Shown: positions 1-33,453, numbered from the stretch's first letter. The stretch: DNA of 33,453 nt from an uncultured Bacilli bacterium (GCA_947589165.1 CANQCH010000002.1:1-33453), one strand, 5' to 3'. The notes: generated by a model from the letters alone, not told the origin. Made by a program: numbers and translations.

Positions 1-92
1 TCGGACGGACTATCATAAATATTATAACAGATAGTATTAATCTTTTTTAATACTACCTAAAAAAATTTTACACTATCTTAAAACTAGTAAAT

Positions 93-121
93 TTGCATTT
101 TTGAAACTTTTGGTATATAAT
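93..121 (+). promoter_or_regulatory. Putative sigmaA-type promoter for the 150..1016 gene
   Basis: TTGCAT (93-98), 17-nt spacer, TATAAT (116-121). A GGGGG Shine-Dalgarno-like run lies about 9 nt before the ATG at 150. Confidence 0.5.
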
Positions 122-149
122 ACGTCTTAAAAAAAGGGGGCAAAGATTC

Positions 150-1016
150 ATGGAACCTTTATATTTAAGTGGTTTATTAAGAAAAAGACTAATTAAATTT
201 TATTGGCATACGTTATGTGATTATGATAGCGAAAAGATTACTTTTGTTAATCCGCAAAAGAGACAAAAATTTGCTTTTACTTATATGGGAGAAATTATAA
301 CTACGCCCGACAATAATTCTTTTAAAGAAGAACTCCGAAGCTTACAAGAACAACGTTTACAAGAAGGTATGAAGGAAATTAGTGCTTTAACATTATTTAA
401 GTTTGGCCCTAAAAAATGGAATTTAAATGGACAAATGGTGGCGATAAAAACTGAAGTAGAAAATCTGATGGCCATGATAATGACCAGCGAGCGAAAATAC
501 AGTTTTGCCCTTTTAACGTGTTTATATAAAATAATGGTTAAAGCTAATGTGGTATCGATTAAAGATGATTTGGCAAATTTAGCTACTTTAATTAATTTTT
601 TGGAATTAAATGGCCATGATCTAAAACAAATCGATATTGATTTAATTTGTCAAAAATTTTGCGAAAATTCTTTTCTAATTTGGTCTAATCTATCCTATTA
701 CATTCCCGAATTAAAAAAGAATGTTTTTCATCTAGATGAAGATGAATTAGATCTTAATTGTCGGCAAATTCTTTTTCTTGGCGAATTTATCGCTCCCCAA
801 AAAGTCGCGAAAATTGCCCCTTTATTATTAGAACAAAATGCTAAAAGTAGTTTAATTGCTCAAATCTATTTACTTTTAAATAATGAACAACTAGCCACTA
901 AGATTTGGCAATTACAAAAAGTCGAGGATATTACAACCCCCGAAATTATTGATTATTTATCTTATCAAACACCAGTCTCTTATGCTATTAATGAACTTAT
1001 TCGGAAAAAAAATTAA
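150..1016 (+). CDS. Hypothetical protein, 288 aa, no recognisable domain
   Basis: Long ORF with a promoter and RBS upstream. Convergent with the minus-strand holin-like gene. No motif I can assign, and predicted soluble and helical by composition. Confidence 0.6.
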   Translation: MEPLYLSGLLRKRLIKFYWHTLCDYDSEKITFVNPQKRQKFAFTYMGEIITTPDNNSFKEELRSLQEQRLQEGMKEISALTLFKFGPKKWNLNGQMVAIKTEVENLMAMIMTSERKYSFALLTCLYKIMVKANVVSIKDDLANLATLINFLELNGHDLKQIDIDLICQKFCENSFLIWSNLSYYIPELKKNVFHLDEDELDLNCRQILFLGEFIAPQKVAKIAPLLLEQNAKSSLIAQIYLLLNNEQLATKIWQLQKVEDITTPEIIDYLSYQTPVSYAINELIRKKN

Positions 1017-1023
1017 AATAATT

Positions 1024-1296
1024 TTAACCCGCGTCGCTTTCGCTCGCCGGTTTTTTTATAATTTTGACTAAATCCGCTACCCCACCAGCGCTCATAGTAG
1101 CCATTAGACAAGTTACAATTGCCGAAAGAAAATTAGGTTCAAGTTTACTAAAAAAACAAATAAGAGCGCTTACTAAAGCAATTAAAACATTTTGTAATGG
1201 AATAAATTTAGATGGTATTTGGGCAATAAATATTTTGGTAATCGCCCCAAAGACATAAGCCACTAAACCAATAATAAGGGTTATATTAATATTCAT
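1024..1296 (-). CDS. Small three-TM membrane protein, holin-like (resembles the Hol44 / phage holin superfamily V pattern)
   Basis: I moved the start from the TTG at 1305 to the ATG at 1296 (MNINITL...), with AGGAG 9 nt upstream. It has three hydrophobic segments and a charged C-tail (KKPASESDAG). The IP..FIP and GG.ADLVK pattern is recalled from Firmicute phage-holin-family proteins, so the family call is from memory only. Confidence 0.45.
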   Translation of the reverse strand: MNINITLIIGLVAYVFGAITKIFIAQIPSKFIPLQNVLIALVSALICFFSKLEPNFLSAIVTCLMATMSAGGVADLVKIIKKPASESDAG

Positions 1297-1359
1297 TTTT
1301 TTCAACTCCTATTATTAATTTATGCAAGCTTGTCCCGCATGATAAAGACAAATATCTAA

Positions 1360-3615
1360 CTAATTTAGTTTATCAAAATACATTTTAGGAACTAAATAAT
1401 TAGAAGTCATAAAATTAAGTGGTATTAGTAAGTTATTCTTATCATTAGATATTTTTTGATCCGTATGATTATCATCGGAAGCATCTATATAATTGATTTT
1501 ATAAACATCACCATTAGTCGTATTAATTGTAACAATATATTCCGTATCTTCATATATATTCGATAATGTGGTATAGCTATCACTAATTTCTCTTGATGTT
1601 TTTATTTGCCCCGTTACAGCATTTTGCAAAGTGATAGTTCCTTCTTTAATGGATTTATATCCTTTGTCAACTTCAGGATTTATATATCTTGGATATATTT
1701 CTAAATCATAAGCTTTTTTATCAGTAAAGGTTAGTTTTTTATAAACAATATCATAATCTAATTTACTTTCTTCTGTATTAGTAATATTTTTACCATCTAA
1801 ATAGATTTTATATTCTTTTTGGGGAATCGCTTTACTATGTCCTGAATCAACAGTAATGATATCGCCATCGGCAAAAACTAAATATACCAGCATATTTGTC
1901 GTAGTTGAAGCAGCATCTTGGATGGTATCAATTTTAAGTGAATTATAATCACCAAATAATTCTAAGATTGTTTCCAATGTATGATACGAAAAGCCAAGAT
2001 TTTCATAATTGTATTTTTCATTAATATCATCCCAATATTCATTAACTTTATTTAAAGGGTCTTTTTCAATCCACATACTAATGGATTCTTCAATTGAACT
2101 GGCTTCAGGTCTTTGAAATTCCGCAATTGATTCTATTTTTTTATTATTGGCTTGAGCTGATAGCATTTCTCCTTCAATATTATTGGTCATGGATTTTTTA
2201 TAATAATTCATGATACTTAATTTATCACAATTGGCAATCATCTTATTAAAGGCATTTTTTACTCTTTGTTCATCCTCTTCTTTAGTTAAAGAATTATCAT
2301 CAACTAAAGAAGTATCATACCAATAAGGAATAACATTAACTAATTCGATATTTTTTTCTTTAGCATATGTATATGCTTCCGCAAAAGTATCTATATAAAT
2401 TTCAAAAACCCCAATTTTATCATTTGCAAAATCGGCTAAAGCATGGGGTTCTGTATCCATCACAATACCTTTAATTGTTGCTTCCGGATGAGCTAAGTTA
2501 TAATTTGCTACTAAATCAATGGAGTTTTTAAATTTTTCTAGTTTATTATACCAAGTTGGATCACCATCAAGTAGATAAGTATTGATATGATTAGTTTGTA
2601 ATTTTTGGACAATGCGAACCGCTTCTCCACTCGTTAATTCTTCATCTTTAAAGGCATGATAAACTTCGGTAATATTTAATTGTTGTAAACGTTTAATTGT
2701 ATTATCAATATTATTAATTGTAAATGGTGTATTTTGCCAACTATAAACAGAATAATTAGCATATTTTTCTTTTTGAATTATTACTTTACCACTTAAATTC
2801 TTACCAGTATTTAAATTTTGATCGGTATCTAGATTTTTAAAATACACTTTAATTTCCCAATTATGTGTCGTTGTATCATTTTCCTTACTTCCACCCGTAA
2901 CTTGAATTTTTTGCCCTACTTTTACTTTGATTAAACCATTTGCCTCCGTAATATCAAAGCCACCTATTTTTTCTTCACCCATAGTAATGGCATCTTCATA
3001 ATATGTTAAAGCTTGGTCATTAATGGAAACATCACTTGTTACAATGCCATCTGGTCCTTTAATACTTAAATATAGTTCGGGGATAGGTTTGTATTCATCT
3101 AACTCATTTTTACTTAGCGCTGCTTTTTTTTCATTATCACTAAGATATATTTTTGGTTCCGCACCATCTTTATTATAACTAGAATATTGTAATTCATTTT
3201 GGTTTATTAAAATATAGACATTATAGGTATATTCTTCCGTTTCATAATAGGTATTATTAGCTTTTAACATAACTGTAGCACTTACCCCATCACCTTGATG
3301 ATTACCTTGTTGATTAAAATTTGCCATATTCGCATTAATGTTAATGGTTACATCATCATTATTATCATCTATTCCTTTATTAAGGACGCTACCATCTTCG
3401 CCAGTTATTTTAGCTTCCGTAATATTCATATCATCTAAAGCGAAAGTCAAATTATCAGTTGTTCCAGTTGTGATATTAATATCCGTATTAGTGCCGGCGC
3501 CAACTTGAGCTTGAAAATAGGCATAAGCCGCTCCAATAAAGACAATTATAAAAAAAAGAAAGCCCATAACAAGTAAAAATGTGGTTTTGGTTTTAGAAGA
3601 AAATTTTTGCTTCAT
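1360..3615 (-). CDS. Gene E: signal-anchored secreted multidomain protein. N-terminal beta-rich module, central TIM-barrel glycoside-hydrolase-like region, beta-rich C-terminus.
   Basis: 751-aa ORF with AGAGGT RBS 6 nt before the ATG. The N-terminus is K-rich, then hydrophobic (FLLVMGFLFFIIVFIGAAYAYFQAQ), resembling the SipW-cognate/TasA-camelysin type signal (G-x-x-A-x-F-x-D/Q). The central segment alternates strand and helix, with GIVMDTEP (D-x-E after a beta strand) and PYWYD, reminiscent of GH18-like/GHL barrels. The domain calls are inference. Confidence 0.6.
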   Translation of the reverse strand: MKQKFSSKTKTTFLLVMGFLFFIIVFIGAAYAYFQAQVGAGTNTDINITTGTTDNLTFALDDMNITEAKITGEDGSVLNKGIDDNNDDVTININANMANFNQQGNHQGDGVSATVMLKANNTYYETEEYTYNVYILINQNELQYSSYNKDGAEPKIYLSDNEKKAALSKNELDEYKPIPELYLSIKGPDGIVTSDVSINDQALTYYEDAITMGEEKIGGFDITEANGLIKVKVGQKIQVTGGSKENDTTTHNWEIKVYFKNLDTDQNLNTGKNLSGKVIIQKEKYANYSVYSWQNTPFTINNIDNTIKRLQQLNITEVYHAFKDEELTSGEAVRIVQKLQTNHINTYLLDGDPTWYNKLEKFKNSIDLVANYNLAHPEATIKGIVMDTEPHALADFANDKIGVFEIYIDTFAEAYTYAKEKNIELVNVIPYWYDTSLVDDNSLTKEEDEQRVKNAFNKMIANCDKLSIMNYYKKSMTNNIEGEMLSAQANNKKIESIAEFQRPEASSIEESISMWIEKDPLNKVNEYWDDINEKYNYENLGFSYHTLETILELFGDYNSLKIDTIQDAASTTTNMLVYLVFADGDIITVDSGHSKAIPQKEYKIYLDGKNITNTEESKLDYDIVYKKLTFTDKKAYDLEIYPRYINPEVDKGYKSIKEGTITLQNAVTGQIKTSREISDSYTTLSNIYEDTEYIVTINTTNGDVYKINYIDASDDNHTDQKISNDKNNLLIPLNFMTSNYLVPKMYFDKLN

Positions 3616-3636
3616 ATCTGTACCTCTATTTTTTTA

Positions 3637-3666
3637 ATTATATCATGAAACATCAGCCTTAGTAAA
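3637..3666 (-). promoter_or_regulatory. Putative promoter of gene E (extended -10)
   Basis: On the minus strand: TTTACT (3661-3666), 18-nt spacer, TGATATAAT (extended -10, hexamer 3637-3642). It sits between the gene D terminator and the gene E RBS. Confidence 0.45.
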
Positions 3667-3677
3667 TTAATATTATC

Positions 3678-3710
3678 AAAAAAAATAAATGTTATCCAAA
3701 ACATTTATTT
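3678..3710 (-). terminator. Rho-independent terminator after gene D
   Basis: Perfect 11-bp stem AAATAAATGTT (3683-3693) / AACATTTATTT (3700-3710) with a 6-nt loop. It is flanked by A/T runs on both sides and starts 8 nt after the gene D stop codon. Confidence 0.6.
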
Positions 3711-3717
3711 TTTTAAA

Positions 3718-5787
3718 TTAACTAACTAAATCTACTTTAATATGACCATTAAAGTTCTTACCTTGGTCTTCATTTTGTTCTTTTCCGGTTCCATGCAAAG
3801 TTAAAGACACGGTATAACTTTGCGTCGTATGCGCAGGAATTGCTACTCTACTTTTAATTAACGCATCAGCTTTCGGTGCCGTTTGCCAAGGTTGATTAAA
3901 GCCGCCATTATCACTTACAACACGGTACCAGAAATTCGTACTGGTAAAGGTATTCGTGGTCACAACCCAATTAAGATCATAATACATCGTAACTTCAGTT
4001 GGATTTTGAATCGTAAATTTTAAATCCGGAATGGTCGTATTGAAACCTTCGCCTTGATCATCAGGAAAAATATTTTCGGAAATAACTTCATTTTGATTTT
4101 CAAAAGTAACAATTAAAGATGCTGTACCAATTCCGGTGCCTCCGTTACCTTCTTGTTCCACACTACCATTACCTTTATCAGGCGTTACAATTTCGGTACA
4201 GAAACGATCACAAATACCATCATTATTATCATCACAGTTAATATCACAAACACCATCAGCATCAGTATCAATATTTAAATCTGGGAAACCATCATCGTTT
4301 TTATCAATATTGATATCTGGTGTTCCATCACCATCCATATCTAAATTCGTATCAGGCCAGCCATCATTATCGACATCACAGTTTAAATCACATTTACCAT
4401 CGCCATCAGTATCTTGATCGGTTCGGTTAGTGATATTACCATTTTCATCTTCTTTATTAAAGGTTGGTTTCCGGTTACCATCATGGTCAACATTAATATC
4501 GGGTTTACCATCGCCATCGGTATCACAGTTAACATCACACTTCCCGTCACCATCAACGTCGACATTAAGTTGTTTATCATCTTGATTTTGGTTAAAAATA
4601 CAATTGCTATCACAAATGCCATCATTATTGTTATCGACGTTGACATCTGGTTTACCATCGCCATCAGTATCAATATTTAAATCTGGGGTCCCATCCCCGT
4701 TGGTATCAACATTTAAATCTGGTTTGCCATCACCATCCATATCTAAATTCGTGTCAGGCCAGCCATCTTTATCGACATCACAGTTTAAATCACATTTACC
4801 ATCATTGTTGCGATCTTGATTAGTTCTATTGGTAATATTACCATTTTCATCTTCTTTATTAAAGGTTGCTTCCCGGTTACCTTCATAATCTAAATTCGTA
4901 TCGGGAATACCATCGTCATTGGTATCACAGTTAATATCACACTTACCATCACCATTAGTATCGACATTTAATTCCCGTTTATTATCCGTATCCGTCGACG
5001 TACAATTATAATCGCATTTACCATCGCCATTATTATCGACGTTGACATCTGGCTTACCATCGCCATCGGTATCAAGGTTTAAATCAGGCGTCCCGTCACC
5101 ATTTCGGTCAACGTTAATATCCGGCGTGCCATTGCCATCTAAATCTAAATTGGTGTCGGGCCAACCATCATTATTAGTATCACAGTTTAAATCACATTTG
5201 CCATCATTATTTAAATCTTGATTTAACGGATTACGCACACTCCCATCTTTTTGTAAAACATTAAAAGTTTTTTGCCGATTGCCCCGATAATCAACATTTT
5301 TATCGGGTTTTTGATTCCCATTTTCATCACAGTTAATATCACAAACGCCATCGCCATCAGTATCAATATTTAAATCCGCAACGCCATCACCATTTAAATC
5401 AATATTTAATTTCATCGCGTTTAAATATTGAACCCCGGAATAAGTCGCGGCAATCCCCGCGAATAAAAAAGTAAACAAGAAAATTAAAAATAAACCCATG
5501 TTGCCTTTTTCCACAAAGTCAAATATTACTTTACTGCCATCTTTACTAACTTTTAAATTATAAGGTAAATATATTTCTTTATCTTTAACCTCAAAACATA
5601 AATTTAAAACTTTTTCGACATATTTAGGCACAATTTTTAATGTATCTTCATACATTTTACCTAAAATAGTTTCAATTTTTTGTTTTTGTTCTTGGGCATT
5701 TAAAAGCATGAAGTCTTTTAAGTTTAAAACTTCGCGATTAGCTAATATTTTTTTCTTTTTCTTTTCTTCTTTTACTTTTTTAGCCAT
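3718..5787 (-). CDS. Gene D: single-pass (N-in) membrane protein with an extracellular array of Cys-containing thrombospondin type 3-like Ca-binding repeats and a C-terminal beta-sandwich-like domain
   Basis: 689-aa ORF whose GAGGGT RBS overlaps the upstream TGA stop. Lys-rich N-terminus (MAKKVKEEKKKKK). One TM helix at aa 97-119 (5431-5499). I counted about 25 twelve-residue units N-x-D-x-(D/N)-x-D-G-x-x-D-x over aa 128-530, many carrying C-D-x-N-C. The last ~135 aa are beta-rich and end GKNFNGHIKVDLVS. Confidence 0.8.
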   Translation of the reverse strand: MAKKVKEEKKKKKILANREVLNLKDFMLLNAQEQKQKIETILGKMYEDTLKIVPKYVEKVLNLCFEVKDKEIYLPYNLKVSKDGSKVIFDFVEKGNMGLFLIFLFTFLFAGIAATYSGVQYLNAMKLNIDLNGDGVADLNIDTDGDGVCDINCDENGNQKPDKNVDYRGNRQKTFNVLQKDGSVRNPLNQDLNNDGKCDLNCDTNNDGWPDTNLDLDGNGTPDINVDRNGDGTPDLNLDTDGDGKPDVNVDNNGDGKCDYNCTSTDTDNKRELNVDTNGDGKCDINCDTNDDGIPDTNLDYEGNREATFNKEDENGNITNRTNQDRNNDGKCDLNCDVDKDGWPDTNLDMDGDGKPDLNVDTNGDGTPDLNIDTDGDGKPDVNVDNNNDGICDSNCIFNQNQDDKQLNVDVDGDGKCDVNCDTDGDGKPDINVDHDGNRKPTFNKEDENGNITNRTDQDTDGDGKCDLNCDVDNDGWPDTNLDMDGDGTPDINIDKNDDGFPDLNIDTDADGVCDINCDDNNDGICDRFCTEIVTPDKGNGSVEQEGNGGTGIGTASLIVTFENQNEVISENIFPDDQGEGFNTTIPDLKFTIQNPTEVTMYYDLNWVVTTNTFTSTNFWYRVVSDNGGFNQPWQTAPKADALIKSRVAIPAHTTQSYTVSLTLHGTGKEQNEDQGKNFNGHIKVDLVS
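4198..5406 (-). repeat. In-frame tandem repeat region inside gene D: 36-nt Ca-binding units nested in three ~402-bp super-repeats
   Basis: The anchor string GTTTAAATCACATTT recurs on the + strand at 4381, 4783 and 5185, an exact 402-bp period. The 52-nt stretch from ~4329 (caccatccatatctaaattcgt...) recurs from ~4731 with 3 mismatches. The protein super-repeats start DYRGNRQ, DYEGNRE and DHDGNRK. Confidence 0.85.
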
Positions 5788-5797
5788 TTTGCTACCC

Positions 5798-6898
5798 TCA
5801 CTTTAATAGTTCAAATGCTTTTTGTTTACAACTTTCATATTCACGGCCGAGTTTTTTAAATTCTTTAGCGATTTCCTTTTCTTTAGCCTTTTCAATAGTT
5901 AGATATTTTTTAATTTCTTTATTTACTAAAGCTTTAACATCTTTAATAGCTAAATTATCTTCTTTAAGAAGCTTAGTAATCACCATTCTTAAATCTAAAT
6001 CTTCCGCTACTTTTACTTTATCATATTTTTCATCTTTATTCAATTTAAGTGCTTCATTTTGCACAAAAAAGGCAAAATCATACGCTGCTTTTAATTCTTT
6101 TTCCCGATCTAAAGTCTCATCAGTTACTTCGGTCATCGGCTTAATATTATTGCTTTCCAAGTATTCCCATAACTCTAAAGCCTTAATAAAATTTTGCTCT
6201 TTTAAAATAACATTGGTTTTCCGAATGGGACTCCGTACCGGTTGGCTAGCTTGCAAACTTTTAATAAATTGACTGCCCATAAACGCGGCCAAAACATCCT
6301 TGATATGTTCAATACGGGTTTCCAAACTATGACCATCTTTTTTTTCTGGGGCCATTTCTTCGGTTTGTTTACTTTCGAGTTTTAAGGTAACATTAAGGGT
6401 TTCCTTGCCATTTTTGGTTGCCACTTCATAAGTTACCTGACTATCCGCATCGACATGGGATTTTTGATCGGATTCCGCCAATTTATTATTTACAAATTGG
6501 TAAAGGTTATCGACCAAGGATTTAATAAACCGGTTTTCGTATAAATCAACGGTTTCTTCCCGATAAACATTTAATAATTTTAAAGGGATAACGTTACCAT
6601 CTTCATCCACATCTTGAATTAAATTCGTATTTTGCGCTAAATGACGAATACTTTCTTCGGTTACCACTTTCGCTTTTTCAATTGGCACAATATTTTCTTC
6701 TTGTACAATAAAGCGCCGTGGATTACGAATAATATTATCCAAATACGGAATAGATTCTTCAATCATTTCAATCCATGAAGTATCACTAATTACTTTATGA
6801 ACTTTAGTCGTTGCCTTTAAATTACTCGGGTTGTTTTTCACAAATTGTTCGTATTCTTTTAAATCTAAAGATTTTATGAATTTTTCTAGTTCCATCAT
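5798..6898 (-). CDS. Gene C: McrC N-terminal/DUF2357-like partner protein with no recognisable PD-(D/E)xK nuclease domain; coiled-coil C-terminus
   Basis: 366-aa ORF starting 6 nt after the gene B stop, with an AAGAGG RBS. NPRRFIVQEE...IPIEKAKVV..ESIRHL, then TVDLYENRFIKSLV (ENRF at 6527-6538), then PIRKTNVIL...ALELWEYL. This matches my recollection of the DUF2357/McrC-N signature, including the ENRF motif. The remaining ~120 aa are Lys/Glu-rich helix with no D...(D/E)xK strand pattern. Confidence 0.55.
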   Translation of the reverse strand: MMELEKFIKSLDLKEYEQFVKNNPSNLKATTKVHKVISDTSWIEMIEESIPYLDNIIRNPRRFIVQEENIVPIEKAKVVTEESIRHLAQNTNLIQDVDEDGNVIPLKLLNVYREETVDLYENRFIKSLVDNLYQFVNNKLAESDQKSHVDADSQVTYEVATKNGKETLNVTLKLESKQTEEMAPEKKDGHSLETRIEHIKDVLAAFMGSQFIKSLQASQPVRSPIRKTNVILKEQNFIKALELWEYLESNNIKPMTEVTDETLDREKELKAAYDFAFFVQNEALKLNKDEKYDKVKVAEDLDLRMVITKLLKEDNLAIKDVKALVNKEIKKYLTIEKAKEKEIAKEFKKLGREYESCKQKAFELLK

Positions 6899-6904
6899 AA
6901 CCTC

Positions 6905-14169: not shown

Positions 14170-17100
14170 TTAAAATAAACTCATTTGGGCACTTTCCGGC
14201 ATATCTTTAAAAATACCTAAGGCCTTTAATTTATCCATCGTGGTTTGATTAACTTTACCCCGATTAGCAAAATCTTCAATGCAATAGAAAGGTTTCTTAG
14301 CTCTTTCTTCCACGATTTTATTTGCCACAGCTTCGCCTAAACCATCAACTACCATAAAGGGTAAAATTAAAGTTTTGTTGGCTTCATCAATATAAAAAGT
14401 TTTGGCTAATGATTTTTCAATATCAATATTTTTAAACGTATAGCCACGGGCTAACATTTCTAAAGCAACGGCTAAGGTATCAGCGACAGCCGTTTCTTTC
14501 GTCGAAGCATCATAACCTTTTTCTTTAATTTCAATTAACCGACGTTTAATCCCGTCATAACCGCCTAACATCGCGTTAATGTCAAAATCACTCCGGCGAA
14601 TGCTAAAGAAGGCTGAATAATAATATAACGGATAATAAACTTTAAACCAAGCTACCCGAAAAGCCATCATTACATAAGCACAAGCATGGGCTTTAGGGAA
14701 CATGTATTCAATCCGTCGGCAGCATTCAATAAACCATTCGGGTACATTAAATTCGCGCATTAGGGCGACATGTTCTAACCACGCATCCGGTTCTTTTTTC
14801 GGTTTCCCCTTCCGGACAAATTCGGAAATTTTAAAAGCTTTGGAAGGATCTAGACCATAATTAATTAAACTAATCATGATATCATCCCGACATCCAACGA
14901 CTTCATCAAAAGATGCGACTTTATTTACAATAATATCCCGCACATTACCAGCCCAAACATTTGTCCCGTGTGATAAACCGGCAATTTTGACTAAATCGGC
15001 AAAGCGTTTCGGTTTAATTTCCAAAAGCATATTGATGGTAAAACCAGTCCCAAATTCCGGGATACCTAAAGTCCCCGTTTTACATAAAATTTGATCAGGT
15101 GTTACCCCTAAAGCTTCTGGGGAATTAAATAAAGATAATACTTTTTCATCATCAAAAGGAATATCTAAGATATTAACCTTCGTTGTATCCCCTAAATAAC
15201 GTAACATGGTGGGATCATCATGACCAAGAATATCCAGTTTTAAAACATTATCATGGATAGCATGGAAATCAAAGTGGGTCGTATACCAAGTACTATCTGG
15301 TTCATCCGCCGGATATTGATAAGGCGTAAAATCAAAAACATCCATATATTGCGGAATAACAATAATACCACCCGGATGTTGCCCAGTCGTTCTTTTAACT
15401 CCCGTACAGCCTAAAGCAATTCGTTCAACTTCGGCATTATTAATCATAATATTATGATCTTCAAAATAACCCCGAACATAACCAAAAGCCGTTTTAGTAG
15501 CTACAGTCGAAATAGTCCCGGCACGATAAGCATGATCTTCGCCGAATAAAACTTTAACGTGATTATGGGCATCGGCTTGATTATCACCCGAGAAGTTTAA
15601 GTCAATGTCGGGGACTTTTTCGGCTTTAAAACCTAGGAAAGTGGCAAATGGCATATCTTGTCCTTCTTTTTTCATTTTCGTGCCACATTCACAGATCCGA
15701 TCGGGCATATCATAACCACTCGTATAATCATCGGCTAAACTTTTGCCATCAATTTCAAAAAGCGACTTTTTACAATTAGGACAGACATAATGAGGTGGTA
15801 GACCATTAACTTCGGTAATTCCCATCATGGTCGCAACCAAAGATGAACCAACGGAACCCCGAGAACCAACGAAATAACCATCTTCGTTACTCTTTTTAAC
15901 TAACTTTTGGGCAATCAAATAAATAACATCATAACCCCCACCAATAATCCCATTAAGTTCGGCTTCCAAGCGTTCGGCAATATTATTGGGTAAAGGATCG
16001 CCATAAATTTCATGGGCCCGGTTATACACCATTTCTTTACATTCTTCGGCACTATTAGGTAATTCCGGCGTATATAATTTATCTTTTATAATTTGTAATT
16101 CTTCCGTCATAGCGGCAATTTTTTGCGGATTCGTTATGACAATTTCCTTTTGGGTATCGGCATCTAAAAAGTTAAAAGCATCTAACATTTGTCTAGTTGT
16201 TAAAAAGTACATATTAGGAACTTCAATATCCGGATGATTTAAAGGATGCAATTTCCCATTGGTTTTTTGATGAATGATTACTTTCCGATAAATTAAATCT
16301 TCCGGCGTTAAATTATGGACATCGCCAACGGCACAAACTAGTTTTTGTTTTTCTTTAGCTAGACGAATAATTCTTTTTATATAATTTTGATATTCTAATT
16401 CACTATGAAAACGCCCATTGCTGCCAATTAAATGACTACAACTAGAAGCCGGATAAACTTCGATATAATCATAAAAGTCCATCATATCACTTAACTCTTC
16501 ATCGGTTAAGTTTAAACCTTTATCAAAGACTTCGCCATTGATACAACCACTCCCAATAAGTAAGCCATTCCGTAAATTAATTAAATCGGCCCGGGGAATC
16601 TTCGGTTCTTTACCTTTATATAAATATTTTGTATTCGCTAGCGATATAATTTTAAATAAATTTTTTAAACCTTCACTATTTTTCGCTAAAACAGATAAAT
16701 GAAAAGGTCGGGCAAACTTTATCGCATTTTCTTCATCAATTAAGCGGTCCAAATCTAAAGTCGTTGTAAAATTTTCGCCCTTTAATTCCAAAAACATTTT
16801 ATATAAGCAATAAGCGGTTCCTTCACAGTCATAATCAGCCCGATGGTGTTTTTCTTCATCCCATTCCACTTCTAAATTTTTAACTAAAGTCGATAATTTA
16901 TGATTTCGCCAATCAGGATGAAGATTTCGGGCTAAACCCATGGTATCAATAACCGTATATTTAAATTCTCCTAAATTATATTTTTCCATAGCGTGCGTCA
17001 CAAAGCCAATATCAAAGGCTGCATTATGGGCTACTAAAGGTAAATCACCACAAAAGGCTAAAAACCTTTTCGTCACATTTTCTTCAGAATCTTTACCAAC

Positions 17101-18501
17101 GAGCATTTCATCGGTAATATTTGTTAATTGGGTAATAAATTTAGGTAATGGTGTTGGACAAGCAATTAATTCATCAAAGCGATCAATAATTTCGTTATTT
17201 TTAATTTTTACGGCCCCAATTTCAATCATTTGGTCGACGCCATAATTTAAACCTGTCGTTTCGGTATCGAAAACAACATATTCTTGATCAAATAAAGGAT
17301 ATTCGTGATTGTTAAAAACAATGTTCGCTTCGGTATCAATAACATTTAATTCGGCGCCATAGATAGCTTTAAATTTATCTTTTTCTTCTTTCCCTTTATT
17401 AATTTTGGCGACGGCATTATAAATATCCGGATAAGCTTGTAAAACGTTATGGTCCGTCACAGCCACGGCTTTATGACCTAGGGAATAAGCAAAGTTAACT
17501 AAGGCTGTCGCATCTACTACCCCATCCATCATACTCATCATGGTATGGGCATGAAGCTCAACTCTTTTTTCGGGTTCTTCATCTTTAATAGGAATACTTT
17601 TAGAAGGAATTATTTCAATATTGCGCGCATTAATAACCATCGATTTTAAGTAAGGATCCATTTCTACATTTCCATGAATTCTTAACCAAGAACCTTTATC
17701 TTGTTTTTTACTTAAAGGTTTTAATTCTTTAACTAAAGTATTATATATATCTTCATTAAAGGTTAAAGTTTTCATTAAATAACTATCCGTTTTATCACTT
17801 ACTTTACCATTAATGATATATATAGCGCCTTTTTTACCTTGTCTTTCTAAGGGTTCAAAACCAAATAGATAAACTTCTACGATAATATTTCGGGTTTCAC
17901 CAATAATATTATTTAAAGGGGTAACTTCCCCATCTTTATGGGTACCTAAAATAACCGGACTTTTTTTTACTTCGGTTAGTTTATTTTTTTGTTCGGCAAT
18001 TTCTTCTTGAATACTATTACGAATTTCTTCATTAACAATCGTTTCCATTTCCCAAGCTGTAAAACCATAAGTGGCTAACTTTTGCAATAATTTTACTTTT
18101 TCCGCGTCTAATTCTTCTTTTTCTCTTAAACTTGCAACTTGAAAAGTAATTTTATTTTCCGCTATAGTCAAGGTATTTTTTATATTGATTAAAGAGGGAT
18201 GGGCAATAATAATTTCATCGAGCAAATATTCAAGATAAGGTTTAAGATCCGCGTTTGTAACGGTCGCATATTCCAAATGAATGACACATTTATTGGTGCC
18301 ATTAATGCCATTTTGGGCTTTTAAAAATAATTCATTGGCATCTTCTAAAGCTAGACAACGGGGAATTTTTAAATACACCTCAAAACTGGCTGTTTTTTTA
18401 TTTAGAACAACTTTTTTAATTTCCGCTTCATCTAACGCATTACTTGTAAAATTAATACTAGCTAAAAATCTTTTTATTTCCGTATCTTTTTGTTCCGCCA
18501 T
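14170..18501 (-). CDS. polC: PolC-type DNA polymerase III alpha subunit
   Basis: 1443 aa. PHP motif ELHAHTMMSMMDG. Inserted 3'-5' exonuclease motifs VVFDTETTGL, VAHNAAFDIGF and HRADYDCEG. Zinc module CPNCKK...CECGTK. Palm/fingers conserved (GSRGSVGSS, PDIDLNF). Confidence 0.97.
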   Translation of the reverse strand: MAEQKDTEIKRFLASINFTSNALDEAEIKKVVLNKKTASFEVYLKIPRCLALEDANELFLKAQNGINGTNKCVIHLEYATVTNADLKPYLEYLLDEIIIAHPSLINIKNTLTIAENKITFQVASLREKEELDAEKVKLLQKLATYGFTAWEMETIVNEEIRNSIQEEIAEQKNKLTEVKKSPVILGTHKDGEVTPLNNIIGETRNIIVEVYLFGFEPLERQGKKGAIYIINGKVSDKTDSYLMKTLTFNEDIYNTLVKELKPLSKKQDKGSWLRIHGNVEMDPYLKSMVINARNIEIIPSKSIPIKDEEPEKRVELHAHTMMSMMDGVVDATALVNFAYSLGHKAVAVTDHNVLQAYPDIYNAVAKINKGKEEKDKFKAIYGAELNVIDTEANIVFNNHEYPLFDQEYVVFDTETTGLNYGVDQMIEIGAVKIKNNEIIDRFDELIACPTPLPKFITQLTNITDEMLVGKDSEENVTKRFLAFCGDLPLVAHNAAFDIGFVTHAMEKYNLGEFKYTVIDTMGLARNLHPDWRNHKLSTLVKNLEVEWDEEKHHRADYDCEGTAYCLYKMFLELKGENFTTTLDLDRLIDEENAIKFARPFHLSVLAKNSEGLKNLFKIISLANTKYLYKGKEPKIPRADLINLRNGLLIGSGCINGEVFDKGLNLTDEELSDMMDFYDYIEVYPASSCSHLIGSNGRFHSELEYQNYIKRIIRLAKEKQKLVCAVGDVHNLTPEDLIYRKVIIHQKTNGKLHPLNHPDIEVPNMYFLTTRQMLDAFNFLDADTQKEIVITNPQKIAAMTEELQIIKDKLYTPELPNSAEECKEMVYNRAHEIYGDPLPNNIAERLEAELNGIIGGGYDVIYLIAQKLVKKSNEDGYFVGSRGSVGSSLVATMMGITEVNGLPPHYVCPNCKKSLFEIDGKSLADDYTSGYDMPDRICECGTKMKKEGQDMPFATFLGFKAEKVPDIDLNFSGDNQADAHNHVKVLFGEDHAYRAGTISTVATKTAFGYVRGYFEDHNIMINNAEVERIALGCTGVKRTTGQHPGGIIVIPQYMDVFDFTPYQYPADEPDSTWYTTHFDFHAIHDNVLKLDILGHDDPTMLRYLGDTTKVNILDIPFDDEKVLSLFNSPEALGVTPDQILCKTGTLGIPEFGTGFTINMLLEIKPKRFADLVKIAGLSHGTNVWAGNVRDIIVNKVASFDEVVGCRDDIMISLINYGLDPSKAFKISEFVRKGKPKKEPDAWLEHVALMREFNVPEWFIECCRRIEYMFPKAHACAYVMMAFRVAWFKVYYPLYYYSAFFSIRRSDFDINAMLGGYDGIKRRLIEIKEKGYDASTKETAVADTLAVALEMLARGYTFKNIDIEKSLAKTFYIDEANKTLILPFMVVDGLGEAVANKIVEERAKKPFYCIEDFANRGKVNQTTMDKLKALGIFKDMPESAQMSLF

Positions 18502-18503
18502 TA

Positions 18504-21359
18504 CTATTCACCATCTTTCTTGATATTATTAACGATTATTTGGTAAATGTCAAATCTTTTTGTAACTTCGCCATTTACCCAAACTAAATCATTAACTTGG
18601 ATATTTTTTAATAAATCATAAGTATTAGGAAAAACCGTTAAGGAAATATTCCCGGTTTCATCACTGCCTTCTAAAAAGGCCATCTTTTCCCCTTTTTTCG
18701 TTTTAATAACTTGAATTTTCGTAATTAAAACAACCATTTTAATTTTTTTGAAGGCCCATTGGGCAACTTCTCTAATTTTAACCACACCCTTTTGATATTG
18801 GCTGGCCGGATGATTGGAGCAATAAAAACCAAAAGCTTCGTATTCTTCGGTAGTTTTAGCTAGGGCCGAATCATCGGGATATTCGACTAAAGCTGGTTTA
18901 GGCACAAAATCGCTTCCGACTTCTGCGATTGCCGCATAATTTAGGGCATTATCTAAATTACCGATTAAGGTCGGATGATTTAAGTTAAGAAAATCAAGGG
19001 CGCCCGCTTTTATTAAAATTAAGATCTGCTCCGGTTGCAAAAAGGCTTTAGTTTTTAAAATAAAATCAAAATAATCGGTAAAGTTTACTGCCTTAAGAGT
19101 GCTAATTTTATTTTCTATTTCTTTAGTTAAACCTTTAATCGTTCTTAAAGGCATAAAAACTTTATTATCCTCAATTACAAATTCTAAAATAGGTTTTAAG
19201 ATGCTCGGTTTAACAATTTCATAACCTAATTTTTTCATTTCCCAAAGATAACTTTCCCGTTTTAAATCATCTTCATCATTTAATAAACTAAGATAAAAAT
19301 AAGCTCGGTGGTAAGCTTTCAAATAAGCCATCTTATAAGAAAATAACGCATAGGCAACCGAATGGGATTTATTAAAACCAAAGCTCGCAAATTTACTTAT
19401 ATCTTCATAAATAAGTTCGGCTGTATTTTGGGAATAGCCTTTAGCACAAGCTCGCGCCACAAATTTAACTTTTTCTTCCGCAATAACACTTTCTTTTTTC
19501 TTCGCAATCGCCCGCCGAATAATATCCGCTTCACCTAAAGTATAACCCCCTATTTTCGTTAAAATGGCCATAATTTGTTCTTGATAAATCATAATACCGA
19601 AAGTTTCATTTAAAATTGGCGCTAAATCGGGATGTAAATAATTAATCTTTTCGCTCCCCTTTTTCCGTCTTATATAAGTATCGATATGGTCTTTAGGTCC
19701 GGGGCGAACTAAGGCAATCGCGGCCACTAAATCATTAAAACTATCTATTTTAAATTTGTGCAAAAATTGCCGCATAACCGGGGTTTCAAATTGAAAAATA
19801 CCTTCCACATCAATCGTATTAAAAATTTGAAAAACTTGCGGATCTTCAAAATTGATTTTTTCCAAATTTACTTGGGGCACATATTTGATAATTTGGGCAA
19901 TAAAACTTAAATTTTTTAAGCCTAAAAAGTCCATCTTTAATAAACCCATTTGTTCTAAATAATCCATCGGAATGCCGGTGGTTAATTCCTCATTATTAAC
20001 ATAAACCGGAATTAAAGTATCTAAAGGTACGGATGAGATCACAATCCCAGCCGCATGGGTCGAATAATTCCGTTTTAAACCTTCGATTTTTTCTGCCACT
20101 TGGTAAAGCTTTGCTAACTCCGGATAATTTTGGAGATATGTTTGCACGACTTTATTTTGCCGATTTTCTTTTAACTTTAAACTGGCTTTAATATTTTTAA
20201 TAAATTTATCAAATAGAAGCGGATTAATTTTTAAAATTTTCGCACAATCCCGTAAGACTAATTTGCTTTTATAAGTAGCAAAAGTTAACCCCCCAGCCAC
20301 ATTGGCAACACCATACTTTTCTTTAACATAATTAATTACTTGATCTCTTTTTAAAGCATCAAAGTCAATATCGATATCGGGCATGGTAATGCGGGCCGGA
20401 TTTAAAAATCTTTCAAATAATAAATGATACCGCATTGGGTCAATGTCGGTAATGCCAATGGCATAGCTTACTAAAGAACCGGCGGCACTTCCCCGACAAC
20501 CAATTAAAATATTATGCTTTTTGGCATATAAAACATAATCATAAACAATCAAAAAATAATCGACAAAACCCATTTCGATAATAACTTTTAATTCGTATGC
20601 TAATCGTTTTTGATAAGCTAAAGGCACCTCATTATTTAATCTTTTATTTAACCCTTTAATCGCTAAAGTTTGTAAAAATTGTTGGGAAGAACCATCATCG
20701 CGAAAGGCAGGAATATAATGTTTATCTAACGGAATTTCCACATTTAATTCGGCAATTACTTGGTTAATTTCCGCTTCATCGATTAGATCTGATTCTTTTT
20801 GATAATAATTATTCACATAATCTATCTTTGGTTCTTCGCGAAGTAAATCTAACAAATTTAAATATCGTAAATTACTGACGTCCAAAGCTCTAATATCATT
20901 TACATAAACACACTTTAAACTTAGTAAAGCCGCATTTTGTTTTTCATATTCATTTTGATAACCTAAATATAAAGACGAAATAAAATTTAAAGAAGACCAA
21001 ATACTTTTACTTTTAAAAGGAACAATAACTAAAATATTGGCCGCATAATTTTTTAAATCCAAAATGGCGACTTCTCTTGCTCTTTTAATTTTATCTAATT
21101 GAATTAAGCTTTGATAACCTTGATAATTTTTCGCATAAACATATATTTCCGCCTCATTTAATTTAAGGCTTAATCCAATTAAAGGCTTAATATCTTTTTG
21201 GTGACATTTGAGATAGAATTCCCCGACTCCCGCTAGATTTTCATCACAAAGACCACAAGCTTTAATCTTATGATCTACTAAAAAGGTGATTAAGTCATCA
21301 ATCTTAATTAAACTCTTTAACAAAGTATAGTCCGTTGTAATTTTAAGTGGTGTATACAT
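18504..21359 (-). CDS. dnaE: DnaE-type DNA polymerase III alpha subunit
   Basis: 951 aa. Conserved motifs: GCRGSAAGSLVSYAIGITDIDP, PDIDIDF, the LLKMDFLGLKNL region, and a C-terminal OB fold. Its stop is 2 nt from the polC start. Confidence 0.95.
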   Translation of the reverse strand: MYTPLKITTDYTLLKSLIKIDDLITFLVDHKIKACGLCDENLAGVGEFYLKCHQKDIKPLIGLSLKLNEAEIYVYAKNYQGYQSLIQLDKIKRAREVAILDLKNYAANILVIVPFKSKSIWSSLNFISSLYLGYQNEYEKQNAALLSLKCVYVNDIRALDVSNLRYLNLLDLLREEPKIDYVNNYYQKESDLIDEAEINQVIAELNVEIPLDKHYIPAFRDDGSSQQFLQTLAIKGLNKRLNNEVPLAYQKRLAYELKVIIEMGFVDYFLIVYDYVLYAKKHNILIGCRGSAAGSLVSYAIGITDIDPMRYHLLFERFLNPARITMPDIDIDFDALKRDQVINYVKEKYGVANVAGGLTFATYKSKLVLRDCAKILKINPLLFDKFIKNIKASLKLKENRQNKVVQTYLQNYPELAKLYQVAEKIEGLKRNYSTHAAGIVISSVPLDTLIPVYVNNEELTTGIPMDYLEQMGLLKMDFLGLKNLSFIAQIIKYVPQVNLEKINFEDPQVFQIFNTIDVEGIFQFETPVMRQFLHKFKIDSFNDLVAAIALVRPGPKDHIDTYIRRKKGSEKINYLHPDLAPILNETFGIMIYQEQIMAILTKIGGYTLGEADIIRRAIAKKKESVIAEEKVKFVARACAKGYSQNTAELIYEDISKFASFGFNKSHSVAYALFSYKMAYLKAYHRAYFYLSLLNDEDDLKRESYLWEMKKLGYEIVKPSILKPILEFVIEDNKVFMPLRTIKGLTKEIENKISTLKAVNFTDYFDFILKTKAFLQPEQILILIKAGALDFLNLNHPTLIGNLDNALNYAAIAEVGSDFVPKPALVEYPDDSALAKTTEEYEAFGFYCSNHPASQYQKGVVKIREVAQWAFKKIKMVVLITKIQVIKTKKGEKMAFLEGSDETGNISLTVFPNTYDLLKNIQVNDLVWVNGEVTKRFDIYQIIVNNIKKDGE

Positions 21360-21389
21360 ACTCTACCTCTATGAATTATTTTAGCACAT

Positions 21390-21415
21390 AAAAAAAGGAA
21401 AAGAAATCTTTTCCT
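21390..21415 (-). terminator. Rho-independent terminator after the 119-aa gene
   Basis: Minus-strand transcript AGGAAAA-gatttc-TTTTCCT followed by TTTTTT. It is immediately followed by TGCTAAAAT, a possible extended -10 for dnaE. Confidence 0.55.
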
Positions 21416-21423
21416 AAAATATC

Positions 21424-21783
21424 TTAGATCCATTTGGAAACATAAATAATTTTGGTTGTATCTTCTTCGTATTTATCAAATATGCGAATTATAGATTTGA
21501 TCATTTCCTTTAAAATGTCTTTAACATCACGCCGAATACGGACAGTAACAATTTGCTTTTGAAAGGCTTTCCGAAAAATATAGTCTTCAATATATTTATT
21601 CACAATATAATCTAGTTCTTTAACCATGGTCACATCTTCCGGATTATTTAAATCAATATGAAATATATATTCTTGATATAATTTAATTATTCTTTCCGTA
21701 ATATTATCGTTTTCCATAGGCACAAAATTAGTTATTTTATAAAAGTTTGGACACAAACTAATAACTTGCTTACTATAATTCAT
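21424..21783 (-). CDS. Hypothetical protein, 119 aa
   Basis: ORF with a GATGAGG RBS and its own terminator. A TTTACA-17-TAATAT promoter-like element lies upstream. No recognisable domain. Confidence 0.5.
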   Translation of the reverse strand: MNYSKQVISLCPNFYKITNFVPMENDNITERIIKLYQEYIFHIDLNNPEDVTMVKELDYIVNKYIEDYIFRKAFQKQIVTVRIRRDVKDILKEMIKSIIRIFDKYEEDTTKIIYVSKWI

Positions 21784-21863
21784 TTACCTCATCCTATCTT
21801 AATTAAATATTACAATAAAAGTGCCAAAATGTAAAGTTATAATGACAAATTTAGATGAAAAAA

Positions 21864-21893
21864 TTGACTTTAAAATTCAAATACTACTAAAAT
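21864..21893 (+). promoter_or_regulatory. Putative promoter of the VanY-like gene
   Basis: TTGACT (21864-21869), 18-nt spacer, TAAAAT (21888-21893). GGGTGG RBS before the ATG at 21917. Confidence 0.5.
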
Positions 21894-21916
21894 TATAGTA
21901 AGATGGGTGGTTAAAT

Positions 21917-22882
21917 ATGAAGAAAAAAAGAATAAAATTAAAAACCGAAGTTTATTACTACTTAGCTATTATCATTATTTTAATTATTGGTGCTAGCTGG
22001 GGAATAAAAAAATATCAGCAATATCAATATCAAAAAACAAATGAATATAAATTAACTGAAGCCGGCTATAGCTTAGAAAATAGCCAAATGTTAATTAAAG
22101 AACTTACCGATCAAGATATTAGTTATATTTTAGCTAAACCAATGGATGATAATATTCTTAATTTAATGAAAGAAAAATATTTTCTAAAAGAAAACTTTCA
22201 AGAATATTATGAATATCATTTAGCGAATAAAAAGGTTGCTCTTACGGATGTTGTCGCCATTATTAATTGTCATATTGATAACGAATATTATTCTCTCGAT
22301 TTAAAAACCGATATGACGAAAAATTATGCCATTTTAGTCAATAAATATTATCAAATGCCCCAAGATTATATTCCCGAAGATTTAGTTAGTGTGAAAATGG
22401 ATTATGCGTGGGGCGAATATGGTTCCATTAAAGTTCGCCAAATAGTCATGGATAAGTTTTTAGACATGTGGAATGCGGCGCAAGCAGAAGGTATATATTT
22501 AATGATTAGTTCGGCTTTCCGTTCCTATGCGGAACAAGAAATTGTTTATAATAACTATAAAGAAAATCAAGGCGAAGCTTATGCCAATAAGATTGCCGCC
22601 AAACCTGGCTATTCTGAACATCAAACGGGACTAGCCATCGATATCTTTTCCAAAACCAATACCAACCGCAATACTTTCCAAGATAGTGATGCGGCCAAAT
22701 GGTTAGTAAATAATGCCTATAAGTATGGCTTTATTTTAAGATATCCTGCCGATAAAGTTAATTTAACCGGTTATAATTATGAATCATGGCATTACCGATA
22801 TGTAGGCGAAGAAATCGCTGCTTATATTCAAAAAAATCAGATTACTTTTGATGAATATTATGCTTACTTTTTAAATAAATAA
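21917..22882 (+). CDS. Membrane-anchored D-alanyl-D-alanine carboxypeptidase, VanY / peptidase M15B family
   Basis: N-terminal TM helix (YYLAIIIILIIGASWGI). Zn-peptidase motifs SAFRSYAEQ, SEHQTGLAIDI (H-x(6)-D) and ESWHYRYVG (E-x-x-H). Confidence 0.85.
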   Translation: MKKKRIKLKTEVYYYLAIIIILIIGASWGIKKYQQYQYQKTNEYKLTEAGYSLENSQMLIKELTDQDISYILAKPMDDNILNLMKEKYFLKENFQEYYEYHLANKKVALTDVVAIINCHIDNEYYSLDLKTDMTKNYAILVNKYYQMPQDYIPEDLVSVKMDYAWGEYGSIKVRQIVMDKFLDMWNAAQAEGIYLMISSAFRSYAEQEIVYNNYKENQGEAYANKIAAKPGYSEHQTGLAIDIFSKTNTNRNTFQDSDAAKWLVNNAYKYGFILRYPADKVNLTGYNYESWHYRYVGEEIAAYIQKNQITFDEYYAYFLNK

Positions 22883-22905
22883 GATCCTAGCGATCTTGTT
22901 TTTTT
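22881..22905 (+). terminator. Weak terminator for the VanY-like gene, embedded in the 3' end of convergent srtB
   Basis: AAGATC-ctagc-GATCTT followed by GTTTTTTT. The stem is only 6 bp and AT-rich. Confidence 0.35.
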
Positions 22906-23777
22906 ATGAGCTTAGCGTGTAAAACTACTTTATCACTACTATTAGCACACGTTGATAGGGTTAAAATTTTATCATTAGTATCAACCGTTGTCTTAAAATC
23001 ATACTTACTACGACTCATAATCGTATCTAAAAAGTTTTGAAAAGATTCTTTAGTTCCAAAACTCGAAGTTAAATAATAGGTTTCCGTCGGAATTTGATAA
23101 ACGGAAATAACTTGCCATAAAGTATTTTGGGTGGGAGTTGAAAGATTAATAACGTAATTATCCGTATTAGCAAACCAATTATTTTTAAAGACATTTTTAA
23201 GAGAACCAAACATAGTTGAATTAGTTCGGCCATGAGCATAAATAATCGTATTATCTTGTAATTCATTAGCATTATTCCGGTAATCCATAAAAACCCAACC
23301 GGCACTATTTAAAGTTTTATCAAAAGCATGATTAAGATAAAATTTGTTATCTGTAGTTTGGACAACCGGATAATTGATATTCGTGCCATTAACCTTTAAA
23401 TACGCGACTGTATCACTATTTTTCTTTTGTAATTCAGCAAAATCAACACTTATTAAAGGTAATTTCGTATACGCCCAATAATCATTTGGTTTATCATCAT
23501 CAACCGGGGGATTAATTATTTCCGGCGTAAGATCTTCATTTTCTTCCGCTACTTCATCAATTTTTATAATGTTTCGAATTTCTGCAATTTGCGTATCAAG
23601 TTTTTCATTTTCCCAATGCCATAGACATACTTTAAAACCAGAATAACCAAATACGCCTAAAGAGATTATAAGAATAAAAACCCATACCCATTTTTTTAAG
23701 CGTCTTTTTTTCTTTTGCGCTTTGGGTTGCGTTTTTAAATTTGGTAAATCACTTTTTTTAAATTCATACTCACTCAT
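22887..23777 (-). CDS. srtB: Class B sortase
   Basis: N-terminal TM anchor. Class B signature block AYLKVNGTNINYPVVQTTDNKFYLNHAF...FMDYRN...NTIIYAHG. Catalytic TLSTC. C-terminal conserved Arg region. Confidence 0.9.
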   Translation of the reverse strand: MSEYEFKKSDLPNLKTQPKAQKKKRRLKKWVWVFILIISLGVFGYSGFKVCLWHWENEKLDTQIAEIRNIIKIDEVAEENEDLTPEIINPPVDDDKPNDYWAYTKLPLISVDFAELQKKNSDTVAYLKVNGTNINYPVVQTTDNKFYLNHAFDKTLNSAGWVFMDYRNNANELQDNTIIYAHGRTNSTMFGSLKNVFKNNWFANTDNYVINLSTPTQNTLWQVISVYQIPTETYYLTSSFGTKESFQNFLDTIMSRSKYDFKTTVDTNDKILTLSTCANSSDKVVLHAKLIKKQDR

Positions 23778-23797
23778 ATTTTCTTTTCCTAATTATT

Positions 23798-23826
23798 ATT
23801 TTAGCTTTATCCGAAAAATATTGCAA
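23798..23826 (-). promoter_or_regulatory. Putative srtB promoter
   Basis: Minus-strand TTGCAA (23821-23826), 17-nt spacer, TAAAAT (23798-23803). It lies directly downstream of the terminator of the surface-protein gene. Confidence 0.5.
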
Positions 23827-23827
23827 T

Positions 23828-23853
23828 AAAAAAAGAGAATCATAACGACTCTC
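23828..23853 (-). terminator. Rho-independent terminator after the surface-protein gene
   Basis: Minus-strand transcript GAGAGTC-gttat-GATTCTC (7 bp including one G-U pair) followed by TTTTTTT. Confidence 0.55.
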
Positions 23854-23867
23854 TTTCATTATTCATT

Positions 23868-24785
23868 TTAGTTTTCTTTTTTGCAGATTTTTTTAGTAGC
23901 GTATAAAGTAGTCCCTAAGCTTAAAGTACCAAGAACAAAGAATGAAGTAATACCATCAAAAGTATCTGGGTTTTTACTAGCTTCATTATCCTTTTTTACT
24001 TCTTTAAATGTTACAGTTATTTTTACATCTTTATCTGGCATAACAAATTTGTTATCAACAACTTTAACATTTTCATCATCAACGACAATTTTGTCAAGTT
24101 CATAACCTTTATCCGCCGTAATTTTTAAAGTAACTTCGGCTCCCATTAAGGCTGAAGTAGGCACTTCAACTGTACCATGTTCTGTTACAACAGTAATTTT
24201 ATGCGTATGATCAGTTTCGGCTTGTTCTTTCGTTTCCGTATAAATTTGTTCATTCCATACTGGTTCATCAGAATGATCACTATCATTAGATTCATCTTTT
24301 AAACTAATTTTCGCAAATTCAACAACTAAATGGATTTTTTGTTGATAGTCTTTGCCTTCTCCATCTTTCCAAGATAAAGTAAAGTCTTTCGTTAAATTTG
24401 GTTTTAATTCAGCAACGGCTTTCGTAATATCTTCTAATTTGAAACCAAAATATTCTGTAATTATATGATTAGAACCAAAATTTTCATTATCACCACTTAT
24501 TTTGGCATTTTGAGATCCACTTGGCATGGTAAATTCTAGACCAACCCACGCATAACCATCAGGGCGATTTAAAACGGAACTATCTAGTAAATGCCATTCC
24601 CCAGCATTAACTGTTACAGTAACAAGTTCGGTTTTACTACCTTCAATACCAATTGGTACAGTAGATGGTAAAGTATCTTCTTTCGTAACATTTTTTACTT
24701 CCGGATATTCTTCTGCTGCATTAACACCAACGATTAAACCAAATGAACATAACGCAAGTGTTAACAAACCTAATATTTTTTTCAT
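23868..24785 (-). CDS. Cell-wall-anchored surface protein, candidate sortase B substrate with an NPDTF-type sorting signal
   Basis: Signal peptide MKKILGLLTLALCSFGLIVGVNA/AEE. The C-terminus is SKNPDTFDG, then a hydrophobic stretch ITSFFVLGTLSLGTTLYA, then the basic tail KKICKKEN. The segment HKITVVTEHGTVEV...GAEVTLKITADKGYELDKIVVDDENV...FVMPDKDVKITVTF resembles an InlB B-repeat-type domain. Confidence 0.75.
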   Translation of the reverse strand: MKKILGLLTLALCSFGLIVGVNAAEEYPEVKNVTKEDTLPSTVPIGIEGSKTELVTVTVNAGEWHLLDSSVLNRPDGYAWVGLEFTMPSGSQNAKISGDNENFGSNHIITEYFGFKLEDITKAVAELKPNLTKDFTLSWKDGEGKDYQQKIHLVVEFAKISLKDESNDSDHSDEPVWNEQIYTETKEQAETDHTHKITVVTEHGTVEVPTSALMGAEVTLKITADKGYELDKIVVDDENVKVVDNKFVMPDKDVKITVTFKEVKKDNEASKNPDTFDGITSFFVLGTLSLGTTLYATKKICKKEN

Positions 24786-24863
24786 TTATCTTTCCTCCTA
24801 TTTTAAATTAGGTACTATTAGGTTAAGTACCTTTTCTTAATTTCATAATAACAAAGTCATAAT

Positions 24864-24892
24864 AAAAAAATCAAGTAAAATTATTTACTTGA
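24864..24892 (-). terminator. Rho-independent terminator after efp
   Basis: Minus-strand transcript TCAAGTAA-ataatt-TTACTTGA followed by TTTTTTT, starting 7 nt after the efp stop. Confidence 0.65.
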
Positions 24893-24898
24893 CACTTT

Positions 24899-25459
24899 TT
24901 ATGCTCTACTTGAATATTTACCATCTTTAGTGGAAATAATTATTTTTTCTCCTTCATTAATAAATAAAGGAACTTTAACGGTATAACCAGTTTCAATTTT
25001 GGCATCTTTAGTTGCATTAGTTGCTGTATTACCTTTAACGGCTGGTTCCGTTTCAATAACTTCATATTCAACTTTTTCTGGTAAAGAAATACCAATTATT
25101 TCGCCTTCGTAAGATTCAATATCAATTTCCATACCTTCTTTAATAAAGTGAACCGCATCCCCTAAAGTAGAGGTTGGAATTTCAATTTGTTCATAAGTAT
25201 TAGAATCCATAAAAACATAATCGGTTCCTTGATTATATAAATATTGGGCTTTAACTTTATCAACATGAGCTCGCGTAATTTTAATATTCGTATTATAAGT
25301 ATTTTCCACGATTGAACCGGTACGTAAATTTCTTAATTTAATTCTAACGAAAGCTGGACCTTTACCAGGTTTAACATGTTGAAATTCCACAATATTACAT
25401 AAGTTACCATCAATAATAATGGTCATTCCATTTTTAATATCGTTAATATTAATATCCAT
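24899..25459 (-). CDS. efp: Translation elongation factor P
   Basis: 186 aa. Conserved N-terminus, including the HVKPGKGPAFVRIKLRNL loop with the modified-lysine position. Three-domain length. AAGGTGA RBS 11 nt after the rpmG stop. Confidence 0.95.
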   Translation of the reverse strand: MDININDIKNGMTIIIDGNLCNIVEFQHVKPGKGPAFVRIKLRNLRTGSIVENTYNTNIKITRAHVDKVKAQYLYNQGTDYVFMDSNTYEQIEIPTSTLGDAVHFIKEGMEIDIESYEGEIIGISLPEKVEYEVIETEPAVKGNTATNATKDAKIETGYTVKVPLFINEGEKIIISTKDGKYSSRA

Positions 25460-25470
25460 CTTTTCACCTT

Positions 25471-25635
25471 CTATTTCTTTTCTTTAAATGTTACCGTTTT
25501 CCGGCAAGTTGGACAATATTTATTTAGTTCCAAACGATCAGTTGTATTTTTCTTATTTTTTTCCGTTGGCCGAATTTCAAAACCACAATTAGGACATTTT
25601 AATTGAGCTCGAACTCGATTTTCTTTTTTAGCCAT
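25471..25635 (-). CDS. rpmG: 50S ribosomal protein L33 (zinc-ribbon form); not in the supplied ORF track
   Basis: Hand translation gives MAKKENRVRAQLKCPNCGFEIRPTEKNKKNTTDRLELNKYCPTCRKTVTFKEKK (54 aa). It has the L33 hallmark K/N-rich centre, RLELNKYCP.C and the CxxC...CxxC cysteines. GAGGTGGAAAC RBS. Promoter at 25666-25694. Confidence 0.85.
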   Translation of the reverse strand: MAKKENRVRAQLKCPNCGFEIRPTEKNKKNTTDRLELNKYCPTCRKTVTFKEKK

Positions 25636-25665
25636 TAGTTTCCACCTCGCTTTGATTTCTTAACC

Positions 25666-25694
25666 ATTATACCAAACTTTTAATTTTTTTCCAA
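25666..25694 (-). promoter_or_regulatory. Promoter of the rpmG-efp unit
   Basis: Minus-strand TTGGAA (25689-25694), 17-nt spacer, TGGTATAAT (extended -10, hexamer 25666-25671). Confidence 0.6.
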
Positions 25695-25741
25695 CAAAAA
25701 ATAAAGTAATCAATGAAAATATCTTAACTATCGATTACTTT
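25695..25741 (-). terminator. Possible terminator after the PBP gene
   Basis: Minus-strand 9-bp stem AAAGTAATC / GATTACTTT with a large 21-nt loop, followed by ATTTTTTG. Confidence 0.4.
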
Positions 25742-25759
25742 ATGCTTAATTTGACCAAT

Positions 25760-27715
25760 TTATGCCGCCATTTTGGTACTTAAGTACTCAGTTAAGGCAT
25801 TAGTTATCCGTCTTGCCCCATAATACATGGTATTACTTGATCCATTATGATGCGAAATATTGGGCGTAATTACTACCACACTATATTGGGGATCATTAAA
25901 GGGGAAATAACCGGCAAAGGTGGAAGTAATGGTTGCTACATCTTGTTTCCCATCCCCATCAGTATCAATGAAAGTTTCACTGGTGCCCGTTTTTCCCACC
26001 GGATTTAAAGCTTGATTGACAAAACCCTTCCCGGTTCCAGCTAATAAAACTTTATTTAAACCTAAACGAATCCGCTTTAAGTATTCTTCATCGAGATCAA
26101 CCCGATTTAAAACTTGAATTGTCGCGGGCGCAATCACTTTAGTCGCACTTCTAATTTCTTTTTTTAGGCTTAAAGCCATCCGTTTTCCCGAGGCCACACT
26201 ATTAATGTATTGAATAACTTCTAAAGGCGTATAAGTATCATACTGACCAATAGTTAAATTAAGGAGTAAATCATCCGCGATCCTCGAACCCTTAATCCCT
26301 GTTACCTCGCCCGGTAAATCAATCTCAGTTAGGGCGCCTAACCCAAAGGAAGCTAACATATCGCGATAAATTTGAAAATGTTCGGCCGTCGCGTTTAATT
26401 CCATATTAGGATAATACTTTTGGCCCGTTAAATTAATGGCAATTAAAAATTGAAAATAATTACTAGATTGAGCTAAAGCATCTAAATCATTAATTCGTCC
26501 TAAGCGTTTATGACTACATTTGGCCGGGACAAAATTTAATTTAACACACCCATCAGTGATATATTTACCCACTTCAAATAAGTGATATTTATATCCTACC
26601 GCAATGGTGGCCCCTTTTACCGCCGAACCAATTGTAAAGGAGGCTTTTAAATTATTAGTCGCAACATCACTAAAGGTGCCATCACTATTTAATCTTTGGC
26701 CGGCCATCGCTAAAATATGTCCCGTCGCAGGATCACTAACCAAAGCATAACTTTCCCGATAATATTCCGTATTAGCATAACTTTTTTTTCCTAATAATAT
26801 TTTTTCTTGTAAAATTTTTTCCGCTTCCTTTTGAATATCAATATCGATCGCAAGCACTAAATCATGGCCTTTTTGGGCCGGTTTAATCAAAGTTAAAGTA
26901 TTATCCGCATTAACTTTATAAAGAGCCTTTTCCCCTTTTAAATAGTCTTCATATTCTTTTTCTAAATAACTGAGCCCAACGACATCAGTTAATTCATAAC
27001 CGGCTTGTAAATACTTATCTTTTTCTTCTTTTGGAATACTTCCTACCGTACCTAAGATACTTTTCATCACGTTATCGTATAAATAAATGCGTTCCCAAGT
27101 CATTTCTACCGTTACCCCGGGAAGATAACTTTCCGAAACTAAAGCACATTCTTCGGCACTAGCGGCCGCTAGAATTTCCTTTTTGGCATATGTTAAGCCC
27201 TTATTCATGGCCGCATAAATATAAGCAATTTTCCGATCTAACGGACTAAATTCATTTAACATCTCGGGCGTAATACGCTCTAATTTTAATTTTTCCAGAT
27301 CGGCCGTTTTTATTTTCCGTTCGGCTAATAATTGATATTCGGCTTCCGTAATTAAATTTTTCCCATTATCATTTAAAATTAACCAATATTTTTTTAAATC
27401 ACTTTCACTTCCCGCCGGAACATTTAAAATTTTCGCTAAATCATGCGCAATAGCTAATTCTTCGGTAAAACTAATTCCTTTAATTTTATGATACATGATG
27501 GTATTAATCCCTTTATTATCGACAATTACTTTCCCATTAGTATCAATAATTCGCCCTCTAGGTGCACTTAAACCTTGAATCGTAATATCGGTTTTTTGAG
27601 CTAATAATTTTTCGTATTGGTTATTTTTCACGGCCCCAAGAAAAAATAATCTAATCCCGATAATTAGAAAGAAAAAAATAATGATTAGATATATGCCAAA
27701 GCTTTTTTTCTTCAT
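25760..27715 (-). CDS. Class B penicillin-binding protein (PBP2-type transpeptidase)
   Basis: N-terminal TM anchor, a PBP dimerisation-type N-domain, and transpeptidase motifs S-A-V-K (FTIGSAVKG), S-S-N (AQSSNYF) and K-T-G-T (GKTGTSE). Confidence 0.9.
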   Translation of the reverse strand: MKKKSFGIYLIIIFFFLIIGIRLFFLGAVKNNQYEKLLAQKTDITIQGLSAPRGRIIDTNGKVIVDNKGINTIMYHKIKGISFTEELAIAHDLAKILNVPAGSESDLKKYWLILNDNGKNLITEAEYQLLAERKIKTADLEKLKLERITPEMLNEFSPLDRKIAYIYAAMNKGLTYAKKEILAAASAEECALVSESYLPGVTVEMTWERIYLYDNVMKSILGTVGSIPKEEKDKYLQAGYELTDVVGLSYLEKEYEDYLKGEKALYKVNADNTLTLIKPAQKGHDLVLAIDIDIQKEAEKILQEKILLGKKSYANTEYYRESYALVSDPATGHILAMAGQRLNSDGTFSDVATNNLKASFTIGSAVKGATIAVGYKYHLFEVGKYITDGCVKLNFVPAKCSHKRLGRINDLDALAQSSNYFQFLIAINLTGQKYYPNMELNATAEHFQIYRDMLASFGLGALTEIDLPGEVTGIKGSRIADDLLLNLTIGQYDTYTPLEVIQYINSVASGKRMALSLKKEIRSATKVIAPATIQVLNRVDLDEEYLKRIRLGLNKVLLAGTGKGFVNQALNPVGKTGTSETFIDTDGDGKQDVATITSTFAGYFPFNDPQYSVVVITPNISHHNGSSNTMYYGARRITNALTEYLSTKMAA

Positions 27716-27777
27716 GTTTAATCATTATTTAGTATTGCAAAATTCTTTTAAAACATACAATATATTAGGTGGTTTTA

Positions 27778-28041
27778 ATGTATAGTATAATTGAAAAATA
27801 TATGGCCCGCTTAACCGTTCAAGATGTTAATAACTTTGCTTTAAGTAAAAATTGTGAATTAAGTCCCGAAGAATTAAATTTTACTTTTTTATTTATCAAG
27901 AAAAATTGGCAAGAAATTTTGAAAAATCCTAGTCTTTTTGATATCAATCATTACCAAAGTCACTATTCACCAGAAAATTTTGCCAAAATTAAACAAGTTT
28001 ATAACGAATACTTTAATCGGTTTAGTCAATATTTAAAATAA
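27778..28041 (+). CDS. Small protein, possibly YqfT/DUF2624-like
   Basis: I moved the start to the ATG at 27778 (MYSIIEKY), 5 nt after AGGTGG. 87 aa. Its position next to nfo mirrors B. subtilis yqfS(nfo)-yqfT. The family call is from synteny and memory only. Confidence 0.45.
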   Translation: MYSIIEKYMARLTVQDVNNFALSKNCELSPEELNFTFLFIKKNWQEILKNPSLFDINHYQSHYSPENFAKIKQVYNEYFNRFSQYLK

Positions 28042-28068
28042 AAAATAGTCCCTTTCGACTATTTTTTA
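28041..28068. terminator. Bidirectional terminator hairpin between convergent genes
   Basis: Perfect 10-bp stem AAAAATAGTC (28041-28050) / GACTATTTTT (28057-28066) with loop CCTTTC. It begins at the last base of the + gene stop and overlaps the nfo stop codon. Confidence 0.6.
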
Positions 28069-28934
28069 TTTAGTTCTTCTTTTAATAAAGGATTAAAGGT
28101 TTGCTTTTTTATCATGGCAATTTCGGCTCCATATGGCGCTTTATCTTCAACATAAGGGGTTTCTAAAATTTTCGGAATATCTTTTAATCTTGGTTCATAA
28201 ATAACGTTTAAAAGATTAGCAAAACCAATCGTCCCAAAGCCAATATTTTCGTGGCGATCTTTATGAGTTCCTAACGGATTTTTACTATCGTTAATATGAA
28301 CACACTTAATTTTTTCAAGCCCAATTAATTGCGCAAATTCATCAAGATAAGCCCCAAATTTAGCAATATCCACTCCTGAATCATTTAAATGACACGTATC
28401 CAAACAAACCCCAACTTTATCTTTTAGGTTAACTTGATCTAAAATCGTTTTTATTTCGCTCATGGTTTTACCACATTCGGTTCCCTTACCCGCCATGGTT
28501 TCGAGTAAAATCATTACTTCATCCGTAGGGTTTAAAATATAATTAAGTGCTTCCGCGATATTTGCTAATGCTTGCGAAAGATCTTGTTTTAAATAATTAC
28601 CCGGATGAACAACAATATATTTAACGCCTAATTCCCCGACTCTTTTAATTTCATTTTTTAAAAAACTAATGGAAAAATTCCGACTATCCGCCTTTTCTTT
28701 ATTGGCTAAATTAATAATGTAAGGCGCATGACAAATAACCTTATCTAAATCAATACCTGCTTCTTGCATTAATTGCCAAGCGGCTTTTGTTAAATCGGGC
28801 GTAATCGCCTTGCGAATTGTATTTTGGGGTGCTCCTGTATAAAACATAAAGGTATTAGCCCCATAACTTATAGCTTGCTTAGTTGAACCTAATAATTGTT
28901 CATTACCAAAATTAACATGTGAACCGATAATCAT
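28059..28934 (-). CDS. nfo: Endonuclease IV (AP endonuclease, Nfo family)
   Basis: I moved the start to the ATG at 28934 (MIIGSHV), with AAGAGGT upstream. The longer ORF-track start would run through the predicted promoter. Conserved Nfo blocks: GANTFMFYTG, CHAPYIINLA, VVHPG, LETMAGKG, CLDTCH, HINDS. Confidence 0.93.
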   Translation of the reverse strand: MIIGSHVNFGNEQLLGSTKQAISYGANTFMFYTGAPQNTIRKAITPDLTKAAWQLMQEAGIDLDKVICHAPYIINLANKEKADSRNFSISFLKNEIKRVGELGVKYIVVHPGNYLKQDLSQALANIAEALNYILNPTDEVMILLETMAGKGTECGKTMSEIKTILDQVNLKDKVGVCLDTCHLNDSGVDIAKFGAYLDEFAQLIGLEKIKCVHINDSKNPLGTHKDRHENIGFGTIGFANLLNVIYEPRLKDIPKILETPYVEDKAPYGAEIAMIKKQTFNPLLKEELNKK

Positions 28935-28956
28935 TTTTACTACCTCTTTATTTTCG

Positions 28957-28985
28957 ATTATAAAATAAATTCCGCCTATTTGCAA
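28957..28985 (-). promoter_or_regulatory. nfo promoter
   Basis: Minus-strand TTGCAA (28980-28985), 17-nt spacer, TATAAT (28957-28962). Confidence 0.6.
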
Positions 28986-29008
28986 GAATATGGCCTCTTA
29001 TTTAACTA

Positions 29009-29033
29009 AAAATAAAAACTAGGAATTCCTAGC
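29009..29033 (-). terminator. Weak terminator after recO
   Basis: Palindrome CTAGGAATTCCTAG (29019-29032), usable as a 5-bp stem with a 4-nt loop, followed on the minus strand by TTTTTATTTTT. The stem is short. Confidence 0.35.
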
Positions 29034-29034
29034 T

Positions 29035-29766
29035 TTATAATGATACTAACTTTTTTAAAAAATCTTTACTTTTTAAATATAGGCCCGTATAACGATCATA
29101 ATATAAATCTAAAAAGAAATTAATTTCTTTTTTGGTTTCATCATCAATATCTAACTTTGAGATACTTTTAATATTGACATAATAATACATCCGTAGCATT
29201 TGAATAACTTTTTTGGCAACAATTCTTTCATCGGTTAGACAATTTAAGCAAATGTAACCTCCCTTATCACCATCAATGGTCGCAATATTCGTTTTACTAC
29301 CACAGATAATACATTCATTTAAATTAATCCCTACCCCCAGATAATCTAAAAACTTTAATTCTAAAATATTGGTTAAAACTAAAGGATCTAAACCCGCTTC
29401 TAGTTTTAAAATCGTATTAATAAAATCATCGTAAACGATTGGTTCCTTACTTTGTTTTAAAACTTGACTCGTTAATTCCACTAAATAAGATAAATAACTT
29501 ATTAAAATAATATCGCTATTAATATTTTTTAACGGATTAATTATATCCGCACTATGAAATAACGACAGTTTATTTTCTTTATAATAAATATTAAAATAGG
29601 CATAAGTAAATCTTAAAGTTAAGGCTCTATTTTTACTTTTTATATTTTTGGCGCCCTTACATAAAAGACTAATAAGTCCATGTTCTTTAGTAAAAACACT
29701 AACTATTTTACTAGTCTCACCATAAGGCGTTTCTTTAAAAATAAAACCTTCAACTTTTTCTAACAT
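29035..29766 (-). CDS. recO: DNA repair protein RecO
   Basis: 243 aa. N-terminal OB-fold pattern (EGFIFKETPYGETSKIVSVFT). CxxC...CxxC zinc module (CIICGSK...CLNC). Conserved era-yqzL-recO synteny. Confidence 0.9.
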   Translation of the reverse strand: MLEKVEGFIFKETPYGETSKIVSVFTKEHGLISLLCKGAKNIKSKNRALTLRFTYAYFNIYYKENKLSLFHSADIINPLKNINSDIILISYLSYLVELTSQVLKQSKEPIVYDDFINTILKLEAGLDPLVLTNILELKFLDYLGVGINLNECIICGSKTNIATIDGDKGGYICLNCLTDERIVAKKVIQMLRMYYYVNIKSISKLDIDDETKKEINFFLDLYYDRYTGLYLKSKDFLKKLVSL

Positions 29767-29768
29767 GC

Positions 29769-29858
29769 CTATCCTTCTTTTTTATTTTTTTTATACGCTA
29801 AGTAGTCTTCCACTTTACCACTTTTTTTAAATTTTTCCCAAGCATCTTTTTTTTCCAT
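29769..29858 (-). CDS. yqzL: YqzL-family small protein (29 aa); not in the supplied ORF track
   Basis: Hand translation gives MEKKDAWEKFKKSGKVEDYLAYKKNKKEG. AGGTGA RBS. The W..F..(S/T)G...YL pattern and the position between era and recO match Bacillus yqzL. Confidence 0.6.
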   Translation of the reverse strand: MEKKDAWEKFKKSGKVEDYLAYKKNKKEG

Positions 29859-29919
29859 TTTTTCTCACCTATTTTTATCATGATGCTAAAGGAAAAAATT
29901 TATTCACTTGGTAAGTAAA

Positions 29920-30810
29920 TTATTTATCGTAATTTTCGATAAAACCTAATTCTTTTAAGTATTTTTCTTTTTCTTGCCAATTTTTAATGGCCTTCACATA
30001 TAATTCTAAATATACTTTTTTGCCTAATAATTCTTCAATATCACGTCTAGCTAAAGTACCAACCGTTTTAAGCCGGCTCCCATTATGACCAATAATAATT
30101 TTTTTTAGGGAATCCCGGTCGACAACAATGTCCACAAGGATTTTTACAAGGTCCTTCTTTTCTTCAAAGGAAGCCGTATAACAAGTTAAACTATGGGGAA
30201 TTTCATCTTCTGTGACCATTAGTAATTTTTCGCGCACAATTTCACTAACCATGAATTTTTGGGTATTACTCGTATACATATCAGGCGTAAAATAAACGAC
30301 ATCATCAACTAAATATTTTTTAATAATCGTAATTAAATAATCGGTATTATCCTTTTTTAAGGCCGAAACCGGAACAATTTCCGCGAAAGAGAAAAGATCT
30401 TTCGCTTCATTAATAGCTCCTAATAATTGTTCTTTTTTTAGTTTATCAATTTTATTCATGACTAAAATAACGGGAATCTTTTCTTTTTTAAGCATATTTA
30501 AAATGTACTCATCTCCCGCGCCAATTCCAGATGCCACATCAACTAAAAAAAGAATTAAATCGACATCTTTCGTTAAAGATAAAGCTTGTTTATTTAAAAC
30601 TTTCCCTAAACGCCCCCGCGGTTTATGAATTCCCGGGGTATCGACAAAAACAATTTGATAACCTTCTTCATTGTAAATTCCTTGAATAATATTGCGCGTT
30701 GTCCCACTTTTATCACTTGTAATTGCCACTTTCGCATTTATTAAAGCATTTATTAACGTACTTTTTCCGACATTAGGACGACCAATAATACTGACAAAAC
30801 CACTTCTCAT
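29920..30810 (-). CDS. era: GTPase Era
   Basis: G1 GRPNVGKST, G3 DTPG, G4 NKID, and a C-terminal KH domain (KILVDIVVDRDSLKKIIIGHNGSRLK). Confidence 0.96.
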   Translation of the reverse strand: MRSGFVSIIGRPNVGKSTLINALINAKVAITSDKSGTTRNIIQGIYNEEGYQIVFVDTPGIHKPRGRLGKVLNKQALSLTKDVDLILFLVDVASGIGAGDEYILNMLKKEKIPVILVMNKIDKLKKEQLLGAINEAKDLFSFAEIVPVSALKKDNTDYLITIIKKYLVDDVVYFTPDMYTSNTQKFMVSEIVREKLLMVTEDEIPHSLTCYTASFEEKKDLVKILVDIVVDRDSLKKIIIGHNGSRLKTVGTLARRDIEELLGKKVYLELYVKAIKNWQEKEKYLKELGFIENYDK

Positions 30811-30822
30811 GTGCCCTCCTAA

Positions 30823-31218
30823 TTAAAATAAAGCCGCGATATAAGGAACAAAAATAAATAACGCAATAATGGCTTGCATTACACCGGCTACCCCACCAGC
30901 CGCCGAACCACAATCTTTAGCAATTTTAGCTAAAGGATGAAATTTATCGGTCACTAAATCAACAGTTGCTTCAATCGCTGTATTAAGTAATTCAATAGTC
31001 ATTACAACCACTGACGAAATAATTAAAATTGACCATTTAATAAAAGATATTTGAAAAATCAAACCTAATATAATGGTAATAATCGTTCCAACGGCATGAA
31101 TAATTAAACTTTGTTCATTACCATAGGCATATTTTAAGCCATCAATCGAATATTTAATACTATTAAAAAAGCGTTTAATGCCAAAGGTTTTACTTTCTTT
31201 GCGTTTCTTTAAATCCAT
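30823..31218 (-). CDS. dgkA: Diacylglycerol/undecaprenol kinase DgkA
   Basis: 131 aa with three TM helices. Conserved RFFNS...NEQS...HA N-terminus and E..NTAIE motif. Overlaps the ybeY 3' end by 29 nt. Confidence 0.88.
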   Translation of the reverse strand: MDLKKRKESKTFGIKRFFNSIKYSIDGLKYAYGNEQSLIIHAVGTIITIILGLIFQISFIKWSILIISSVVVMTIELLNTAIEATVDLVTDKFHPLAKIAKDCGSAAGGVAGVMQAIIALFIFVPYIAALF

Positions 31219-31636
31219 TTAATACCAACTCCTGCTTATTAAACATTTCCACTTCGGCTTCTTTACTTAAGGTGTGGTCATAACCTAATAAATGTAGGAT
31301 GCCATGAACCACTAAAAAAGCCAATTCCCGTTTTTCGCCATGATGATATTCTCTAGCCTGACGTTGCATCTGGGGAATGGAAACATATATTTCTCCTAAC
31401 TGCCTTCTATTATACTGCAGATGGGCATTATCTTCAAATGCAAATGATAAAACATCCGTCGTACGATCAAGCCCACGATATTTTTTATTTAAAGCTTGCA
31501 TTTTGGCATCATCAATTAAGACAATCGTTAAATCGGCTGACCGAACCTTTTCCATTTTTAAGGCCCGCCGAATAATTTTTTTTAAATAAGCATAATCGGG
31601 ATAACCGTATTCATCAACAATTGTAAACTTATTCAT
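31190..31636 (-). CDS. ybeY: rRNA maturation endoribonuclease YbeY
   Basis: Zinc motif HGILHLLGYDH plus the conserved TDVLSF block. Synteny with dgkA and era. Confidence 0.93.
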   Translation of the reverse strand: MNKFTIVDEYGYPDYAYLKKIIRRALKMEKVRSADLTIVLIDDAKMQALNKKYRGLDRTTDVLSFAFEDNAHLQYNRRQLGEIYVSIPQMQRQAREYHHGEKRELAFLVVHGILHLLGYDHTLSKEAEVEMFNKQELVLNGFKETQRK

Positions 31637-32254
31637 TTAAAATGCTAGCACCCCCATTGATTGTAAAATATACAAAATTATAAGGGCAATAATAATTAAA
31701 CAAATAAAATTATATAAGCCATCCCGTTGGAAAATCCGCGGTAAATGACCTTTAATTGCTTGTAAAGCAATATAAACTAAATAACCAATGATGCCCCCAC
31801 AGACATTTAAGATAATGTCATCAATATCAAAAGACCGGCCAATATTTAATTGAACAAATTCTACCGTGAAACTTACAATCGCACTAATAATTGCCGCTGG
31901 TACAATATTTTTGGATTTGATATAATCGGCCACAAAATAACCAAACGGAATAAAAACTAAAATATTGCCAATCACATTGTAATAAAATAATTTACTCCCG
32001 ACTTTATAACGTAAGATTTCAGTAAAAGGAATAATATTAAAACCGGAACTATTATTTAATTCCACATTAGTTAATAATTGAAATAATAAAAAGATATAGA
32101 TAATAGCTAAAATATTAAAGAACTCTTTATATAAACTCATTTTTTCCCGATGACTATGCCAATAGAAAAAGCGAAGCGAAATCATGGTAACTAAAAAAAT
32201 CATAATAACCGGCCAATTATCATTAATGGTTGTTTTGATTATATTCCATATCAC
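31637..32254 (-). CDS. VanZ-family membrane protein
   Basis: Multi-TM protein with the VanZ-like IIPFTE...N(I/V)LVFIPFG...EF(V/I)Q pattern. The ORF-track start is a GTG at 32254 inside the yqfD 3' end. An alternative ATG at 32203 lacks an SD, so the start is uncertain. Confidence 0.7.
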   Translation of the reverse strand: MIWNIIKTTINDNWPVIMIFLVTMISLRFFYWHSHREKMSLYKEFFNILAIIYIFLLFQLLTNVELNNSSGFNIIPFTEILRYKVGSKLFYYNVIGNILVFIPFGYFVADYIKSKNIVPAAIISAIVSFTVEFVQLNIGRSFDIDDIILNVCGGIIGYLVYIALQAIKGHLPRIFQRDGLYNFICLIIIALIILYILQSMGVLAF

Positions 32255-33407
32255 TTAAATCATTCCCTTCTATATTTTCTGGTATAATTTCTTCTTGACT
32301 AATTAATTCTTTCGCGATGATAAATATTTCTATCTCCATTTTACTATTGTTTAGCGTTTTTTTCAAAACTTTTTTATCAATTATCTCATCTTGAGGCTTT
32401 AATTTAATTTTAAGATTTGCTTCCGCCTTTTCTAACCCAATCGCTAATGCTTCTTCTTCGCTATAGGTTAAGGTCTTTTTTAGACTTTCTTTTTCCGTTT
32501 CTAAAATTAATTTATAATCAAACAAGCTTAATAATGTCCGATAAGAACTTTCATAAGTAGGAAAACGATCTTTAAAAATTTTGGTTTTGTTATTCCCCTT
32601 TTGCCAAATTAAATTATATTTTTGGCGGCCGGTGTTGGTATATTCATCATGGCTAAACGGAATACTCACCTTCACGGTATACCAAGTTTCCGCGTATACT
32701 TCACCTTCGGCGCATACCCGATTTTTTTCTTCATTATTATGGGTAATAATTCCACTGATTAGGACGTCTCCCGGTTTAACTAAATCATTAGGTCGAACTA
32801 AAGCTTCCCCTTTTTCAATCAGTAGGCTTTTAATTGTCCCTTCTTTACTAGCAATAATATTACATTTTTTATTTTCTTTATTAATGTCCGTGATTATGCG
32901 CTCTTCCACCCGAACATTAATAATCATACCATCAGTTTCAATTTCTAACCAATCTAATTTATCTGGATATTTTTCTAATAACTTTTCTTTAATTTTTTGT
33001 AATTCTTGATAACTTTTTTTAAAAGCTAAAGGTTTAACGCCTTCGGTTTCTAGTTCTTCTAAAATTAATTCTCTAATCATTTTATTTTCATGAATAACAT
33101 TAACTTCGACGACTAAGTGACTACAAATTAATAAAAACGCCAAACCGATGAGAAAACAAATTAAAAATAAATGATATTTTTGGAAATTACTTTTAAGAGC
33201 ATACCAACCTAAATCTTTTACCTTTTGAAACTTATAACTAACTAAATATTTTTGAATTTTATCGGCTGTTTTTGCCTCAACTTTTAAATAAATAAAGGGC
33301 TTTTCATATTTAATGGCTAATATGGCTAAATTTAATTGGGCTAACTTATTAACTAATTTATAATAATCAGAACATTGGGCTTTAAGCCATAAATAATGTT
33401 TATTCAT
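32223..33407 (-). CDS. yqfD: Sporulation protein YqfD
   Basis: 394 aa with a single TM (LFLICFLIGLAFLLICSHLVV) after a ~80-aa N-domain. Size and architecture fit YqfD. Its start ATG overlaps the stop of a preceding yqfC-like ORF. Confidence 0.75.
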   Translation of the reverse strand: MNKHYLWLKAQCSDYYKLVNKLAQLNLAILAIKYEKPFIYLKVEAKTADKIQKYLVSYKFQKVKDLGWYALKSNFQKYHLFLICFLIGLAFLLICSHLVVEVNVIHENKMIRELILEELETEGVKPLAFKKSYQELQKIKEKLLEKYPDKLDWLEIETDGMIINVRVEERIITDINKENKKCNIIASKEGTIKSLLIEKGEALVRPNDLVKPGDVLISGIITHNNEEKNRVCAEGEVYAETWYTVKVSIPFSHDEYTNTGRQKYNLIWQKGNNKTKIFKDRFPTYESSYRTLLSLFDYKLILETEKESLKKTLTYSEEEALAIGLEKAEANLKIKLKPQDEIIDKKVLKKTLNNSKMEIEIFIIAKELISQEEIIPENIEGNDLSDMEYNQNNH

Positions 33408-33453
33408 CGACTTTACCTACATTGGTAATTTGCCCTTTAATTAAAAGTTCTTT
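33400..33453 (-). CDS. yqfC: 3' end of a yqfC-like sporulation gene (truncated by the window edge)
   Basis: An open frame runs to the window end: ...KELLIKGQITNVGKVDE-stop. The stop overlaps the yqfD start (ATGAATAA). The call rests on yqfC-yqfD synteny only. Confidence 0.4.
   Translation of the reverse strand, partial: KELLIKGQITNVGKVDE

Follow-up and report, generated by a model that had tools for sequence, protein, structure and literature searches.

Gene C of an uncultured Bacilli bacterium (positions 5798..6898, minus strand) encodes a McrC-like protein of 366 aa composed of a DUF2357 N-domain and a helical tail, and we conclude that it lacks a PD-(D/E)xK, HNH or other recognisable nuclease. 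The protein probably serves as the McrC homologue in a module of the CoCoPALM kind, a McrBC-type GTPase that is anchored in the membrane, has no nuclease and is coupled to a task in the cell envelope. McrBC is the textbook GTP-driven restriction motor, and in this family the McrC "plug" has been kept through hundreds of species without the nuclease, beside a membrane-anchored ring and genes for surface proteins. The carriers are gut bacteria with very small genomes (approximately 1 Mb), in which an 8-kb cassette is costly. The window analyzed here is the whole stretch of 33,453 nucleotides that contains the gene (GCA_947589165.1, CANQCH010000002.1:1-33453), and all genomic coordinates refer to it.

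Gene C is an intact member of a tightly packed operon

Gene C occupies the third place in an operon of closely spaced minus-strand genes (A-B-C-D-E), with mutL, a YceD-like gene and rpmF lying upstream of the operon. In a consensus scan, which is the sole basis of the assignment, a strong promoter-like site was found only upstream of A (9513..9541, minus strand; TTGCAA-17-TATAAT with an extended TG), and a terminator-like hairpin of rpmF lies at 9595-9614. The first gene of the operon, A (8410..9486, minus strand), encodes a soluble protein of 358 aa to which no fold was assigned: it matched no Pfam family, its sole profile match in the PDB was an AI-designed TIM barrel, and it has no conserved residues of the catalytic type. 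An alignment of 45 sequences of the A family contained no invariant column, and only K13, Y20 and K165 were conserved at 90% or more. Gene B (6905..8434, minus strand) encodes an McrB-like GTPase. Its start is probably at 8410, which produces a protein of 501 aa and an overlap with the stop codon of A (TAATG), and its own stop codon lies 6 nt before C. For C, the second ATG (6895) is the likely start; it is preceded by GAGG 5 nt to its 5' side and gives the length of 365 aa that database cluster P0006 also has. Gene D (3718..5787, minus strand), which encodes a membrane protein with Asp-rich repeats of the Ca-binding type, starts 10 nt past the stop codon of C, and its ribosome binding site overlaps that codon. 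Gene E (1360..3615, minus strand) encodes a protein of 751 aa that is exported or membrane-anchored, with an N-terminal hydrophobic segment ending in AAYAYF. No match to a nuclease family was found in A, D or E.

The three peptides that the earlier note had quoted as McrC-like are all present in the translation of C (NPRRF...IRHL at amino acids 59-87, TVDLYENRFIKSLVDNL at 116-132 and PIRKTNVILKEQNFIKALELWEYL at 224-247). Two homology searches returned 1397 and 1482 homologues of C. Among relatives the identity is about 35-71%, and the length of the protein stays between 356 and 379 aa in 82 genome loci. Because the closest relatives are only approximately 70% identical, synonymous sites in C are saturated. 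In relatives of greater length (430-1500 aa), the N-domain is retained and the helical tail is longer, with repeated tail segments. Other fusions are rare among them; in one, cluster P0163, the N-domain is followed by AAA_15 and an OLD-type TOPRIM nuclease. With its 366 aa, C is shorter than many DUF2357 proteins and could be taken for a truncated, decaying McrC remnant without function. We give this reading next to no probability: the frame is intact and its length is held within that narrow range despite the divergence of the sequence, the homologues number more than 1,300 and contain strongly conserved blocks, and the translation of C is tightly coupled to that of B and D.

The N-terminal part of C is a DUF2357 domain

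The likeness of the N-terminal region of C to DUF2357/McrC, which the earlier note had based on short motifs, is borne out by a profile match: Pfam DUF2357 (PF09823) matched amino acids 25-152 with 49.4 bits (E=4.8e-13), the curated gathering cut-off of this family being 23.3 bits. The match covers positions 64-195 of the 251 in the profile, and the first 63 and last 56 positions are unmatched. A six-frame search of the whole 1.01-Mb genome identified C as the sole DUF2357 match (50.5 bits). DUF2357 is the N-terminal domain of McrC that binds and activates McrB (Bell et al. 2024, PMC11090510).

From the Pfam match and an AlphaFold2 model we delimited an N-terminal domain of amino acids 1-255 (6134..6898, minus strand). 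The model of this domain, calculated from an alignment of 118 sequences (pLDDT 90.8, pTM 0.71), contains four long helices (41-58, 120-142, 192-207 and 235-251), a long β-hairpin (63-72/107-116) with a loop-helix(81-89)-loop at its tip, and a second long β-hairpin (148-163/166-181). The finger domain of McrC has been described as a helical bundle, a long β-stalk and a loop-helix-loop tip (Niu et al., PMC7680126), and the predicted elements of C fit this description, the comparison being made on the published wording.

The most conserved stretch of C (amino acids 39-135; 6494..6784, minus strand) has a mean majority-residue frequency of 0.69 and includes NPRRF (59-63), the loop-helix(81-89)-loop and YENRF (120-124); we predict that this stretch contacts the ring of B. 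A second conserved stretch (amino acids 218-250; 6149..6247, minus strand) contains PVRSPIRKTNVILK...LWEYL and the basic columns 226, 227 and 233, and has a mean majority-residue frequency of 0.71; the values for the second hairpin and for the tail are 0.36 and 0.33, respectively. The residues of the first stretch that are invariant in an alignment of 46 family members are P60, E74, L87, P105, Y120, E121, N122 and L128, and the columns in which Arg and Lys exchange are 62, 77, 113, 123, 195, 226, 227 and 233.

We also compared C with McrC itself. Foldseek searches of the PDB with the N-domain model returned no McrC chain (best E=0.18), and nothing was obtained at E≤0.001 with either this model or that of the full-length protein (pLDDT 79.5). 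The top Foldseek matches were proteins with long hairpins or long helices (C9, TolC, kinesin) at TM<0.2, which we judged meaningless. Searches of PDB sequences by phmmer and by profile gave matches at chance level only, none of them McrC. When the C family was aligned by hhalign to a profile of 34 sequences of the E. coli-type McrC (PF10117), 28 columns were aligned with a non-significant E=0.084, and the single E. coli McrC sequence gave a non-significant E=0.35; the local match comprised 14-28 columns around YENRF/N-R-I-I. This non-significant alignment places YENRFI of C on the invariant N106-R-I108-I of E. coli-type McrC. Because Foldseek, the profile searches of PDB sequences and hhalign were all non-significant, the link of C to McrC rests on the Pfam DUF2357 match, the gene context and the literature.

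The C-terminal tail of C is helical and contains no recognisable nuclease

The tail of C (amino acids 256-366; 5801..6133, minus strand) is helical, rich in Lys and Glu, poorly conserved in sequence but conserved in helicity and tightly so in length, with 118-138 aa following W244 in 46 C homologues. The earlier note's description of a Lys/Glu-rich helical C-terminus agrees with the composition of the last 116 aa, which contain 20.7% Lys, 13.8% Glu and 1.8% Pro+Gly. AlphaFold2 predicts one strand (256-264) and helices at 266-286, 303-312 and 318-365, the last of 48 residues. A crude heptad score peaks in the tail at 0.6 (amino acids 337-364), and the coiled-coil state of the tail is a prediction.

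The same note had suggested that C appears to have lost the PD-(D/E)xK nuclease. Neither PD-(D/E)xK nor HNH nor any other nuclease was found in the C-terminal third by Pfam, by AlphaFold2 modelling followed by Foldseek against the PDB, or by analysis of conserved residues, and the whole protein had no nuclease match in Pfam, NCBIfam or PADLOC. The tail alone, searched against Pfam at E≤10, gave only a weak match to a helical syntaxin-like family, and the AlphaFold models contain no α/β nuclease core or mixed β-sheet. Triplets of the (D/E)xK form do occur in the tail (amino acids 268, 289, 320, 328 and 346), as its Lys/Glu-rich composition predicts, and none of them is conserved. The last invariant column of the family is W244, no column of the tail exceeds 72% in the 46-sequence alignment, and no conserved acidic, Lys or His column follows W244. 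Thus neither of the two outcomes named beforehand as speaking against a nuclease-less McrC relative occurred: the DUF2357 match is present and a C-terminal nuclease match is absent.

The absence of the nuclease stands, but a loss in C itself does not. No recognisable PD-(D/E)xK domain was found in the 82 genome loci or in 64 longer relatives, none of the longer ones having a PD-(D/E)xK domain of Pfam, and when DUF2357 proteins were sought in 300 genomes of the phylum, every match belonged to the nuclease-less family with a B-like neighbour. Because the relatives, including the longer ones, are all without PD-(D/E)xK, the nuclease-less state is ancient and clade-wide. Alternatively, the tail or the variable hairpin region of C could hide a divergent nuclease or be catalytic in some other way: distant nucleases may evade HMMs, and the P0163 fusion indicates that the DUF2357-type family can couple to nucleases. 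We nevertheless consider this very unlikely, since a tail modelled as one strand and three helices offers no mixed β-sheet core, Foldseek found no match at its threshold, the only Pfam resemblance of the tail is helical, and the columns after W244 provide no conserved acidic, Lys or His residue. Both the cryptic nuclease and the functionless remnant are essentially excluded.

Gene B encodes a McrB-like GTPase, the probable partner of C

The protein encoded by gene B matches E. coli McrB in BLASTP (E=7e-10), the NCBIfam McrB model (5.6e-8) and, over its AAA+ core, the PADLOC model PDC-M26A (E=2.7e-39). It begins with hydrophobic segments (amino acids ~14-45 and 59-86), followed by a basic stretch, a heptad-like EDLLIEEIENLNNEVLKLKRQNDKIAEL recognised by eye, and the AAA+ core; Pfam DivIC/FtsB gave no match in B at E≤10. 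Its NTPase motifs are near-invariant over the 82 loci (Walker A GISGTGKT in 76/82, Walker B DEMN in 79/82 and the sensor GTINNDDSTF in 78/82), which argues that hydrolysis matters. The NNDD of the sensor fits an "NxD plus D" pattern but can also be aligned gap-free to the NTAD of E. coli. In each of the 80 loci taken at species level, gene B adjoins C on its 5' side; of 29 additional loci from the whole class, 28 show this arrangement, and in the 29th the contig stops at the gene. Across species B is better conserved than C, with identities of 49-92% versus 35-71%.

In the solved McrBC complexes, the McrC finger traverses the McrB pore and its bundle wedges one interface (PMC7680126), inserting an Arg or Lys that repositions the sensor Asn of McrB (PMC7680126). 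Since the pore is blocked by the tip of the McrC finger, which touches each of the six McrB subunits (PMC7680126), C could instead be a static plug or assembly factor that nucleates or locks the B hexamer at the membrane, and maybe inhibits it, without stimulating hydrolysis, the tail serving only to oligomerise. The NNDD of B would be compatible with this, as an uncharacterised NxD variant for which altered regulation has been proposed (PMC11090510). Still, we regard a purely static role as quite improbable, because the bundle of C has the conserved R/K-exchangeable columns R195, R226, K227 and K233, as would be expected if a basic "finger" residue had been kept, and because the near-invariant NTPase motifs of B speak for hydrolysis.

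Genes for surface proteins accompany the cassette in relatives

In relatives, the genes located 3' of C nearly always encode products with N-terminal hydrophobic segments (membrane-anchored or secreted), and they occur in two arrangements. In the first, found in 58 loci, C homologues are followed by genes for D-type Ca-repeat proteins. In the second, found in 21 loci, they are followed by genes for two or three small proteins that carry [AS]Y[AS]WF after a hydrophobic segment, a motif with a background frequency of 18/583 ORFs. A description of these small proteins as TasA-like is unsupported beyond a resemblance of the signal motif, since Pfam and NCBIfam searches in three loci (L039, L085 and L057) detected no TasA/camelysin family.

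Signal peptidase genes were detected near the cassette in some of the relatives. In L085, a gene for a TIGR02228 archaeal/SipW-type signal peptidase I (80 bits, the NCBIfam cut-off being 51.85 bits) overlaps the end of the C homologue. Peptidase_S26 genes lie 1.4-3.6 kb downstream of the C homologue in 5/82 loci, a count obtained by jackhmmer with one Peptidase_S26 query, which missed the SipW-type peptidases that NCBIfam TIGR02228 recognised. Within the window, no signal peptidase gene lies beside the operon, and the two SipW-type (TIGR02228) genes of this genome are both on other contigs.

In common gut relatives the cassette is located inside the dcw cell-wall/division cluster, between mraZ-rsmH-ftsL-PBP2B and mraY-ftsW. 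It is accessory, because only 66/201 genomes of the order (42/98 genera) carry one; within the genus it was present in 11/11 sampled genomes, and some genomes carry two copies.

These data bear on the possibility that the operon defends against phages in the manner of the PADLOC candidate type PDC-M26, with C activating B when it senses infection and with A, D or E, instead of a nuclease, exerting a killing or abortive effect at the membrane. The strong PDC-M26A match of B is in favor of defence, as are the fact that McrBC relatives are typically defence systems (PMC11090510) and the patchy distribution with its occasional second copies. However, none of the PADLOC models matches C, no effector domain of a known kind, nuclease or otherwise, was found, and B is unusually conserved for a defence gene. 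The surroundings are moreover of a housekeeping kind (mutL-yceD-rpmF here and, in relatives, the dcw cluster), genes of mobile elements were not seen near the cassette, the partner genes encode surface proteins and, in relatives, signal peptidases, and PDC-M26 is itself only a candidate for which we found no paper. We thus consider defence unlikely as the function of the operon, although it remains a real rival to a role in the envelope.

C may act as the pore-plugging subunit of an envelope-directed GTPase

By homology and gene context, C is most likely a pore-plugging, GTPase-regulating subunit whose tail would couple the motor to an envelope task and not to DNA cleavage; its role as an activator is inferred from homology. 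One molecule of C would enter the central pore of the B hexamer via its long β-stalk, with the conserved tip at amino acids ~60-116, and its helical bundle would wedge against a single active site of B at any moment. GTP hydrolysis would be tuned by a conserved basic residue of C, candidates being R195, K77, R113 and R226/K227. In McrBC the nuclease of McrC sits atop the McrB ring, and weak density of the McrB N-domain is seen on the same face (PMC7680126). The ~110-aa tail of C may occupy the position of this nuclease, on the ring face that would also bear the N-termini of B, from which the chain would lead to the putative coiled coil and the membrane anchor. Because the tail would be placed on this face, we propose that it is a coupling or dimerisation element through which GTP-driven movement could be transmitted to the coiled coil of B, to protein A or to the cytoplasmic N-terminus of D. 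In this view the module would not cleave nucleic acid but would assemble, export or control the surface proteins encoded with it (D and E); in relatives, the putative output proteins carry a SipW-substrate-like signal motif.

A more far-reaching version of this mechanism, which we put forward tentatively as possible, is that the B hexamer, with its six anchors and heptad-like stretches, and the stalk of C make up a motor that is driven by GTP, moves by steps or by rotation and has the tail of C as its output shaft. Stepwise rotation of McrC inside the McrB ring has been proposed for McrBC (PMC7680126). The tail might then drive or gate the export, processing or polymerisation of surface proteins with SipW-substrate-like signals. 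If this were true, a restriction-enzyme motor would have been turned into an envelope-assembly machine with no nucleic-acid target.

The tip (amino acids 60-116), R195 and R226/K227 are the parts of C through which the function of CoCoPALM becomes testable; its exchangeable part is the tail, whose candidate partners are protein A, the N-terminus of D and the putative coiled coil of B. For annotation, a match to DUF2357 or McrB alone does not mean a restriction system.

Comparison with known systems

Canonical McrC is represented by the E. coli K-12 (PF10117) and Thermococcus gammatolerans proteins, and solved structures are described in PMC7680126 and PMC6624300. As in these systems, the gene for C lies immediately 3' of that for an McrB-type GTPase, R/K-exchangeable basic residues are conserved in the bundle, and an N-R-[FI]-I motif starts the main bundle helix, the alignment that equates this motif being non-significant. 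C differs from canonical McrC in having a ~110-aa helical tail where McrC has the PD-(D/E)xK nuclease, and in showing no significant profile match (E=0.084) or Foldseek fold match to solved McrC. B, unlike the McrB of canonical McrBC, is membrane-anchored and has no DNA-binding N-domain.

The CoCoNuT systems (CnuB/CnuC; PMC11090510) are similar to the module of C in that their McrC homologues often have a missing or inactivated nuclease and in that both their McrB and their McrC homologues carry fused coiled coils. Where a CoCoNuT has no McrC nuclease, adjacent genes for HEPN or other nucleases invariably make up for it (Bell et al., PMC11090510). By contrast, neither these nucleases nor the RNA-binding domains of CoCoNuTs were found in A, C, D or E, and B is anchored in the membrane. 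The resemblance to PADLOC PDC-M26 is confined to B, the only one of the five proteins with a PADLOC match at E≤1, and the PDC-M26A profile has 724 positions as opposed to the 509 aa of B. Our literature search on PDC-M26 retrieved no publication or functional data.

The closest description in the literature is that of CoCoPALM, a class named by Bell et al. 2024 in eLife in one paragraph and a figure supplement, with no experiments reported (PMC11090510). It is defined by an McrB homologue with a membrane segment and a coiled coil, a coiled-coil McrC homologue and signal-peptidase neighbours (PMC11090510). The McrB homologue has as a signature NxD, not NxxD, usually followed by D or E (PMC11090510), and its N-terminus is claimed to be homologous to FtsB (PMC11090510). 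The class was deferred by the authors to a later paper (PMC11090510), which we sought in the literature and did not find, and a search for DUF2357 together with membrane and McrB also yielded no paper. The operon described here differs from the definition in having no adjoining signal peptidase, the association with such genes being seen only in relatives, and in including the soluble protein A and the Ca-repeat membrane protein D; in addition, the FtsB homology of the N-terminus of B was not reproduced with Pfam DivIC at E≤10. As in CoCoPALM, B is an McrB-like GTPase in which a heptad-like, putatively coiled-coil stretch comes after an N-terminal transmembrane segment; the NNDD of its sensor may be read either as N-x-D plus a second D or, in a gap-free alignment, as NxxD. 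C likewise has the expected form of the McrC homologue, a DUF2357 domain with a helical, coiled-coil-like extension, the coiled-coil state being predicted. Altogether, the module of C fits the architecture of CoCoPALM and represents a newly found case of a kind that has been named but is uncharacterised.

Probable translation starts of B and C and a possible fold of gene A

The translation starts of B, the gene of the membrane-anchored McrB-like GTPase, and of C, which encodes the DUF2357/McrC-like protein, probably lie 3' of those in the longest open reading frames (window positions 8408-8434 and 6895-6898, respectively). Gene B likely starts at 8410, giving a product of 501 aa; this is the modal length of B among the relatives, and the ATG at 8410 overlaps the TAA stop codon of gene A. 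For gene C, the second ATG is the likely start, with a product of 365 aa, and the C protein of the database cluster P0006 is likewise 365 aa long.

The family of gene A (8410-9486) matched no Pfam family, and no residue was invariant across 45 homologues. The only match of the family profile was to an AI-designed TIM barrel (7mcd, E=3.3e-6) and comprised three stretches. This match hints that the C-terminal half of A adopts a repetitive beta-alpha fold. Elsewhere in the window (10260-12933), a YqeH-like GTPase gene is overlapped at its end by mutL, after which come a YceD-like gene and rpmF; mutS is absent within the window.

Operon subtypes, signal peptidases and genomic setting

A second operon subtype, which is without gene A, was found in relatives (for example at L039:9106-11906, L056:9098-11864 and L085:4704-7473). 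Here, B-C is followed by an optional SipW-type signal peptidase and by two or three proteins of approximately 190-390 aa. These carry a conserved SYAWF/AYAWM motif ([AS]Y[AS]WF proteins) past an N-terminal hydrophobic segment, and no Pfam or NCBIfam family was assigned to them. In the genome of the window itself, 2 archaeal/SipW-type signal peptidase I genes lie outside the window (contigs C8:19204-19680 and C12:2676-3107, loci L091 and L092). Both adjoin genes for large proteins that are secreted or located at the surface; a Thr/Pro-rich linker and Cys-rich repeats are present in one of these proteins.

Several genomes of approximately 1 Mb each contain two paralogous C genes (G021, G095, G103, G072, G081, G088, G126, G142 and G196), the whole cassette being presumably duplicated alongside C. 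In very prevalent gut relatives (L002-L004, L006-L007), the dcw cluster harbours the cassette 3' of PBP2B, and directly upstream of the cassette there are two small divergent genes, with products of 228-247 aa and 78-81 aa. One C protein of these relatives occurs in 1633 blocks of the collection.

Domain fusions in long relatives of C

Rare long relatives (protein clusters P0163 and P0174) share the DUF2357 N-domain with C. In these proteins, its fusion partner is either a YjbR domain or AAA_15 together with an OLD-type TOPRIM nuclease, and therefore the module can couple to quite different outputs.
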